Below are positions 1-64,000 of a stretch of DNA of 64,000 bases, piece by piece (positions within the stretch are counted from its first letter, which is position 1; each line of letters begins with the position of its first letter). Location of the stretch: the NCBI GenBank assembly GCA_963768705.1, contig CAVYJE010000028.1, forward strand, positions 90,571 through 154,570, in the 5' to 3' direction. The stretch comes from an uncultured Chloroflexia bacterium. Lineage in GTDB: Bacteria; Chloroflexota; Dehalococcoidia; DSTF01; WHTK01. The position numbers were made by a program, and so were the translations under genes. The notes under the pieces were generated by a model. The model saw nothing but the letters and a program-made list of their open reading frames with translations. It did not search any database and was not told where the DNA came from.

Positions 1-998
1 ATCGTGCGCGTCGCCGTGCCCGACCGCGAGGCCGCCGAACGCGCTGCCCGAGATCGTGCGCCAGACGCCGGTGCCGCTGATCGCCGACATTCACTTCGAC
101 TACCGCTGGGCCCTGGCCGCGATCGAGTCCGGCTTCCACGGCCTGCGCCTCAACCCCGGCAACATCCGCGACCCCGAAAAGGTGAAGACGGTCGTTCAGG
201 CCGCCAAGGAGCGCAACATGCCGATTCGCATCGGCGTCAACGCGCGGCTAGCCTGCCGCCGATCCCGCGCCCTCGGCCGAGGGTGAGATGCCGCCGACGA
301 TGGTCGAGCGCATGGTCGAAGCCGCGCTCTGGGAGATCAACATCCTGGAGGAGATGGACTACGACAACATCAAGATCTCGATGAAGGCGTTCGACGTGCC
401 GACGATGGTCGAGGCCAACCGTGAGCTGGCGCGCGTCCTGGACGAGCGCGGCACGCCGTACCCGCTGCACCTCGGCGTCACCGAGGCGGGTACGCCGCGC
501 GCCGGCTCCGTGCGCAGCGCCATCGGTATCGGCATGCTGCTGGCGGAGGGCATCGGCGACACCATCCGCGTCTCGCTGGCCGCCGACCCGAAGGAAGAGA
601 TGCCGGTCTGCTACGACATCCTCAACACGCTCGGCCTGCGACAGCGCGGCGCCACGCTCGTCGCCTGCCCGACCTGCGGCCGCATCGAGATCGAGCTGAT
701 CCCGCTGGCCCAGAAGGTCGAGGAGCACTTCAACAAGGTCGGTAAGCCGATCACGGTCGCGGTCATGGGCTGCGTCGTCAACGGGCCGGGCGAGGCGAAG
801 ATGGCGGACCTCGGCATCGCCGGTGGCAAGGGACGAGGCGTGATCTTCCGCAAGGGCGAGGTCATTCGCACCGTCGACGAGCCCGAGTTCCTGAGCGCCC
901 TGATCGAAGAGGGCGACCGCGTCATCGCCGAGATGGAGGGCCTGGAGGCCGCTCCGCGTACCGGTGACGACTTCCTGATCCCGATCCAGGCGCTATAG
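1..998 (+). pseudogene. ispG: 4-hydroxy-3-methylbut-2-enyl diphosphate synthase IspG (GcpE), 5'-partial at window edge, reading frame broken
   Basis: Three consecutive frames carry collinear IspG segments (VRVAVPD.. ; [40 protein letters not shown] ; MVERMVEAALWEINILEEMDYDNIKISMKAFDV..CPTCGRIEIEL..VNGPGE). Frame switches near nt ~45 and ~245-255, with a TAG at 249-251 in the connecting frame. Confidence 0.75.
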
Positions 999-999
999 T

Positions 1000-1028
1000 C
1001 CGGCTTTGGGCCGGGGCTGTTTGTTTCC
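1000..1028 (+). terminator. weak hairpin (CCGGC-tttgg-GCCGG) plus T-rich tract after ispG
   Basis: 5-bp GC stem followed by gctgtttgtttcc immediately after the ispG stop codon. Confidence 0.25.
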
Positions 1029-1122
1029 CGCGCGGGGCGGCTGAGCTGTGAGCCAGTGACTCTTCTTCGTAGTGAACCTGGTGTTCAACGAGAGGATGCT
1101 GAGCTGACTGGAAAGTGTCCTC

Positions 1123-1629
1123 ATGATTGCATCTTTCCTTCGCCGACTATCGCTGGCCCTCGTGACGGTGGGCTTCGGCCTCGCCGTGGCATGTGGCGGT
1201 GGCGATGACGCGGGCAACGAACAGACTGGCCAAAACACACCGCCGACACAGCAGGGCGCTGCCTCGACGATCGGCGCCGCCGGTAGTCAGCCTCCGGTTG
1301 GCTCCATAGCCTCCGAGGGCGAGGCGCGGGTTACGGCGGATGGCGTGGAGACGGTGCTCAGCATTGATGATTGTGTCATCCTCGATTCGGCCGTCGCTGT
1401 TACTGCCACGAGCGCGTCCGAGAACGCGAGTCTGAACGTGGTCGGTCTCCCGTCGAACGCCACCGCCGGCGTCGCTACGATCGGGTTCAGCCGCAGCGGC
1501 GATCAGTGGACAGCTGCCGGTGCGCTCATCGAGATCGCCGGATCGAGCATTCGCTTCTCGGGCACTGCGCTCAAGACGAGTGCATCACCGCCGGAGTCGC
1601 AGCTCCTGATCGAGGTTACCTGCCACTAG
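1123..1629 (+). CDS. hypothetical lipoprotein
   Basis: ATG start; N-terminal signal peptide with lipobox LAVAC-GGG; low-complexity Gly/Thr/Ser-rich body; no recognisable domain. Confidence 0.5.
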   Translation: MIASFLRRLSLALVTVGFGLAVACGGGDDAGNEQTGQNTPPTQQGAASTIGAAGSQPPVGSIASEGEARVTADGVETVLSIDDCVILDSAVAVTATSASENASLNVVGLPSNATAGVATIGFSRSGDQWTAAGALIEIAGSSIRFSGTALKTSASPPESQLLIEVTCH

Positions 1630-1958
1630 CGACCCTGAGAACATTCAGCCTTGGAGCCTATCGATGACCTCGGAGCGCTCTTCGAGCCTGCGAACGATGG
1701 CGTCTGGGACGATGTAGGGTCGTCCGAGCAACGTGGCAGCGGGCGGTGTGCCAGAATCGCATGCCTGCGCGCTGAGCACCGATAACGTTGAGCGCCAACG
1801 AACACGGCTTCGTCTGGTCGCACGTCGATGCACTTTGGGGCGGTCGCCTCGTTTCGCTGCTGGCACTGCCTGACTGCGCCGATAACTAAGACGATGGCAT
1901 CAATCGCGCGTACGGGCGAAAACGTCCAGGTCGTCTCCTTCGGTAAGGCATTCTTCAA
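1626..1958 (-). pseudogene. truncated or frameshifted HAD-family hydrolase remnant (paralogue of 2802..3479)
   Basis: Translation ..CIDVRPDEAVFVG.. and, in a second frame, ..DSGTPPAATLLGRPYIVPDAIVRRLEE.. parallels DAGVRAIWYNP..YPYIVPDAVIHGLDEL of the intact HAD. The DNA string gaacacggcttcgt is shared (1798-1811 and 2963-2976). No N-terminal DxD half is present. Confidence 0.45.
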
Positions 1959-2805
1959 CGTTATGGCGGCGCCGGCGCTATTCGTGCTGTTCGTGGGCCT
2001 GTTCGCGCTGCGCCCGTCGACACCGGCGCTACCCTACGTGGCGCTCGTGGGGGCCCTCGGCTTTTCGGCGTGGCGCTGGTTGCCTCGTACCGACTTCCGC
2101 ACGTTCGCTCTGTACATCCTGGCCTTCTCGCTGTTCAACGGCCTGCGTACCGTGGCGGACCAGACCGGCAATCCCGTGCACTTCGACTATCCAATCACGG
2201 TGGACAAGGTGCTGTTTCTTGGCGCCGTGCCGTCGGTCTGGCTCCAGGACCGCCTGTACGAGGCCGGCCGCATTTCGACGCTGGAATGGGGCTGTGTGAG
2301 CGTTTATGCGTCGTACTTCACCGGCCACTTCATCCTGGGTGCGATCATCTGGGCCAAGAAGCGCGAGTTACTGCCGGTCTATGCTTCCGTCGTCGCGCTG
2401 ACGCTTCTGATCGGGCTCGTGATTTACTTTCTGGTTCCGACGGCGCCGCCCTGGCTCGCCGCGAACACGGGCGATCTGCCCAACGTAGCACGCATCTTCG
2501 CGCTCGCGAACAGCGATGTGTGGGCCGATGCCTACGAGCGGGGCGCCTATGTGGCCGGCGCCAACGACGTCGGCGCCATGCCGTCGCTGCACACGGCGCT
2601 TACGACCGTGATCGCGATGGCCTGCTGGCGCATGAACAGGTTCCTGGGTGTTGCCGGCTGGCTGTATGTCGGCGCGATGGGGTTCTCGCTCATGTACCTG
2701 GGCGAGCACTACCTCACGGATGTCCTCGCGGGCATCGCCGTCGCCGCGCTGGCGTGGCGCTTCGTCACCTCACGCATGGACGTCGCAACCGAAGCTAACC
2801 CCTAG
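1828..2805 (+). CDS. PAP2-superfamily membrane phosphatase / inositol-phosphotransferase-like protein
   Basis: Multi-TM; PAP2 signature PSLH..(x)..GEHYLTDVLAGIAVA near C-terminus. The true start may be the internal MASIARTG (~1894), because the 5' end overlaps the HAD remnant on the opposite strand. Confidence 0.6.
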   Translation: MHFGAVASFRCWHCLTAPITKTMASIARTGENVQVVSFGKAFFNVMAAPALFVLFVGLFALRPSTPALPYVALVGALGFSAWRWLPRTDFRTFALYILAFSLFNGLRTVADQTGNPVHFDYPITVDKVLFLGAVPSVWLQDRLYEAGRISTLEWGCVSVYASYFTGHFILGAIIWAKKRELLPVYASVVALTLLIGLVIYFLVPTAPPWLAANTGDLPNVARIFALANSDVWADAYERGAYVAGANDVGAMPSLHTALTTVIAMACWRMNRFLGVAGWLYVGAMGFSLMYLGEHYLTDVLAGIAVAALAWRFVTSRMDVATEANP

Positions 2806-3479
2806 TCGCTCAGCTTCTCGATCAGGTCCGGTAGTTCGTCGAGACCGTGAATCACGGCGTCCGGCACGATGTAGGGGTAGTGCGAGCGGCGACGGCGCGG
2901 GTTATACCAGATGGCTCGCACGCCGGCGTCCAATGCGCAGATCACGTCGAGGTCCAGGTGGTCGCCGATGAACACGGCTTCGTGCGGTTGGAGGCCGAGA
3001 CGGTCTAGCGCGATGCGCAGGATCTGCGGGTCCGGCTTGTGCACGCCGGCCTCACCGCTGGGCAGGAACAGCTCGAAGTAGTCGTGCAGTCCCGTGTGAT
3101 CGAACTTATGGCGCTGCGTCTCGGCAGGTCCGTTCGTCACTACGCCGAGCCGGTATCGCGCGCTGAGCACGTCGAGTGCGGCTGTGCAGCCTGGCGATAT
3201 CGCCAGCAGGTCCTCGGCGCCCTGGAAGAACCAGAGCCCGACGCATTCTTGGCCCAGCTCGGTGGAGTGCAGGCCGAGCTCTCGGATGGCGCCGGGCATG
3301 CCCTTACTGTAGAAGCCGCCTTCGTCCAACTCGTTTATCACGTGCCAGAACGCGCCCCAGCTTACGGCGATGCCTTCCTCTCGCAGTCGCGTGTGAGCGC
3401 GGCGAGCCCGCTCCTGGCGCGACGCAGATACGTCGATCAGGGTGTCATCGAAGTCGAAGAGGACGGCTTTGAGGGTCAT
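2802..3479 (-). CDS. HAD-IA family hydrolase
   Basis: N-terminal motif I LFDFDDTL; ..VVTNGP.. ; motif IV FIGDHLDLDVICALDAGVRAIW. Confidence 0.8.
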   Translation of the reverse strand: MTLKAVLFDFDDTLIDVSASRQERARRAHTRLREEGIAVSWGAFWHVINELDEGGFYSKGMPGAIRELGLHSTELGQECVGLWFFQGAEDLLAISPGCTAALDVLSARYRLGVVTNGPAETQRHKFDHTGLHDYFELFLPSGEAGVHKPDPQILRIALDRLGLQPHEAVFIGDHLDLDVICALDAGVRAIWYNPRRRRSHYPYIVPDAVIHGLDELPDLIEKLSD

Positions 3480-3650
3480 GAAGGGTCAGAGTCCTGCCGT
3501 TCGGCTCGCGAGCGTCTGAGACGTAGGAGGATTGCCACGTCGGCTATCGCCTCCTCGCAACGACAGGATAGACGCCCACATTGAGGGACCCGAAGTGCGA
3601 CTCTGAATCCCATGCTCGACGGCGGCAGCCCTCTGCCGGCATGCAATGCC

Positions 3651-5303
3651 CTAGTGGTAGCCGCCGCGGAAGGTCGAGTAGTTCTTTTCCTTCGTGGTGA
3701 TGAACTCGAGCAGTGCGGGCTGGCCGTTCTGTGTGGCCTCGATGCCGCGCTTGATCGCCGGGACGATCTCGTCCGGGGAGGTGATGCGCTCGCCGTAGCC
3801 GCCGAGGGCCGTCGCGAAGTCGGCGTAGTTGCCGGAGATGTCGGTCGTGTTGAACTTCGCGTGGGAGGCCTTCATGACCGGGATCTCCATGGCCATGGAG
3901 AAGTTGTTGAACAGGATCGAGAGGATCGGGATGCGCTCGCGAACGGCGGTCTCGAAGTCCATGCCCGTCATGCCGATGGCCGCGTCGCCCCACATGTTGA
4001 TGCAGAGCTTGTCCGGCTGGGCGACCTTGGCGCCCATCGCCAGGCCGAGGCCGTAGCCGAGCTGCGTCGTCTTGCCCCAGCCGATGTAGCTCAGGGGCGC
4101 AGTCGTCTCCCAGAACGGCGATAGCTCGTCGCGCGGGCTGCCGGCGTCGTGCGTGATCACCGTGTTGGCGACGTCGACCGTGTGCAGGAGGTCCCAGATC
4201 ACCCGGTACGACTCTAGCGGCGCCTCGTTGTGGGTCAGGCGCGGCATCCACTCCTGCAGCCACGGCTCCTTCTGCGACTTGATCGTCGAGACGACCTCTT
4301 CGCGACGGCCGCGAGGCTTGCCGCCGAGCCGGTCGCTCACGGCTTCGACCAGCGCCGCCAGCGTGAGCTTCGAGTCGCCGACCAGGGCGTGCTCGGTGGG
4401 GATGTTCTTGTTGATGTCCATCGGGTCGACGGTGTTGTGGATGAAGGTCTTGCCCTCGGTGGGGAAACGGATGCCGAAGCCGGTGGCCGTGAAGCTGGCG
4501 CCGACGCCGAAGATCACGTCGGCGTCCTGTACGTGCCGGTATACCGACGCGGGCATCGCGACGCCGCCGGAGCCCAGGGAGAGCGGGTGGTTCTCCGGGA
4601 AGGAGCTCTTGCCCTCCAGGCTCGTCGTGACCGGCGCCTCCAGGAGCTCGGCGAGCTGCATGAGCTCGTCCCAGGCTTTGGCGTAGTGCACGCCCTGGCC
4701 GGAGTAGATCACGGGCCGCTCGGCGGCGATCAGGGCAGCCGCGGCCTCGTCAATGCTCTGGTCGTCCGGCGCGAACCTGGCGCGCGTCGTTGGCGTGTAG
4801 TTGATCTCGCCATCGACCTCTTCGTTCCAGATGTCGCCGGGGATTTCGAGCAGCACAGGGCCGGGGCGGCCGTTACGCGCCTGGGTGAACGCCCGGCGCA
4901 TCGAAGCGACGATGCCGGCCGGCGTCGTGACCTGCTCGGCCCACTTCGTCACGTGCTGGTAGTTCAGCGCGGCGTTGAACGCCGGCTTGACCCACGACTG
5001 GGCCCGGGCCGAGCCGCCGGGGATGGCGATCAGCGGCACCGCCTCCGAGTATGCCTGCGCGATGGCGCCGAAGGAGTTCTCGACGCCGGGACCGCCCTGC
5101 ATGCAGAAGATGCCGACGCTCTCACCGGAGCTGAGGCGGCTGCCCGCATCCGCCATGTGCACGCCGATGCGCTCCTGTCGCACGATGATCGGGCGTATAT
5201 CGGCCTCCGCAGCCGCCTCGATTAACGGGTTGAGGGGATAGGCGAAGATCTGCTTGACGCCCTCGCGCTTCAGGATTTCGGCGATGGCCTGGCTGACTCT
5301 CAT
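3651..5303 (-). CDS. thiamine-pyrophosphate-dependent enzyme (acetolactate-synthase-like family)
   Basis: 550 aa; N-terminal TPP-pyrimidine domain (..FAYPLNPLIEAA..GGPGVENSFGAIAQAY..); central domain; C-terminal TPP-binding GDAAIGMTGMDFETAVRERIPILSILFNN motif. Confidence 0.8.
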   Translation of the reverse strand: MRVSQAIAEILKREGVKQIFAYPLNPLIEAAAEADIRPIIVRQERIGVHMADAGSRLSSGESVGIFCMQGGPGVENSFGAIAQAYSEAVPLIAIPGGSARAQSWVKPAFNAALNYQHVTKWAEQVTTPAGIVASMRRAFTQARNGRPGPVLLEIPGDIWNEEVDGEINYTPTTRARFAPDDQSIDEAAAALIAAERPVIYSGQGVHYAKAWDELMQLAELLEAPVTTSLEGKSSFPENHPLSLGSGGVAMPASVYRHVQDADVIFGVGASFTATGFGIRFPTEGKTFIHNTVDPMDINKNIPTEHALVGDSKLTLAALVEAVSDRLGGKPRGRREEVVSTIKSQKEPWLQEWMPRLTHNEAPLESYRVIWDLLHTVDVANTVITHDAGSPRDELSPFWETTAPLSYIGWGKTTQLGYGLGLAMGAKVAQPDKLCINMWGDAAIGMTGMDFETAVRERIPILSILFNNFSMAMEIPVMKASHAKFNTTDISGNYADFATALGGYGERITSPDEIVPAIKRGIEATQNGQPALLEFITTKEKNYSTFRGGYH

Positions 5304-5451
5304 GCGTATGTTCCTCGTATCTAGTCTGAATGTGGCGCCATTCTAACCGAGCCGTTCGTTCGAGAGTGCTTCTTGCAAGCCTCGTCTGTGCTCGATTTGC
5401 CAGGCGGCGATTCGAGCTTGGCAGGTGAGGGGTGAGGCCAGCTCTCGCGGT

Positions 5452-6000
5452 CTATCGCGGGAGCTGTGGGGCGTCTGCGGCGGGCTCGATCTGGAGGCCG
5501 TTGAGCAGGCAGCCCATGAGCGAGTAGTAGCCCACCGTCGCGATCAGCTCGATGACGCCCGCGTCGCCGTACTTGGCCTTCGCGGCGTTGAAGTTAGCGT
5601 CGGAGAGCGCGTTCTTGCGCCGCAGCTCCAGCGCTACGTTGACCGGCAGGGCGTCGTCCTCGTTGAAGCCGGCGGGCGCCGTACGGTTGGCGATGGCTTC
5701 GAGCTGCTCCTCGGTGATGCCGGCTTCTTTGGCGATACGGAAGTGGCCCGCCCACTCGAAGCGCGCATCGACCTCACGCGCCGTCGCCAGGATCGCCAGC
5801 TCGCGCGCCCTGTCGGGCAGCACGGAATCGAAGCGGATGAAGCTACCCAGGTGGGCGACGCGATAGGTCAGCTCCGGGTTGTTGAGCACGGCGGAGAAGG
5901 GCAGGCGGACGGCGCCGCGAGTCTCCTTCAGGTAGTCGTGGATGAACTGCTTGTCTTCCGGCAGGGCGTTGCGATCGAGGACCTCGGGCAGGCGTGGCAT
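5452..6000 (-). CDS. carboxymuconolactone decarboxylase (CMD/AhpD-like) family protein
   Basis: 182 aa; CMD-family repeats (..PELTYRVAHLGSFIRF.. ..ELAILATAREVDARFEWAGH..); good RBS AAGGAG before the ATG. Confidence 0.7.
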   Translation of the reverse strand: MPRLPEVLDRNALPEDKQFIHDYLKETRGAVRLPFSAVLNNPELTYRVAHLGSFIRFDSVLPDRARELAILATAREVDARFEWAGHFRIAKEAGITEEQLEAIANRTAPAGFNEDDALPVNVALELRRKNALSDANFNAAKAKYGDAGVIELIATVGYYSLMGCLLNGLQIEPAADAPQLPR

Positions 6001-6281
6001 GAGAAGGCTCCTTGGCTAGCTAGGGAATTCGGGGCGCATCAAGCGTGCAGGGCGAATTCTAGATTGCCCTAAGAAATGTCACAATTTTTGTCTGAGGAGA
6101 AATCCAGAAGCGGGGGTGCTCCGTATATTAAGACGGAGCCACCTAATCAATGGTGGCCCCGTCCGGGGAGCGCCGCTCCACTGCTACTGGTCAGTGGAGG
6201 GCAATTTCATATTACACCTCTTGAACAAGCGTGAAAGACTTTCGGCGTAAAGAAAGCCTTAAAATCCGCTTGCCCATCTGG

Positions 6282-7066
6282 CTATCGCCATCTCACTACT
6301 GCCTTCTCGATCAGGCCTACGAGCACGAACAGCGCGAGCGATAACGCCGCGATGAGGAAGATCGCGGCCAGCACCATGTCCGTGCGGAACGAGTTGCGCA
6401 TCAGCAGCACGTAGTTCCCCAGCCCACCGGTCGACCCTGACCACTCCGCAAACACCGCGCCGACGATCGCGTAGGTGACGGCGATGCGCAGGCCCGTGAA
6501 CAGGTAGGGCAGGGCTTGGGGCACCTGGAGCAATCGCAGCGTCTTCCAGCGGTTGGCGCCGAGCGTGCGCATGAGCATCATCGCCTCCGTGTCCGCGATC
6601 GCCAGGCCCGACGCGAAGGCAACAGTGATCGGGAAGAACGTGTAGAGGGTGACGACGAGGATCTTGGGCAGGATGCCGAAGCCGAACCAGAGCACGAACA
6701 AGGGCGCGATCACGACCACGGGCAGGGTCTGAGAACCGACGAGCAGGGGATAAAGCCCGCGGCGCACCGGCGGCAGCGCGTCGATGAGCAGCGCCATGGC
6801 GACGCCGAAGGAGATGCTGACGGCGAGGCCGCTGAAGGTCTCCTGCAGGGTCTTGACGCTGTTCTCGGCCAGGATGTCCCGGTTGCGCCAACCCGCCTCA
6901 ATCACGCGCGAGGGCGCCGGTAGGGTGACGCGGGATATGCCAGACAACTCGACATAAAGCTCCCACGCACCGAACAGGGCGAGGATGATCAGGGCCGGCG
7001 GGACGACGTTGAACGCCGTCACGCTCATGCGCGATCCGAAGCCCGGCTGCGCGCTTTCGGGCGGGT

Positions 7067-7070
<4 letters not shown>
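6282..7070 (-). CDS. thiX: ABC transporter permease, NitT/TauT (ThiX-like) family
   Basis: 6-TM permease with EAA-like loop ..MLMRTLGANRWKTLRLLQVPQALPYLFTGLRIA..; 4-nt overlap with upstream ATPase gene. Confidence 0.75.
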
Positions 7071-7843
<773 letters not shown>

Positions 7844-7851
7844 CGCCCCGG

Positions 7852-8910
7852 CTAGCTGCCCGGCAGCAGGGCGTTGCTGAACAGCGGGCCGCCCGGCAGC
7901 TCGTCCTCAGACTCGAGCACCTTGTCCTTGTCGTCCACGACGATGCCTTGCTCGATGAAGTAGTGCGTGTAGGCCTTCCAGTCGTCGGCGTTCTGCACGC
8001 CCCAGGCGGTGCCGTCCGTGACGAGGTAGTCCTGCAGCGCCTCCGTCGAGCGCGTGACCAGCTCCGGCTCCGGGAAGGCATCCGGCAGGTAGTCCAGGAA
8101 GACCTGCGAGGCCTCGTCCGGGTGCTCGGCGGCGTACTGGTAGCCGCGGCGCGTGACTTCGAGGAACTTCGTCAGCTTGGCTGAGCCGGCGTTGACCACG
8201 TCGGAGCGCGCGATGAGCACGACGCCGGGGAAGTCCGGCACGCCGTAGTCGCTGTACTTGAATCCACGGACCTCGATGCCCCGCATGTCCGCCTCGATGC
8301 CCTCCCAGGTCATGAACATCTCCGTGAAGTCGGCCTGGCCGTTGTAAAGCGCCTCGTAGGCGAAGGTGTCCAGCGTGGCAACCTTGAAGTCGCCCGTGCC
8401 GCCGTCCGCCTGGATCACGGTCTTGATCTGAGGCTCCTCGTACGGCAGGCCGAAGCCCGCGTACGTCTTGCCGTCGAAGTCCTTCGGGCGCTGGATGTCG
8501 CTGTCGGCGAGCACGGTGAGCTCCGTTGGGTTGCTCTGGAGCACGGAGGCGATGCTCGTGAGCTCGAGGCCCGCCGCGCGCGAGAAGATCACGTTCGCCG
8601 GGAAGCTGACGCCCACGTCTGCCTGCCCGTTGGCGACGACGGTGTCCGGGTTTGTGTCGCCGTAGGGCAGGATCTTGAGGTCGATGCCGGCGTCCTCGTA
8701 CCAGCCGTTGGCCAGCGCCACGTAGATGCCGATGTGGTTGGTGTTGGGCGTCCAGTCCAGCTGGAGGCTGACGGTCTGCGGCGCATCGGCGCTGGGCTCC
8801 GCGCCGCTGCCGTCATCGTCGTCACCGCCACAGGCGGTGGCGAAAACCAGCGTGGCGGTGAGCACGACAAGAGCGATGCCGAATCGTCTTAACGTCTTCG
8901 AAGAGTGCAT
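7852..8910 (-). CDS. thiY: NMT1/THI5-like substrate-binding lipoprotein (ThiY-like HMP/thiamine-precursor binding protein)
   Basis: Lipoprotein signal MHSSKTLRRFGIALVVLTATLVFATAC; NMT1/THI5-like body. The ORF track starts at 8931, but the ATG at 8910 has a GGAGGAA RBS. A TPP riboswitch lies immediately upstream. Confidence 0.8.
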   Translation of the reverse strand: MHSSKTLRRFGIALVVLTATLVFATACGGDDDDGSGAEPSADAPQTVSLQLDWTPNTNHIGIYVALANGWYEDAGIDLKILPYGDTNPDTVVANGQADVGVSFPANVIFSRAAGLELTSIASVLQSNPTELTVLADSDIQRPKDFDGKTYAGFGLPYEEPQIKTVIQADGGTGDFKVATLDTFAYEALYNGQADFTEMFMTWEGIEADMRGIEVRGFKYSDYGVPDFPGVVLIARSDVVNAGSAKLTKFLEVTRRGYQYAAEHPDEASQVFLDYLPDAFPEPELVTRSTEALQDYLVTDGTAWGVQNADDWKAYTHYFIEQGIVVDDKDKVLESEDELPGGPLFSNALLPGS

Positions 8911-8984
8911 GGAGTTCCTCCGCGTACGCATCCCTGACGGGCGTGCCGGAGGAAATGGAGATCGCAGCTGGCCCCGCTGCTCAT

Positions 8985-9076
8985 CACCACGCGCTTTCCT
9001 CCGCCGGCATTACCCGGATCAGGTTCGACGGGTTTGATCTCAGGCCGTCCTCAGGTCCGAAGACGACCACCCCGTG
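8985..9076 (-). promoter_or_regulatory. TPP (THI-box) riboswitch
   Basis: Minus-strand RNA CACGGGGUGG..CCUGAGAUCAAACCCGUCGAACCUGAUCCGGGUAAUGCCGGCGGAGGAAAGCGCGUGGUG. It has the P1 CACG/CGUG stem, GGGGUG, CUGAGA, ACCC, GAACCUGAUC, GGGUAAUGCCGGCG and AGGAAAG, all in canonical order and spacing. Confidence 0.85.
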
Positions 9077-9094
9077 CGTAGCGGCCCCAGCATA

Positions 9095-10393
9095 TCACGC
9101 ATCGTCCTGCTGCCTGGAAGCCCGGTCCTTCGAGACGATGGCGCCGGTGATCAGCCGGGCGGCGCGGCCGTAGGTGACGTAGTTCCAGGCCCACTGCACG
9201 AGCACGAGGATGCGGTTCTCGAAACGTGCCAGCATCATGATGTGCACGAATAACCACGTCACCCAGCCAATGAAGCCGTGCAGCCTCAGCGGGCCCAGTA
9301 CGGCAATCGCGGCAGACCTGCCGATCGTCGCCATGGTGCCGCGGTCCTTGTAGCGGAAGGGCGTTGCCGTCTTGCCCGCCTGGCGCTCGATGATCATCTT
9401 GGCCACGTAAGCGCCCTGCTGCATCGCGACCGGCGCCAGGGGCGGTACCGGCTTGCCGTCTTGCTCAAGGAAGGCGAGATCGCCGATGACGAAGATTTCG
9501 GGACGCCCCGGTAGGGTGAGCTGCGGCGTGACTGGGATGCGCCCCGATGGCCCAAGCTCGCGCTCGGCGGCATCCGCCAGGGTCTTGCCGATGGAGGTGC
9601 CGACCACGCCGGCGGCCCAGATTACCGTGCGAGCCTCGATGCGTTGCGTGCCGTCGGGGGTCTGCACCGTGATGCCGGTCTCGTCCACGCCGGTGACGCG
9701 GGTGTGCGTACGAACCTCGGCGCCGAGGCGGTTCAGCGACTCTACCGCGTGGCCGGCCAACGACTCCGGATAGGCGTTGAGGATGCGGCTGTCAGCCTCA
9801 ACGAGGATGACCCGGGCGTCGGCGGCCTTGATGCGCCGGAAGTCGCCCGGCAGCGTCGTGCGTGCCAGCTCCGCAATCGCGCCGGACATCTCGACGCCTG
9901 TGGGGCCGCCGCCGACGACCACAAAGGTCTGCCAGGCCGCCACAGCGTCGGCGTCTCTTGCCATTTCGGCTTCCTCGAAGGCATGCAGGATACGACCCCG
10001 GATCTCTGTCGCGTCCTCGATGGTCTTGAGGGACGGCGCGACAGCGGCCCACTCGGGATGGCCGAAGTAGTTGTAGTGGGAGCCGGTGGCGACGACCAGG
10101 ACGTCGTAGTCGTGCGTCGATTCGACTGCCAGCACTTGCTTGTGCTCCAGGTCGAAGCCCGTGACTTCGTCCAGGACAACGCGCACGTTGCGCTGCGTGC
10201 GGACGACACCTCGCAGCGGCGCCGCGATGTTGGCGGGCGAGAGGCCACCGGTCGCGACCTGGTAGAGCAGGGGCTGGAAGAGGTGGAAGTTGCGCCGGTC
10301 AATCAGCGTGACCTCGATGTCACGGCCGGCGTCCTCCAGCCCCCGCACGGCAGACAGCCCGCCGAACCCACCGCCGATGACCACGACCTTCAT
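9095..10393 (-). CDS. ndh: type II NADH dehydrogenase (NDH-2), FAD/NAD(P)-binding oxidoreductase
   Basis: MKVVVIGGGFGGL first Rossmann motif; second VVVGGGPTGVE; C-terminal membrane-association helices. The start is placed at the internal ATG with a GGAAG RBS (the ORF track extends to 10447). Confidence 0.8.
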   Translation of the reverse strand: MKVVVIGGGFGGLSAVRGLEDAGRDIEVTLIDRRNFHLFQPLLYQVATGGLSPANIAAPLRGVVRTQRNVRVVLDEVTGFDLEHKQVLAVESTHDYDVLVVATGSHYNYFGHPEWAAVAPSLKTIEDATEIRGRILHAFEEAEMARDADAVAAWQTFVVVGGGPTGVEMSGAIAELARTTLPGDFRRIKAADARVILVEADSRILNAYPESLAGHAVESLNRLGAEVRTHTRVTGVDETGITVQTPDGTQRIEARTVIWAAGVVGTSIGKTLADAAERELGPSGRIPVTPQLTLPGRPEIFVIGDLAFLEQDGKPVPPLAPVAMQQGAYVAKMIIERQAGKTATPFRYKDRGTMATIGRSAAIAVLGPLRLHGFIGWVTWLFVHIMMLARFENRILVLVQWAWNYVTYGRAARLITGAIVSKDRASRQQDDA

Positions 10394-10510
10394 GCTTCCA
10401 TTTTCTCGTGCGGATGGCAGCAGGGCTACTGCCTTCGTATTGCACATACGTACAGGCCTGCGATTGCGTGGCTCCTCCTACGCGGGCATGACCAGTGCTA
10501 ACCTGCGCGC

Positions 10511-11443
10511 ATGAGCGTACGAATCGGTCTTGGTTTTGCCGCATTTCCTTTCTCCAGTCCTGAAGCCTTCTGGCGCTGGATCGATGCCTGTGAGGACAGC
10601 CCTGTGGACTCGATGTGGCTGAGCGAGCGCATGGTGTCGCCGCAGCCGTTTCTGGAGCCTCTGAGCACGCTTGCGGCGGTCGCGGGGCGCACGAAGCGCC
10701 TCAAGTTCGGCATGAACACCACGGTGCTGCCTCTGCGCGACCCGCTTGTGCTGGCGAAGGAGTGTGCCACGATCGACTACCTGAGCGGCGGCCGTCTGCT
10801 GCCGATGTTCGGTGTGGGCAACGATGCCTCGCCGGAGTGGAAGGCACTCGGCGTCAACTCGAAGGGCCGCGGTCCGCGCTCGAACGAGATGCTGCAGCTC
10901 CTGAACCGGCTCTGGACCGAGGACAACGTCACGTTCGAGGGCCGGTACTACCAGTACGAGAACGTGACGATCAGCCCGAAGCCGAAGCAGACGCCGCTGC
11001 CCATCTGGATCGGCGGCAGCAGCGAGGCGGCGATCGACCGCACGGCGCGCTACGGCAGCGGCTGGCTTGCGGGCGCGGGGCAATCGCCGGCCCAGATCGG
11101 GCGGGTCGTGACGGCGATCAAGGAGCGTTGCGCCGAGCTGGGGCGGACGATCGATGACGATCACTACGGTTGCGGCTTCAGCTATCGCTTCGGTAGTTGG
11201 GATGAGCCCGTGGTGGAGCGCAACCTGCAGGCGCTGCAGGCCAGGCTGGGCCCGGACGCCAACCCGCGTGCCTTTATGGCGGTCGGCGGTGCTGACGAGG
11301 TGATCGAGCTGGTCTCGGTGCTGAGGGCGGTGGGCGTTTCGAAGTTCGTCGCGCGTCCCATCGCAGGGAGCGATGAAGAGATGCTGGAGCAGAGCCGTCT
11401 CATGGCCGAGAAGGTGATCCCGGCCGTCCACAAGATGCCATAG
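10511..11443 (+). CDS. LLM-class (luciferase-like) flavin/F420-dependent oxidoreductase
   Basis: 310 aa; typical LLM TIM-barrel signatures (..DSMWLSERM.. ..LSGGRLLPMFGVG.. ..WIGGSSEAAIDRTARYGSGWL..). Confidence 0.75.
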   Translation: MSVRIGLGFAAFPFSSPEAFWRWIDACEDSPVDSMWLSERMVSPQPFLEPLSTLAAVAGRTKRLKFGMNTTVLPLRDPLVLAKECATIDYLSGGRLLPMFGVGNDASPEWKALGVNSKGRGPRSNEMLQLLNRLWTEDNVTFEGRYYQYENVTISPKPKQTPLPIWIGGSSEAAIDRTARYGSGWLAGAGQSPAQIGRVVTAIKERCAELGRTIDDDHYGCGFSYRFGSWDEPVVERNLQALQARLGPDANPRAFMAVGGADEVIELVSVLRAVGVSKFVARPIAGSDEEMLEQSRLMAEKVIPAVHKMP

Positions 11444-11548
11444 GATCATGTCTTGAAATTCACGGAACGACTTTCATGATCATCTGCTGCCTTGACGAGT
11501 CTGCCTGTTCGTACTTAGCTCTACGAAACATGTAAGGCAGGTGTGTGA

Positions 11549-11908
11549 ATGGCGCAGCGACGTGGCCCCGGCCTTCTGGCAGGACTGATCTCGGTGGTAG
11601 CGGCGGGTGGCCTTGTCGCCTGCGGGGGCGGCGACAAGCTCCCTGATATCGTACCGACCGCCACGACAGCCGCCACTGCCGTGACTCAGCCTACGCAGGC
11701 TCCAGCAACCGCCACGACAGCGCCTGTTGTGACGCCGACCCAGGAGGTCGGTGGACAGCAGGAGTACACGGTGCAGGCCGGTGACAGCCTCGGCGCTATT
11801 GCAGCCCAGTTCGGCGTCACCGTCGATGCCATCGTGCAGGCCAATAGCATCACGGACCCCAACCTCATCTTGCCGGGCGAGACCTTGATTATCCCGGCCG
11901 CACAGTAG
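11549..11908 (+). CDS. LysM-domain lipoprotein
   Basis: Lipobox LVAC-GGG; Thr/Ala/Pro-rich linker; C-terminal LysM (YTVQAGDSLGAIAAQFGVTVDAIVQANSITDPNLILPGETLIIP). Confidence 0.7.
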   Translation: MAQRRGPGLLAGLISVVAAGGLVACGGGDKLPDIVPTATTAATAVTQPTQAPATATTAPVVTPTQEVGGQQEYTVQAGDSLGAIAAQFGVTVDAIVQANSITDPNLILPGETLIIPAAQ

Positions 11909-11933
11909 GGCGAAGTTCCTGGTTAGCCTGTGT

Positions 11934-11970
11934 GCGAGCCCCTGCTTCATGTGCTGAAGCCGGGGCTCGC
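11934..11970 (+). terminator. strong GC hairpin (15 bp, one bulge) downstream of the LysM gene; no U-tract
   Basis: GCGAGCCCC-t-GCTTCA-tgtgc-TGAAGC-c-GGGGCTCGC. Confidence 0.35.
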
Positions 11971-12043
11971 CGTATGACTGATCCTTAACCCCTGATCTTT
12001 TCCCATCTACCGCCACCCGTTTACAACGCGTTAACATTGCGGC

Positions 12044-13591
12044 ATGCCTGAAGTCAGCTTCGATCTGCCCGATCCTGCGCTTGCGGAGCACACGTGGGTC
12101 CTCTTCGATGAGCACACGCCCCTCGCCTCGCCGCCGCTGGGTACGGCCCTCTTCAGCGGCCCGGCCAGCGCCGAGCAGCCCGGTGTGCCGCGCTCCATCC
12201 GGCTGAACGGCTATACCTACATGCGCCGCGGCACCGCGCCCGGGGAGGGCGGCCCTTTTGGCTCCGTCACGCTGGCGCAATCGGTCGAGGAGATGCGGGC
12301 CTGGCGCACGCGGCTGCAGCCTCAGGTCGACGACGTGGTCGGGCGGCTGCAGCAGTTCGATCCCGCCGCCGTGACGCCCGGCCACTGGCGGCGCACCCTC
12401 GACGCGCACACGAGCCTGTACTGGGGCGTCTTCGGGCCGATTCATCGCGAGGCGGTGTTCCCGGCTCACGCCGTCGCCCGCGCCTTCCAAGACCTTTATA
12501 CGCAGCGTTTCGGTCAGGAGCGCCTCGGTGATGCTGTCGCCTTGCTGCAGGGCATGCCGAACGCCTCGCTGGAGCGGGCCGCGATGCTCTGGGACCTTAG
12601 CCGCATCGTGCGCGAGGACGCCGAGCTGGCTGCGAGCATAGCCCTGGGCAAACCGGCGCCGGACACCGAGGGCGGCCGGGAGTTCCTACGGCAGTTCGAG
12701 GCGCTGCGTCAGGCGTTCGGTGCCACCGGCGAGGGCTTCGTCGAGGACCAGCCGACTTGGGGCGAGAACGACGCGATCCCGCTGATGGCGATTCGCGCCT
12801 ACGCCGGTCAGCCGGACGGCAACGGCCCGCTCGACTCGGCCCGGCGGCAAGGCGAGCACCGAGATGCTCTGGAGGCGGAGCTGCGGGCGCTGCCGAAGTC
12901 TGACGAGCAGGTCTCGGAGCTGCTACGGCTGCTGCCGATGGCGCAGGAGCTGCTGCCGAACCTCGAAGACCACAACTACTACACGGACCAACGACTGAAC
13001 GCGGCGTCCCGTGCGCGATGGCTGGCGATCGGCGGGCACCTGAGAGAGCGAGGCCTCGTGCAACAAGCGGACGATGTCTTCTATTTCCAGCGCGATGAGC
13101 TGATTGCTGCGCTCGAAGGCGAGTCGTCGTTGGCCTCCGAGGAGCTTGCCCACCGTCGCGCAGATCTTGCCCTGTGGCGCTCTGTCTCGCCGCCGCCGGT
13201 CTTGGGCAAGCCCTATGAGCAGAGCATTGATGAGCTACCGAGCGAAATGGTCGCCCGTGCCTCCGAGCTACGAGTGGTGCGCGGTGTGGGTACCTCACCG
13301 GGTAGCTACCGGGGCCGTGCGCGCGTGATCGATGCCATCGAGCAGGCGGAGACACTGGAGCCCGGCGACATCCTCGTGACGCGCGTGACTACGCCGGCCT
13401 GGACGCCGTTCTTCGGTGTCGTATCGGCGCTGGTGATCAACGTCGGGGGCCTGCTATCGCACGCCTCGGTGGTCGCGCGCGAGTTCGGGCTGCCGGCGGT
13501 CGTCGGCACGCGCGACGGCACCGTGCGCATCCCGGACGGTGCCACGATTACGGTCGACGGCACGAGCGGGCTGGTGCTCGTCGAGTCGTGA
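12044..13591 (+). CDS. PEP-utilising enzyme family protein (PpsA/rifampicin-phosphotransferase-like mobile His domain at C-terminus)
   Basis: 515 aa; C-terminal ..DILVTRVTTPAWTPFFGVVSALVINVGGLLSHASVVAREFGLPAVVGT.. is the PEP-utilisers mobile domain; the N-terminal ~400 aa has no assignable domain. Confidence 0.65.
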   Translation: MPEVSFDLPDPALAEHTWVLFDEHTPLASPPLGTALFSGPASAEQPGVPRSIRLNGYTYMRRGTAPGEGGPFGSVTLAQSVEEMRAWRTRLQPQVDDVVGRLQQFDPAAVTPGHWRRTLDAHTSLYWGVFGPIHREAVFPAHAVARAFQDLYTQRFGQERLGDAVALLQGMPNASLERAAMLWDLSRIVREDAELAASIALGKPAPDTEGGREFLRQFEALRQAFGATGEGFVEDQPTWGENDAIPLMAIRAYAGQPDGNGPLDSARRQGEHRDALEAELRALPKSDEQVSELLRLLPMAQELLPNLEDHNYYTDQRLNAASRARWLAIGGHLRERGLVQQADDVFYFQRDELIAALEGESSLASEELAHRRADLALWRSVSPPPVLGKPYEQSIDELPSEMVARASELRVVRGVGTSPGSYRGRARVIDAIEQAETLEPGDILVTRVTTPAWTPFFGVVSALVINVGGLLSHASVVAREFGLPAVVGTRDGTVRIPDGATITVDGTSGLVLVES

Positions 13592-13648
13592 CGCCGTCTC
13601 GCATGCGCCGGTGCCGGATCTCGGGAGTTCGCCGTTATAATGCCCGAC

Positions 13649-13736
13649 GGAGGGGTGGCAGAGCGGTTTAATGCGGCGGTCTTGAAAACCGCTGTGGGGC
13701 AACTCACCGGGGGTTCGAATCCCTCCCCCTCCGCCA
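13649..13736 (+). tRNA. tRNA-Ser (anticodon TGA)
   Basis: 88 nt. Acceptor stem GGAGGGG/CCCCTCC; anticodon loop CU-UGA-AA; long variable arm; T-loop GGTTCGAATCC; encoded CCA end. Confidence 0.85.
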
Positions 13737-13794
13737 TCACCCTTCTTGTCCGATTCTGCACCGCCCCCTGAAACCTTGCAGAAAGGCCCTGTTA

Positions 13795-13862
13795 GCGCAA
13801 CGTTAACAGACCTGAAGGCTGGCCTGACTCTTGTGTAGCGTGAGCTTGCGTTAACGTTGCAG
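13795..13862. repeat. pair of inverted 11-bp sites GCAACGTTAAC / GTTAACGTTGC about 40 bp apart, between the tRNA and the island
   Basis: gcGCAACGTTAACag at 13795-13809 and gcGTTAACGTTGCag at 13849-13862. A related AACGCGTTAACATTGCGG lies at 12022-12040 just upstream of the PEP-enzyme gene. Confidence 0.3.
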
Positions 13863-14054
13863 AATTGCTGCCAGTGTGTCCGAATGGCCCCCACGGTTGC
13901 TTGAAATTACCCCCGCCGGGTGTCTGGTCACGTGATGTCTTTCGTGATCCCTGGCAGCGCTTTACCTGAAAGGAGATCGTCTTGATTCCAGCTAGCTAGT
14001 GACTCCATTTGCCGCCATCAGGCGGGTTTTTCAAAAGCGAGGAGGGCTTCGAAA

Positions 14055-14708
14055 ATGAGTCGAAGCATTTTGTTAAGCATCATGTTCATCGCGGGTACGC
14101 TGGGCGTCATCGCCTTCAGTGCCGCCCAGTTCACGGACTTCGAGACCGATACGTCCGATCCCATTGACGCTGGAACTCTCAATTTGGAAATCGCCAACGT
14201 AACAACCTGCACTGTAGATGCCGACGGCCTTGAGGGTGATCCGGGCGAGGCTGACGGCGACACGCAGGCCACTTGTGACTTCAGTGTCCAGCACACAGGC
14301 TCGCTCAACAACGCGGACCTCTACCTCAAGATCGACGACGTCACGGCTTTCGCGTGTACGGACGCAGCCAACGGCGGCCGGGACGACGACTCTGACTATT
14401 GCGACGGTGGCGCCGATCTAACCTCGGACGAGTTCGATCTGATCAGCCTCGTAATCACGGCTGGTGGTGGCGAGGACTACACGCCGCTTACGCAGGATAC
14501 GTTGACTAACTACATCGACCAATGTGGCCTGATCGACAGCGATGTCGATAGCGGGGACACGGTTGAGGGAACCTATACGGTTGAGCTCTTTCAGGATCGC
14601 ACGACCAATGTGATGCAGGGTGACGCGATCAAGCTCGTCCTTAGCTTCGAGTTGGCCGAGGATCAAGCGACCACGGGCGCCGGTTTTGCTGACTGCGTCG
14701 AAGACTAG
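14055..14708 (+). CDS. TasA/CalY/camelysin-like secreted protein with SipW-cognate signal peptide
   Basis: ATG with GAGGAGGG RBS; N-terminal TM signal then AAQFTDFETDTSD..GTLNLEI (TasA: AAFND..GTLDLSA); C-terminal ..GDAIKLVLSFELAEDQ (TasA ..NSIKLQFSFEATQ); acidic; locally low GC. Confidence 0.7.
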   Translation: MSRSILLSIMFIAGTLGVIAFSAAQFTDFETDTSDPIDAGTLNLEIANVTTCTVDADGLEGDPGEADGDTQATCDFSVQHTGSLNNADLYLKIDDVTAFACTDAANGGRDDDSDYCDGGADLTSDEFDLISLVITAGGGEDYTPLTQDTLTNYIDQCGLIDSDVDSGDTVEGTYTVELFQDRTTNVMQGDAIKLVLSFELAEDQATTGAGFADCVED

Positions 14709-14724
14709 GGCTCGCTGTTGATGT

Positions 14725-15321
14725 TTGACTTCTGAGGCTAGCTTCGTGATTGCTGACGGCTATCGATTATTGAGTCCCCATTTGCGGGGACCAGGGTGGT
14801 GGTTGCCTCGCCTTGCGCGTGGCGGTATGGCGCTGGTCGCCCTCTTGCTGGGCTTTGCCGCGCTGTTTGCCCTGATCGGTCCGCAATTCGGTTACAGCTA
14901 TGCGGTGGTCAAGAGCGGCTCAATGGCGCCGGCCTACGGTGTAGGGGCCGTCATCGTGGTCGACGAGGTCAATCCGTCCTCGGTGCAGGTCGGAGACGTG
15001 GTCAGCTTCCGTCTCCCCGAGAGGCCGAGTGACGAGATCGTGACGCACCGGGTCGTCGAGGTGCTTAGCGAGGACGGAGCACTGCAATTTCGGACCAAGG
15101 GCGACGCGAACGAGGAGCCCGACCCTCGCCTCATCGAGGCTAGTCAGGTGAAGGGGCGCATCGTATTCGGTGTGCCCTGGATTGGACGTCTCGCGCCGAC
15201 GCTTCAAGCCAAGGGTCTGTTCTTCCTGGTTGTCCTCGCTTGTGGCGGACTGCTCATCGCTGGTGAGTTGGCCAACATCTTTCGGGAGCTACGTGGTCCG
15301 AGGGAGCGGCCTCTTGGGTAA
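14725..15321 (+). CDS. sipW: signal peptidase I, archaeal/ER (SipW) type
   Basis: ..AVVKSGSMAPAYGVGAVIVV.. (catalytic Ser), ..VTHRVVEV.. (His), KGDANEEPD, C-terminal TM anchor. The track start is a TTG; the GTG at 14746 or the ATG at 14824 may be the true start. Confidence 0.8.
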   Translation: MTSEASFVIADGYRLLSPHLRGPGWWLPRLARGGMALVALLLGFAALFALIGPQFGYSYAVVKSGSMAPAYGVGAVIVVDEVNPSSVQVGDVVSFRLPERPSDEIVTHRVVEVLSEDGALQFRTKGDANEEPDPRLIEASQVKGRIVFGVPWIGRLAPTLQAKGLFFLVVLACGGLLIAGELANIFRELRGPRERPLG

Positions 15322-15330
15322 CGGAGTGTG

Positions 15331-16428
15331 ATGAAGAAGACTGCGGTGCAAGGGCAAGGAGCGTGGCGGCGATTGGGCCGTCCGGTGATTCTTTGCGCCC
15401 TGGTGGCAAGTCTTCTCCTTTGGCTCGCGTCAGGACATGTGCCCTATACGAGCGGTCAATTTGCTGATTACGAAACCGATACCAGCGATGCGCTCTGGAT
15501 GAGTACCCATCCGGCCGACATCAAAATCGTCGTGAGTGCTGACGCCCCAGGCTTCATCGAGTTCACCAGCGACATTCCCGGATGCCCGTCCTCCTTCAGC
15601 TTTACTTTCGCAGAGGCAGGGTCGCAATCGTGGTTGTGCAACCCGGTCCCGGCAGGAACATACGAGGTCACTGAGACCACGCTTGGCTGGGACATCACAA
15701 TCAGCTGCATCGAGTCTGACACCGAGAACAGCGATGACGATAACCCCCCTTCAGCGACGATCGTCCTTGAGGAATACGAGAAGGTCATGTGTACCTTCAC
15801 GAACGAAATCGTCGACACCGGCAGCCTTGCCGTCGATCTCGACTACTCTGACGACTCCGTGATCGGGCTCGACGTAAACGTCGCATGTGATAGTGGTGCT
15901 TCGCCGGACACCAATGGCATGACCGCCTACGAAGGCACACCTGCTGAGTTCCAAATCAACGACCTGCCGCCCGGTGGTACATCCTGCGACGCGGAACTCG
16001 ACAGTCCGCCCGCAGACTATGCCGTGGACGACTCGGACTGCGCAGGTGTTTCACTAACGCCGGTTTTCCCGGATGCCGTTTGCACCATCGTCCTGACCAA
16101 GCTGGGTTCGATTACGTTCCTTCAAGACTCACCATCTGGCGAAGAATCGACCGACGTTACATTCGAGTTCTCGTCCAACCTTTCTGATTGTGAGCCGGGA
16201 CAGTTCCTGTTGGCGGAAGACGATGGCAGCGAGACCTGTAGTGGTCTTGTCGAGGACACGTACACCGTTACGCAGATACCGGGGGACTTGCCGTCTGGCT
16301 GGATTCTCTCCGACATCGACTGCAGTGCAGTGGATTCTGAGAACGATCTGGTTGCCGGAACTGTCACGATTGACCTGCAGCCTGGCGAGGACGTGACCTG
16401 CGTGTTCGTCAACGAGGTGCCTTCGTGA
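15331..16428 (+). CDS. secreted Cys-rich protein with SipW-cognate signal peptide and three tandem ~100-aa beta-sandwich (prealbumin/SpaA-like) repeats
   Basis: Signal peptide followed by SGQFADYETDTSD, the same motif as 14055. Three repeats each end in ..GTYxVTE..GW.I..I.C.. / ..G(E)(D)VTCxFxNE. Acidic. Starts at ATG 15331 (the track's 15328 is a GTG). Confidence 0.6.
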   Translation: MKKTAVQGQGAWRRLGRPVILCALVASLLLWLASGHVPYTSGQFADYETDTSDALWMSTHPADIKIVVSADAPGFIEFTSDIPGCPSSFSFTFAEAGSQSWLCNPVPAGTYEVTETTLGWDITISCIESDTENSDDDNPPSATIVLEEYEKVMCTFTNEIVDTGSLAVDLDYSDDSVIGLDVNVACDSGASPDTNGMTAYEGTPAEFQINDLPPGGTSCDAELDSPPADYAVDDSDCAGVSLTPVFPDAVCTIVLTKLGSITFLQDSPSGEESTDVTFEFSSNLSDCEPGQFLLAEDDGSETCSGLVEDTYTVTQIPGDLPSGWILSDIDCSAVDSENDLVAGTVTIDLQPGEDVTCVFVNEVPS

Positions 16429-18320
16429 GTCGCCTCGTCTCGCGCAACAATGTGCTTCGGCTGGTCCTGGTCCTCTTCGTGGCGTCGTTCATCACGGCCA
16501 TCTACGCGACTTCCTCCTCTCGTCTAGGTGGCCGGGTGCCCGTCGTCCTTGCGGAGGCGGGCGGCGTCGTGGACGTACAGATCGATGACGGCAGCGGTAG
16601 TCTCGTGTTCACGCCGGCCGAGTGTCAGACCCAGATCGCCTCGCTCTCGCAGTGCACGACAACGCTCGAGGTGGTAAACGCGGGCGGAACCGACAGCGCC
16701 GAGTTCGAGTACTCAATCGATGTCTGGGCTGATACGAACGGCGTCGACAACGGCGACATGGGCTACCACGACGACGATTTCAGTGCCTGCTACAACGTCA
16801 CGCTGGTCAAGGGTGGCACGCCCAACATGACCGCGACCAAGCCGCATGTTGGGCCGCTCTTCGGTGATTCGCTGCAGCTGGGCCAGTCGAAGGAGTGGAG
16901 CCTCGCGCTCGCCGTCAAGGGCGACAACAGCTGCCAGGGCGCGACCACAACCGTCATCGTCGCCGTGCTGGCGTCGGATGTCCCCGGCTTCTTCGATGAC
17001 ATCAAGCCGGTGCCGACGCTCGTGCCTTCGCCCAGTGTCGTGGCAGTAGCCGAGTCTCCAACGGTGACTGAAGAGACTCCAGGTCCGGCTTACGAAATCG
17101 AGGATGACGAACAGGCTCAGGCGCCAGTAGAGACCGTGACGGAGACCGCCACGCCAGAGCCGACATCGACCGCGACGCCGCGACCTGCCACCCCCACGCT
17201 GGTGCCCGCAACGGCGGTTGTGCCGGTTGCGACCGCGACGCCAAGCCCGACGCCTTCGCCGACGGCAGAGGTCAGCAAGAAGCCAGGCCGCGAAGATGGG
17301 CCGAACTTCCTGACCCAGGAGATCCCCAGTCCGAGCGCGATCTCCACCAACGTGAAGGTGGTTGCCACCAACTTCACGCTCTCGCTGCTTGCGCTGTGCG
17401 TGATCCTGGTGGCAACGACGGTATTCAACTCCACGCTGGAGGAGAACGCCATCGAAATCGGCGTCGTGATGAACCGCCTCACCGGCCCCACGACGAGAGT
17501 GGGCAAGGTCCTCGGCTGGATCGACCTGGACGACGAGGACGATGACAGGCCTGGCTGGCTGGCGTCTCTGCTGAAACCCCTGGGTATCGTGGCGATCACG
17601 GCCCTTATCTACACTGCTCTGGAGCCCGACTTCGGCTTCAATAATGAGACGCTGACCCTCACGGTGGCGCTGATGGCCGGCATCGCCATGAGTACCTTCC
17701 TGTACGAAGGCGGCCAGGTCTTCTGGTCGTCGAAGCGATATCGCACGCCGGCGGCCATGCGCGTCTACCCGATGGCGATCGTGATCGCGGTGGTTTCGGT
17801 GCTCATGACGAAGTTCGTGAGCCTGCACCCCGGCGTGATCTTTGGCTTCGTCACCGCCGCAACGATCTTCCCGCGAGGCGCCATGTCGCCCAAGGAGAAG
17901 GGGATGATCGTGCTGGTGCCCCTTGTCGGCCTGCTCGCGACCTCGATCATCGCCTTCCTGCTCATCGAACCGTTGCGCGCGTACTCGGTCGAACACCCCG
18001 GCGTGTGGAACGCCCTGCCGGAGACGGTCGCCATCGCCCTCTTCGTCGGTGGTGCCCAGAGCGCTCTGCTGATCCTGATCCCCGTGACGTTCAACGACGG
18101 TGAGAAGATCTGGGAGTGGAACAAGCTGGTGTGGTTCGCCATCGCCCTGCCGGCGAGCTTCCTGTTCTTCCACGTGATGATCAATAGCGGTGGCGACTAC
18201 GGTGACATCGTGGACAACGGCAAGGCACTGACGTTGCTGATTACCGCGTTTACCTTCCTGGGGGTCGCGGGCCTGACCTGGCTATACTTCCGCATACGCT
18301 TTGGACCCGGTGAAAACTGA
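16425..18320 (+). CDS. polytopic membrane protein: N-terminal TM + TasA-like ectodomain + Pro/Thr-rich linker + ~10-TM C-terminal domain
   Basis: GTG start overlapping the upstream stop (GTGA) with a GAGGTG RBS. Ectodomain ..CTTTLEVVNAGGTDSAEFEYSIDVW.. resembles the TasA beta-sandwich. PT-rich ATPEPTSTATPRPATPTLVPATAVVP region. Ten predicted TM helices of unknown family. Confidence 0.55.
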   Translation: MSRLVSRNNVLRLVLVLFVASFITAIYATSSSRLGGRVPVVLAEAGGVVDVQIDDGSGSLVFTPAECQTQIASLSQCTTTLEVVNAGGTDSAEFEYSIDVWADTNGVDNGDMGYHDDDFSACYNVTLVKGGTPNMTATKPHVGPLFGDSLQLGQSKEWSLALAVKGDNSCQGATTTVIVAVLASDVPGFFDDIKPVPTLVPSPSVVAVAESPTVTEETPGPAYEIEDDEQAQAPVETVTETATPEPTSTATPRPATPTLVPATAVVPVATATPSPTPSPTAEVSKKPGREDGPNFLTQEIPSPSAISTNVKVVATNFTLSLLALCVILVATTVFNSTLEENAIEIGVVMNRLTGPTTRVGKVLGWIDLDDEDDDRPGWLASLLKPLGIVAITALIYTALEPDFGFNNETLTLTVALMAGIAMSTFLYEGGQVFWSSKRYRTPAAMRVYPMAIVIAVVSVLMTKFVSLHPGVIFGFVTAATIFPRGAMSPKEKGMIVLVPLVGLLATSIIAFLLIEPLRAYSVEHPGVWNALPETVAIALFVGGAQSALLILIPVTFNDGEKIWEWNKLVWFAIALPASFLFFHVMINSGGDYGDIVDNGKALTLLITAFTFLGVAGLTWLYFRIRFGPGEN

Positions 18321-18330
18321 CCCTAACGAA

Positions 18331-18696
18331 ATGCCGCTGGACCGCCTGCGAAGGCTGTGTATGGCGCTGCCCGAAGTAACGGAGCGCCTCTCCCACAGTG
18401 AGCCGACCTGGTTTGTGCGGGACAAGAAGACCTTCGTCATGTTCGCGGACCATCATCATGACGACAGGCTGGCTTTCTGGTGTGCAGCGCCGGAGGGCGC
18501 CCAGACGTCACTAGTGGCGGCATACCCAGACCGATTCTTCCGGCCGCCCTACGTAGGCGTACGTGGATGGCTCGGCGTCTACCTCGATGTCCCCGTGGAC
18601 TGGGACGAGGTTGCCGTCATCGTGGAGGACGCTTATCGCGTGGTGGCGCCGAAGAAGCTCGTGGCGTTGTTGGGATCGCCTGGCACGGAAGGCTGA
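18331..18696 (+). CDS. MmcQ/YjbR-family protein
   Basis: MPLDRLRRLCMALPEVTERLSHSEPTWFVRDKKTFVMFADHHHDDRLAFWCAAPEG..; the internal ATG is chosen to avoid overlap with the upstream gene. Confidence 0.55.
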   Translation: MPLDRLRRLCMALPEVTERLSHSEPTWFVRDKKTFVMFADHHHDDRLAFWCAAPEGAQTSLVAAYPDRFFRPPYVGVRGWLGVYLDVPVDWDEVAVIVEDAYRVVAPKKLVALLGSPGTEG

Positions 18697-18749
18697 CGAC
18701 AGCCCGTCCGGTCTGTCAGGATCTTGCGTCCAGCCGGTAAGCTGGAGGC

Positions 18750-19190
18750 ATGCAAGAGCCCGGTTTCAGGTTCTACTCCTTCAGTTGGGGCACGCCCCAA
18801 GACCGCGGTCGCTTCGACCGCGAGCGCTGGCCGGCGCTGCTGGTGCGCTGGCTCATGCTGGCGTTTTCGGTGTGGGTCGCTGCGGAGGTCGTGGGCGGCA
18901 TCCATCTCGATGGCCTGGTGAGCATTCTCGCTGTCGCTGCCATCCTGGGCTTGCTCAACCTCTACCTGCGCCCTGTCCTGTTTGTGCTCTCATTGCCCTT
19001 CACGATCCTCACGCTGGGCTTCTTCGTGATCGTGATCAACGCGATCCTGCTGGGAATCACGGACTGGCTGGCCGACATCTTCGGTATCCACTTTGCCGTC
19101 GATAGCATCGGCGCGGCGCTGCTGGGCGCCCTCTTGATCAGCCTGGTGAACCTGATGCTGGCGGCCTTCCTGCGCCCAAGTAAGGTCTGA
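18750..19190 (+). CDS. phage-holin-4 (DUF360/YvlD) family membrane protein
   Basis: 4-TM; ..LNLYLRPVLFVLSLPFTILTLGFFVIVINAILLGITDWLA.. parallels YvlD (..LIRPLLLLLTLPITILTLGLFTFVINA..); GGAGG RBS. Confidence 0.7.
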   Translation: MQEPGFRFYSFSWGTPQDRGRFDRERWPALLVRWLMLAFSVWVAAEVVGGIHLDGLVSILAVAAILGLLNLYLRPVLFVLSLPFTILTLGFFVIVINAILLGITDWLADIFGIHFAVDSIGAALLGALLISLVNLMLAAFLRPSKV

Positions 19191-19353
19191 CCGCAAGCGG
19201 TCCAATCGCCGTTTGTGCCCTGCCTGTAGGCGAAACCAGGGGCTCAATGGCGCGTCTCGTGAGCGCACTGAGCCGTCGCTGTGTGTCCGGAGATATCGAT
19301 TGCCTGAAGATTGCCATTAATTTCTCGGGTCGCTCTGTCGCAGCAACGCTTTC

Positions 19354-20058
19354 ATGCTATTGCAAGCGCTGCTCGGTGCCGAGGATTCATATGTAGTGAG
19401 AAGGCTTCATACTCGTCCTACGGCGGTCGCGGCCGGCATTGTCGTGCTGCTGTTTGGGATTGTGTGGACGCTGTCTGCCACGGACCTCACCTTCATAGGC
19501 TCCTTCATGGCAGCCATCGTTGTAGCCGCTGCGGTGGGTGCAGGGATTTACCTGTTCAAGTCGAGTACGGAGCCGGGCGAACATGGCAATCGCCTGCTGG
19601 AGCTCATGCAGCGCTCCAGCGATGCCCGACGTGGCATTCGCGACGATACGACCGGCCTGCTCAATCGCTGGTACCTGGAGCGCCGTCTTGACGAAGAGGC
19701 GGCACGCTGCGTGCGTTACGGGCACTCCATGGCGGTCATCGTCCTCAAGGCCGTCGCCCTCGATCTCGCACGATTCTCGCTCGATGGCTGGCAGCAAGAG
19801 TCGGCTGCAGCGGCGCAACGCTGTGCCCAGGTCATCCGGAACGTGGACCTCAGCGCTTCGCTGGCACCGTTCGAATTTGCGATGTGTTTGGTGCACTGCG
19901 ATCGCACCGGCGCAAACGCCGCGTTGGAACGCATCGTCACGGAGTTCCGGGACTACGACTGCAGCATCGGCATCGCCGTCTACCCCGAGGACGAGTGCGA
20001 GCCGCGAGCCCTGATTGAGCTCGCGCGTGTGCGCTCCCACGAGGTCGAAGCAGCTTAG
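19354..20058 (+). CDS. membrane protein with degenerate GGDEF domain (GGDEF replaced by APFEF)
   Basis: Two N-terminal TM helices; RDDTTGLLNRWYLERRLDEE..YGHSMAVIVLKAVALD (GGDEF-domain core) but the active-site motif reads LAPFEFAM. Confidence 0.55.
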   Translation: MLLQALLGAEDSYVVRRLHTRPTAVAAGIVVLLFGIVWTLSATDLTFIGSFMAAIVVAAAVGAGIYLFKSSTEPGEHGNRLLELMQRSSDARRGIRDDTTGLLNRWYLERRLDEEAARCVRYGHSMAVIVLKAVALDLARFSLDGWQQESAAAAQRCAQVIRNVDLSASLAPFEFAMCLVHCDRTGANAALERIVTEFRDYDCSIGIAVYPEDECEPRALIELARVRSHEVEAA

Positions 20059-20801
20059 GGCAGCAGTAGGCCGAAGTAGCAGACGCGGCGCAGCTCCCGG
20101 ATGCCGCGCATGTGCGTCTTGCCCAGGATGTAGCCGCCGGGCAACTCGACGATCTCATCGACGATACGGCGCACGGGCAGGGGGTTAGCCGGGTCCGAGT
20201 ACTCCAGCTTCAGCACCTGCACCTCTTCCTCCTCGATGTCGAGCGAGACGCTTGTCTTGAATGGGAAGACACGTACGGTGCCGCTGGGTGTGTCCTTCTC
20301 GACACGGTAGCCGGGCCAGCCGAAGCGGCCCGTGGCACGCGACCACACGTTGTCCTGGAAGATGTTGTCGCCGGAATGCGTGGCCGCGACGAAGTTCTTG
20401 CCCTGCCACGGCAGGTAGATGCGCGTCAGCCACTCGAAGAAGGGGTCCGAGAGCAGGCCCGTCGAGAGTGCGACCAGCTCACCCTGATAGTGTCCGTCCG
20501 GTGCCGGCACAGTGCCGAGGCGAAAGAGGCGTCGCAGGATGTGCTGCGGGTTGTGGCGGTCGTTCTCGAGGCGGGAGTGGGCGAATCGAACTGCCCGCAT
20601 CGCTGTCTCGTTGAGGTAGCGCCACTGCCCGTCGGTCAGGTGCTCGCTACCGACCTCATCGGCCCGTAGCAGCAGTTCCCCTGCCTCGCGCACGTAGGCG
20701 ACGACTTCGCTTGGCTCGGCTGTGAACGGGTCCGGCTCACGCTCCCGAAACGCATTGATTTCGGCGACAAGCTGCTCAGAACGGTCGCTATGCAGTGTCA
20801 T
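20055..20801 (-). CDS. hypothetical protein
   Basis: Coding-like ORF with no recognisable domain; the start is placed at the internal ATG (MTLHSDRSEQ); the track's start codon is a TTG. Confidence 0.4.
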   Translation of the reverse strand: MTLHSDRSEQLVAEINAFREREPDPFTAEPSEVVAYVREAGELLLRADEVGSEHLTDGQWRYLNETAMRAVRFAHSRLENDRHNPQHILRRLFRLGTVPAPDGHYQGELVALSTGLLSDPFFEWLTRIYLPWQGKNFVAATHSGDNIFQDNVWSRATGRFGWPGYRVEKDTPSGTVRVFPFKTSVSLDIEEEEVQVLKLEYSDPANPLPVRRIVDEIVELPGGYILGKTHMRGIRELRRVCYFGLLLP

Positions 20802-20846
20802 GTGAGTCAATTCAGCTTAGCACGGGGCTGTAGTGGTCAGTCCTCG

Positions 20847-20922
20847 GTTTTCAGTATCAGTTCAGAGTGTCAGCGTGCGAGGCCGGTACTCGAAGAACTG
20901 AAAAAACTGACTACTGACTACT
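20847..20922. repeat. inverted array of heptamer repeats (TTTTCAG/TATCAG/TAGTCAG family)
   Basis: ggttttcagtatcagttcagagtgtcag ... gaactgaaaaaactgactactgactac; the right half is the reverse complement of units of the left half. Confidence 0.45.
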
Positions 20923-22508
20923 AGATCTTCGCTGTGCGCACCGAGAAGATGTCCGGGATCGCCTCGATCTCTTCCTGGGTCTGCGTGTCGATTTCGGCGT
21001 CGAGGCCGAGGACCATGAGGGCGTGGCTGCCCTGTGTCTGGCGTCCGACGCGCATGAAGCTGATGTTGATGTCCTTGGTGCCGAGGAAGTTGCCGATGCG
21101 TCCGATCATGCCGGGCCGGTCCACGTTCTCGCAGAACAGCAGGTGGCCCTCGCCGGCGCGAGACGTCCACCCAGAAGTCGTTGATCTCGACGATGTGGGG
21201 GCCATCCTGGGCCACCGTGGCGGATACGGTCGTTTCGCCCGTGCTGGTCTTGAGGCGGACGCGGATCAGGTCCTTGTAGATGCTGTCGTGCTGGCCCTTG
21301 CTCTCGCGGATCGCATGCCGCGCTGCTCCGCGATCAGGCTGGCGTTGACCAGCGTCACGTTCTCTTCGCTGACGGGCGAGAGCAGGCCCCGGATCACGGC
21401 CGACTTCAGCGGGCTCGTGTCGTGGTTCGACCAGCTCGCCCACGTACTCGATCTCGACGCTCTCGAGCTGGCCGGACGAGAGCTGGGTCGCCAGTGAGCC
21501 GGCCTTGCGTCGCGGCCTGCAGGTAACGGTGCGATGAACTTGAAGGCCTCGGCGGCGATGAACGGCGCGTTGACGGCGTAAGCAGCCGGCTCAGCCGCAG
21601 CAGGGCCGTGATCAGCTGCTCCGCCACGTCCACGGAGAGGCGCTCCTGCGCCTCGGCGGCCGACGCGCCGAGGTGCGGCGTTACGACCACGTTTGGGTGA
21701 TGCACCAGCTGCGAGTCCGGGGCTGGCGGCTCCTTTTCGAACACGTCGATGGCGGCGCCGGCGACCTTGCCGCTGTCGAGGGCGCGTACCAGCGCGTCTT
21801 CGGAGATCAGCTCGCCGCGCGCGACGTTGATGACCCGCACGCCGTGCTTCATCTGCGCGAACTGGCTCGTCGTCCAGGAAGTGGTGGTTTTGCGGCGTGA
21901 GGGGCAGGTGCAGGGTGATGAAGTCGCTCTCGCGCAGCAGCTCATCCAGGGTGACGAGGCTGACGCCGATGGACTGGAAGCGCTCCGGCATAACGAAGGG
22001 GTCGTAGCCGATGACGCGCATCTCGAAGGCGCGGGCGCGACGGGCCACCTCGGCGCCGATGCGGCCGAGGCCGACGACGCCGAGCGTCTTGCCGCGCAGC
22101 TCGACGCCGACGAACTTCGAGCGTTCCCACTTGTCCGGCGGTCAGCGAGGCGTGCGCCTCGGGATGTGGCGGGCCAGCGCCAGCATCATGCCGAGGGTGT
22201 GCTCCGCCGTTGCGATCGTGATGCGCTGCCGGGGCGTTGACCACGACGATGCCGCGCTCGGTGGCGGCGTCGACGTTGATGTTGTCGACGCCGACGCCGG
22301 CGCGGCCGACGACGACGAGGTTCTTGGCCGCTTTGAGCACTTCAGCGGTGACTTTGGTCTCGCTGCGCACCGCCAGGGCTTCGTAGTTAGGGATGACGTC
22401 GAGTAGCTCTTCGGGCGTCATGCCGAGCATAACGTCCACTTCGAGCTTGTCTCGCAGGATCGCGAGACCCTCTTCGCCGATGCGATCGGTTACCAGTACA
22501 CGTGGCAT
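20921..22508 (-). pseudogene. serA: D-3-phosphoglycerate dehydrogenase SerA, interrupted by at least 4 frameshifts
   Basis: Collinear SerA segments across minus frames: MPRVLVTDRIGEEGLAILR..VGRAGVGVDNINVDAATERGIVVVNAP ; ..RVIGYDPFVMPERFQSIGVSLVTLDELLRESDFITLHLPLTP ; ..FAQMKHGVRVINVARGELISEDALVRALDSGKVAGAAIDVFEKEP..VVVTPHLGASAAEAQERLSVDVAEQ ; C-terminal ACT domain ..MIGRIGNFLGTKDINISFMRVGR.. Confidence 0.75.
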
Positions 22509-22521
22509 CGGAGGCCGCGGC

Positions 22522-23626
22522 TCAGCTAACGGCAGCCGGCTTTTTGTAGCCGAGCTGCTCGAGGACGGTCGCAAGCGCTTCGATGGCGGCGTCGATGTCC
22601 TTCGTGTCGACGATGCCCATGTGTCCGATGCGGAAGATCTTTCCGGCGAGCTTTCCCTGTCCGGCCGCCAGCACGGTGTCGTACTCCTTGTTGAGGATGC
22701 TCAGCAGCTGCTTCGGCGTCGACGCCCTCGGGCACGACAACGCTCGTGACGGTGTCGGAGGCCTGCGGGCCTTCGGCGAGGAGCTTGAGGCCCAGGGCCT
22801 TGATGCGGTTGCGCGTGTAGTCGGCGACGGCGTGGTGACGGGCGTTGGTCTGCTCGAGGCCCTCCTGGTACATCATGTCCAGCGCGAGGTCGAGGCCGTA
22901 GTAGAGGGAGACGGCGGGCGTGAACGGCGTCTGGCCGATCTCGGCGTACTTCTTAGCCTTGCCGATGTCCATGTAGTACTTGCGCATGTCGGAGCGCTCG
23001 TAAGCGGCCCAGGCGCGCGGGCTCATCGTGATGAAGCCGAGGCCCGGCGGGATCATGAAGCCCTTCTGCGAGGCCGTCGTCGCGACGTCGACGCCCCAGG
23101 CGTCGGTCGCGAAGGGCAGGCAGCCCAGGGAGCTGATGGCGTCGACGATGAGGAGGACCTCCGGGTTGACGGCCTTGACCGCCTTGCTGATCGCAGAGAT
23201 GTCGTTTGTGACACCGGTGGAGGTTTCGTTGTGGGTGACGATGACGGCCTTGGTGTCGGGCTCCACGTTCTCGGCGACGACCTTGGCGTCCGCCTGGGTG
23301 CCGGGCTCGAAGTCGAGCCGCTTGACGTTGGCGCCGAAAGTCTCAGCGATATCAGCGAAGCGGGCGCCGAACTCACCGATCGAGACGGCGAGCACCTTGT
23401 CGCCCTCGGACAGCGTGTTGACGACGGCGGCTTCCATGACGCCGGTGCCGGAGGTGGTGTAGACGTAGACCTCGTTCTCGGTGCGGAAGAAGAGCTTGAG
23501 GCGCTCCATGATCCGTCCCTGCATCTCGGCGAACTCGGGTCCGCGGTGATTGATCATCTGTCGCGAGAGCTCATTGAGCGTCTCGGGCGGGCACGGTGTT
23601 GGGCCAGGGATGCGAAGGTTCTGCAC
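22522..23626 (-). pseudogene. serC: class-V aminotransferase (AGXT / archaeal-type phosphoserine aminotransferase SerC-like), one frameshift near 22740
   Basis: GTG start; ..PGPTPCPPETLNEL..HRGPEFAEMQ..TTSGTGVMEAAVVN..SQKGFMIPPGLGFI..; the C-terminus ..KQLLSILNKEYDTVLAAGQGKLAGKIFRIGHMG.. continues in another frame (22522-22740); adjacent to serA. Confidence 0.7.
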
Positions 23627-23827
23627 TATAGGTCTCCGATATGAAAGTTGCTCAGGTATCGAGCGTGACTATCAAATCGTAGCCACGTGCCAAGTGAGGG
23701 TCAATGGCCGTTCATCATCTGTTGATACCCAGCCACTGGTATTTAGGACAGGTTGCTACACCTTCGATCCGGGGCTGAAGCGTATCTGCGATGTTAGACT
23801 GAGCCTGCCTTCTAGGCGGGAGAATAC

Positions 23828-25483
23828 ATGCCAGAAACCATCCTTATCGGCGTTGCGTGGCCTTATCCCAACGGGTCCTTGCACCTGGGACAGATCGCCG
23901 GCGCCTACCTTCCCGCCGATATCTTTGCCCGCTACCAGCGCAGTCGCCGGCAACCGTGTCGCCATGGTGTCCGGCTCGGACCAGCACGGCACGCCGATCG
24001 CCGATCCGGGCGGAGCAGGAGGGCACGACCCGCAGGAAGTCGTCGACGCACTACCACACCGAGTACCTGCGACTGCTGGGAGCGCCTCGGCATCACCTTT
24101 GACCTCTACACCACGACGGGCACCCAGAACCACATCGAGACGGCGCAGGAGATCTTCCTCAAGCTCTACGAGCAGGGCGACCTCTACCTCGAAGACCATG
24201 GAGCAGACCTACTGTGTCCAGGAGGGGCGCTTCCTGCCCGACCGCTACGTCGAGGGCACCTGCCCGCACTGCGGCTATCGAGGGCGCCCGCGGCGACCAG
24301 TGCGACAACTGCGGTCGCACCCTGGACCCGGTCGACCTGATCAACCCGCGCTGCCGTCTCGACGGCTCCGACGCCGGAGCGCGCGAGCCTCGAGCACTTC
24401 TTCCTGCGCCTCAGCGCCTACAACGAGCAGCTGAAGCAGTGGCTGAGCACCGGTAAGGAGCACTGGCGGCGCCAGTGCTCGGCTTCGCGCTGGGCGTGCT
24501 CGCAGAGGGTCTGAACGACCGCGCGATCACGCGCGACCTCGAGTGGGGCGTGCCGATCCCGCTGGAGGGCTACGACACCAAGCGCATCTACGTCTGGTTC
24601 GAGAACGTCATCGGCTACCTCTCCGCGGCCAAGGAGTGGGCGCAGAAGCAGGGCACGCCCGAAGCCTGGCGCGACTTCTGGGAGGACCCGAGCGCGAAGG
24701 TCGTACTACTTCATCGGCAAGGACAACATCTGGTTCCACACGCTGAGCTGGCCGGCCGCAGGTGCATGATGTACGGCGGCCTCAACCTGCCCTACGACGT
24801 GCCGGCCAACCAGTACGTCAACTTCGGCGGCTGGAAGGCGAGCACGAGCCGCGGCACGGCGCCGTTCCTGCCGACTTACCTCGAGCGGTACGACCCCGAC
24901 ACGCTGCGCTACTACCTCGCCGCGATCATGCCGGAGACTAGCCGACAGCGAGTTCAGCGACGACGACCTGGTGCGCCGCAACAACGATGAGCTCGTCTCG
25001 ACCTGGGGCAACCTCGTCAACCGGGTGCTGACGATCACGTATCGCAACTTCGACGAGAAGGTGCCGGAGCCGGGCGATCTGCAGCCGGGCGACGAAGAGC
25101 TTCTGAAGCAGGGCGAGGAGGCGCTCGCGGCCGTGGGCAAGAGCATCTCCGAGTGCAAGTTCCGCGAGGGTCTGCGCGGCGCGATGGGCTATGCCCAGGA
25201 GGTCAACCGTTACCTCAACCAGGAGGAGCCCTGGAAGACGCGCGAGACCGACAAGCCCGCCGCGGCGCGCTCGCTCTACACGGCGCTCTGCGCCATCGAG
25301 GCGCTGAAGCTGGCGTTCTATCCCTACCTGCCGTTCACGTCGCAGCGCCTGCACGAGATGCTCGGCCACAACGACGCTATCGATGCGCAGGGCTGGAGCA
25401 CGAGTCGGCTCGTGCCGGGCACGTCGCTGCAGGAGCCGAAGCCGCTGTTCAAGAAGCTCGATATGCCGGAGCCGGTATCGTGA
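23828..25483 (+). pseudogene. metG: methionine--tRNA ligase MetG, interrupted by at least 5 frameshifts
   Basis: Segments in all three plus frames: [34 protein letters not shown] ; [27 protein letters not shown] ; [21 protein letters not shown] ; GVLAEGLNDRAITRDLEWGVPIPLEGYDTKRIYVWFENVIGY ; (K)MSKS region; C-terminal anticodon-binding part 24971-25483. Confidence 0.8.
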
Positions 25484-26313
25484 GCCTGCGTTTCGTCGAT
25501 ACCCACACACACCTGCAGGGCGAAGAGTTCGCGGAGGACATCGAGGCCGTGATCGAGCGCGCTCGTGAGGCCGGCGTCGAGCAGCATGGTCGTACCGGGC
25601 GTCGACCTCGACGACGGCGCGGCGATGCCTCGCGCTGGCCGAAGCGTAGAGGGCGTCTACGCGACGGCAGGCTATCCACCCGCACGAGGCCTCACAGCTG
25701 GACGCAGGCGCCGCGTCCGTGAGATCGAGACGATGCTGGCGCACCCGAAGGTCGTCGCGGTGGGCGAGATCGGCCTCGACTACTACTACGAGCACTCGCC
25801 GCGGGACGCGCAGCTCGCGTGCATCGAGGAGATGCTGGGGCTGGCCAGAGCGCACGCTATGCCCGTGATCGTGCACTGCCGCGACGCGTGGGATGACGCG
25901 GCGGCTGTGCTGGCGCCATGGGCACGCCAGGTCCGCGAAAGCTTCGCCGGACGGCCCGTTGGGCGTCATGCACTACTTCTCCGGCACGCTGGAGCAGGCG
26001 CCGCTTCTACATCGACCTGGGCTTCGTGATTTCGATGCACACCTCGGTGACGCACAAGAAGCAGACCGGCATGCGCGAGGTCGTCTCGCAGCTGCCGTTG
26101 TCGTCACTGGTCATCGAGACGGATTCGCCGTATGGTGCGCCGCAGGCCTACCGGGGCAAGCGCAACGAGCCGGCGTACGTGGTCGAGGCCGCGAAGCAGA
26201 TCGCCGCGGAGCAGGGTCTGTCCCTCGAAGCCGTCGCGGAGGCTACGAGCGCCAACGCCGCGCGGTTGTTCGGCCTGCCGGTCGTCGCAGGAACAGGAGC
26301 GGCGAGCCGATGA
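25480..26313 (+). pseudogene. tatD: TatD-family metal-dependent DNase, interrupted by about 3 frameshifts
   Basis: VSLRFVDTHTHLQGEEF.. ; ..LAHPKVVAVGEIGLDYYYEHSPRDAQL..AHAMPVIVHCRDAWDD.. ; ..GVMHYFSGTLEQA.. ; ..FVISMHTSVTHKK..LSSLVIETDSPYGAPQAYRGKRNEPAYVVEAA.. in successive frames; overlaps the metG stop and the ispB start. Confidence 0.7.
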
Positions 26314-27296
26314 CCAGTCCCAGCATCTCCTCCGAGCTCTATGGCCCCGTTCGCTACGACGTCGGCAAGGTCGACGAGCTGATCGCATCGCTGAAGCCGG
26401 ACGACTTCCCGTTCCTGGCACGCATGCTGGACCACGTGCTGGAAGCCGGCGGCAAGCGCATTCGGCCCGCCATCGCCCTGCTCGCGGGACGCATGGGCGA
26501 GTACAGCCTGGACCTGCTGGTGCCGCTGGCGGCCTCGATCGAGCTGCTGCACTCCGCCACGCTGGTGCACGACGACGTGATCGACGCGGCGCCGACGCGA
26601 CGTGGTCGCGCGACGGCGAACTCGCTGGCGGGCAACGCGGCCTCGGTCATGGTGGGCGACTACATGTTCGCCCACGCCGCCGAGCTGATCGCCCGCACCG
26701 GCAACATCGAGGTGATCCGGCTGTTTGCCCGCACTCTGATGGAGATGGCGACGGGCGAGCTGCATCAGGACCTGGGCGCCTACAGCTACGGTCAGGGTAC
26801 GCGTGAGTACTTCAACCGCATCTACGGCAAGACGGCATCGCTGTTCGCCACGGCGGCGCAGGGTGGCGCCATGGTCGCCGGCCTCACGGAGGCGCAAGCG
26901 CAGTCGCTGCGGGACTTCGGCGAGAACCTCGGCATGGCGTTCCAGATCGTCGACGACATCCTCGACTTCACCGGCGACTCGTCCGAGATGGGCAAGCCGG
27001 CCGGCAGCGACCTCATGCAGGGCACCCTGACTCTGCCGGCCCTGATCCTGATCGAGCGCTACCCGGACAAGAACCCCGTGAAGCGCTACTTCGCCGGCCG
27101 CAACAAGGCGAAGAACCTGGAGACGGCGCTGCAGATGATCCGCGAGTCCGACATCCTGGACGAGTCGTTCAAGGTGGCCCACGACTTCCGCGACAAGGCC
27201 TTGCGCGCCCTCGAAGAGGCGAATGTCAGCGAGGAGATGGGCGCGCGCGAGTCGCTGACCGACGTGGCGTACTGGGTGACCCAGCGCCGCAGCTAG
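26310..27296 (+). CDS. polyprenyl diphosphate synthase (IspB/HepT-like, trans-isoprenyl diphosphate synthase)
   Basis: FARM motif LLHSATLVHDDVIDAAPTRRG and SARM motif GMAFQIVDDILDF; 328 aa; ATGA overlap with the tatD stop. Confidence 0.85.
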   Translation: MTSPSISSELYGPVRYDVGKVDELIASLKPDDFPFLARMLDHVLEAGGKRIRPAIALLAGRMGEYSLDLLVPLAASIELLHSATLVHDDVIDAAPTRRGRATANSLAGNAASVMVGDYMFAHAAELIARTGNIEVIRLFARTLMEMATGELHQDLGAYSYGQGTREYFNRIYGKTASLFATAAQGGAMVAGLTEAQAQSLRDFGENLGMAFQIVDDILDFTGDSSEMGKPAGSDLMQGTLTLPALILIERYPDKNPVKRYFAGRNKAKNLETALQMIRESDILDESFKVAHDFRDKALRALEEANVSEEMGARESLTDVAYWVTQRRS

Positions 27297-27383
27297 GCAA
27301 GCCGTTAGCACTCAGCTTCCAGCCATTGGCAATCAGCCTGCGTCCTCTGTGTGGTGTCTTATCGACCTTCGGGATGTCGTCCC

Positions 27384-27422
27384 GAGATTGCTTCGCCTCG
27401 CTGTCGCGATGGCTCGCAACGG
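27384..27422 (+). repeat. solo copy of dispersed repeat arm A (GAGATTGCTTCGCCTCGCTGTCGCGATGGCTCGCAACGG)
   Basis: Same 38-bp element as at 39262, 40228 and 54203 (direct) and 39088 (inverted). Confidence 0.55.
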
Positions 27423-27452
27423 GGTCGAGCGTGCTCGAGCGGACGCAAAAAA

Positions 27453-27474
27453 GGAGCGGCCCGAAGGCCGCTCC
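27453..27474. terminator. intrinsic terminator hairpin between convergent ispB-like gene and fmdB-like gene
   Basis: caaaaaa-GGAGCGGCC-cgaa-GGCCGCTCC-tgttgc; on the minus strand the A-run becomes the U-tract after the hairpin (terminating fmdB). Confidence 0.6.
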
Positions 27475-27508
27475 TGTTGCTGAGTGCTGAAAGCTGACTG
27501 CTCGCCGG

Positions 27509-27967
27509 CTAGTCCGGGATCTTGCGGTCGACGTGGCCGCTGGCGCCGAACTTCGGCGAGAGCATGGGCCTGCCGTCCTGGCCGATGGCCGGCGAGAGGC
27601 CGGAATCGACCATCATCTTGGCGTGGCGGCCCTTGAGGTAGTTGACCTCGCGCTTCACGTCGATGTCGTGCTTGGTCGGGCGCGAACGGGGCTTTGGCTT
27701 GTAGAGCTCCGGGTGCTCGTTCATGGGGACGCCGCCGGTGTTCATGTTCTTCACCTTGCGGCCGTCGTGGTGCCAGTACTTGAAGTCGTCCGGGATGCGG
27801 CGCGGCATGCCGTCACGGAAGGTGAACGCCGCGAACGACGTCGGCATGATGCGCTGGCTGTCGTGGTCGCACAGCGGGCAAGGCGACGGCTCAGAGGACT
27901 CGCGCATGGAGCGCAGTTCCTCGAACACGCCATCACAGTTATCGCAGTAGTACTCGTATAGCGGCAC
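27509..27967 (-). CDS. FmdB-family zinc-ribbon protein
   Basis: MPLYEYYCDNCDGVFEEL....CPLCDHDSQR : two CxxC pairs at the N-terminus, then a basic tail. Confidence 0.7.
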   Translation of the reverse strand: MPLYEYYCDNCDGVFEELRSMRESSEPSPCPLCDHDSQRIMPTSFAAFTFRDGMPRRIPDDFKYWHHDGRKVKNMNTGGVPMNEHPELYKPKPRSRPTKHDIDVKREVNYLKGRHAKMMVDSGLSPAIGQDGRPMLSPKFGASGHVDRKIPD

Positions 27968-28746
27968 GGCTCACTCCTCGAATGTCGCGTAAGTCTCTGA
28001 AAGTATACGTCAGACCAATGGCTGAGCGATCTACGGGGAGTGGAGAAGCGCCGCCAATCTCTCGCAAGTCCTCGATGACGTGGCTGGCGCCGGCCTGCCG
28101 CAGCACGTCGGCGTTCCCACCCGTGAGGCGTCCGATGCCGAGGATGCCGGCCTTGCGCGCAACCTCCATGTCGTAGACGCCGTCGCCGATGAAGACGCCA
28201 TGGTGTCTGCAGCTCCGAAGTCGGTCACGTCGAGGGCGTCCATGATCATCGCGAAGTGCCCCGGGCCTTTCGCGAGGCCCGCCACGTCTTCGTCTGAGCC
28301 CAGGGCGAGTCGAAACAGGTGGTCGATGCCGGTGACGCGCGTCTTGCGCTCGACGGAGCTCGGGATGCTGCCGCTGCTGACGACGAGCGTGTGGCCGTCG
28401 CGTCGCAAGTCCTCCAGCACATCGAGGACTTCGGGGAACAGATCCGGCACGTCTTCTTCCGCTCGCAGCCAGTAGCGCCGCGTCAGGTCATCGACCAGGG
28501 CTTCGTCCATGCGCTTCGAGCTGCTGGAGCACGGCCGCAAACTGGGCTTTGGGGCCCTTGCCCATGAGGCGCGTGTAGATCGGGCGGGCGACTTCGTCCG
28601 GAATGCCGCACTCCAGCTGCAAGCATCTCGCAGAACAGGTCGGCCGCCGGGCCCATCGAATCGACGAGCGTGCCGTCGAGGTCGAAGATCAGGATGCGCT
28701 GGGCGACGCCATCAGGCTTCCTCTGCGATGGCGGTCGCAGCTTCAT
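27939..28746 (-). pseudogene. HAD-family hydrolase (phosphoglycolate-phosphatase-like), frameshifted; ends uncertain
   Basis: ILIFDLDGTLVDS (motif I) at ~28690; ..DGHTLVVSSGS.. middle frame; ..KAGILGIGRLTGGNADVLRQAGASHVIEDLREI.. C-terminal frame. At least two frame changes; the 3' end may lie near 28000 rather than 27939. Confidence 0.5.
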
Positions 28747-29525
28747 CCGCAGCGACGATTCGCGGCGGCAACGTGCGCACGCTCTCGACGAAGCGGGCGG
28801 TGCGCACGTCGCGCTCCATAACGTACCTTACATAATCACCAAGGCAGGTCTGCAGCTCCAAGGCCAGCTCGCCGGAGAGCCGAACGCGCGATGCGTCCTC
28901 GAAGCTGCCGCGCTCGATCAGCCGCAGCATCTTCAGGGCGTTGAGGCTCAGCGGGGCGAGTCGTAGCGAATCGTCGGTGCAGTTGGGGCAGATGGCGCCG
29001 CCGACGGAGACGCTCCAGTAGTTCATCTGAGGCTGCAACGGCTGAGTCGCAGACAGCGCAGGCGGAGAGGGCAGGCCGATAGCCGAGCTGGTCCATCAGG
29101 CGCAGCTCAAAGCGGCGGACGGCCAGCTCGTAGCCGGGTGAGGTGCCGAGGTAGCCCAGAGTCTCGTGCAGGAGCCGGAAGATCGGGTTGCCCTCGGAGC
29201 GCTCCGGCGTCAGGCGGTCGACGAGCTCGGCGCAGTAGAGGCCGCGGCTGAGTCGTTCGAGGTCCTCGCGCAGGCCGGGGAAGGCGTCGACCGTCTCCGC
29301 CTGGGTGACGATATCGAGCTCTCGGCCCTCGGCGAGGAGGTAGGAGCCCAGCGTCAGCGGCTCCAGATGCCCGGCGAGCTTGCTCTTGGTGCGCCGGACG
29401 CCCTTGGCGACGGCATCGACGCGGCCGCCGTGCGAGGTGTAGAGCGTGACGATCTTGTCGGCCTCGCCCAGCTTGCGCTGTCGCAGGACGATCGCCTGGG
29501 TCTTGTAAACGCGGGGTTTCGGCAC
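28712..29525 (-). pseudogene. recO: DNA repair protein RecO, one frameshift near 29040
   Basis: N-terminal OB-fold MPKPRVYKTQAIVLRQRKLGEADKIVTLYT..; zinc-finger C-terminal part ..CPNCTDDSLRLAPLSLNALKMLRLIE.. in a second frame. Confidence 0.75.
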
Positions 29526-29680
29526 GGCTCGCTCTTAGAGAGAGCGTAACAGAAGACCGGAAGGCGAAGGGGTGCTATCGTTTGCGTGGTTGCAAGCCGA
29601 CAATGCTCGGCCGTGAAGCAGGAAACCTGCTTCACCTATCAATTTCATTGCAATCTGTGTAACCCCCTCTTAAACGTTAC

Positions 29681-29718
29681 GTAACAACCCCGAAACAATC
29701 CTGTTACCGGCGTGAAAC
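29681..29718 (+). promoter_or_regulatory. GlnR-box-like operator: GTAAC-n6-GAAAC-n6-GTTAC-n6-GAAAC
   Basis: cGTAACaaccccGAAACaatcctGTTACcggcgtGAAACat, matching the actinobacterial GlnR a1-b1-a2-b2 consensus gTnAc-n6-GaAAc-n6-GtnAC-n6-GAAAC; lies in an AT-rich intergenic region 20-60 bp upstream of the regulator ORF. Confidence 0.5.
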
Positions 29719-29740
29719 ATCGCATACCTAGTCTCCGCAT

Positions 29741-30148
29741 GTGAGCAACTTGGTGGCGATGGGTGATGACATGACGTTCCACGAGGAGAGCAGCGATTCC
29801 GGCTCGGGAGAGCTGCAGTTAGGCAACGTCAAGGTCGATCTCGCGACATTCAAAGTAACCGTGGGCGTAAAGCCCGCAAACCTCACGTATCAGGAGTTCG
29901 AGTTGCTGCGCTACTTGGCGGACTTTCGTGATCGCGTCGTCTCGTTCGACGTGCTCAGCGGTCTGCTGTGGGGTTCTACGGGGCCAAAGGAAACCAGACG
30001 ACTTAACGTCCTCGTCTGCAGGCTCAGGTCCAAGTTACGCAACTCTTTCCCCTACCGGCTGGAGACCGTACGAGGCAGGGGGTACGGCCTTCTCGGAGGC
30101 GCCGGTGGTGGTGAGCCTGCACAGGGACGTGAAGGGGGCGCTTCTTGA
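29741..30148 (+). CDS. OmpR/PhoB-type winged-helix DNA-binding protein lacking a receiver domain (GlnR-like output domain only)
   Basis: ..LTYQEFELLRYLADFRDRVVSFDVLSGLLWGSTGPKETRRLNVLVCRLRSKLRNSFPYRLETVRGRGYGL.. = trans_reg_C fold; GTG start (the ATG alternatives at 29759 and 29771 are in frame); no upstream coding sequence for a receiver. Confidence 0.6.
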   Translation: MSNLVAMGDDMTFHEESSDSGSGELQLGNVKVDLATFKVTVGVKPANLTYQEFELLRYLADFRDRVVSFDVLSGLLWGSTGPKETRRLNVLVCRLRSKLRNSFPYRLETVRGRGYGLLGGAGGGEPAQGREGGAS

Positions 30149-30197
30149 CGAGTTCGTAGGCAGTCAGTCGGGGATAGCAAAACACACGGAGGTAAAG

Positions 30198-31638
30198 ATG
30201 CTAGAGAAAATTCTGCGATTCCGAAGGCCTCTCACCGTCTTGTCGGGAGCGGCCCTCGCGCTCGCGTTCATCGCCTCGGCGCACGCCCAGTCGGCTGAAG
30301 ACAACGCCGCGAGCATTGAGGACCTGGCAAGCGCCCTTGACCAGGCCTGGCTGATGATCGCGGCCTTCCTGGTGTTCTTCATGCAGGCCGGCTTCGCCAT
30401 GGTCGAGGCCGGGCTTCGTGCGTTCGAAGAACGTCGTCAACATTCTCATGAAGAACATCCTGGACGGGTGTGTTGGCGCAATTTCCTTCTGGGCCGTCGG
30501 TTGGGCGTTTGCCTATGGGTCTGACGGTGCCTTCATCGGCCACAGCCAGTTCTTCCTGCACGGCTTCAGCGACTACGCAAGCTGGATCTTCCAGTTCGCC
30601 TTCGCCGCAACGGCCGCGACGATCGTTTCCGGCGCCATGGCGGAGCGCACGAAGTTCCAGGCGTACCTGTTCTACAGCGTGTTCATCTCGGCCATCATCT
30701 ACCCGGTCGTCGTGCACTGGGCCTGGGGCTGCCGGCTGGCTCACCGCCTTCACGGACGACCCGATTGGCACGAACGGCTACCTGGACTTCGCCGGTTCCG
30801 GTGTCGTCCACATGGTCGGTGGCTTCGCCGGCCTCATGGGTGCGATCATCGTTGGCCCTCGCCTGGGCAAGTTCAGCAAGGGCGGCGGCGTCAACCCGAT
30901 TCCCGGCCACAACATCTCCATCGCCGTTCTCGGTATGTTCATCCTGTGGTTCGGCTGGTACGGCTTCAACCCCGGTTCCACGCTTGGCCTGAGCGGTGGC
31001 CTTGCGGCGCTGGCAGCCAAGGTTGCGGTCAACACGACGCTTGCGGCCGGTGCTGGTACCGTCGCCATGACGATCTCTGGCCGAAGTTGCGCACGGGCAA
31101 GTACGACATGGGCCTCGCGATCAACGGCGCCCTCGGCGGCCTCGTCGGCATCACGGCGCCCTGTGCTTCTGTCGACCCATGGGCCGCCGTAGTCATCGGC
31201 GTAATTGCAGCCATCGTCGTAATGTTCGGTGTCGAGTTCCTCGACAAGATCGGCATCGACGACCCGGTTGGCGCCGTGTCGGTGCACGGCTTTGCAGGCC
31301 TCTGGGGCGTCCTTTCGGTAGGTCTCTTCGCGACCCAGCAGGGTGTCCTCGACCACACCGGCGTCGAGTCCGACGTCTACGGTCTGTTCCTGGGCGGTGG
31401 CGTCGAGCAGCTCGGTATCCAGGCGCTGGGTGCTGCAGCGATCATCGTGTGGACGTGTCTTACCTCGGGCATACTCTTCCTGGTGATCAAGTACACCATC
31501 GGTCTCCGAGTCTCGGAGGAAGAAGAGCTGCGCGGTCTGGACGTGGACGAGCACGGCGTCGAGGGCTACCCGTACTTCGAGCGAGTGCCTGAGTCTGGCA
31601 TGATGTTCGTTGGCGATGGCCAGGGCGGCGGAGCGTAG
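30198..31638 (+). pseudogene. amt: ammonium transporter Amt, about 3 frameshifts (near 30415, 30735, 31080)
   Basis: Signal peptide MLEKILRFRRPLTVLSGAALALAFIASAHA; Amt segments ..WLMIAAFLVFFMQAGFAMVEAG / ..[31 protein letters not shown].. / ..[55 protein letters not shown].. / ..[35 protein letters not shown].. in alternating frames. Confidence 0.8.
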
Positions 31639-31680
31639 TCTATGTCGATACCGGACAAGGAAGCCAAGGAGTAAGTTGGC

Positions 31681-32019
31681 ATGAAAAAGATTGAAGCAAT
31701 CATCAGGCCAGAGAAGCTGAATATCGTGCATGAAGCGCTGAAGGAGCTGGGCTACCCCGGCATGACGATCAGCGAGGTCAAGGGCCACGGTGTTCAGAAG
31801 GGCATCGTCCAGCAATGGCGAGGTCGCCAGTACGCGGTCGAGTTTCTTCCGAAAGTGAAGATGGAGATCGTGGTGCCGGATGCTGCGGTGGCCCAACTTC
31901 TCCAGGTAATCAAGGAGAACGCCGAGACGGGCTCCATCGGTGACGGCAAGGCTTTCGTAATGCCGGTTGACGATGCCATGCGGCTGAGGACCGGCGAATC
32001 CGGGGACGCAGCGCTCTAG
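31681..32019 (+). CDS. glnK: nitrogen regulatory protein P-II
   Basis: MKKIEAIIRPEKLNIVHEALKELGYPGMTISEVKGHG.QKG....RG..Y.VEFLPKVKMEIVV; 112 aa; immediately downstream of amt. Confidence 0.9.
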   Translation: MKKIEAIIRPEKLNIVHEALKELGYPGMTISEVKGHGVQKGIVQQWRGRQYAVEFLPKVKMEIVVPDAAVAQLLQVIKENAETGSIGDGKAFVMPVDDAMRLRTGESGDAAL

Positions 32020-32041
32020 CGAACCCGAAGCGCCTTTAGTA

Positions 32042-32076
32042 AGAGAGGGAGGTCTCACAGGCCTCCCTCTCTTCTT
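32042..32076. terminator. intrinsic terminator after glnK (bidirectional position between convergent genes)
   Basis: AGAGAGGGAGG-tctcacagg-CCTCCCTCTCT followed by TCTT. Confidence 0.7.
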
Positions 32077-32084
32077 GCCCGAAG

Positions 32085-32767
32085 CTAGAGCAGGGCTTCG
32101 ATTGCCGTCAGGATGTCCGCGGCGTCGTGTACTTCGGCGTCTGGGATTTCGTCCCAAGACCGAGGTTGTTGGGCGATGTGACGCCCGGTGCGCAAGAGCA
32201 CCGCGCGCATGCCCAGGAGCTTCGCCGGCACGACGTCGTTGTCGATGCGGTCACCGACCATGAGGCACTCCTCCGGCGCCACACCGAGGTCCTCGCAGGC
32301 GCGGAGGAAGAGGCGCACGTCCGGCTTACGGAAGCCGTAGACGCCGCTGATGCCCTGGTTTTCAAAGTAGTGCGCGATGCCATGTCGCTCCAGTCGCTGG
32401 AGCACGGCGGCGGGCTGGTTGGCCGCGAGGCCGAGCTTGAGCCCGCGTCTTTTGAGCGCCGCTAGGACCTCGGCGATGCCGGGTCGCAGCTCGAAGAAGT
32501 CTCGTTCGTGACTCGTACGCTCCATCCACTCGTAAATGCGCTCGCTGGCCTCGTGGTTGCCGCCAGTCAGGCGCCAGATCACGGCGCGGTAGACACTCGG
32601 GGCGAAGGAGTCGACGGCGTACCGGTTCGCGGCCGCCCACGCTTCTTCGTCAACCACGAAGCCCTCGCGGGCCAAGCCCTGCGCGAATGTCGGCGTCGAT
32701 CGCCGCTTCGTGCGCGATCTCGAGGTCGAGCGGCCCGCCGACGTCGAAAAGCACGGCGCGAATCATG
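32085..32767 (-). pseudogene. HAD-family hydrolase, one frameshift near 32680
   Basis: N-terminus MIRAVLFDVGGPLDLEIAHEAAIDADIRAG in one frame (32680-32767), then ..LAREGFVVDEEAW....LGLAANQP....MVGDRIDNDVVPAKLLGMRAVLL.. in a second. Confidence 0.65.
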
Positions 32768-32775
32768 AATGCGAG

Positions 32776-33200
32776 CGCCCCAGGTACCCGATGCGTTCTC
32801 GATGGGATAGGGCGAAGTCGAAGTGTTCCAGTACGTCCAGGCCGATGAGGTTGCCGAAGGTCAACTCAACCTCGGGCGCGAATGCTGCTTCAACCGTGAT
32901 CTGGAGGTCGGGCTCATCCAGCAACATGATGGTCAACTCGGCGAAGTCTAGCCTCCCTGATCAGGCCACCAAGGCCTGACAGGCTAGTGGAGGGCTGACT
33001 TTGCAGCTGCAAGCCGAGTTCAATGGCCAGACGTTCGTCGAACAAACTGAGATCTGCGCCGGTATCGATGAGAGCCTCGGTGGCAACACGAGTGCCGGCG
33101 AAGGAAACTAGGGTGACGGGGACAACAGGCTCGCGAAAGTAGACGAATTCGTGCGGGAACCCCAGGTTCAGCGGATCATCCTTATGCCCTGGTACTCGCG
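32776..33200 (-). pseudogene. retropepsin-like (clan AA) aspartic peptidase, one frameshift near 32925; start uncertain
   Basis: ..PVTLVSFAGTRVATEALIDTGADLSLFDERLAIELGL..; the C-terminal continuation ..LLDEPDLQITVEAAFAPEVELTFGNLIGLDVLEHFDFALSHRERIGYL.. is in another frame; the upstream part of the track ORF overlaps the DUF5678 gene by ~150 nt. Confidence 0.5.
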
Positions 33201-33404
33201 CCGTCGAATGCCCGTGATGAGGGCATGGGGATATCCCTTTTGCTCTGCTTCTTCCCGAACTGCGCTGGGGGTAGAACCTGTCGCAATCAGCTCTTCGCCC
33301 GCGACGGCAATCCACTGGCCTGCATGCTTAGCCCAGAGGTAATCGCGATTCTTCTGAATCCAGACAACTTCGGTATTCTCGTGCCGAATCGGGTCAATGC
33401 TCAC
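33168..33404 (-). CDS. DUF5678-like small protein
   Basis: ..NRDYLWAKHAGQWIAVAGEELIATGSTPSAVREEAEQKGYPHALI.. resembles DUF5678 (..YAGKWVAL.G..LI.HG....V..EA...G...PF.); 78 aa. Confidence 0.45.
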   Translation of the reverse strand: MSIDPIRHENTEVVWIQKNRDYLWAKHAGQWIAVAGEELIATGSTPSAVREEAEQKGYPHALITGIRRREYQGIRMIR

Positions 33405-33445
33405 TTGCTAAAGATACCTCACCTACGAGCTCTTTCCAACGTCGA

Positions 33446-33652
33446 TTACGCCGAGGGGTTGTGGCGCATGCCCATGTACACGCCTCCCTGGGCCAATTCG
33501 TCGAGCATCTGGTGCAGGCGCTTCGAGCGAGTTTCTGGACGTTTAGCGCGCGTGATCCAGCCGAGGTAGTCGTTGCGCTGGTATGCGGGGCGCGCTTCGT
33601 ACGCCGACATTAGGTCTCGCGAAACAAGGGCCTGCTGGATGTCGTCAGGCAT
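33446..33652 (-). pseudogene. C-terminal fragment of a YdeI/OmpD-associated family protein
   Basis: ..AYQRNDYLGWITRAKRPETRSKRLHQMLDELAQG.. matches the C-terminus of that ~190-aa family, but only 68 codons are open. Confidence 0.4.
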
Positions 33653-33693
33653 GGGGTTCAGTGGGCGCTGGAGGTGGGACGGCGAGCTCGTGG

Positions 33694-34311
33694 CTAGACC
33701 TCCTGGCGGCTCTCCAGGGCGCGGGCGAGCGTGAGGTCGTCGGCGTATTCGAGGTCGCCGCCCATGGGCAGGCCGCGGGCGAGGCGCGTGACGCGCACGC
33801 CAAGGGGCTGGAGGAGGCGGCTGACGTACATCGTCGTGGCTTCGCCCTCCAGGTTCGGGTTCGTGGCCATGATCACCTCGGTGACGCTGCCGTCGCGCAG
33901 GCGTTCAAGGAGCTCACGGATCTTGAGCTGCTCCGGGCCGATGCCCTCCATGGGCGAGATCGAGCCGTGGAGGACGTGGTAAAGCCCGCGATGGCCCCGG
34001 GTGCGCTCGATGGCGAGGATGTCGAGCGGCTCCTCGACGACGCAGATCACGCTGCGGTCGCGGGCGTCGTCGCTGCAGGTCAGGCAGGGCTCGACGTCTG
34101 TCGTGTTCTGGCAGACCGAACAGAGCTTGATCTTCTCTTTGACCTCGAGGATGGCTTCGGCGAGGGCCTGAGCCTCTTCCTGGGTGGAGCGGAGGATGTG
34201 GTAGGCAAGCCGCTGGGCGCTCTTGGGGCCGATGCCGGGCAGACGGTGCAGCTCCTCGATCAGGCGTGCGACCGGTGCGGCGGCTCCGGAAGGGCGCCAG
34301 GGCTCGTTCAC
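33694..34311 (-). CDS. recR: recombination protein RecR
   Basis: HhH ([15 protein letters not shown]), C4 zinc finger ([16 protein letters not shown]), Toprim ([17 protein letters not shown]). Confidence 0.9.
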
Positions 34312-34315
34312 GGCG

Positions 34316-34696
34316 CTATCGCTTGCCGGCGCGACGGGCGGCGCGGTTCATGGGCGGAGGCGTGCCGCCATCGGCGCCGGGGGCACCGAGACCGGGGATG
34401 CCGAGGCCGCCAAGGTCCGGCATGGCGCCACCCATACCTTCGGCATGGAAGGCCTGCACCTGCGTCAGCGCCTCGTTGACGGCGGCCGTGACCAAGTCTT
34501 CGAGCATGCTCATGTCGTCCGGGTCGACCACGTCGGGCTCGATGTGGAGCGACTTCACTTTATAGCCGCCGGTGATCTCGACCTCGACGGCGCCGCCACC
34601 GGCCGTGCCCTTGGCGACGCGGTTCTCGATCTCCTCCTGGGCCTTCGCGAGCTGCTCCTGCATCTCGGCCAATCGCTTGAGCATGTCCTGGTTCAT
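34316..34696 (-). CDS. ybaB: YbaB/EbfC nucleoid-associated protein
   Basis: [19 protein letters not shown]....[41 protein letters not shown]. Confidence 0.85.
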
Positions 34697-36606
34697 CGTT
34701 GTCCCTCTGGTCCCGCCTCGTCCGGTCCTGTCCGTACTACTTGAGCGCCCATCTCCTGCGCAGCCCGCACCAGCGGGTTATCGCGGCCGCGGGAGCTGGC
34801 TTCGCGCTGCGTCCATGCCACAACATCTTCGGCAACTTCGCAGCGCACCATGACCTCGCGGCCCAGTACCTCACTGACGACGCGGGTCAGGGTCTCCAGG
34901 TTCTGCTTCTCAGACGCCTTGATGGCGTGAAACTCGTGCCGGAAGCCCAGAACGATGACGCTCTCGTCAGATTGAATGATATCGCAGCCGCCATTGAGCA
35001 GGGCGCCGAGTTGGAAGCCGACGGCCTTCGCCTTCTCGTAGATCGGGCGCATGGACTCTCGGGCCTCGGCCAGACCGGCGCCGACGGGCGTAGGTGCAGC
35101 CGTGGGGGAAGCGGGAGGCGGTTCGGGCGCGACTTGAGGAGCCGGCGGAGGCTCTTCAGCTTTCGGGGCCGACGTGGCCGAGCCGTTGGTGGGCGTCGCA
35201 GTCGCCGGTTCGCCGAGGGGCGGTACTTCGTCCAGCCATGGCGGAGGCACCGGCAGGTTGTCTTCGGGCGTTGGGCGACTCGGTGCTGCGGAGGCGGCTG
35301 CGCCAGTGGTGTTGGGCGCTTCGCGGCCTGCGACAGGCTCCGGGCGAACGGATGAAGGCGCGGCAGGCTCGGGGCGAGCGGTTGGAGTTGCAGCAGGCTC
35401 GGGGCGCGCTGGGGGAGGAGGTGCGACTTCCCGGGGCGGAGGTGGGGGCGCTGAGGGCGCTGCCCGTTGGGTGACGGGCTGGCTGCTCGGCTGGGCGACG
35501 GCTGCCGGCGCGCTTGATTGTTTGATTGTTTTCTCATCCCGTAAAACGCAGTCGGCGAGGGCGATGTCGAGGGGAAGGGTGGAGTTGGGGTCCTGCTTGA
35601 GGTCGGCTTCACCGAAGGCCTTGAGAGCCGTGAGGATCTGGGCCGTCGGGATCTCGGCGCTGGCGCTGCGCAGCTCCTGCAGGCGTTCCTCGGTGGCGCC
35701 TTCGGCCGGGGCGAGGCCGGACTTGACCATGAGGAGCTCTCGCAGCTCGTCGATGAGCTCTTTCTGGAACTGGCGCAGGTCGAGGCCGTCGTCGCGCACG
35801 GCGGCGATAAGCTCAAGGCCGCCTGCGAGATCGCCGCCCAGGACGACGCGGGCGAGCTGGGCCACACGCTCGTCGGCGATGAGGCCGAGGCCGGCCCGAA
35901 CGCGATCTACGGTGAGCTCGCCGCCGTAAGAGGTAGCGAGCTGGTCGAGGAGGTTGGTGCCGTCGCGCAGAGAGCCCGTGGCCTGGCGGGCGATGAGCTC
36001 CAGGGCCTCCGAGTCCGCCTTGATGTTCTCGCCTTCGCAGATCGTCTGGAGGCGGGCCATGGCGGCGCCGAGGGGAATGCGCTTGAAATCGAAGCGCTGG
36101 CATCGGGAGGCGATGGTGGCGGGGAGCTTGTGGGCTTCCGTGGTGGCGAGGATGAAGACGACGTGGGGCGGCGGCTCCTCCAGGGTCTTGAGGAGGGCGT
36201 TGAAGGCCGCGTCCGTGAGCATGTGGACTTCGTCGATGAGGTAGACCTTGTAGTCGCCGGCGCCGGGGGCGAAGGCGACCTTGTCACGCAGGCTGCGGAT
36301 CTCATCGATGCCGCGGTTGCTGGCGGCGTCGAGCTCGATGAGGTCCATGGCGCGGCCGGCGAGGAAGGACTGACAGCTCTCACACTGGTTGCAGGGCTCG
36401 CCGTCCTGGCGGTCGGTGCAGTTGAGGGCCTTGGCGAGAAGGCGGCCGGTGCTGGTCTTACCGGTGCCGCGCGAGCCGGAGAACAGGTAGGCATGCGCCA
36501 CCCGGCCGGTCGCAAGCGCGTTCTTGAGGGTGGTGGCGACGTGTTCCTGGCCCGCGACCTCGTTGAAGCGGGTGGGGCGCCATTTTCGGTAAAGGATCTC
36601 GGTCAT
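34693..36606 (-). CDS. dnaX: DNA polymerase III subunits gamma/tau
   Basis: AAA+ clamp-loader Walker A GSRGTGKTS; zinc module CTDRQDGEPCNQCESC; DEVH; Pro/Ala-rich tau linker; dnaX-ybaB-recR synteny. Confidence 0.9.
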   Translation of the reverse strand: MTEILYRKWRPTRFNEVAGQEHVATTLKNALATGRVAHAYLFSGSRGTGKTSTGRLLAKALNCTDRQDGEPCNQCESCQSFLAGRAMDLIELDAASNRGIDEIRSLRDKVAFAPGAGDYKVYLIDEVHMLTDAAFNALLKTLEEPPPHVVFILATTEAHKLPATIASRCQRFDFKRIPLGAAMARLQTICEGENIKADSEALELIARQATGSLRDGTNLLDQLATSYGGELTVDRVRAGLGLIADERVAQLARVVLGGDLAGGLELIAAVRDDGLDLRQFQKELIDELRELLMVKSGLAPAEGATEERLQELRSASAEIPTAQILTALKAFGEADLKQDPNSTLPLDIALADCVLRDEKTIKQSSAPAAVAQPSSQPVTQRAAPSAPPPPPREVAPPPPARPEPAATPTARPEPAAPSSVRPEPVAGREAPNTTGAAASAAPSRPTPEDNLPVPPPWLDEVPPLGEPATATPTNGSATSAPKAEEPPPAPQVAPEPPPASPTAAPTPVGAGLAEARESMRPIYEKAKAVGFQLGALLNGGCDIIQSDESVIVLGFRHEFHAIKASEKQNLETLTRVVSEVLGREVMVRCEVAEDVVAWTQREASSRGRDNPLVRAAQEMGAQVVRTGPDEAGPEGQR

Positions 36607-36850
36607 GGTCGGGCGCTGCGGGGGTAGCAGGGCATCGGGTTGCTCCGGTGGTCTCGTAACGGTTCTGAGGGCCAGTTTAGCGCATGAGGGTTGAGGGTGA
36701 GGTCTTTCAGTGCCCCTTGACGCCAGACTAGTACATCTGTCCTAATACTGCTAGATGTTTTCACAGCTTGCTTATGGCTAAAGCGCTTCATCGATTAAGC
36801 GCGATACAATAGGTCAACTTCAAGAGCAGATTGCGAGTAACCGCCCCGTC

Positions 36851-39031
36851 ATGACCACCGCCGAAGCCCTGTCCGCCAAGACTGCCCTGCCTTCGATCAC
36901 CGACGTGTTGTCCCGCTACTGGGGCTACAAGAGCCTGCGGCCGCTGCAGAGCGATGCCATCGATGCGGGGGTGATGCAGCGGGACTCGCTGGTGGTGCTG
37001 CCGACGGGCGGGGGCAAGTCGTTGTGCTACCAGATCCCGCCGGTGGTGGCGGGGCGTACGGACGTGGTGGTGTCGCCGCTGATCTCGCTGATGAAGGACC
37101 AGGTGGACGCGCTGCGGGCGAACGGCTACGAGGCGGCGGCGATGCACAGCGGTATCACCGAGCAGGAGCGCTCCGACATCGTGCGGGCGCTGATGGCGGG
37201 GAAGCTGAAGCTGCTGTTCGTTTCGCCGGAGCGGCTGCTGAACCCGTGGTTTATCACGCTGATGAAGCGGGCGCAGGTCACGAGCTTCGCGATCGATGAG
37301 GCGCACTGTATCTCGCAGTGGGGCCACGACTTCCGGCCGGAGTACCGGCGGTTGGCGGAGCTGCGGGAGCACTTCCCGGAGGCGAGCATCCACGCCTTCA
37401 CGGCGACGGCGACGGAGCGCGTGCGCCAGGACATCATCGAGCAGCTCAAGCTCAAAGACGAGAACGTCCTGGTGGGTCGCTTCGACCGGCCGAACCTGAG
37501 CTATCGCGTCATGGCGCGGGCGAACATCGACGCGCAGCTTGTGGAAGCGGTACAGGCGCACAAGGACGAGGCCGTGATCATCTACTGCATCAGTCGCGCC
37601 GACACGGAGCGTGTGGCCGAGGTGCTGAAGGCGAAAGGGATCAAGGCGGCGCCGTACCACGCCGGCCTCGACGCCAAGACGCGCGCGCGCACGCAGGAGG
37701 CGTTCACGGCCGAGAAGCTGGATGTGGTCGTGGCGACCGTGGCGTTCGGCATGGGCATCGACCGCAGCAACGTGCGGTGCGTGATCCACGCCGCGATGCC
37801 GAAGTCGTTGGAGCACTACCAGCAGGAGACGGGCCGAGCCGGTCGAGACGGGCTGGAAGCCGAGTGCGTGCTGTTCTTCGGCAACGGCGATTACCGGCGA
37901 TGGGAATCGCTGATGAACCGCAGCGCGGCGGAAACGGGGCAACCGGCCGAGTTCACGCAGGCGCAGCTGGCGCTGGTGAGCGAGATGTACAACTTCGCGA
38001 GCGCGCAGGTGTGCCGCCACAAGCAGCTCTCCGAGTACTTCGGCCAGGCGTACACGGAAACGAACTGCAAAGCGTGCGACGTCTGTCTCTCCGACGCGCC
38101 CGACATGGCCGATGGCAACGAGATCGCGCAGGAGGTCATTGGCTGCGTGCAGGGGCTGCGGGTGCCGTACGGCGTCGGCTACGTGGTCGACGTGCTGCGC
38201 GGCTCCAACTCGGAGCGCATCGAATCGCGGCATCACGACAAGCTGCCGCAGTTCGGGTCGTTGAAGGCGCTTTCGAAGGAGCACCTGCAGAAGCTCGTGT
38301 ATCAGATGGTGGGCACGGGGCTGCTGGAGCGCACGGAGGGCGACCGTCCCGTGCTGCTGGTGACCGAGGAGGGCCGCAAGGTGGGGGCGGGCAAGGCGGA
38401 AGCGCGCCTGAAGACGCCTCTGGTCGCCGCGGCGACGAAGTCAGACGAGAGCGAGGGCTGGCGCGGCGTCGACCGCAGCCTGTTCGGCGCCCTGCGAGAG
38501 CTGCGACGGGCGATCGCCGAGGAGCGCGACGTGCCTCCGTTCGTCGTGTTCAGCGACACGGTGCTGCGCGACATGGCGCGGGCGCGCCCGAAGACGCTGG
38601 AGGACCTGCGAGGGATAAAGGGCGTGGGCGAGAAGAAGCTGGCCGACCTGGGCGCCCGGTTCCTCGATGCGATCGCGACCTGGGTGCGGGAACATCCACC
38701 GTTGCCGCAGTCCGTGCATCGCACGGCGGCAACGGGCAACGTCTCGAAGACGACGGCCTTCCAGCTGTTCGATGAGGGGAGCTCGCTGGATGACGTGGCG
38801 GCGAAGACGGGTCGTTCTCGCAGCACGATCTCGTCGTACCTCGAGGACTACGTGGCGGAGCGCAAGCCTGAGAGCGTATCGCCGTGGGTGGACGAGGTGA
38901 CGTACGCGCGAGTGCGGTCGGCTGCGGAGCGCACTCCGGGCACGTTCCTCAAGCCGGTGTTCGAGGCGCTGAACGGCGCCGTGAGCTACGACGACATCCG
39001 GGTGGTGATGAAGCACGCGGGGATCCGGTAG
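36851..39031 (+). CDS. recQ: ATP-dependent DNA helicase RecQ
   Basis: DEAH (FAIDEAHCISQWGHDFRPEY), helicase C, RQC zinc motif CRHKQLSEYFG....CKACDVC, C-terminal HRDC. Confidence 0.9.
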   Translation: MTTAEALSAKTALPSITDVLSRYWGYKSLRPLQSDAIDAGVMQRDSLVVLPTGGGKSLCYQIPPVVAGRTDVVVSPLISLMKDQVDALRANGYEAAAMHSGITEQERSDIVRALMAGKLKLLFVSPERLLNPWFITLMKRAQVTSFAIDEAHCISQWGHDFRPEYRRLAELREHFPEASIHAFTATATERVRQDIIEQLKLKDENVLVGRFDRPNLSYRVMARANIDAQLVEAVQAHKDEAVIIYCISRADTERVAEVLKAKGIKAAPYHAGLDAKTRARTQEAFTAEKLDVVVATVAFGMGIDRSNVRCVIHAAMPKSLEHYQQETGRAGRDGLEAECVLFFGNGDYRRWESLMNRSAAETGQPAEFTQAQLALVSEMYNFASAQVCRHKQLSEYFGQAYTETNCKACDVCLSDAPDMADGNEIAQEVIGCVQGLRVPYGVGYVVDVLRGSNSERIESRHHDKLPQFGSLKALSKEHLQKLVYQMVGTGLLERTEGDRPVLLVTEEGRKVGAGKAEARLKTPLVAAATKSDESEGWRGVDRSLFGALRELRRAIAEERDVPPFVVFSDTVLRDMARARPKTLEDLRGIKGVGEKKLADLGARFLDAIATWVREHPPLPQSVHRTAATGNVSKTTAFQLFDEGSSLDDVAAKTGRSRSTISSYLEDYVAERKPESVSPWVDEVTYARVRSAAERTPGTFLKPVFEALNGAVSYDDIRVVMKHAGIR

Positions 39032-39040
39032 CGGGCGAGT

Positions 39041-39068
39041 TTTCAGTTTTCAGTTTTCAGTTATCAGT
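39041..39068. repeat. heptamer tandem repeat (TTTTCAG x3 + TTATCAG)
   Basis: gttttcagttttcagttttcagttatcagttc immediately after the recQ stop. Confidence 0.55.
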
Positions 39069-39087
39069 TCTTGGCAATCGCCACCTC

Positions 39088-39302
39088 GTAGCGAGCCATC
39101 GCGATAGCGAGGCGAAGCAATCCCGTTCTCGCGACCGTTCGTTGAACTACGGCTGCTCGCGTGCGTTATGGAACCCTGTAGGGGCGCATGGCCATGCGCC
39201 CCTACGACGGCGCCGTCATCTTTCGGATGTTGGTGCGCGGATCGAACCCTGTCGGTGGACCGGGATTGCTTCGCCTCTCCCTACAGTCGATGGCTCGCAA
39301 CG
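39088..39302. repeat. composite dispersed repeat element: arm A (inverted, 39088-39125) - 32-bp perfect palindrome B (39174-39206) - arm A (direct, 39262-39302)
   Basis: A = GGGATTGCTTCGCCTCkCyryCGcGATGGCTCGCAACG; B = CCCTGTAGGGGCGCATGGCCATGCGCCCCTACG; the same B-A pair recurs at 40146-40270 and 54113-54240, and A alone at 27384-27422. Confidence 0.6.
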
Positions 39303-39387
39303 AGGAGATGGGGTGGCCTCGAGTTCGCAATCCGATGCCCCAAACGGCACTGCCCGATTGTGCGACCGGCGCGCCTATAATCTGGGC

Positions 39388-40065
39388 ATGACGATATTCC
39401 CCCATGACCTACGCGCCGGTGCCGACGTTTACAGCAGCGATGGCCAGAAGCTCGGTGAGCTGCACCGGGTTGTGCTGGCTCGCAGCGACCTTCGGGTTAC
39501 GCATGTCGTGGTCGACATCGGGTTTTTGCGGTCGGGGCGGCCGATCTGGCAGGGCGGCCTCGGGCTGGACTACGACCGCGTCGTGGACATCGGCGACGTG
39601 GCGAGCGCGACGACTGAGCGCGTCGACCTGGGGCTGACGGCGGAGCAGTTCAAGGACCTGCCGGAGTACACGGAAGAGACGTACGAGGAGCCGAAGGACC
39701 TTTCGCCGAACGAGTACGACCTGCCGGACGTGGTGACGCAGCTCAATCACCTCTCCTCGATCTTCAACAGCACAAGCGGCCTGTGGCTGTACGAGAACCT
39801 GCGGAAGTCCGACAACGAGATCGACATCTCGGAGGGCACGCCGGTCTGGCGCCGCGAGCCGCACGAGAAGCTGGGCGACGTGAAGCAGCTGATCTTCGAC
39901 GAGGCGTCGGGGCAGCTTCAGGCGCTGGTGATCGCGCGGGGCTTCATCTTCAAGCACGAGGTGGTGCTGCCGATCCGGCACGTGGTCGAGATGTACGACG
40001 ACCTCCTGCACGTCGATATCGCCGACAAGGACATCGAGGGGCTGAAGGCGTACGAGGCGGGGTAG
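39388..40065 (+). CDS. PRC-barrel domain protein (two PRC-barrel-like repeats)
   Basis: ..DVYSSDGQKLGELHRVVL....THVVVD.. and ..LIFDEASGQLQALVIARGFIFKHEVVLPIRHV.. ; flanked on both sides by repeat-filled intergenic regions. Confidence 0.6.
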   Translation: MTIFPHDLRAGADVYSSDGQKLGELHRVVLARSDLRVTHVVVDIGFLRSGRPIWQGGLGLDYDRVVDIGDVASATTERVDLGLTAEQFKDLPEYTEETYEEPKDLSPNEYDLPDVVTQLNHLSSIFNSTSGLWLYENLRKSDNEIDISEGTPVWRREPHEKLGDVKQLIFDEASGQLQALVIARGFIFKHEVVLPIRHVVEMYDDLLHVDIADKDIEGLKAYEAG

Positions 40066-40070
40066 CTTCG

Positions 40071-40100
40071 AGCTGATAGCTGATAGCTGATAGCTGATAC
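40071..40100. repeat. heptamer tandem repeat (AGCTGAT x4), reverse-complement family of the 39041 array
   Basis: agctgatagctgatagctgatagctgatac directly after the PRC-barrel gene stop. Confidence 0.55.
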
Positions 40101-40145
40101 TCGAGGCGAGAAGGGCGCACTGCGGGATCGAGAACGGCCGGGCGT

Positions 40146-40270
40146 CGTAGGGGCGCATGGCCATGCGCCCCTACAGGGTTGCATCATCGCAAAGGACTTG
40201 CTCGAGTCAACGGGCCGTCGCGTAGATCGGGATTGCTTCGCCTCTCCCTACCGGTCGATGGCTCGCAACG
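40146..40270. repeat. composite dispersed repeat copy 2: palindrome B (40146-40178) + arm A (40228-40270)
   Basis: cgtaggggcgcatggccatgcgcccctacaggg ... gggattgcttcgcctctccctaccggtcgatggctcgcaacgagg. Confidence 0.6.
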
Positions 40271-40345
40271 AGGAGCCTGGGGGCGGTTTGTCGCGCTCCA
40301 GAGCGTCTGGGTTACTTGAGGGCGGTTCCTTGATACTCTTCTGGC

Positions 40346-42789
40346 ATGGATGAGCACGCCCTTCGGGTCCTCGAGTACGACAAGGTGCTGGCGCGCCTTG
40401 CTGCCCTGACGTCGTTCTCGGGCGGGCGGGAGCTGGCGCTGGCGCTGAAGCCGTCGCCGGACTACGACGAGGTGCTGGAGCGGCAGCACGTGCTCGCGGA
40501 GGCGATCCGGCTGCGGGCGGCCCGGCTGCCGCTGAACCTGAACAGCGCGCTCGACGTGCGGGCAGGGGCTGGAGAAGGCGAGCATCGGCGGCGCGCTGGA
40601 TGGGCAGGAGCTTCTGGCGGTGGCGGCGACGCAACGGGCGGCGCACCAGGCGCGGGCCGTGCTTACGCGGGTCGCGACGCAGTTCCCGCGCCTCGGCGGG
40701 CTGGGCGAGGACCTGATCGAGCACGAGGCGGTGGTCTCGGAGATCGGTGGGGCACTGGACCAGCGCGGCGAGGTGGTCGATGGCGCGTCGCCGGCGCTGA
40801 CGATGCTGCGGCGCAACATCAAGGTGTCGCACGACCGTCTGCAGGCGAAGCTGCAGGAGTTCCTTGGGTCCGCGGCGGGTCGGCTGGCGGCGCAGGAGTC
40901 GCTCGTGACGCTGCGAGACGGTCGCTACGTGATCCCGGTGAAGGCCGACTTCCGGGGCGAGGTGCGCGGCATCGTGCACGACGTCTCGTCCAGCGGCGCC
41001 ACGGTATTCATCGAGCCGCTGGCGGTCGTGGAGCTGGGGAACCAGTGGCGCGAGTACCAGATCGAGGAGCGCCGGGAGGTCGAGCGCATCCTGCGGCGGC
41101 TCAGCGAGGTCGTGGGCGCCGTCGCGGGCGACATCGTGGCCGAACGTGGGGCTGCTGGCGCAGCTCGACCTGGCGATGTCGGCGGCGCGGCTGGCGGAGG
41201 AGCTCTCGCCAGCGGGGATGACGGTGCTGCCGGGAACTGAAGAGCCCCTCCCCCAACCCCCTCCCCGCTGGCGGAGAGGGGGCATGATGCCGCGGCGCCG
41301 GAGACGTGGCTGCAGCGATCGCCGGGGGTGCTGGAGCTGCGTGAGGCGCGTCACCCGCTGCTGACGACGCCGGTGCCGATCTCGTTGCGCATGGGCGGCG
41401 ACGACCGCGTGCTGCTGATCACGGGGCCGAACACGGGCGGCAAGACGGTGGCGCTGAAGACGGTGGGGCTGCTTTGCCTGATGGCGCAGTCGGGGCTGCC
41501 GGTGCCGGCGGAGCCGGGGAGCACGCTGCCGGTGCTGGAAGAGGTGCTGGCGGACATCGGCGACGAGCAGAGCATCGAGCAGTCGCTGTCGACGTTCAGC
41601 GGGCATCTGCGCAACGTGATCTCGCTGCTGGAGCGCGCGGGGCCGAAGTCGCTGGTGCTGCTGGACGAGCTGGCGGCGGGCACTGACCCGGCCGAGGGCG
41701 CCGCGCTGGCCCGGGCGTTGCTGCAGGACCTGCTGGGCAAGGGCGCCCTGACGATGGCGACGACGCACCACGGCGAGCTGAAGCTGTTCGCGCACTCGAC
41801 GCCGGGCGTGGTCAACGCGGCGGTCGAGTTCGACTCGGTGACGCTTTCGCCGACGTATCACATCGTCATGGGCGTGCCGGGGCGCAGCAATGCGTTGGCG
41901 ATCGCGGCGCGCCTGGGCCTGCCGGAGTCGATCCTGCGGACGGCGCAGGAGTCGTTGGCGCCGGAAGAGGCGGCGATGGAGTCGCTGCTGACGGAGCTAC
42001 ACCAGGAGCGTGAGGCTGCTCTGCAGGCGCGCCAGGGCGAGCAAGAGGCACGCCGCCGGGCCGAGGACGCCCGCCGCAACATCGAGCAGCGCCTGGCGGG
42101 CATCGACGAGGAGCGGGCACGGCGGCTGGACGAAGCTGCGCTGGCACTCGAAGCCGAAGTAGAAGCCGCACGCGCCGGCCTGCAGCGAGCGCACCGCATG
42201 GCGGAGCGACGTCTGGTCGCCGAGGTGACGCCCGAGGAAGCCGCGGAGGCACGCGAGGCGATCGGCCAGGCTTCCGACACGGCGAAGCGGCATCCGCAAG
42301 CGCTCGCGCCGCCGGCGTCGCAGCGGGCTGCAACCGGAGCAGATCGTGCCCGGGGCAGAGGTGTGGATCCAGGGCGTGCCGATGGCGGCCGAGGTGCTGA
42401 CGAAGCCCGACGCGCGGGGAGAACTTGACGTAACGTTCGGGGGCCTGCGGGCACGGGTCGGCGTCGGTCAGGTTGTGCGCGTGCAGGCGGCGACACCGAA
42501 GCCGGCGGAGCGCACCGTGATCCCGCGGGCGCCGGCGTACGCTGCTCAGGAGATCGAGGTGCGCGGCCAGACCCTGGACGAGGCGCTGCCGCTGATCGAC
42601 AAGTTCCTCGATGACGGGTTCCGGGCCGGTGTGCCGCGGTTGCGCGTCGTGCACGGTAAGGGCACAGGGAAGATGCGCAACGCCGTGCGCCAGATGCTGA
42701 CGAAGCACCCGCTGGTCAAGGGCTTCGAGTTCGCCGAGCCCAGAGAGGGCGGCGAGGGCGTGACCGTCGTCGATATGGCGCTGGGGTAA
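40346..42789 (+). pseudogene. mutS2: endonuclease MutS2 (Smr-domain), about 4 frameshifts
   Basis: MDEHALRVLEYDKVLARLA.. ; ..RDGRYVIPVKADFRGEVRGIVHDVSSSGATVFIEP.. ; Walker A ITGPNTGGKTVALKTVGL ; ..SLVLLDELAAGTDPAEG.. ; coiled-coil ; C-terminal Smr ..LRVVHGKGTGKMRNAVRQML.. spread over three frames. Confidence 0.75.
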
Positions 42790-42913
42790 CCCTTTTCATT
42801 GTCCCGAAGTAATGCTGATTCATTGAACTGGTTACGTATCTCTGTACCTTTAGTCCTCCTGTCTACGTGAGCCAAATGGGCGGTGCTCGCGGTGGGTTAA
42901 AAAGGAGAGTTAC

Positions 42914-43912
42914 ATGGTCAGGTTGAGGCTCCTGTCTTTGACAGCAGTCGTTGCCGGGTTGATACTCGGCGCCGGTTCACTTGTATTTGATCGTGGAAGC
43001 GCAAGCGCGGATCCGACGATTGAAGGTACGCTCGATGCGCTGGTTACTGCCTGGAATGCGAAGGACTTCGAAACCTTCGCCGGCTACTTCACGGATGAGG
43101 GCCTGGATTATCAGTTTGGCGTCACTCGTGACAATGCTGTCGAAGGCATTGCTGCCCAGTGGGATGACTCCGGAAGCATCGTGAGTGCCAAGGTGTCTCA
43201 CGTTCGTCTGGAGGGTGGTGTCTTTACAGGCACTGTGGACATCGCGTTCGATGGCGGATTTTCTCTGTACGAGGATTGGCAGTTCGTTCAGAGCGACGGT
43301 GGCTGGCTGGTGGGGGCCGGCATGACGGCTTCTCGGCCGATCCCGCCGGGTGTGCCGGCGGTCGATCTTTCGCTGCAGGAGTACGCCTTCAACTTCAACG
43401 CGGCTGCGATCCAGGCGGCGGACGGTAACTTCGCATTCAAGGTGACGCAACGTCGGTACGCAGGCGCACGAGGTCGTGGTGCTGAAGCTGGACAGCGAAC
43501 GACGCCATTCCGGCAGTCCTGGATAGCCTGGCGCAAGCGGGCGAAAACGACCTTCCCGCGGGCATCGAGTTTGTCGACTTTGGTGGCGTGTACCAGCCGG
43601 GCGACCAGGGCAACTTTGTCCTCGGCGGACCGCTGGCTTCCGGACGTTACGCTTTCGTCTGCTTCCTGCCGTCTGAAGACGGCACGCCGCACGCGTTCCT
43701 CGGTATGGACGCCGAGTTCAGCGGTTGGTTCCGCGGCTCCGGCTCCTACCGGTGGCAGCGGCGGCGGTATCACGCCGCCGAACACGGGCGACGCGGGTCT
43801 GCTGGACCAGGGGCACAGCACGGCGACGTGGCTGATGCTGGGCCTGGCGCTGGTGCTGGTCCTTGGCGGCAGCGCCGGTCTGGTGAAGAGCCGGGTGGAC
43901 GCTAGCGCTTAA
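42914..43912 (+). pseudogene. secreted SnoaL/NTF2-like + cupredoxin (type-1 Cu) protein with Gly-rich linker and C-terminal TM anchor; about 3 frameshifts in the cupredoxin part
   Basis: Signal peptide ..GAGSLVFDRGSASA|DP; NTF2-like domain (..LVTAWNAKDFETFAGYFTDEG..); cupredoxin segments ..GNFAFKVTNVGTQAHEVVVLKLDS.. and ..YAFVCFLPSEDGTPHAFLGMDAEF.. (H..C..H..M ligand set) in alternate frames; tail GGSGGGITPPNTGDAGLL..TWLMLGLALVLVLGGSAGLVKSR. Confidence 0.5.
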
Positions 43913-43992
43913 CGGGTAAACAGTCGATAGTCAGAGGGAGGCTGTGCTATAGCAGCCTCCTTCTTTTTGCCTAGAGAGCGGAGCGGCGTACG

Positions 43993-44622
43993 GTGAAGTT
44001 CCTGGTGATGGTGTTCCTGGTGGCAGGACTTGGGTTGACGGCTGCCTGTGGCGGCGGTTCCGACAAGCCGAGCGCGAGTGAGACGCCGGGGACGGCGACA
44101 GCCAAGCCCTCCAGCACAAGCGTCGAGACCACGCCGACGAAGTCGCCGACCGCGCAGGTCACGATTGCCGCCGCGACGGCGACGCCAGTGCCCCCGACAG
44201 CGACGACGGCACCCACAGATACGCCGGTGCCGACCGATACGCCCACAGCGACGCCTGAACCACCCACGGCCACCCCTGAGCCGCCGACCGCGACACCCGT
44301 ACCGCCCACAGCCACGTCGGCCCCTGCGCCTCCGACGGCGACGACGGCGCCTTCGTCCGGCGGTGGTGGGTCTGTCAGCCTGACGGCGCAGAGTCTGCAG
44401 TTCGCTCCGGCGGCGCTGTACGCCTCGTCCGGGACGGTGACAATTACGTTGAACAACCTGGACAACTTCGTGCCGCACAATGTGTCGGTAGACGGCCTTG
44501 GCACCAGCGGGACATGCTCGGGGCCGTGCACGGTGGCGCTATCGGTCCAGGCGTCTCCGGGTAGCTACGGGTTCCACTGCACGGTTCACCCCTACATGAC
44601 GGGGACGCTCTTCGTTCAGTAG
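43993..44622 (+). CDS. cupredoxin (blue-copper, plastocyanin/pseudoazurin-like) lipoprotein with Pro/Thr-rich linker
   Basis: Lipobox LTAAC-GGG; PT-rich repeats (TATPEPPTATPEPPTATPVPP); C-terminal ..FVPHNVSVDG....YGFHCTVHPYMTGTLFV = His-Cys-His-Met type-1 copper site. Confidence 0.7.
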   Translation: MKFLVMVFLVAGLGLTAACGGGSDKPSASETPGTATAKPSSTSVETTPTKSPTAQVTIAAATATPVPPTATTAPTDTPVPTDTPTATPEPPTATPEPPTATPVPPTATSAPAPPTATTAPSSGGGGSVSLTAQSLQFAPAALYASSGTVTITLNNLDNFVPHNVSVDGLGTSGTCSGPCTVALSVQASPGSYGFHCTVHPYMTGTLFVQ

Positions 44623-44841
44623 GCGTTGGCAGTAGGCGTTCGCCAGCAAGTCGTTGCGGTCTTTTCCTATGTCTGGCGTCTATCAGATGCGCGTGATAGC
44701 ACCTGTCCCTTCGAACAGGTGAAGCGCAATACCGAATTTGTGTTCACAGATAATTAACAACTCCTAATGACATATGCCGAATACATAGTTATACTCTATG
44801 TGTGGTCGAAAGACCCGAAAGCAAGGAAGGAAAAGTCACGT

Positions 44842-45054
44842 ATGTATAGTTGGAACGCTTCGGAGGACATAGCGGCGCTCGCCCGCGATGAAGCAGTCCT
44901 CGCTGGCGAGAACGCTCGCCTAATGCTCGAGCTGGAGGAAGGCGATTTCGAGGTCGAAGTCGTGCGCGAAGGTATGCGCCGGCGCCTCGCTCGCACCCTG
45001 GTGCAGCTCGGTATGAGGATTGACCCCCTGGTAGGGGAAGAGACCGGCGACTAA
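44842..45054 (+). CDS. hypothetical small acidic protein
   Basis: ATG after GGAAGGAAAAG; 70 aa; sits just downstream of an unusually AT-rich (~40 % GC) 130-bp block; no known domain. Confidence 0.3.
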   Translation: MYSWNASEDIAALARDEAVLAGENARLMLELEEGDFEVEVVREGMRRRLARTLVQLGMRIDPLVGEETGD

Positions 45055-45162
45055 GCGAAGCCCGGGTCAGGACGGACTCGGAACTTTGCACCCCGTCGCA
45101 GCGCTGGCTCGCCGGACCTCGTTGGTATACTGAGGCAACTCAAGATCAGCGAGGTCCCGGCG

Positions 45163-45339
45163 ATGACAGGCCAGCAATCGGCTCCAGGGCCGGAGAAACA
45201 ACGAGAAGTGCGCCTGGGGGATCAAGTATGCCCCCGCTGCCACGAATCTTTCACCATCAGCTACTGGTCCAACGGCACCCTGATCCAGGCGCGCTGTCTG
45301 AGCTGCGAGCTCAAGTGGCCGTTACCGAACGTGGTGTGA
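45163..45339 (+). CDS. putative 58-aa zinc-ribbon protein (below ORF-track cutoff)
   Basis: MTGQQSAPGPEKQREVRLGDQVCPRCHESFTISYWSNGTLIQARCLSCELKWPLPNVV : CxxC-x15-CxxC. Confidence 0.3.
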   Translation: MTGQQSAPGPEKQREVRLGDQVCPRCHESFTISYWSNGTLIQARCLSCELKWPLPNVV

Positions 45340-45445
45340 AGACTGACGCAAACTTAACCGAACTGTCTCCCAGTCGCGTTGACCGAAGGGTTGCTGACGC
45401 CGAGTATCTAATGACTGCTCGGCGTTCAATTTGATTCGAGGTGTC

Positions 45446-47158
45446 ATGGCGTCAGAGACTCGCGTTGCCTATCTCTCCATGGAGATTGGCCTAAGAACTG
45501 AGATGCCGACCTACAGCGGTGGCCTTGGCGTCCTCTCCGGCGACACTTTGCGGGCAGCGGCCGACTTGGGCGTACCCGTCGTTGCCGTAACCCTGCTCTA
45601 TCGCCAGGGCTTCTTCCGTCAGCATCTGGCCGCGGATGGCCATCAGTCTGAGGACCAGCCTGTCTGGGACCCGGAGCGCTTCCTGGAACCCTGCCCGCAA
45701 CGGGCCAAGGTGATGGTGGAGGGCCGTGAGGTCGTGCTGCGTGCATGGCTCTACCGCCTGCAGGGCGTGCACGGCGACGAGGTGCCGATCTACATGCTGG
45801 ACGCGGACCTGCCGGAGAACGCGCCGGAAGACGCCGCGCTCACCGGTCAGCTTTACGGCGGCGATCAGCGCTACAGGCTGCGCCAGGAAGCTGTGCTGGG
45901 CATCGGCGGCGTGGCGATGCTGCGCGCCCTGGGCTACAAGGACATCGAGACGTATCACATGAACGAGGGCCACAGCGCCCTCCTGACGCTGGCGCTGCTC
46001 TACGAAGAGGAGCCCGGCCGCGCGTCAGGTTGGACCGACCCGGCGATGATCGCAACGGTGCGCAGCAAGTGCGTGTTTACGACGCACACGCCGGTGCCCG
46101 CCGGCCACGACCGTTTCCCCATCGGCCTCGTCACTGAGGTACTCGGGGATGAGATCGCAGAGACGATCCACCAGCTGCCGTGCGTCGAAGGCCACGTGCT
46201 CAACATGACGTACCTGGGGCTGTTCTTCTCGCGTTACGTGAACGGTGTGGCGCAGCTGCACGGCCAGGTGGCGCAGGGCCTGTACCCGGACTACAAGATC
46301 CACTCGATTACGAATGGCGTGCACGCCCGGACGTGGACGTCCAATCAGATGGCGAAGCTGTTCGATGAATACATCGAGGGCTGGAATGCCGACTCGCATA
46401 TGCTTCGCCGTGCCCTGACGATCCCGGTGCATGAGATCATCTCGACCCACCGCAAGGCGAAAGGGGCGTTGCTGGACGAGGTGTTCAAGCGCACGGGCAC
46501 GATGCTGGACCCTTCCGTGATGACGATCGGCTTCGCGCGGCGGGCTGCGACGTACAAGCGCGCCGACCTCGTGTTCGGGAACATCGAGAACCTGAAGCGC
46601 ATTGCCCACGAGGCAGGGCGTATCCAGTTCGTCTACGCCGGCAAGGCCCATCCGCACGACGAGCCCGCGAAGGACATCATCCGTCGCGTCTACCAGGCTC
46701 GTGACGCGCTGCAGGGCGAGATACCAGTGGTTTACCTGGAAGAGCACGACATGACGCTGGGGAAGCTTCTGTGCTCCGGTGTCGACCTGTGGCTGAACAA
46801 CCCGCAGCGGCCGATGGAGGCCTCGGGCACGAGCGGTATGAAGGCGGCGCTGAACGGGGTGCCTTCGCTGAGCGTGCTGGACGGCTGGTGGCCGGAGGGC
46901 TGGATCGAGGGCGTGACGGGCTGGAACATCGGGGACGGCGTTGCCGACATCGATGACCCTGAGGTCGAACGGGCCTGGCTGCACAACAAGCTCAACTACG
47001 TCATCGTGCCGATGTTCTATGGCTCGCCGGAGTCATACGGCCGGGTGATGCGCTCGACGATTGCGATTAACGGCTCCTACTTCACGGCCCAGCGCATGCT
47101 GCAGCAGTACGTGACGGATGCCTACAGGCTCAGCGAGGAAGTCGCGGTGCACGCCTGA
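45446..47158 (+). CDS. alpha-glucan phosphorylase (GT35, GlgP-like archaeal-type)
   Basis: ..AYLSMEIGL..YSGGLGVLSGD.. N-terminus; ..EASGTSGMKAALNG.. PLP-lysine region; 570 aa; ATG 45446 with GAGGTG RBS (the track's TTG at 45431). Confidence 0.8.
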   Translation: MASETRVAYLSMEIGLRTEMPTYSGGLGVLSGDTLRAAADLGVPVVAVTLLYRQGFFRQHLAADGHQSEDQPVWDPERFLEPCPQRAKVMVEGREVVLRAWLYRLQGVHGDEVPIYMLDADLPENAPEDAALTGQLYGGDQRYRLRQEAVLGIGGVAMLRALGYKDIETYHMNEGHSALLTLALLYEEEPGRASGWTDPAMIATVRSKCVFTTHTPVPAGHDRFPIGLVTEVLGDEIAETIHQLPCVEGHVLNMTYLGLFFSRYVNGVAQLHGQVAQGLYPDYKIHSITNGVHARTWTSNQMAKLFDEYIEGWNADSHMLRRALTIPVHEIISTHRKAKGALLDEVFKRTGTMLDPSVMTIGFARRAATYKRADLVFGNIENLKRIAHEAGRIQFVYAGKAHPHDEPAKDIIRRVYQARDALQGEIPVVYLEEHDMTLGKLLCSGVDLWLNNPQRPMEASGTSGMKAALNGVPSLSVLDGWWPEGWIEGVTGWNIGDGVADIDDPEVERAWLHNKLNYVIVPMFYGSPESYGRVMRSTIAINGSYFTAQRMLQQYVTDAYRLSEEVAVHA

Positions 47159-47238
47159 GGCAGGTCAAAAGACTGACCGATGTTGGCCTAAGGCGTGAAA
47201 CAGCTATAATGACCCGTGTCTAAATTCAAGGAGGGGCG

Positions 47239-47334
47239 ATGTCGTCCGTCGTAAAGAAGCGCCGCAAGAAGATCCGGAAGCATAAGTACCGGAAGATGCG
47301 GAAAAAGACTAGATGGCAACGGATGCACAAGTAG
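47239..47334 (+). CDS. 31-aa Lys/Arg-rich small protein (AURKAIP1/COX24-like family)
   Basis: MSSVVKKRRKKIRKHKYRKMRKKTRWQRMHK with AGGAGGGG RBS; matches the conserved MGSVIKKRRKRM.KKKHRKLL..TR.QRR family. Confidence 0.6.
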   Translation: MSSVVKKRRKKIRKHKYRKMRKKTRWQRMHK

Positions 47335-47390
47335 CATCGTAATCGCCGTCCGAGGTCGCACGTCGGCCTCGGACGGCTTGCTTATCTGTC

Positions 47391-47897
47391 ATGTCCGTCA
47401 CCGATGTTCAGCTGCAACAAGAAGATGCGCGGCTAGTGTTTCTGGCCGTCGCATATCATCTTGGCCGTCCCGGATCGGAGCTCGATCCGTACACGAAGCA
47501 GCCTGTCGACCACGGTCTCGCCGAGGTCGCTGCGATCCTGCAGCCTCAGCTAGGTGGCGATAGCGCATCGATCAGCCTGAACCAGGACCAGGCCCGGCGC
47601 CTGCTCTCCGGCATGCTCGGGACGATTTCGGAGCTGAAGTCGTACCCCATGCTGGAACTGCGTGCAGGGCCGGACGGCCGTCGTAGCACGGTGCCCGGTT
47701 TCGACCGTACCCTGCTTCATCTGTTCCCCGAGGTCGAAGAGGACGCGCACCTGACGTTGGACGTCGCGGAGGCGATGCTGCGGCTGCGGCGGCGGATGGA
47801 TGACGACCTTGCAGAGCTCCTGGCGGAGCCCGAGCAGGTGGTTTTGCCGCCGGCCAAACCTCAGCGCAAGTGGTGGCCGTTCGGCAAGCAGGGCTGA
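47391..47897 (+). CDS. hypothetical protein
   Basis: 168-aa coding-like ORF; no recognisable domain. Confidence 0.4.
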   Translation: MSVTDVQLQQEDARLVFLAVAYHLGRPGSELDPYTKQPVDHGLAEVAAILQPQLGGDSASISLNQDQARRLLSGMLGTISELKSYPMLELRAGPDGRRSTVPGFDRTLLHLFPEVEEDAHLTLDVAEAMLRLRRRMDDDLAELLAEPEQVVLPPAKPQRKWWPFGKQG

Positions 47898-48023
47898 GCT
47901 ATTACGGCGACGTGAATTCGTCATAGGAATCATTTCGATCCGGCGATCATGACTTCCCTGTTAGCTGAAAACCGTTCTAGAATGACGGCGAGTGGGACCA
48001 AGAACTAAAAGGAGAAGTAACCA

Positions 48024-48320
48024 GTGGCCTATGTAATCACCGACGCGTGCATCGGCACCAAGGACCGATCTTGTGTTGACGTTTGCCCGGTGGACTGCAT
48101 CCACCCGACGTCTTCAGAGGAAGACTCCGCGGATGAAATGCTCTACATCAACCCGGACGAGTGCATCGACTGCGGCGCTTGCGAGCCTGCCTGCCCGGTG
48201 ACGGCCATCTACGCCGAGGACGACGTCCCGGACAACATGAAGCCCTACGTTGAGATCAACGTGCTGTGGTACTCCGACAAGGACGGCGCCCGCGCCAAGG
48301 TGAAGGAAGCCCACGGCTAA
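48024..48320 (+). CDS. fdxA: 7Fe ferredoxin (3Fe-4S + 4Fe-4S, FdxA-type)
   Basis: GTG start with AAAGGAGAAG RBS; CIGTKDRSCVDVCPVDCI and CIDCGACEPACP cluster motifs. Confidence 0.85.
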   Translation: MAYVITDACIGTKDRSCVDVCPVDCIHPTSSEEDSADEMLYINPDECIDCGACEPACPVTAIYAEDDVPDNMKPYVEINVLWYSDKDGARAKVKEAHG

Positions 48321-48342
48321 ACGGCTGTAGCAAACAGATGCC

Positions 48343-48378
48343 AAAAGAGGCGGCCGATTGGCCGCCTCTTTTCGTTTT
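48343..48378 (+). terminator. intrinsic terminator after ferredoxin gene
   Basis: AAAAGAGGCGGCC-gatt-GGCCGCCTCTTTT-CGTTTTGG. Confidence 0.8.
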
Positions 48379-48519
48379 GGTCGATGTCGGTTGGTGCAGC
48401 TCAGGTCGTGGACGAACCCCTCCCTCATTCCCTCCCCGTTGACAGGGAGGGACGCCTCGCCTTGGCACCATCGAAGGGTATCGTGCGTCTCGGCGTTTAG
48501 GAGGTTGCTTTCTGCCTGT

Positions 48520-49858
48520 CTACGCCCGGAGCTTTTCCTGCAGGGTGCCGAGGAGCTCCTCGATGCGGACGCGGGTCTGCTGCATGGAGTCTCGTTCGCG
48601 GATGGTGACGGCGTTGTCGTCCAGGGTGTCGAAGTCGATGGTGACGCAGAGGGGCGTGCCGATCTCGTCCTGGCGGCGGTAGCGGCGGCCGATGGACTGG
48701 GCGTCGTCGAACTGGGTCATGAAGTGGGGTCGCAGGAGCTTGTGCACCTCGCGGGAGATCGGGCCCAGCTTCTCGTTGCGGGAGAGGGGCAGCACGGCGA
48801 CCTTGATCGGCGCCACGCTGGGGTGGAGGCGGAGGTAGACGCGCTTCTCGGTCTTGCCGTCCGCCGTCGGAGCTTCTTCCTCGCGATAGGCGTCGTAGAG
48901 CAGCACGAGGAAGGTGCGGTCGACGCCGACCGCGGGCTCGATGACGTAGGGGGTGATGTGCTCGTTCGACTCCTCATCGAAGTAGGTGAGGGCTTTGCCT
49001 GAGACCCTGGAGTGGGCCGAGAGGTCGAAGTCGGTGCGGTTGGCGATGCCTTCGAGCTCGGACCAGCCGAGGGCGGCGTAGTGGTACTCGATATCGTAGG
49101 TGCCCTTTGAGTAGTGCGAGAGCTCATCCTGGCTGTGCTCTCGCAGGCGCAGGTTCTCGTCGCGCACGCCGAGGCGCTTGAACCAGGCCATACGCTCCTG
49201 GATCCAGTGCTGGTGCCACTCTTCGTCCGTGCCGGGCTTGCAGAAGAACTCCATCTCCATCTGCTCGAACTCGCGCAGGCGAAAGATGAAGTTGCCCGGC
49301 GTGATCTCGTTGCGGAAGGAGCGGCCTTGCTGGGCGATGCCGAAGGGCAGCTTGCGACGCATCGACGTGAGCACGTTCTCGAAGTTCGTGAACATGGCCT
49401 GAGCGGTCTCGGGGCGCAGATAGACCTGGTGCGGCGGACTCCTCGACGGGACCGACGTGGGTCCTGAACATGAGGTTGAAGGGCCGCGCTTCCGTGAGCT
49501 GGCCCTTGACGCCGCAGTCCGGGCAGACGTCCGACTCCAGGTGGTCGGCGCGGAAGCGGTGCTTGCAGTTACGGCAGTCGACCATCGGGTCGGTGAAGGT
49601 GGCGACGTGGCCGCTGGCCTCCCAGACCTTCGGGTTCATGATGATCGAAGCATCGATACCGACGACGTCGTCACGCTCCTGGACCACGGCGGACCACCAG
49701 AGGTTCTTGATGTTGCGCTTCATCTCGACACCAAGCGGTCCGTAGTCCCAGAAGCCCCCGATGCCGCCGTAGATCTCGCTGCTGGGGAACACGAAGCCGC
49801 GTCGCTTGCACAGGGAGACCAGGGTCTCGAACTGCAGCTCGGGGTTGGTGTCAGACAT
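48520..49858 (-). pseudogene. glyQS: glycine--tRNA ligase (dimeric GlyQS type), one frameshift near 49400-49440
   Basis: [56 protein letters not shown].. then ..[47 protein letters not shown].. in a second frame. Confidence 0.8.
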
Positions 49859-50218
49859 TGGGTTGCTCCTGGATTGGGATCACGCCTGGCTGGCGCGTCT
49901 TACGTGGTTGCTTCGGAGGTGCTGCGCATCGCTGGCGCGCTGCTCCGCTCAGTCTTAAGGGAAGGGAGTGTGGGGGACACCCCCCAAGCCGCCGCGCAAG
50001 GGCTTCGCCCCCGCTACCCCTGCTTGTCCTCGCTTCGCTTGGAGGGAGTGCCGCCGGGGTGGCTTCATGATTGGGAGGACACCCAAGCCGGTGCTGGGCC
50101 TTGCCCCTGGTACCTCTGGACTCTCCTCGCTTCGTTCGGCCGTGGCCGATGGCTTGCGTCATGGTGAGGGTGGCGTGCTCGCGTATCTCCTGACGTGGCT
50201 TCCGAGGCGTGGGTGATT

Positions 50219-50500
50219 CTACAGGTCCTCGTCGTCGTCGTCGGCTTCGAGCTCGTCGGTGTCGACCCAGAGGATGTCGACCTCGTCGCGGGTGCCAAGG
50301 GCTTCGTTGAGGAGATGGAGGAGGACGCTGTCGGCTCCGCGAGCCTTGAGCATCTCGATCATGGCGCGGTTGATGTAGTAGTCGCGGTCTTCCGGCCACT
50401 CCTCCTCGAGGTTGTCGACCAGCATGTCGAGCTGTTCTTCGCTTATCTCGCCAACCTGTGCGTAGAGCAGGATCATCGTCGTTGCCGCCTTTCGCGTCAC
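50219..50500 (-). CDS. hypothetical acidic protein
   Basis: Coding-like, highly acidic C-terminus (ELEADDDDEDL); no known domain; the start is probably the internal MILLYAQ. Confidence 0.35.
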   Translation of the reverse strand: MTRKAATTMILLYAQVGEISEEQLDMLVDNLEEEWPEDRDYYINRAMIEMLKARGADSVLLHLLNEALGTRDEVDILWVDTDELEADDDDEDL

Positions 50501-50747
50501 TGGGCGAGCCCGAGCTCGCGCTTCCTTGTCGGTAATGTCCGGCCGCTATTGCCTGGACAAACACACGCCCCGAAGCACAAAGCCCGGGGCGCACGCCGTC
50601 AGGTTCGCCGGACCGCGTGAGCCGTTTAGGAGCGTCCTCCGTGGATAAAGGAGATTACGATCACTCGATTGAACCTACGGTAAGCGATTGCTTCTGTCAA
50701 TCGCGCAGGTTGCCAGCGTTGGGTATGACGGTTAAGGTCATTCTCGT

Positions 50748-51758
50748 ATGCGAATCGACAGGCTGGCGGCGCTGGATAACGAATCGCTGATCGTGCTGGC
50801 GCGGCGGGCTGGACTCGTGGTGCTGGCGGGCGGTCTGCTCTTCACGATGAAGGCCACGGAGGGCCCGGGAGACGGGGGACCGTTCTGGAAGGCGATGGCG
50901 TACGGCTTGCCTTACGGCGTGTCCGGCGCCCTCGTTTTCTTCTCGGCGGAGCGACTGAGGCCTGCCGAGGAGCGCTCGCGAGCGCCGGTGATGCTGATCG
51001 GGCTGTTCGTGGCTGGCCACGTGGCGCTTGCTCTCAAGGTCAGTGACACGCGTATGGCCATCGGCAGCGGCGACACGGGGATCTGGGGCTTCATCAACGT
51101 GCTGTTCGCGGGTGGCCTGAGCGGCGTCGTTTTGCTGTGGCTTGTCGCCGTGACGACGCAGTCGCTCCAGACCCGGCTCCTTGTTGGTGTCACTGCCGCG
51201 CTGGCCTTCCTGTTGGTGCATGGTGCGATTGAGATTCATACGCCGGAAAGCCTGTTCCTGAGCGACTTCTGGGACTTTCTCTGGTCGTGGCCGGGTGTGA
51301 TTGCGCGGTCGGCACTCCTGATCGTAGCGGCGGTGTATCCGCGCTCTCTCCGGCAATGGTCGGGGCTGGTATGGCTGCTGGCAGTCGCTCTGACGCTGGC
51401 GGCGGTGGCGTCGTCCTGGAAGCTGGCTGAGGGCCTGCCTTCAGATGCGTGGTGGGGACCGGTGGCGATCGTGAACAGCCGTTTGACGTTTGTGTTGCTG
51501 CTTCTGGCCTTCGCGCGGGTGGTGTCGCCGCGAGCTGTGCTCGCGGGCGCGATCGTGCTGGTGCTGACCGCGCTCGTGTATACCTGCTACCAGATCGTAG
51601 TGACGCTTGAGGGCTCTGATGCATCGTTCTGGGCCTTCCTGCTCCAGATGCTGGCGATCGGATCGCCGGCGGCGCTGGCCGTGATGGTGGCGGAGGTGGG
51701 CGTCAGGGTGCCGGCGGATGACATGGCGTCTGAGGCCCACGCGAACGCCGGTTCCTAG
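50748..51758 (+). CDS. hypothetical polytopic membrane protein (~9 TM)
   Basis: ATG start; repeated hydrophobic helices; no recognisable family. Confidence 0.5.
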   Translation: MRIDRLAALDNESLIVLARRAGLVVLAGGLLFTMKATEGPGDGGPFWKAMAYGLPYGVSGALVFFSAERLRPAEERSRAPVMLIGLFVAGHVALALKVSDTRMAIGSGDTGIWGFINVLFAGGLSGVVLLWLVAVTTQSLQTRLLVGVTAALAFLLVHGAIEIHTPESLFLSDFWDFLWSWPGVIARSALLIVAAVYPRSLRQWSGLVWLLAVALTLAAVASSWKLAEGLPSDAWWGPVAIVNSRLTFVLLLLAFARVVSPRAVLAGAIVLVLTALVYTCYQIVVTLEGSDASFWAFLLQMLAIGSPAALAVMVAEVGVRVPADDMASEAHANAGS

Positions 51759-52071
51759 CCCTGCCGGGGTTGCTGTGCACGATGCGAGATTGCCGCGTCG
51801 CCGCGGTCGCCCGCGACCGCGGCGACGCGGCAATGACCAGACGTTGGGCTCTTGGTATATAAGACGCTTGGTTGCTGCCACCTGGGGCTCTGGGTACCCG
51901 CTAGGGGCACCCCTACGCCGGGAATTGTGCTCCTCACCCTGTCCACTGCGGGTCGACACGCCTCTCCGTCGCACAGAGAGGGGGCGCCTGCTTCGGGAGT
52001 CATGGGGGCATTTGAGACCGCCAGCCGCGGGCGACACACATGCCTGTGGGTGTAGAGCGTGCGCTAATCGA

Positions 52072-52641
52072 TCAGGCGTGAGAGGGGCGGGTGGGTTCTT
52101 CGTCCTCGCCGTAGAAGTCGGCGCGGCGAATCTCCATGAGGATGAAGTTGTAGTCGCCGCGGCGGGAGACGCCGTAGCGAGCGAATCCGGCCTTTTCGAA
52201 GCAGCGTTGGGCGCGCACGTTCCAGTCGAGGGTCTTGAGGTAGATGCGGTCGAGCTTCAGGGCTTCGAAGAGGTAGCCGGCGAAGGTGCGCATGAGGTCT
52301 GTGCCGTAGCCGCGGCTCCAGTACTCGCGCAGGCCGATGGTGATGCCGATCTCGGCCTCGCGGCGGTGAAAGTCGGCGTTGTAGTACATGACGTTGCCGA
52401 TGTGGGTGCCGTCGTGGTCCTCGACGGCGATGGTCTTGCGGTAGGGGCTGGGGTAGCTGAGCTCGTCGCCGAAGATCGACATGTACTCGCGCAGGCTGCC
52501 GTTGTAGGGCCTCGCGGCGTCGAAGGTCGCGAGTTCGGGGTCACGGCGCCACTCGTAGTCCTGAGGCGCATCAGACGTCGTCTTGGTCCGGAGCACGATC
52601 AGAGTGCCGCGGGCCACCTCTCCCTCAACGACTGCCGTCAT
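52072..52641 (-). CDS. GNAT-family N-acetyltransferase
   Basis: ..IGITIGLREYWSRGYGTDLMRTFAGYLFE..RIYLKTLDWNVRAQRCFEKAGF.. acetyl-CoA-binding core. Confidence 0.75.
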   Translation of the reverse strand: MTAVVEGEVARGTLIVLRTKTTSDAPQDYEWRRDPELATFDAARPYNGSLREYMSIFGDELSYPSPYRKTIAVEDHDGTHIGNVMYYNADFHRREAEIGITIGLREYWSRGYGTDLMRTFAGYLFEALKLDRIYLKTLDWNVRAQRCFEKAGFARYGVSRRGDYNFILMEIRRADFYGEDEEPTRPSHA

Positions 52642-53098
52642 TGTTCTTCTCTGCCTTGCGCCCTTCCGCCATATCGATTGCTTGACGCAGAATACGCCCC
52701 TCGTTGCGATAGGTCAGCATGCGCAGGGCTTCTTCTACGGGAAACCAGCGCACGTCGTCGAACTCGTGGTCGTGCAGGCTCGTGTCGCCGCCGATGGGCT
52801 TGAACAGGTAGTGGCGCACCGTCTTGTAGTAGCGCACGCCTTCTTGCGGCCGCGAGAACCAGTAGCGGATGTCGCCGACGATGCCCTCGGGCTCGACCTC
52901 GACGCCGGTCTCTTCGCGCACTTCTCGCAGGGCCGTTTGCTGCATGGATTCGCCGCGCTCAGGTGTGCCTTTCGGCAGGCACCAGAGCTTGTCGCCGGTG
53001 CGACCGCAGAGGAGGACCTCGCGGCCGGTGTTATCGCCGCGGAAGACGACGCCGCCGGCCGAGAACACGCGCTCCGTGCGCAGGCCTGAACCCGCCAT
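52625..53098 (-). CDS. NUDIX hydrolase
   Basis: Nudix box GTPERGESMQQTALREVREETGVEV. Confidence 0.8.
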   Translation of the reverse strand: MAGSGLRTERVFSAGGVVFRGDNTGREVLLCGRTGDKLWCLPKGTPERGESMQQTALREVREETGVEVEPEGIVGDIRYWFSRPQEGVRYYKTVRHYLFKPIGGDTSLHDHEFDDVRWFPVEEALRMLTYRNEGRILRQAIDMAEGRKAEKNNDGSR

Positions 53099-54015
53099 CA
53101 GGGCGCCCCCAGTGGGTCGTCGTCGAAGTCGATTTCTGCCACGGCTGCCTCGATCGCTTCTTGCAGGGCTTCGTCGCCCTCGTAGAGCACGCCCTGCAGG
53201 GCGACACGGGCCGTGGCGCCGCCGATGGCGCCGAGGGAGCGGATGGCGGCGAGCTGGACTTCGCGGTCCGGGTCCATGAGGGCCATGCGACGGAGCTGCG
53301 GTATGGCCTCATTCTCCCCGATCTCGCCGGCAGCGAAGGCAGCGGCGTGACGCATCTCCGGCGCGCGGTGCTCGGTCTCGCGGAGGACGGTCGGCAGCCA
53401 CATGGCGTCGCAGCTGCGGCCCATGGCGTCGATGGCGCCGACTTTGAGCCAAAGGCTGTCTTCCATGTAGATGCTCTCGATGAGGTTCTGGGTGTCTTCG
53501 CCGCTGATGGCGCCCAGGGCTTCGATGGCGCGAGAACGCACGCGTTCGTCCTCCTCGATGTCCTCGGCGCTCTCGATGAGGGCGTTGCGGATGGCGCGGG
53601 CATCGGCGTGGCTGAGGCGCTCCAGCTCGGCGGCGAGGGCGTAGCGGCCGAGGGCGATGGCGGCTTCGCGGCGCACCTCGATGTCCTGATCGATGAGCAG
53701 AAGGTCGATGAGGGGGGCGATGAGGTCGCTCTCCTCGTACTCGTCCAGGCCGCGGATGGCGGCGGCGCGTACGTAGGGCTCCTCGTCGGAGAGCGCGACC
53801 TTGAAGAGGGCATCGAAGTTGAGCTCGACGTTGTCGTCGGCGAGCTCGCTGAGCTCTCGCACGATATTGAGCCGGCGCATCATGGCGATTTCGGGCCAAG
53901 TTGTGGAGACCGTGAGCACGTCCGCGCCATCGAGGTCAGAGAGGTTCTTGAGCTGGGTGGCTGAGAGCCGTTTGTTTTCGTCGCTGATTTCTTGGAGGTC
54001 AGATTCGAGGGGCAT
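53098..54015 (-). CDS. HEAT-repeat (PBS-lyase-like) protein
   Basis: Repeated ..D.VR..AA.ALG.IG.. units (EPYVRAAAIRGLD, DIEVRREAAIALGRY, RVRSRAIEALGAI, APEMRHAAAFAAGEIG, DREVQLAAIRSLGAIG). Confidence 0.7.
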   Translation of the reverse strand: MPLESDLQEISDENKRLSATQLKNLSDLDGADVLTVSTTWPEIAMMRRLNIVRELSELADDNVELNFDALFKVALSDEEPYVRAAAIRGLDEYEESDLIAPLIDLLLIDQDIEVRREAAIALGRYALAAELERLSHADARAIRNALIESAEDIEEDERVRSRAIEALGAISGEDTQNLIESIYMEDSLWLKVGAIDAMGRSCDAMWLPTVLRETEHRAPEMRHAAAFAAGEIGENEAIPQLRRMALMDPDREVQLAAIRSLGAIGGATARVALQGVLYEGDEALQEAIEAAVAEIDFDDDPLGAP

Positions 54016-54112
54016 ATCTAATTCTATCTAAGCAGTGGTCTTGAGGCGTGTCAAACCGGGGTGGGGAGATGGCAAATCCATCAGCCACGGTGCCCTTCTG
54101 GGAGGGATGGAG

Positions 54113-54240
54113 CCCTGTAGGGGCGCACGACCGTGCGCCCCTACGTAGCGCCGGTGACCCTGCCGAGCGGTTGGTGGTGATCATGTTGGCCTGAAGAGCA
54201 CCGGGATTGCTTCGCCTCGCTATCGCGATGGCTCGCACGG
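54113..54240. repeat. composite dispersed repeat copy 3: palindrome B variant (54113-54146) + arm A (54203-54240)
   Basis: ccctgtaggggcgcacgaccgtgcgcccctacg ... gggattgcttcgcctcgctatcgcgatggctcgcacgg; the palindrome carries a compensatory T->C / A->G pair relative to copies 1 and 2. Confidence 0.6.
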
Positions 54241-54278
54241 GGGATGGCGCGGTTTCTCGGCGGTATTGATGAGTGGGG

Positions 54279-55274
54279 CTAGTCGCGTTCGGGGCGGGTG
54301 GCGCGGGCCATGAGGTCGCGGACGGCTTCGATTGCGGGCTTGGCCTCGAAGAGGACGCTGTAGAGCGACTCGCAGATCGGCATGGCGACGCCGTAACGCT
54401 GGGCGAGTCGGGGCAGGGAGCGGGCGGTCTCGACGCCTTCGACAACGCCGGCGGCCGACTCGATGGCCTCTTCGAGGGTCATCTCCTGGGCGAGGGCGAC
54501 GCCGAGGGCGTGGTTGCGTGACTGGTTGGTCTGGCAGCTGAGCAGGAGGTCGCCTATGCCGGCGAGGCCGAGGAAGGTCATGGGGTTGGCGCCGGCGGCG
54601 ACGCCGAGGCGGGTGATCTCGGCGAGGCCGCGCGTGATCAAGCCGGCCTTGGCGTTTTCGCCGTAGCCGAGTCCGTCGGAGAGACCGCAGGCGATGGCGA
54701 CGATGTTCTTGAGGGCGCCGCCGACCTCGACGCCGACGAGGTCCTCGCTGGTGTAGACGCGGAAGGTGGGACCGCTGAGCAGCGATTGCACCTGTCGCGG
54801 GCGTTCGGCGTCCGTGCCCGCGACGACGGTGGCGGCGGGCAGGCCGCGGGCGATCTCGCCGGCGAAGTTGGGGCCGGAGAGGGCCATGATGCGCGCCGGT
54901 TCGATGCCGAATGTGGCGATGACCTCCGACATGCGCAGGCAGTCGGGCGCCTCGATGCCCTTGGTGGCGCTGACGATGCCGGCGTCGGGCGAGATGGCGG
55001 GGGCGCTGCGAATGAGGTTCTGGCGCATCGTGGCGGAGGGCACGGCGATAAGGACGACCTCTGCGGTGGCGAGGGCTTCGGGGTCGAAGGTGGCGTGCAG
55101 GGTGTCCGGGAATCGCAGGCCGGGTCGATGGCGTCGATTTTCGCGTGCGGTCTCGAGGGCGTCGGCTTCGGCGACGTTGCGGGCCATGAGGGAGACGGCG
55201 TTGCCGTTGCGAGCGAAGAGGGCCGCGAGGGTCGTGCCCCAGCTCGTGGTGCCGATGACGGCGACGTTCGCCAT
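54279..55274 (-). CDS. gpsA: NAD(P)H-dependent glycerol-3-phosphate dehydrogenase
   Basis: VAVIGTTSWGTTLA Rossmann; ..GALKNIVAIACG..; 331 aa. Confidence 0.9.
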   Translation of the reverse strand: MANVAVIGTTSWGTTLAALFARNGNAVSLMARNVAEADALETARENRRHRPGLRFPDTLHATFDPEALATAEVVLIAVPSATMRQNLIRSAPAISPDAGIVSATKGIEAPDCLRMSEVIATFGIEPARIMALSGPNFAGEIARGLPAATVVAGTDAERPRQVQSLLSGPTFRVYTSEDLVGVEVGGALKNIVAIACGLSDGLGYGENAKAGLITRGLAEITRLGVAAGANPMTFLGLAGIGDLLLSCQTNQSRNHALGVALAQEMTLEEAIESAAGVVEGVETARSLPRLAQRYGVAMPICESLYSVLFEAKPAIEAVRDLMARATRPERD

Positions 55275-55963
55275 CAGGACGGCGAGGCGGCGGGGCCGGT
55301 CTCGACGCGCTGTCCCACCTTGCGCTCCGTGCCCGCGCGCAGCCTTTCGATGTTGTCGTGGTGCAGGACGATGATCAGGGCGCTGCCGATGGCCGCCGCG
55401 ACAACGAAGGCCCAGGGATGCAGGCCGAGGGCGGCGAAAACGGCGAATGAGACCGCCGCGAGGGCTGCAGTGCTAATCGACATAAGGGACATGTAGCGCC
55501 AGCGGTAGAGGATGAGGCCGGCGATGGGCAGCACGACGATGAGGGCGATGGGGCTGAGCCCTACGAGCACGGCGGCGCCTGTGAGCACGCCGCGGCCGCC
55601 TCGGAAGCCCGCGAACACGGGCCACACGTGGCCGATGACGGCTGCGAGGCCGCCGATGGCGCGAGCCCAGGGGTCGTCCGTATAGAGCAGGGGCAGGAGG
55701 GCGGCGGCGAGGCCCTTGGCGAAGTCGCCTGCGAACACAGGAGCTGAGCCCCGGAGGCCGAGGACGCGCAGGCTGTTCGTGAAGCCGGTCTTGCCGGAGC
55801 CGTAGTCGCGGAGGTCGACGCCGCCTCGCAGCTTGCTGGCGATGAGGCCGAATGGGATCGAGCCCAGCAGGTAGCCCGTGATGGCGGCGATGAGGATGGC
55901 CACGAGAACGCCCCTCTCCCTATCCCTCTCCCCAGCGGGGCGAGGGGACTGCGGAGAGAACAA
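55274..55963 (-). CDS. plsY: glycerol-3-phosphate acyltransferase PlsY
   Basis: ..ITGYLLGSIPFGLI....GSGKTGFTN....HVWPVFAGFRGGRGV..; the real start is probably ~55909 (VLVAIL). Confidence 0.8.
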   Translation of the reverse strand: MFSPQSPRPAGERDRERGVLVAILIAAITGYLLGSIPFGLIASKLRGGVDLRDYGSGKTGFTNSLRVLGLRGSAPVFAGDFAKGLAAALLPLLYTDDPWARAIGGLAAVIGHVWPVFAGFRGGRGVLTGAAVLVGLSPIALIVVLPIAGLILYRWRYMSLMSISTAALAAVSFAVFAALGLHPWAFVVAAAIGSALIIVLHHDNIERLRAGTERKVGQRVETGPAASPS

Positions 55964-56079
55964 TACTCCCCAAGAGGGGCGAGGCGACTGGAGAGCACCC
56001 GATGCTCGCCATGAGTGTGAGGGGACTTGTGAAACGCACAGTATTTCCCCAAGGGGGCACGGTGACAGTGGAGCGCATC

Positions 56080-57459
56080 CTACTCCTCGCTGCGGGAACG
56101 GAAGATCAGCTTGAGGCCGGCAGCGCGATAGCCGAACTGGCGCCGCAGGGCGTTTTCGAGGTAGCGCTTGTAGGCGGAGGACACCAGGTCGGCGTCGTTG
56201 ACGAAGAAGACGAACGTCGGCGGCTCGATGGCGACCTGGGTGACATAAAGCAGCTTGAGGCGCTTCTTGCCGGCGATTGTGGGCGGCCGGCGGGCGAGGG
56301 CGCCGCGGATGATGGCGTTGAGCTCGCTGGTCTGGACGCGCTTCGTGCGCTCTTCGCCGGCCACGATGACCTCTTCGAGGAGCTCATCCAGGCCGGTGGT
56401 TTCGAGGGCGGAGACGACGGCGAAGCCCGACCAGGTGGCGAAGTGGAGGCGGCGGCGCATGGCGTTGCGGAACTTTTCCGGATCCCACGTCTCGGCGATG
56501 AGGTCCCATTTGTTGGCGCAGACGACGAGGCCGGTCGATTCTTCGAGGGCGATGCCGATGATGTGGAGGTCCTGCGCCCGCAGCCGCATCGAGGCGTCGA
56601 AGACGACGACGGCGACGTCGGCGCGCTTCACGGCATCCTTGGCGCGCATAACGCTGTAGTGCTCGATGGAGCCCTCGACGCGGCCGGGACGGCGGATGCC
56701 CGCCGTGTCCACAAGGGTGATGTCGTGATCCTTGTACTTCATGCGCGTGTCGACGGCGTCGCGGGTGGTGCCGGCGATGTCGCTGACGATGACGCGGTCT
56801 TCGCCGAGGAGGGCGTTGGTCAGGGCGGACTTGCCGACGTTGGGGCGGCCGATGATGGCGACTCGCAGTGGGCGGGTGGTCGGCCCGGCCTCCTCAGGCT
56901 CTTCGGGCAGGAGCGGCAGCATGTCCGAGATCATGTCGAGCAGCTCACCGACGCCGCCGCCGTTAATGGCGCTGACGGCGACCGGCTCGCCGAGGCCGAG
57001 CTCGTAGAACTCGGGGGCAGACTCGTCGGCGCGGCGCTGGTTGTCTGCCTTGTTGGCGACGAGGATGGTCGTCTTGGCGGCTCGGCGCAGCATAGCGGCG
57101 ACTTCGTAGTCTGCGGCGGTGAGGCCGGCCTTGACGTCGACGATGAAGAGCAGGAGGTCGGCGTCTCCGACGGCCGAATCGACCTGAGCGCGAATCGCGT
57201 CCATGTAGGCGCCTGAGCCGGCGACGCTGGTCGGTTCGGCGAGACCGCCGGTGTCGGTGAGGTCGAAGAGGCGCAGGCGCCACTCCACTTCGCCGGTGAG
57301 GCGGTCGCGGGTCGTGCCCGGGATGTCCTCGACGATCGCCTTGCGGTGGCCGATCATGCGGTTGAACAGGGCGGACTTGCCTACGTTGGGCCTGCCCACG
57401 ATGGCGACGAGCGGTTTACGGGTCGCGGTGTTGGGCGTCTCGGGCTCAGTCATTGTCAT
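56080..57459 (-). CDS. der: ribosome-biogenesis GTPase Der (EngA)
   Basis: Two tandem G domains (VAIVGRPNVGKSALFN ; VAIIGRPNVGKSALTN) plus a KH-like C-terminus. Confidence 0.9.
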   Translation of the reverse strand: MTMTEPETPNTATRKPLVAIVGRPNVGKSALFNRMIGHRKAIVEDIPGTTRDRLTGEVEWRLRLFDLTDTGGLAEPTSVAGSGAYMDAIRAQVDSAVGDADLLLFIVDVKAGLTAADYEVAAMLRRAAKTTILVANKADNQRRADESAPEFYELGLGEPVAVSAINGGGVGELLDMISDMLPLLPEEPEEAGPTTRPLRVAIIGRPNVGKSALTNALLGEDRVIVSDIAGTTRDAVDTRMKYKDHDITLVDTAGIRRPGRVEGSIEHYSVMRAKDAVKRADVAVVVFDASMRLRAQDLHIIGIALEESTGLVVCANKWDLIAETWDPEKFRNAMRRRLHFATWSGFAVVSALETTGLDELLEEVIVAGEERTKRVQTSELNAIIRGALARRPPTIAGKKRLKLLYVTQVAIEPPTFVFFVNDADLVSSAYKRYLENALRRQFGYRAAGLKLIFRSRSEE

Positions 57460-58676
57460 GGTCTTAACGCTATCACGGCCTGCTGTGGGTCGACAGCGTC
57501 CAACCGTACGTTATTCGGCACGACAACCTTGACGTCGAGCGTGTGAGAGCCTTCTGCGAGGCCCGAGGCGTTGACGGTGGCCTGAATGTCGGCCGCCGTG
57601 AGCTCGTTGAGCACGGGGGTGTCGCCGCTGATCCTGACGGTGAGCGAGGAGGTTTGCAGCACCGCGTTAAGGCCGTCCGGGACGTTGGTGACGACGGGCG
57701 CGACCGTGATGGCGCGAGACCCAGGCGCCGGCTTGATTTCGATCACGACATCGATAGCCTCGCGTTCGGCCTGAACGCCCTCGGGTATCTGGAGGTCGAC
57801 TGAGCGCGTAATGGTTTCGTTGGCGCCACTGACATCGATCGGTTCGGTCAGCAGAGAGTCGAGGCTCTGCAGGGTCTCCAGTGAGCCAGTTACGAGCACG
57901 TTCCATGGGTCGGGCGTGATGCCGACAACGTTGTAGCCGTTGGCCACCGTGCCCTGAGTCTGCACCTGCACGGGGACGATCTGGGGTGTTTCCAGCTGCT
58001 GGATCGTCAGGCTAACCTGGGCGCTGCTGGGCTCGATAGTCACGCGGGGCTGGATGGCGCCGCCGGCGTCGCGGGGCGTGAGCTCGTACGCCAGATCAAT
58101 GTTCGAGCGCACGCCGGTGAGGTTAACGTCGGCGTCGGCGTGCTTGACGAGGTCGACGCTGGTGGCGGGGCCAACGATTGTCACCTGTGCCGGGTCAGTC
58201 GTCGTGGAGGCGATGGTGAAGCCCTGGGCAAGCGAGCCGAGGCGGTTGACCTGCACCGGCACCGTCTTGCTGACCTTGGTCTCGAGGACGACGCGTGTGG
58301 CCCGGGAGGACACCTCGACGATGTTGGCCTCCTCATCGAGGCCGACGATTTCGACCACGACGCTCTGAGTCGACTGGGTGTCGCGAATGCCGGTCATGTT
58401 GACGGTGGCGCGGAAGTTCGAGGCCGTGAGCTTCGCCAGGACGTCGTCTGTGGCGCGTGCGGTAACGACGACAGCATCCGGCGACATGCTGTAGACGGCG
58501 AGGCCGTCCGGCACACCGACGGGCTCCAGGGGGATCGAGAAGGGGAGCTCCTGGTCCGTGGTGGGGTTCTCGGTCTCGGTGACGGCGACCCAAAGCGCCA
58601 CAGCGGCGATCAGGGAGACGATCGCGAGGGCGATAGGGGTCATGGCTTGGCGCATACCGGGCATGCTTCGAAACAC
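57456..58676 (-). CDS. cdaR: YbbR-domain protein (CdaR, regulator of diadenylate cyclase)
   Basis: N-terminal TM then four YbbR-like repeats; overlaps the cdaA stop. Confidence 0.75.
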   Translation of the reverse strand: MFRSMPGMRQAMTPIALAIVSLIAAVALWVAVTETENPTTDQELPFSIPLEPVGVPDGLAVYSMSPDAVVVTARATDDVLAKLTASNFRATVNMTGIRDTQSTQSVVVEIVGLDEEANIVEVSSRATRVVLETKVSKTVPVQVNRLGSLAQGFTIASTTTDPAQVTIVGPATSVDLVKHADADVNLTGVRSNIDLAYELTPRDAGGAIQPRVTIEPSSAQVSLTIQQLETPQIVPVQVQTQGTVANGYNVVGITPDPWNVLVTGSLETLQSLDSLLTEPIDVSGANETITRSVDLQIPEGVQAEREAIDVVIEIKPAPGSRAITVAPVVTNVPDGLNAVLQTSSLTVRISGDTPVLNELTAADIQATVNASGLAEGSHTLDVKVVVPNNVRLDAVDPQQAVIALRP

Positions 58677-59488
58677 TAGGTGGTTGCCTGGGCCGCTGGT
58701 CTAAAAGGGCTTGTCCGGGACATGAGCAGGGCTTCCAGTGTGGAGCGCAGGCGCGTCTCGTCCCGCAGCGGGATCAGACGCCCCTCTGAGGCGATCGAAA
58801 TGCCACCGGTCTCTTCCGACACGACGACGGCGACGGCGTCGGTTTCCTCACTGACGCCGAGGGCGGCGCGGTGGCGTGTGCCCATGCGCGACGTACCGCC
58901 AGCGACCGAGAGCGGCAGGGTGCAGCCGGCCGCGACGATGCGCTTCTCCCGGATGATCACCGCCTTGTCGTGCAGGGCCGAGTTGGGGAAGAAGATGGCG
59001 CGCAGAAGGCGGGCGGTGAGCTCTGCATCGATGTGCACGCCGTTCTCGATGAGGTCTTCAAGGCCGGTGCTGCGCTCGATGACCATGATGGCGCCGTGGC
59101 GCTGACGGGCGAGGTCCGTCACGGCAGTGGCGATCTCGTCCAGCGAGAAGTCATCGCTGGGGTTGAGAAGCCAGCGCCGTACGCTGGTGCGGCCCGCGCG
59201 TTCGAGGGTACGCCGGATCTCCGGCTGGAAGATAACGATGATACCGAGGACCAGACCAGTGAGGGAGTTGCGCACGAGGAAGTTGACGACGCTGAGATCC
59301 AGGATGCGGCCCAGGAGGAACATGATGATGATGATCGCCACGGCGCCGCGCAGCAGGGTCATCGCGGTGGTGCCACGCAATGCCATGAGCAGGGCGTAGA
59401 TCAGCACGGCGATGATCAGGATGTCGAGGGCTGCGGCGCCGTCCAGGCGTTGAAGTGTGGTCCAGATATTGTCGAGGAAGTCGCTCAC
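58676..59488 (-). CDS. cdaA: diadenylate cyclase CdaA (DAC domain, membrane-anchored)
   Basis: Three N-terminal TM helices; DAC motifs ..LHDKAVIIREKRIVAAGCTLPLS.. and ..GTRHRAALGVSEETDAVAVVVSEETG.. Confidence 0.85.
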   Translation of the reverse strand: MSDFLDNIWTTLQRLDGAAALDILIIAVLIYALLMALRGTTAMTLLRGAVAIIIIMFLLGRILDLSVVNFLVRNSLTGLVLGIIVIFQPEIRRTLERAGRTSVRRWLLNPSDDFSLDEIATAVTDLARQRHGAIMVIERSTGLEDLIENGVHIDAELTARLLRAIFFPNSALHDKAVIIREKRIVAAGCTLPLSVAGGTSRMGTRHRAALGVSEETDAVAVVVSEETGGISIASEGRLIPLRDETRLRSTLEALLMSRTSPFRPAAQATT

Positions 59489-59497
59489 GGCGCCTCC

Positions 59498-60425
59498 CTA
59501 GGCCGGGGCCTCGCTCGCCAAGATCGCGGCGAGCAGGGCCTTCTGTGCGTGTAGTCTGTTCTCGGCCTGGTCGAAGACGACCGACTGCGGCCCTTCGATG
59601 ACCTCCTCGGAGATCTCTTCGCCGCGGTGAGCCGGCAGGTCGTGCATGAAGATGGCATCGGGCTTGGCGAGAGACATCAGCGCCTGGTCGACGTGGTAGG
59701 CGCGAAAGACCTCGAGGCGCTCTCGGTAGGACGCTTCCTGGCCCATTGAGGTCCAGACGTCCGTGTAGATAACGTCGGCGTCGCGGGCGGCGTCTTCGGG
59801 GGCGACGACGGTCTCGATGGCGCCGCCGGTCTTGGTCGCCCAGCTGCGGGCCACGTCGACCATGACCTCTGGCAGAGCGTAGCCGTCCGGTGAGGCGATG
59901 ACGAACTCGGCGCCGGCGAGACCGCAGGCGACCGCAAGCGAGGCGGCGACGTTGTTGCCATCGCCGATGAAGGCGATGCGGACGCCCTTGAGGCGGCCCT
60001 TGTGCTCCTGCACCGTGAGGAGGTCGGCGAGGGCCTGGCAGGGGTGCTCGTCGTCGGAGAGGGCGTTGACCACGGGGACGTCGGCGGCCTCTGCCAGCTC
60101 GAAGAGGGTCTGCTGGGCGTAGGTGCGGGCGACGATGCCGGCGACGTAGCGGCTGAGCACGCGCGCGACGTCCTTGACGGGCTCGCGCTGGCCGAGGCCG
60201 ACCTCTGACTGCGAGAGGTAGATCGCGTGGCCTCCGAGCTGACTTCATGCCAACCTCGAAGCTCACGCGCGTACGCAGGGAGGGCTTCTCGAAGAGCATG
60301 GCAACGGTCTTGCCTTCGAGCACGGGCCGAGAGCCATCGCGCTTCATCGACATGGCGGTTTGAAGCAGCATGGTGAGCTCGTCAGGCAGGAGCTCGGAAA
60401 TAGACAAAAGGTCGCGTCCGTGCAT
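59498..60425 (-). pseudogene. argF: ornithine carbamoyltransferase ArgF, 1-2 frameshifts near 60240
   Basis: N-terminus MHGRDLLSISELLPDELTMLLQTAMSMKRD..KTVAMLFEKPSLRTRVSFEVGM (STRTR carbamoyl-P site) in one frame; ..VARTYAQQTLFELAEAADVPVVNALSDDEHPCQALADLLT....FIGDGNNVAASL....HDLPAHRGEE.. in another. Confidence 0.75.
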
Positions 60426-60512
60426 CGGCGCTGTCTCTCAAAGAATTGTCGTCTGTCGAGGCTCAAGTATATAGCACCTTCGAATTGGAACCCGATCTTC
60501 ATCGGCAGATAG

Positions 60513-60541
60513 TTGACTCGTGGGCCTGATGCTCGTATAAG
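60513..60541 (+). promoter_or_regulatory. sigma70-like promoter upstream of comEA (TTGACT-17 nt-TATAAG)
   Basis: agTTGACTcgtgggcctgatgctcgTATAAGc 40 bp upstream of the comEA ATG. Confidence 0.35.
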
Positions 60542-60581
60542 CGTCAGTAGCCCATCCCGCCGGGCGTTGAGGTAGGCACGG

Positions 60582-61142
60582 ATGCTCGCCTGGCTGGAAC
60601 GGAACCCCTTCCTGGTCGTCGCCCTTTCCGGCCTCGTGCTGCTCTCCGGCCTGGCAGCGCGAGATGTGCTGCGCCCGCACGATGCGCCCGTGGTGGTTCT
60701 GCACGAAGACGCGCTCGCGCCGGGTACGGCGATCCGAGTGCATGTCGCCGGTGCGGTGGCGGCGCCGGGTGTGTACGAGCTGGCGTCGGGCGACCGGGTC
60801 GAGGACGCCGTGGCCGCGGCCGGTGGCGCAAACGATGGCGCTGACCTCGAGGCGATCAACCTGGCGCGACATCTGCGAGACGGCGAGCAGGTCTTGATTG
60901 AAGGGCCCGATGCGCCCGCTACGGTCGTGCTGACGCCAGGGGAGCCGCTCGACCTCAACGTGGCAACGCCGGAGCAACTCGACGCCCTGCCCGGCATCGG
61001 CGAGGCGTACTCGCGGCGCATCGTGGACTCGCGCGCGGTCGACGGCCCCTTCGCGTCTGTGGAGGACGTGCTGGCGCGTGGCCTGGTGCCGCAGCGGACG
61101 TTCGACGGCATCCGGGCGATGGTTACGGTTTCGGCGCCTTGA
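60582..61142 (+). CDS. comEA: competence protein ComEA (SLBB + tandem helix-hairpin-helix)
   Basis: N-terminal TM; ..IRVHVAGAVAAPGVYEL..GDRVEDAV..AGG (SLBB); C-terminal ..LDLNVATPEQLDALPGIGEAYSRRIVDSRAVDGPFASVEDV.. (HhH). Confidence 0.75.
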   Translation: MLAWLERNPFLVVALSGLVLLSGLAARDVLRPHDAPVVVLHEDALAPGTAIRVHVAGAVAAPGVYELASGDRVEDAVAAAGGANDGADLEAINLARHLRDGEQVLIEGPDAPATVVLTPGEPLDLNVATPEQLDALPGIGEAYSRRIVDSRAVDGPFASVEDVLARGLVPQRTFDGIRAMVTVSAP

Positions 61143-63541
61143 TCCTGCTGCTCGTCGCGATCGCGTGGCTCGCGGGGGCATCACTGGGCGCCTTGGGCCT
61201 GGCATCGTGGTGGCCCGCGTTCGTGCTTGGCGGTGGCGGGCTTGCTCTGGGCTGGGTGCTTACGGGCGAGTACTCGCGGGCGCTGCTCGTGGGCGTCGTC
61301 GTGGTTGCGGGCGTCCTGAGCCTCGTGCGCTACGAGTCTGCTTTGCCGCCGGACGAGCCTCAGGGCGTCGCCGTGTACAACGACGGTGAGGCCGTGCACC
61401 TGATCGGCACGGTGAGCACGGAGCCGGAGGAGCGGGAGACGAGCCAGCGCTTCGTCGTGGACGTCGTGGGGGTTGAGATTGAGGGCGCCTGGCAGGAGAT
61501 CGACGGGCGGGTGGTGGTGACGCAGCGCGTGTTCCCTCGCTACGCCTACGGCGACATCGTGGAGCTGACGGCGAAGCTGGAGACGCCGCCGGTGTTCGAA
61601 ACGTTCGACTACCGCGATTACCTGGCGCGGCAGGGCATCGTCTCGACAGCGGTGTATCCGGGCACGGCACTGCTGCGGCACGACGGGGGCGACGACCTCC
61701 AGCGCTTCGTGATCGAGACGCGCGCGCCGCTGGGCGAGGCGCTGGCACGGACGTTGCCGGAGCCGGAAGCGGCGTTGGCGCGTGGCATCCTTCTGGGCCA
61801 GCGCTCGACGATTCCGGACGACGTGAACGAGGCGTTCAACGCGGCGGGCATCTCCCACCTGATCGCGATTTCGGGCTACAACGTGATGTTGGTCGCGGGG
61901 GCGGTGATCGGGGCGCTAACACCGCTGGCGGGCCGCCGCAGGGCAACGGCGATCGCGATGGCCGTGGTGGTGGCGTACGCGGTGTTCGTAGGCGGATCGC
62001 CGTCGGTGCTGCGAGCGATGCTGATGGCGCTGGTCATGCTGGGGGCGACGCTGGCGGGGAGGCCGGGGAGCGCGCTCACGGGCGTGGCGCTGGCGGGCGC
62101 CGGGCTGGTGCTGTGGCGGCCTCTGATCATCGAGGACGTTTCGTTCCAGCTCAGCTTTGCGGCGACGCTGGGCCTCGTGCTGCTGGCGACACCGCTGCGG
62201 GAGCGACTGCTGGCGCTGCTTGTGCCCGCGATGCCCGGCGGCATCGCGTCGTTCGTGGCAGAGCAGGTGGCCGTAACCACCGCAGCGACCATCGCCGTGC
62301 TGCCGATCATCGCGTCGAGCTTTGGGCGGCTCTCGCTGGTGTCGCTGCCCGCGAACCTGCTGGCGGCGCCGGCGTTTGCCCTCGCGCTCTTCGGCGCCTT
62401 CGTTACGTCGGCGGTGGGGGCCATCGATACGGGAGCCGGCCGCCTCGTAGGTGAGTTGGCGTACCTGCCGCTGCACTACCTCGTCGTGTTGGCGGAAGTG
62501 GCTTCGGACCTGCCGATGGCGTCGGTGTCGATCGGTGGCTTCGGTTTGGCAAAGTCGCTGGCCGCGTACGGAGTGATTGGAGTCGTTGCGCTGCTGGTCT
62601 CACGGCCTCGGGCGGAGACTCTCGAATTGCCTGCAAGCGTCCGCTTGCGTCCGGTGCCGGTGCTTGCGGTCGCGTCGATGGCGGTTGGCGGCTTCCTTTG
62701 GTGGGGAGCATTGCACCCTGTCGACCACCACCTGCGGGTTTCGATCCTGGACGTGGGGCAGGGCGACGCGATCTTGATCGACGCGCCATCGGGGGCGCGG
62801 GTGCTGATCGACGGCGGGCCGAGTGGGGCGCGGCTCATGCACGCGCTGGGCGAGGAGATGGGGCCATCGGACCGGCGCATCGACCTGATGGTGCTGACGC
62901 ATGCCCAGGACGACCATGTCACGGGCCTGATCGACGTGCTGGAGCGCTACGACGTGGGCGCGGTGTTGTGGAACGGCATCAAGGGGCAGTCGGCGGCGTC
63001 GAGGGCGTGGGAGGACGAGGTGTCGCGACGAGGGCTGCCGGTGGCGTTCGCGCAGGCAGGACAGGTCATCGAGTTGGGTGACGGCGTCCGTATGGAGGTG
63101 GTGCATCCGCAACCGGCGTTGCTCTACGGCACGGAGGACGACCTGAACAACAACGCGGTGGTGCTGCGACTGGTCTACGGCGAGGTGAGCTTCCTGCTCA
63201 CGGGCGATATCGAAGTCGATGCGGAGAACGCGATCCTGGCTGCGGGTGAGGACGTTTCGGCGACGGTGCTCAAGGTGTCGCACCACGGCTCCGATGGGGC
63301 CACGACACAGCCGTTCCTCGATGCGGTCTCGCCGTCAATCGCGGCCATCTCAGTGGGGGCCGACAACTCGTTCGGGCATCCGTCACCGACGTTGCGTCTA
63401 CGGCTGGCGGATGTGCCGCTGCTGCGAACCGACCTCAATGGCACGGTGAGCTTCGAGACGGACGGGACGCAGCTCTGGGTGGACTACGAGCGCGGCGGGA
63501 TCAGCCTTGTCGATGCGGAGGATGCGGTAGGCGTCCGTTAG
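61139..63541 (+). CDS. comEC: DNA internalisation competence protein ComEC/Rec2 with C-terminal metallo-beta-lactamase domain
   Basis: TTG start overlapping the comEA stop; competence-domain multi-TM core (..GISHLIAISGYNV..); C-terminal MBL motif ..VSILDVGQGDAILID..THAQDDHVTGL..KVSHHGSD.. Confidence 0.85.
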   Translation: MILLLVAIAWLAGASLGALGLASWWPAFVLGGGGLALGWVLTGEYSRALLVGVVVVAGVLSLVRYESALPPDEPQGVAVYNDGEAVHLIGTVSTEPEERETSQRFVVDVVGVEIEGAWQEIDGRVVVTQRVFPRYAYGDIVELTAKLETPPVFETFDYRDYLARQGIVSTAVYPGTALLRHDGGDDLQRFVIETRAPLGEALARTLPEPEAALARGILLGQRSTIPDDVNEAFNAAGISHLIAISGYNVMLVAGAVIGALTPLAGRRRATAIAMAVVVAYAVFVGGSPSVLRAMLMALVMLGATLAGRPGSALTGVALAGAGLVLWRPLIIEDVSFQLSFAATLGLVLLATPLRERLLALLVPAMPGGIASFVAEQVAVTTAATIAVLPIIASSFGRLSLVSLPANLLAAPAFALALFGAFVTSAVGAIDTGAGRLVGELAYLPLHYLVVLAEVASDLPMASVSIGGFGLAKSLAAYGVIGVVALLVSRPRAETLELPASVRLRPVPVLAVASMAVGGFLWWGALHPVDHHLRVSILDVGQGDAILIDAPSGARVLIDGGPSGARLMHALGEEMGPSDRRIDLMVLTHAQDDHVTGLIDVLERYDVGAVLWNGIKGQSAASRAWEDEVSRRGLPVAFAQAGQVIELGDGVRMEVVHPQPALLYGTEDDLNNNAVVLRLVYGEVSFLLTGDIEVDAENAILAAGEDVSATVLKVSHHGSDGATTQPFLDAVSPSIAAISVGADNSFGHPSPTLRLRLADVPLLRTDLNGTVSFETDGTQLWVDYERGGISLVDAEDAVGVR

Positions 63542-63550
63542 GAGCGGCGG

Positions 63551-63982
63551 TCAGGCGGGCTGGAGGGCCTTGCAGCGGGGGCAGATGCCGTAGATCTCGA
63601 TGCGGTGGCCGACGATGTCGTAGTCCGTGGCGTTGCGTACGCCGACGAGGACGTCTTCGACGTCGTTCATATGTACGTCTTCGGTGGCGCCGCAGCTTAC
63701 GCAGACGACGTGGTGGTGGTGGGCCTTGTGGCTGGCGCGGTAGCTCACGGAGCCATCGCCCATGACGATGCGGCAGACGAGGCCCCGATCGAGCAGCAGC
63801 TTGAGGGTGCGGTAGACCGTGGCGCGGCCAATGGAGTCGAGCTCGGCGGCGAGCTCCTCGGCCGTGAAGTTGTCTTCGCGGTTGGCGACGGAGGCGATGA
63901 CGCGATTGCGGGGAGAAGTGATCTTGAAGCCCTGGTCGCGTAGCTCGCTAAGAAGCCCCTCGGCGGAGTCGGCGGCGGTCAT
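63551..63982 (-). CDS. Fur-family transcriptional regulator (Fur/Zur/PerR)
   Basis: wHTH ..TSPRNRVIASVANREDNFTAEELAAEL....RATVYRTLKLL.. ; metal sites HKAHHHHVVCVSCG ... CPRC. Confidence 0.8.
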   Translation of the reverse strand: MTAADSAEGLLSELRDQGFKITSPRNRVIASVANREDNFTAEELAAELDSIGRATVYRTLKLLLDRGLVCRIVMGDGSVSYRASHKAHHHHVVCVSCGATEDVHMNDVEDVLVGVRNATDYDIVGHRIEIYGICPRCKALQPA

Positions 63983-64000
63983 GGCCTCATTATAGCGTTC

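Follow-up and report, generated by a model that had tools for sequence, protein, structure and literature searches.

Two kinds of short repeat were found between the genes of the window, by which we mean the whole 64-kb stretch of DNA that was analysed. Arm A occurs five times, at 27384(+), 39088(-), 39262(+), 40228(+), and 54203(+), the sign giving the orientation of the arm, and palindrome B three times, at 39174, 40146, and 54113. These are the numbers given by the sequence-only reading, and the chance expectation for matches to A and B, estimated from dinucleotide-preserving shuffles, was 0. Gene positions likewise confirmed its statement that all copies are intergenic: they lie between a polyprenyl synthase gene and a Zn-ribbon gene, between the RecQ and PRC-barrel genes, between the PRC-barrel and MutS2 genes, and between a HEAT-repeat gene and the GpsA gene. 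A covariance model for A, trained on A-type copies of which five came from the window itself and run with filters off, recovered all five copies (45–60 bits, E 1e-10 to 1e-15) and added a sixth, weak candidate at 3525-3568(-) (E 0.024). The features are as follows, with the strand that carries the 5' tag given for copies of A.

3525..3568, strand -: candidate A copy of a 'cousin' subtype, missed earlier, 15.9 bits; TGTC, GTTGC, GAGGAG, GCGATAGC, CGACGTG, GCAAT, C
27381..27424, tagged strand -: solo A copy, 53.9 bits
39084..39128, tagged strand +: A copy, left arm of a doublet, putative CGTC-class REP or Ssn-related hairpin, 49.3 bits, E 5e-12; CCTC tag, GTAGC, GA, GCC, A, TCGC-GATA-GCGA, GGC, GAA, GCAAT, C
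39126..39177, strand -: spacer s1, from B to the left A, homologous to the spacer 40175-40227
39178..39205, no strand: B copy 1, perfect GTAG...CTAC palindrome of 28 bp, putative GTAG-class REP
39206..39258, strand +: spacer s2, from B to the right A, weakly similar to the spacer 54145-54202
39259..39305, tagged strand -: A' copy, right arm of the doublet, 59.6 bits, E 5e-15; CCTC, GTTGC, GA, GCC, A, TC-GAC-TGTAG-GGA-GA, GGC, GAA, GCAAT, C
40147..40174, no strand: B copy 2, the same palindrome with flanks inverted relative to copy 1
40175..40227, strand +: second copy of spacer s1
40226..40273, tagged strand -: A' copy, 60.2 bits, E 3e-15
54117..54144, no strand: B copy 3, centre ACGACCGT, which is the ACGGCCGT subtype with a loop G>A change
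54200..54243, tagged strand -: A copy with a damaged stem base (CCCCC-GTGC...), 45.1 bits

The region 39088-39302 consists of an inverted pair of A arms around a B-bearing spacer of 125–136 nt. The A(inverted)-B-A arrangement described earlier was thus recovered as an inverted doublet, and its minimum-energy fold as single-stranded DNA is one long hairpin in which the arms pair with each other (-72.6 kcal/mol, z -7.4); the two halves of the spacer are not complementary to each other. Other gene-less doublets have spacers of -4 to 64 nt, compared with 125–136 nt here. This is the only full A-B-A unit in the window, and B-spacer-A half-units lie at 40143-40270 and 54113-54240. The B at 39174 pairs with one A on either side. 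The B-to-A gap was 48–57 nt in four of four pairings, compared with the 50–60 bp noted previously. Pairwise alignment showed homology between the spacers of the unit 39209-39088(-) and of the unit 40143-40270(+) (z = 6.6, equalled by 0 of 2000 shuffles), though the apical stems of their A copies differ, and a weaker similarity connects s2 with the spacer 54145-54202 (z = 2.2, p = 0.03). The pairing of spacer type with apical-stem type changes between units, which argues for recombination or gene conversion among copies.

The PRC-barrel gene is flanked by copies of the repeats, as had been observed; these form two B-spacer-A units in inverted orientation, and their homologous spacers would also fit a local segmental duplication or gene conversion restricted to the surroundings of this gene. 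This explanation is hardly credible, since further copies at 3.5, 27.4, and 54.2 kb lie in unrelated contexts and the repeats extend far beyond the window. An exact scan detected the A core in 55 loci of metagenome-assembled genomes (MAGs) from Dehalococcoidia, Chloroflexia, and Berkelbacteria, and B was present in more than 120 metagenome contigs. The search for copies elsewhere proposed by the sequence-only reading refuted local duplication and bore out its view of dispersed, REP-like hairpin repeats.

Arm A had been regarded as a plain 38-bp terminal inverted repeat, whereas on the complementary strand it is itself a hairpin of about 44 nt with an unpaired, conserved 5' tag and a 3' C. The consensus comprises (C/T)GTC or CCTC, ATTGC, GA, GCC, A, a variable covarying stem-loop, GGC, GAA, GCAAT, and C. 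The copies at 39262 and 40228 contain another central segment, TCCCTAC(A/C)(G/GG)TCG, which is an alternative apical stem-loop of the same hairpin rather than a degenerate arm. The apical stem of the A' copy at 39259..39305 includes tandem G.A pairs, and its subtype recurs in loci L035, L037, L066, L073, and L080. The covariance model found 133 copies within 515 kb. In their alignment, which was fitted to the covariance model, a caveat on the pairing figures, 92.5% of cells were paired, as against 23–62% in slid controls. Changes on both sides were seen in 10 of 14 pairs, including all 6 pairs of the inner (apical) helix, and 0 of 500 shuffles reached any observed measure of pairing or covariation. 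At the tag positions, which the scan pattern left free, C stood directly 5' of the stem in 127 of 130 copies, and before it T and G were each found in 85. The first stem pair was A-T in 81 copies, G-T in 9, and T-T in 23, and the second and third pairs were T-A in 126 and 124, respectively. The C 3' of the stem occurred in 130 of 130 copies, a figure that the scan pattern and the model in part imposed.

Isolated A hairpins are predicted to fold only weakly as single-stranded DNA (-5 to -12 kcal/mol, z +0.2 to -2.9). The solo copy at 27381..27424, located between convergent genes and adjoining an intrinsic terminator at 27447-27475, adopts the consensus structure (-12.3 kcal/mol, z -2.9). The covariation contains balanced numbers of G:T (22) and A:C (21) pairs and so cannot tell which strand folds. 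The tagged strand lay on the C-rich strand of its locus in 83 cases and on the other in 32, an indirect sign of strand specificity, and where both flanking genes are co-directional it was sense in 26 and antisense in 23. The GA/GAA loops were compared by eye with K-turn and hammerhead motifs, which were rejected because strand lengths and core nucleotides do not fit, and an intrinsic-terminator reading of A and B was rejected because no T-run follows either hairpin. No Rfam match was detected at A or B in the window or the ssn cassettes described below, even at E values up to 10, and a full-text literature search for words of the repeat sequence returned primer matches only.

A gene for a GIY-YIG protein of 95–99 aa (Pfam PF01541, E 1e-14 to 1e-16) abuts A in 5 of the 55 loci. 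With three further loci fetched through protein homologues, eight independent loci were available (L036, L054, L071, L081, L082, L089, L090, and L091), all from genomes other than the source genome. Inverted A-type hairpins flank the gene in seven of these: a forward hairpin, GTCATTGCGAG...GAAGCAATCTC, is located a few nucleotides ahead of the start codon, and at the stop codon there is a reverse hairpin, for example TGA followed directly by GATTGCTTCGCC...CTCGCAATGAC. In the eighth, L071, the gene is flanked likewise by a related variant, GTCATTCTGAGG...GAAGAAT. Ahead of the ssn genes of L054, L081, and L036 there are hairpins of the 'cousin' subtype to which the candidate at 3525..3568 belongs. 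The protein of L082 shares 47% identity over 94% of the length (E 7e-21) with a 94-aa orthologue of SsnA from N. gonorrhoeae, which has Y6 and Y17, residues described for SsnA, and whose gene sits among five exact copies of the NTS repeat. The GIY-YIG proteins had no specific NCBIfam family, and a PDB search returned only a remote UPF0213 relative (E 0.07). No ssn gene was detected in the 64-kb window by tblastn.

SsnA binds and cuts NTS as single-stranded DNA only and on one strand only (Chenal et al. 2025, PMC11893778). In NTS, the GTC preceding the stem is important for cleavage and the C following it for binding, and the ssnA gene is arranged as NTS-ssnA-NTS (PMC11893778). Repeats of the CGTC class have been named Ssn-related motifs (SRM) since 2025, the Neisseria version being NTS/dRS3 (PMC11893778). 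Both A and NTS have GTC 5' of the stem, an ATT...AAT stem base, and a 3' C; both occur in many intergenic copies, clusters of which may surround ordinary genes, and both flank a single-domain GIY-YIG gene of about 95 aa as inverted copies. In contrast to NTS, A is about 44 nt long, with a bipartite stem made of 5 bp, an internal loop (GA/GAA), and 3 bp, then a bulged A and a variable apical stem; its hosts are Chloroflexota and Berkelbacteria, and the window copies differ further in their CCTC/CCCC tags and G.T first pair. The published SRM pattern, HGTCWYN(0-2)YYVSBRHN(0-5)WNVSBRGN(0-2)RNCYNB, matched neither strand of the window. Neisseria NTS passes it, whereas the consensus of A fails, as do the cousin and L071 subtypes; the pattern allows at most 35 nt and serves for searching, without defining the family.

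Two super-families of REPs, GTAG and CGTC, have been distinguished, and the CGTC tag may also be TGTC or CCTC (Di Nocera, De Gregorio and Rocco 2013, PMC3733652). A shares with the families CGTC-1 to CGTC-4 the terminal CGTC/TGTC/CCTC tag, the A-T pairs opening the stem, a short unpaired tail, and coexistence with GTAG repeats in some genomes (PMC3733652). Those families likewise form mostly inverted dimers, with spacers of tens of base pairs in which small stem-loops are possible; dimers with spacers of 20–100 bp, possibly containing stem-loops, are common (PMC3733652). Differences are the simple stems of 8–9 bp with loops of 4–5 nt in CGTC-1 to CGTC-4, compared with the internal loops and longer, variable apex of A, and the 125–136 nt spacer of the A doublet; CGTC repeats were unreported from Chloroflexi in that survey (PMC3733652). 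Because A-type hairpins flank the GIY-YIG gene, and its product is 47% identical to the NTS-embedded SsnA orthologue, we assign arm A, on the evidence of sequence, to the CGTC-tagged REPs as an Ssn-related motif forming a longer, bipartite family.

The disposition of A pairs agreed with this placement. Adjacent copies at most 400 nt apart were oriented forward-then-reverse in 22 cases and reverse-then-forward in 6; gaps of 280–292 nt correspond to ssn cassettes and gaps of -4 to 64 nt to gene-less doublets. The 39088-39302 doublet has the polarity of the ssn gene cassette, with tags outward and tails inward. Some ssn cassettes were found inserted within conserved operons. Apart from the GIY-YIG gene, no transposase family recurs beside A. 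These observations bear on the MITE-like character attributed to 39088-39302. In a classical MITE, a DDE transposase would recognise the A arms as its terminal inverted repeats, with B as cargo inside. Its length of about 215 bp, inverted arms, intergenic position, and long hairpin fold do resemble such an element, and to that extent the description holds. However, there is a single full unit in the 64-kb window, a check for target-site duplications found no direct repeats at the ends, the arms are conserved hairpins found across phyla as single or tandem copies and on either side of GIY-YIG genes, and the sole recurrent neighbour is the GIY-YIG gene, with no DDE transposase. A classical MITE is therefore highly improbable.

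Palindrome B was read as 32 bp, of which only 28 bp, GTAGGGGCGCATGGCCATGCGCCCCTAC, are perfect (39178-39205, 40147-40174, and 54117-54144); its flanks, CCCT...G, do not complement one another. As single-stranded DNA it forms a 12-bp stem with a 4-nt loop (copy 1, -15.3 kcal/mol, z -5.3; copy 3, -15.8 kcal/mol, z -6.0). GTAG stands at the 5' end of this GC-rich stem-loop in all three window copies and pairs with CTAC, leaving no unpaired tag and no intrinsic orientation; the copy at 40146 is inverted relative to the two others as judged by its flanks, which on the + strand are CGTC before GTAG...CTAC and AGGGTT after it. Copies 1 and 2 constitute an inverted repeat (I2) of 42 nt with 98% complementarity. 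CGTC adjoins two of the three window copies, and the GACG abutting copy 1 on the right is CGTC on the minus strand. B was considered as a CGTC-type element and rejected, being without the A-T stem start and the 3' C despite the abutting CGTC.

Copy 3 differs from the others at three bases (ATGGCCAT to ACGACCGT). The two mirrored changes reported previously, T>C and A>G, are present and keep the 12-bp stem, and the third, G>A, lies within the loop of 4 nt. Among B centres in metagenomes ACGGCCGT ranks second in frequency, and copy 3 is this centre with one loop mutation; membership of another B subtype thus reads better than substitution in place, and two compensating mutations within copy 3 are the less likely account. 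In the 148 copies of B collected there were 46 distinct central octamers, of which 15 were perfectly palindromic (1.3 expected and 6 at most in shuffling), and in many subtypes the centre is self-complementary through the loop. The flanks of B were not conserved among 125 metagenome copies.

RAYT-like genes lie beside or contain B in 6 of 120 B-bearing metagenome loci; they match NCBIfam NF047646 at E of about 1e-19 with scores of 66–70, below the curated cut-off of 80. In L175, the gene at 4986-5447 is bordered by B copies to the left (4815 and 4938) and to the right (5582 and 5783). The genes of L129, L130, L207, and L218 contain B themselves, in frame and immediately behind the HUH motif, and L197 has a related arm variant, GTAGGGGCAC..., at this in-gene position. 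The association of B with RAYT, seen in other organisms, arises partly from the palindrome inside the gene itself. The earlier suggestion to look for a cognate RAYT was apt for B; the 64-kb window contains no RAYT gene. Clustering of ORFs around B in viral contigs returned related phage genes only.

Repeats tagged with GTAG are said, in work by Nunvar from 2010 and Ton-Hoang from 2012, to go with RAYT or TnpA-REP tyrosine transposases. B resembles the GTAG REPs and REPINs of RAYT systems (Bertels and Rainey 2011, PMC3116915; Messing 2012, PMC3479197) in its GTAG and GC-rich stem-loop, its intergenic, multi-copy occurrence, the identical arms flanking a RAYT-like gene in L175, and a stem conserved through paired changes. 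Unlike the unpaired tag of classical GTAG REPs, the GTAG of B is paired with CTAC and the loop is self-complementary in many subtypes; unlike those systems, several RAYT-like ORFs contain B in frame; and the window copies are single rather than REPIN doublets. We assign palindrome B, by its sequence features, to the GTAG-tagged REPs of the RAYT-linked kind. No A-type match was found in 629 kb of B-bearing loci, and A-bearing loci contained five GTAG palindromes. A and B had been described as one composite family; they are two independent families, with different enzyme systems and elsewhere apart.

We compared the region with two relatives' contigs, L101 and L102, whose RecQ proteins are 87% and 78% identical and which keep the RecQ-PRC(-MutS2) gene order. 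The closer relative, L101, keeps the PRC promoter almost exactly, and L102 only its TATAAT. No A or B was detected in either, at the orthologous sites or elsewhere in 22 kb each. In the intergenic alignment with the nearest relative, only the terminator and the promoter align, with no insertion boundary or target-site duplication. The absence of the elements from close relatives suggests that their gain was recent.

Covariation in A and paired changes in B uphold the earlier view that the hairpins are under structural constraint. Selection at the RNA level, also proposed, is not favoured. If A and/or B acted mainly as RNA, whether as 3'-UTR stabilisers, terminators, or small RNAs, the covariation would reflect RNA selection; the strong covariation in the apical stem of A, the preserved pairing in B, the position of copies between genes and sometimes directly after stop codons, and the argument of Di Nocera et al. 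for transcription of many REPs and a possible role as RNA (PMC3733652) are all consistent with such a role. However, the tagged A strand is sense about as often as antisense, the B-A units of the window are found in either orientation with respect to their genes, neither hairpin is followed by a T-run, and Rfam gave no match. The relatives have the same genes, and the closest the same promoter, with intergenic regions lacking the elements. Neisseria SsnA, moreover, shows no RNA binding (PMC11893778), and B is self-complementary at its centre, loop included, a property unnecessary for an RNA hairpin. A mainly RNA-level function is accordingly quite unlikely.

More weight is due to the state of the window copies. 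Their tags are CCTC in three copies, CCCC/CCCCC in two, and TGTC in one, so that CCTC/CCCC replaces the GTC of the consensus; the first stem pair is G.T and not A-T, one copy has lost a stem base, and the 3' C is kept in six of six. These copies could be decaying relics. By that account, Ssn and RAYT systems were once present and then lost, leaving inert fossils that drift and recombine. The altered tags, the loop G>A in one B copy, the deleted stem base in an A copy, the lack of an enzyme gene within 64 kb, and the proposal that CGTC families may be on the way to extinction (Di Nocera et al., PMC3733652) would fit it. Against this, the A copy at 54200..54243 shares 35 identical nt with the copy at 39091-39125, 15 kb away (inverted repeat I3), and two B copies share the 42-nt match; both stretches point to recent copying. 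CCTC is a recognised tag variant (PMC3733652), and its recurrence in three of six copies suggests a lineage-specific specificity; absence from close relatives again indicates a recent gain. We regard inert fossils as a doubtful but real possibility.

The explanation that we consider probable is that the region is an intergenic mosaic of two unrelated classes of small hairpin-forming DNA repeats, A of the Ssn-type CGTC REPs and B of the RAYT-type GTAG REPs, gained in this lineage. A would consist of a (C/T)GTC tag, mostly CCTC here, followed by an imperfect hairpin of about 40 nt and then C. Hairpins of this Ssn type would flank their nuclease gene in inverted orientation and would also have spread without it, as copies and as inverted doublets; like Neisseria SsnA, the nuclease may bind the A hairpin only when single-stranded and only on the tagged strand, cutting a few nucleotides 5' of the tag. 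B would be of the kind that flanks, and sometimes lies inside, genes of RAYT-like Y1 (HUH) transposases, enzymes acting on single-stranded DNA hairpins. Copies would be shuffled by recombination or gene conversion, as in the Neisseria intergenic mosaic elements and E. coli BIMEs, and A and B, gained in the lineage, would not be part of the regulation of the flanking genes. NIMEs and BIMEs are likewise intergenic arrays in which short hairpin repeats alternate with repeat segments of other kinds, with combinations shuffled by site; here, in contrast, the CGTC and GTAG classes are interleaved at a fixed distance of about 50 nt and the arrays are short, with 1–3 hairpins.

Independent accumulation of the two classes does not explain the constant B-A spacing of 48–57 nt with two non-homologous spacer types. 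A GTAG REP may have been captured between CGTC/Ssn hairpins, with B-spacer-A modules, spaced at about 50 nt, copied as units, or Ssn itself may drive the spread of its hairpins. This variant is rather unlikely, though compatible with the 83 versus 32 strand bias, the cassette-like polarity of gene-less doublets, and the cassettes inside operons. Unit copying, if true, would mean cross-mobilisation between two systems acting on single-stranded DNA hairpins; spread driven by Ssn, if true, would be replication-coupled and strand-biased, beyond the role of a restriction-like nuclease.

A and B are real but ordinary repeats, interleaved between housekeeping genes of an uncultured Chloroflexota genome. 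GTCATTGCGAG...GAAGCAATC, a 'mystery' repeat met very commonly in genomes of Chloroflexota and CPR, is here placed in the CGTC/Ssn class, which gained an enzyme and a function only recently. This repeat is often mistranslated as small hypothetical proteins. Since the SRM pattern misses the bipartite A subtype, surveys of Ssn targets under-count it. In annotation, intergenic A/B blocks should be masked as REP-type repeats rather than called as ORFs, small RNAs, or MITEs, and the natural hairpin-enzyme pairs could widen the set of site-specific single-stranded DNA nucleases proposed as tools.

The repeats in the window are real and form two families, A and B, each of an already known class of bacterial hairpin repeat. 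The five copies of A and three copies of B reported by the sequence-only reading were found again at their positions, and dinucleotide-preserving shuffles gave no chance matches to either. A covariance model of the A structure (R1), for which these five copies were among the 46 training sequences, recovered all five from the window together with a weak cousin copy that had been missed. The tagged (forward) strand of A is the complement of the strand used for the signs of the five copies.

27384 (+): A, solo copy
39088 (-): A, found again in the sequence
39262 (+): A with a different apical stem-loop
40228 (+): A with a different apical stem-loop
54203 (+): A, found again in the sequence
3525-3568 (-): sixth, A-type "cousin" copy, weak R1 match, TGTC-GTTGC-GAGGAG...CGACGTG-GCAAT-C, between two minus-strand genes
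39174: B, found again in the sequence
40146: B, found again; inverted relative to the other two, judged by flanks
54113: B, found again in the sequence

Of the six A-type copies, three had the tag CCTC, two had CCCC or CCCCC, and one had TGTC. A description of the copies at 39262 and 40228 as decayed arms was rejected, as they carry a different apical stem-loop instead. As had been claimed, all copies of A and B were intergenic. Their neighbours, in DNA of ~65% G+C, are ordinary chromosomal genes, namely those for polyprenyl synthase and a Zn-ribbon protein, RecQ, a PRC-barrel protein, MutS2, and a HEAT-repeat protein with GpsA. In all four pairings, B and A were 48-57 nt apart. The perfect palindrome of B, previously given as 32 bp, spans 28 bp (GTAGGGGCGCATGGCCATGCGCCCCTAC). 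Two mirrored changes in copy 3 do keep its 12-bp stem, but three bases differ (ATGGCCAT to ACGACCGT), the third lying in the 4-nt loop.

On the tagged strand, A consists of a (C/T)GTC tag; ATTGC, GA, GCC and A; TC, a variable stem and loop, and GA; and GGC, GAA, GCAAT and C, usually followed by TC. An exact scan of one genome per species for the A core, in which GATTGCTTCGCCTC and GATGGCTCGC are separated by 4-20 nt, returned 55 loci; these belong to MAGs of Dehalococcoidia, Chloroflexia, and Candidatus Berkelbacteria, and a single MAG often held several copies. The ends of the aligned copies were constant, and the middle varied in sequence yet was always self-complementary. R1 identified 133 A-type copies in 515 kb of fetched DNA. 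In the alignment, which was fitted to R1 and hence biased toward the structure, 92.5% of cells were paired, with double changes at all six apical pairs; none of 500 shuffles reached these measures, and slid controls were 23-62% paired. The base 5'-adjacent to the stem, which the scan pattern left free, was C in 127 of 130 copies. A belongs to the "CGTC-tagged" REPs, a super-family described by Di Nocera et al. 2013 (PMC3733652), in which the tag may also be TGTC or CCTC, A-T pairs open the stem, and most elements are inverted dimers whose halves are separated by tens of bp; Neisseria dRS3 constitutes its family CGTC-1, and as of 2013 these repeats had no known dedicated enzyme (PMC3733652).

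Clustering of all ORFs in the 55 A loci revealed a single family directly adjoining A, a ~95-aa GIY-YIG protein (Pfam PF01541) whose gene (ssn) was present in 5 of the 55. In each of these five loci, the forward hairpin ended a few nt before the start codon, and the reverse hairpin started at the stop codon (TGA followed directly by GATTGCTTCGCC...CTCGCAATGAC). The same hairpin-gene-hairpin layout was seen in three more loci, fetched via protein homologues. In these three, the cassette was located inside an otherwise conserved operon.

L090, 2931-3340: ssn cassette
L089, 1715-2108: ssn cassette
L091, 2584-2990: ssn cassette

The insertion sites in L089-L091 were between ybaB and recR and between thiolase and CoA-transferase genes; ybaB-recR was without the insert in L101 and L102, the RecQ contigs of two relatives of the window, a distribution that agrees with the cassette moving as a unit. 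The Chloroflexota protein was 47% identical (E 7e-21) to its N. gonorrhoeae orthologue, a 94-aa protein that carries Y6 and Y17 and is encoded amid five exact NTS copies. A cyanobacterial homologue (63% identical) was flanked by the repeats GTCATTCTGAG...GAAGAATC, and GTC, ATT, stem, AAT, and C form the theme common to these repeats. The layout of A and the GIY-YIG gene corresponds to the Ssn architecture reported by Chenal et al. 2025 (PMC11893778), in which genes for 94-aa single-domain GIY-YIG nucleases lie between hairpin repeats (NTS in Neisseria, CGTCATTCCCGCGMAVGCGGGAATCYRG; "Ssn-related motifs", SRM, elsewhere). Ssn binds and cuts its own repeats only as single-stranded DNA and on one strand only, the GTC upstream of the stem having a role in cleavage and the C after it in binding (PMC11893778). 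Unlike the described CGTC/SRM families, A is longer and bipartite, and the published degenerate SRM pattern gave no match to A. The ssn gene had no match in the 64-kb window.

These data contradict a reading of 39088-39302 as a DDE-type MITE: the distribution of A, the single GIY-YIG family adjoining A, and the R1 search of the window all speak against it, and no target-site duplication was seen. Purely local duplication, which would have confined the copies to the window, is likewise contradicted by the A core at 55 loci elsewhere and by B in viral and metagenome contigs.

We scanned viral contigs and metagenomes for the two B arms, GTAGGGGCGC and GCGCCCCTAC, separated by any eight bases (N8), which yielded 21 viral-contig loci and at least 120 metagenome loci. 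The 148 copies listed contained 46 distinct centres, 15 of them different perfect palindromes (1.3 expected by shuffling, maximum 6). Among the 125 metagenome copies listed, AGCATGCT accounted for 62, ACGGCCGT for 11, and the window's ATGGCCAT for one (also 1 of 23 viral-contig copies); their flanks were not conserved. The change in copy 3, claimed as a structure-preserving substitution, is real and best read as the common ACGGCCGT subtype plus one loop mutation. Among the matches listed, 33 distinct types keep both adjacent pairs, and in 15 of them the four central bases, which would make up the loop, were also self-complementary (~1 in 16 expected). The symmetry of the centre exceeds what hairpin stability needs, which hints at symmetric recognition of the duplex or at copying of one arm from the other.

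The sequence-only reading had proposed a search for a cognate RAYT/Tnp gene elsewhere in the genome. ORF clustering near B identified RAYT-like Y1 transposases on other contigs, at 6 of the 120 metagenome B loci listed. They matched NCBIfam NF047646 (REP-associated tyrosine transposase) at E ~1e-19, with scores under the curated cut-off, and Pfam Y1_Tnp weakly. Locus L175 carried two B copies on each side of the gene, and in other metagenome loci the palindrome was embedded in the ORF, in frame and immediately downstream of the HUH motif (e.g., ...NHVHGIV...VGAQHAAPL...), its centre varying between genes.

L129, 389-416: B in RAYT-like ORF
L207, 457-484: B in RAYT-like ORF
L218, 477-504: B in RAYT-like ORF
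L130, 1500-1527: B in RAYT-like ORF
L197, 1160-1187: related arm variant GTAGGGGCAC... at the same in-ORF position

The in-ORF palindrome probably explains the scores under the cut-off. Since RAYT-like genes are flanked by or contain the palindromes, B is a GTAG-class REP, although its GTAG is, unusually for such REPs, paired with CTAC. The 64-kb window had no match to a RAYT gene. CGTC directly abutted two of the three window copies of B (CGTC before GTAGGGG...; minus-strand 39206-39209, and 40143-40146), so that these GTAG palindromes bear the tag that marks the CGTC super-family. AGGG followed all three on the same side. The metagenome copies listed had no conserved flanks.

A and B, proposed earlier as one composite family, are separate families, because R1 found no A-type match in 629 kb of B-bearing loci and A-bearing loci contained only five GTAG palindromes, none abutting A in the three loci checked (L051, L069, and L085). 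In the window's genome, however, the two are linked in a non-random way. Between B and A, 39209-39088 (-) and 40143-40270 (+) had homologous spacers (z 6.6), and those of 39174-39302 and 54113-54240 were marginally similar (z 2.2). All four combinations of spacer type and A apical type occurred in the four units, a pattern compatible with recombination between copies like that of Neisseria mosaic elements. Adjacent A-type pairs across all loci were forward-then-reverse in 22 cases versus reverse-then-forward in 6, the favoured order, in which the tags point outward, being that of the ssn cassette. Gene cassettes had gaps of 280-292 nt and gene-less doublets gaps of -4 to 64 nt; the window pair had 125 nt. 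The predicted fold of 39079-39310 as single-stranded DNA was a single long hairpin in which the A arms pair and B lies close to the tip (-72.6 kcal/mol, z -7.4). In Dehalococcoidia, small GGGGC-loop-GCCCC hairpins (e.g., GAAGGGGCGAAGCCCCTTC) occurred a few nt from A-type hairpins on both sides of ssn cassettes (L054, ~6700-6760 and ~6330-6360; L081, ~4030-4060 and ~4600-4640; L049 and L053); this is a second hairpin partner, analogous to B in the window.

L101 and L102 encode RecQ proteins 87% and 78% identical to that of the window and keep the gene order RecQ-PRC(-MutS2), with shorter intergenic regions. The closer L101 retained the PRC promoter sequence gcgcctataatctgggcATG nearly exactly, and L102 the TATAAT alone. 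Neither A nor B was found at orthologous sites or elsewhere in either 22-kb contig, evidence that the window's lineage gained them recently; intergenic DNA was too diverged to define insertion boundaries by alignment.

Several other features were noted in the window and its relatives. Heptamer tandem repeats resembling cyanobacterial short tandemly repeated heptamers (STRR) directly follow stop codons (AGTTTTC x4.6, AGCTGAT x4.1, ACTGACT x2.4, and degenerate heptads), and the relatives carry other heptamers at the same positions, L102 having GCAACAG x4 after the PRC gene and an inverse copy before mutS2.

39038-39069, 40071-40099, 20906-20922, 27297-27340, 27476-27505: heptamer repeats, window
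L101, ~12182-12205: heptamer repeats
L102, ~13092-13120, ~13290-13335: heptamer repeats

Downstream of the PRC-barrel gene, a MutS2-like gene (40346-42789, +) was split over three frames (40346-41221, 41328-42428, and 42346-42789), whereas its L102 orthologue was a single 796-aa ORF with MutS_V and Smr domains, which points to either a frameshifted pseudogene or indel errors of long-read assembly. The start codons (ATG) of the PRC-barrel and MutS2 genes are preceded by TATAAT at a distance of 6 nt and GATACT at 8 nt (39372-39390 and 40322-40348), which look like promoters of leaderless mRNAs, the PRC promoter being conserved almost base for base in L101 (~12305-12326). The window also contained a TPP riboswitch (8979-9084, -; 63 bits), a tRNA (13649-13733, +), and a clear intrinsic terminator (27447-27475) for the minus-strand Zn-ribbon gene, adjoining the solo A copy.

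Among the 133 A-type matches (window and L034-L091), the tagged strand lay on the C-rich strand of the locus in 83 versus 32 cases (p = 2e-6; 26 versus 7 by locus), where array copies are not independent and 8-kb locus skew is a rough proxy for replication direction. In the window, whose plus strand is G-rich, five of six tagged strands were on the minus strand. This preference may represent replication-strand bias. Where both flanking genes were co-directional, the tagged strand was sense in 26 cases and antisense in 23, and this evenness together with the C-rich-strand bias supports biology at the DNA level. The elements could conceivably function as RNA, given that REPs can stabilise mRNAs, but this is unlikely: their mixed orientations, the missing T-runs after the hairpins, the zero Rfam matches, their absence from orthologous sites in relatives, and the lack of RNA binding by Neisseria SsnA argue against such a role.

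In the DNA-level explanation, with both enzyme actions drawn from the literature, a host Ssn enzyme would bind the tagged A strand as single-stranded DNA and cut 5' of the tag, and a RAYT would act on B. That the window copies are relics seems rather doubtful, and would modify this explanation and not replace it. What is new is modest: A represents a CGTC/SRM family that is longer and bipartite, is typical of Chloroflexota and CPR, and escapes the published pattern, and its interleaving with a GTAG REP at fixed spacing and some of the smaller features noted above are also new.
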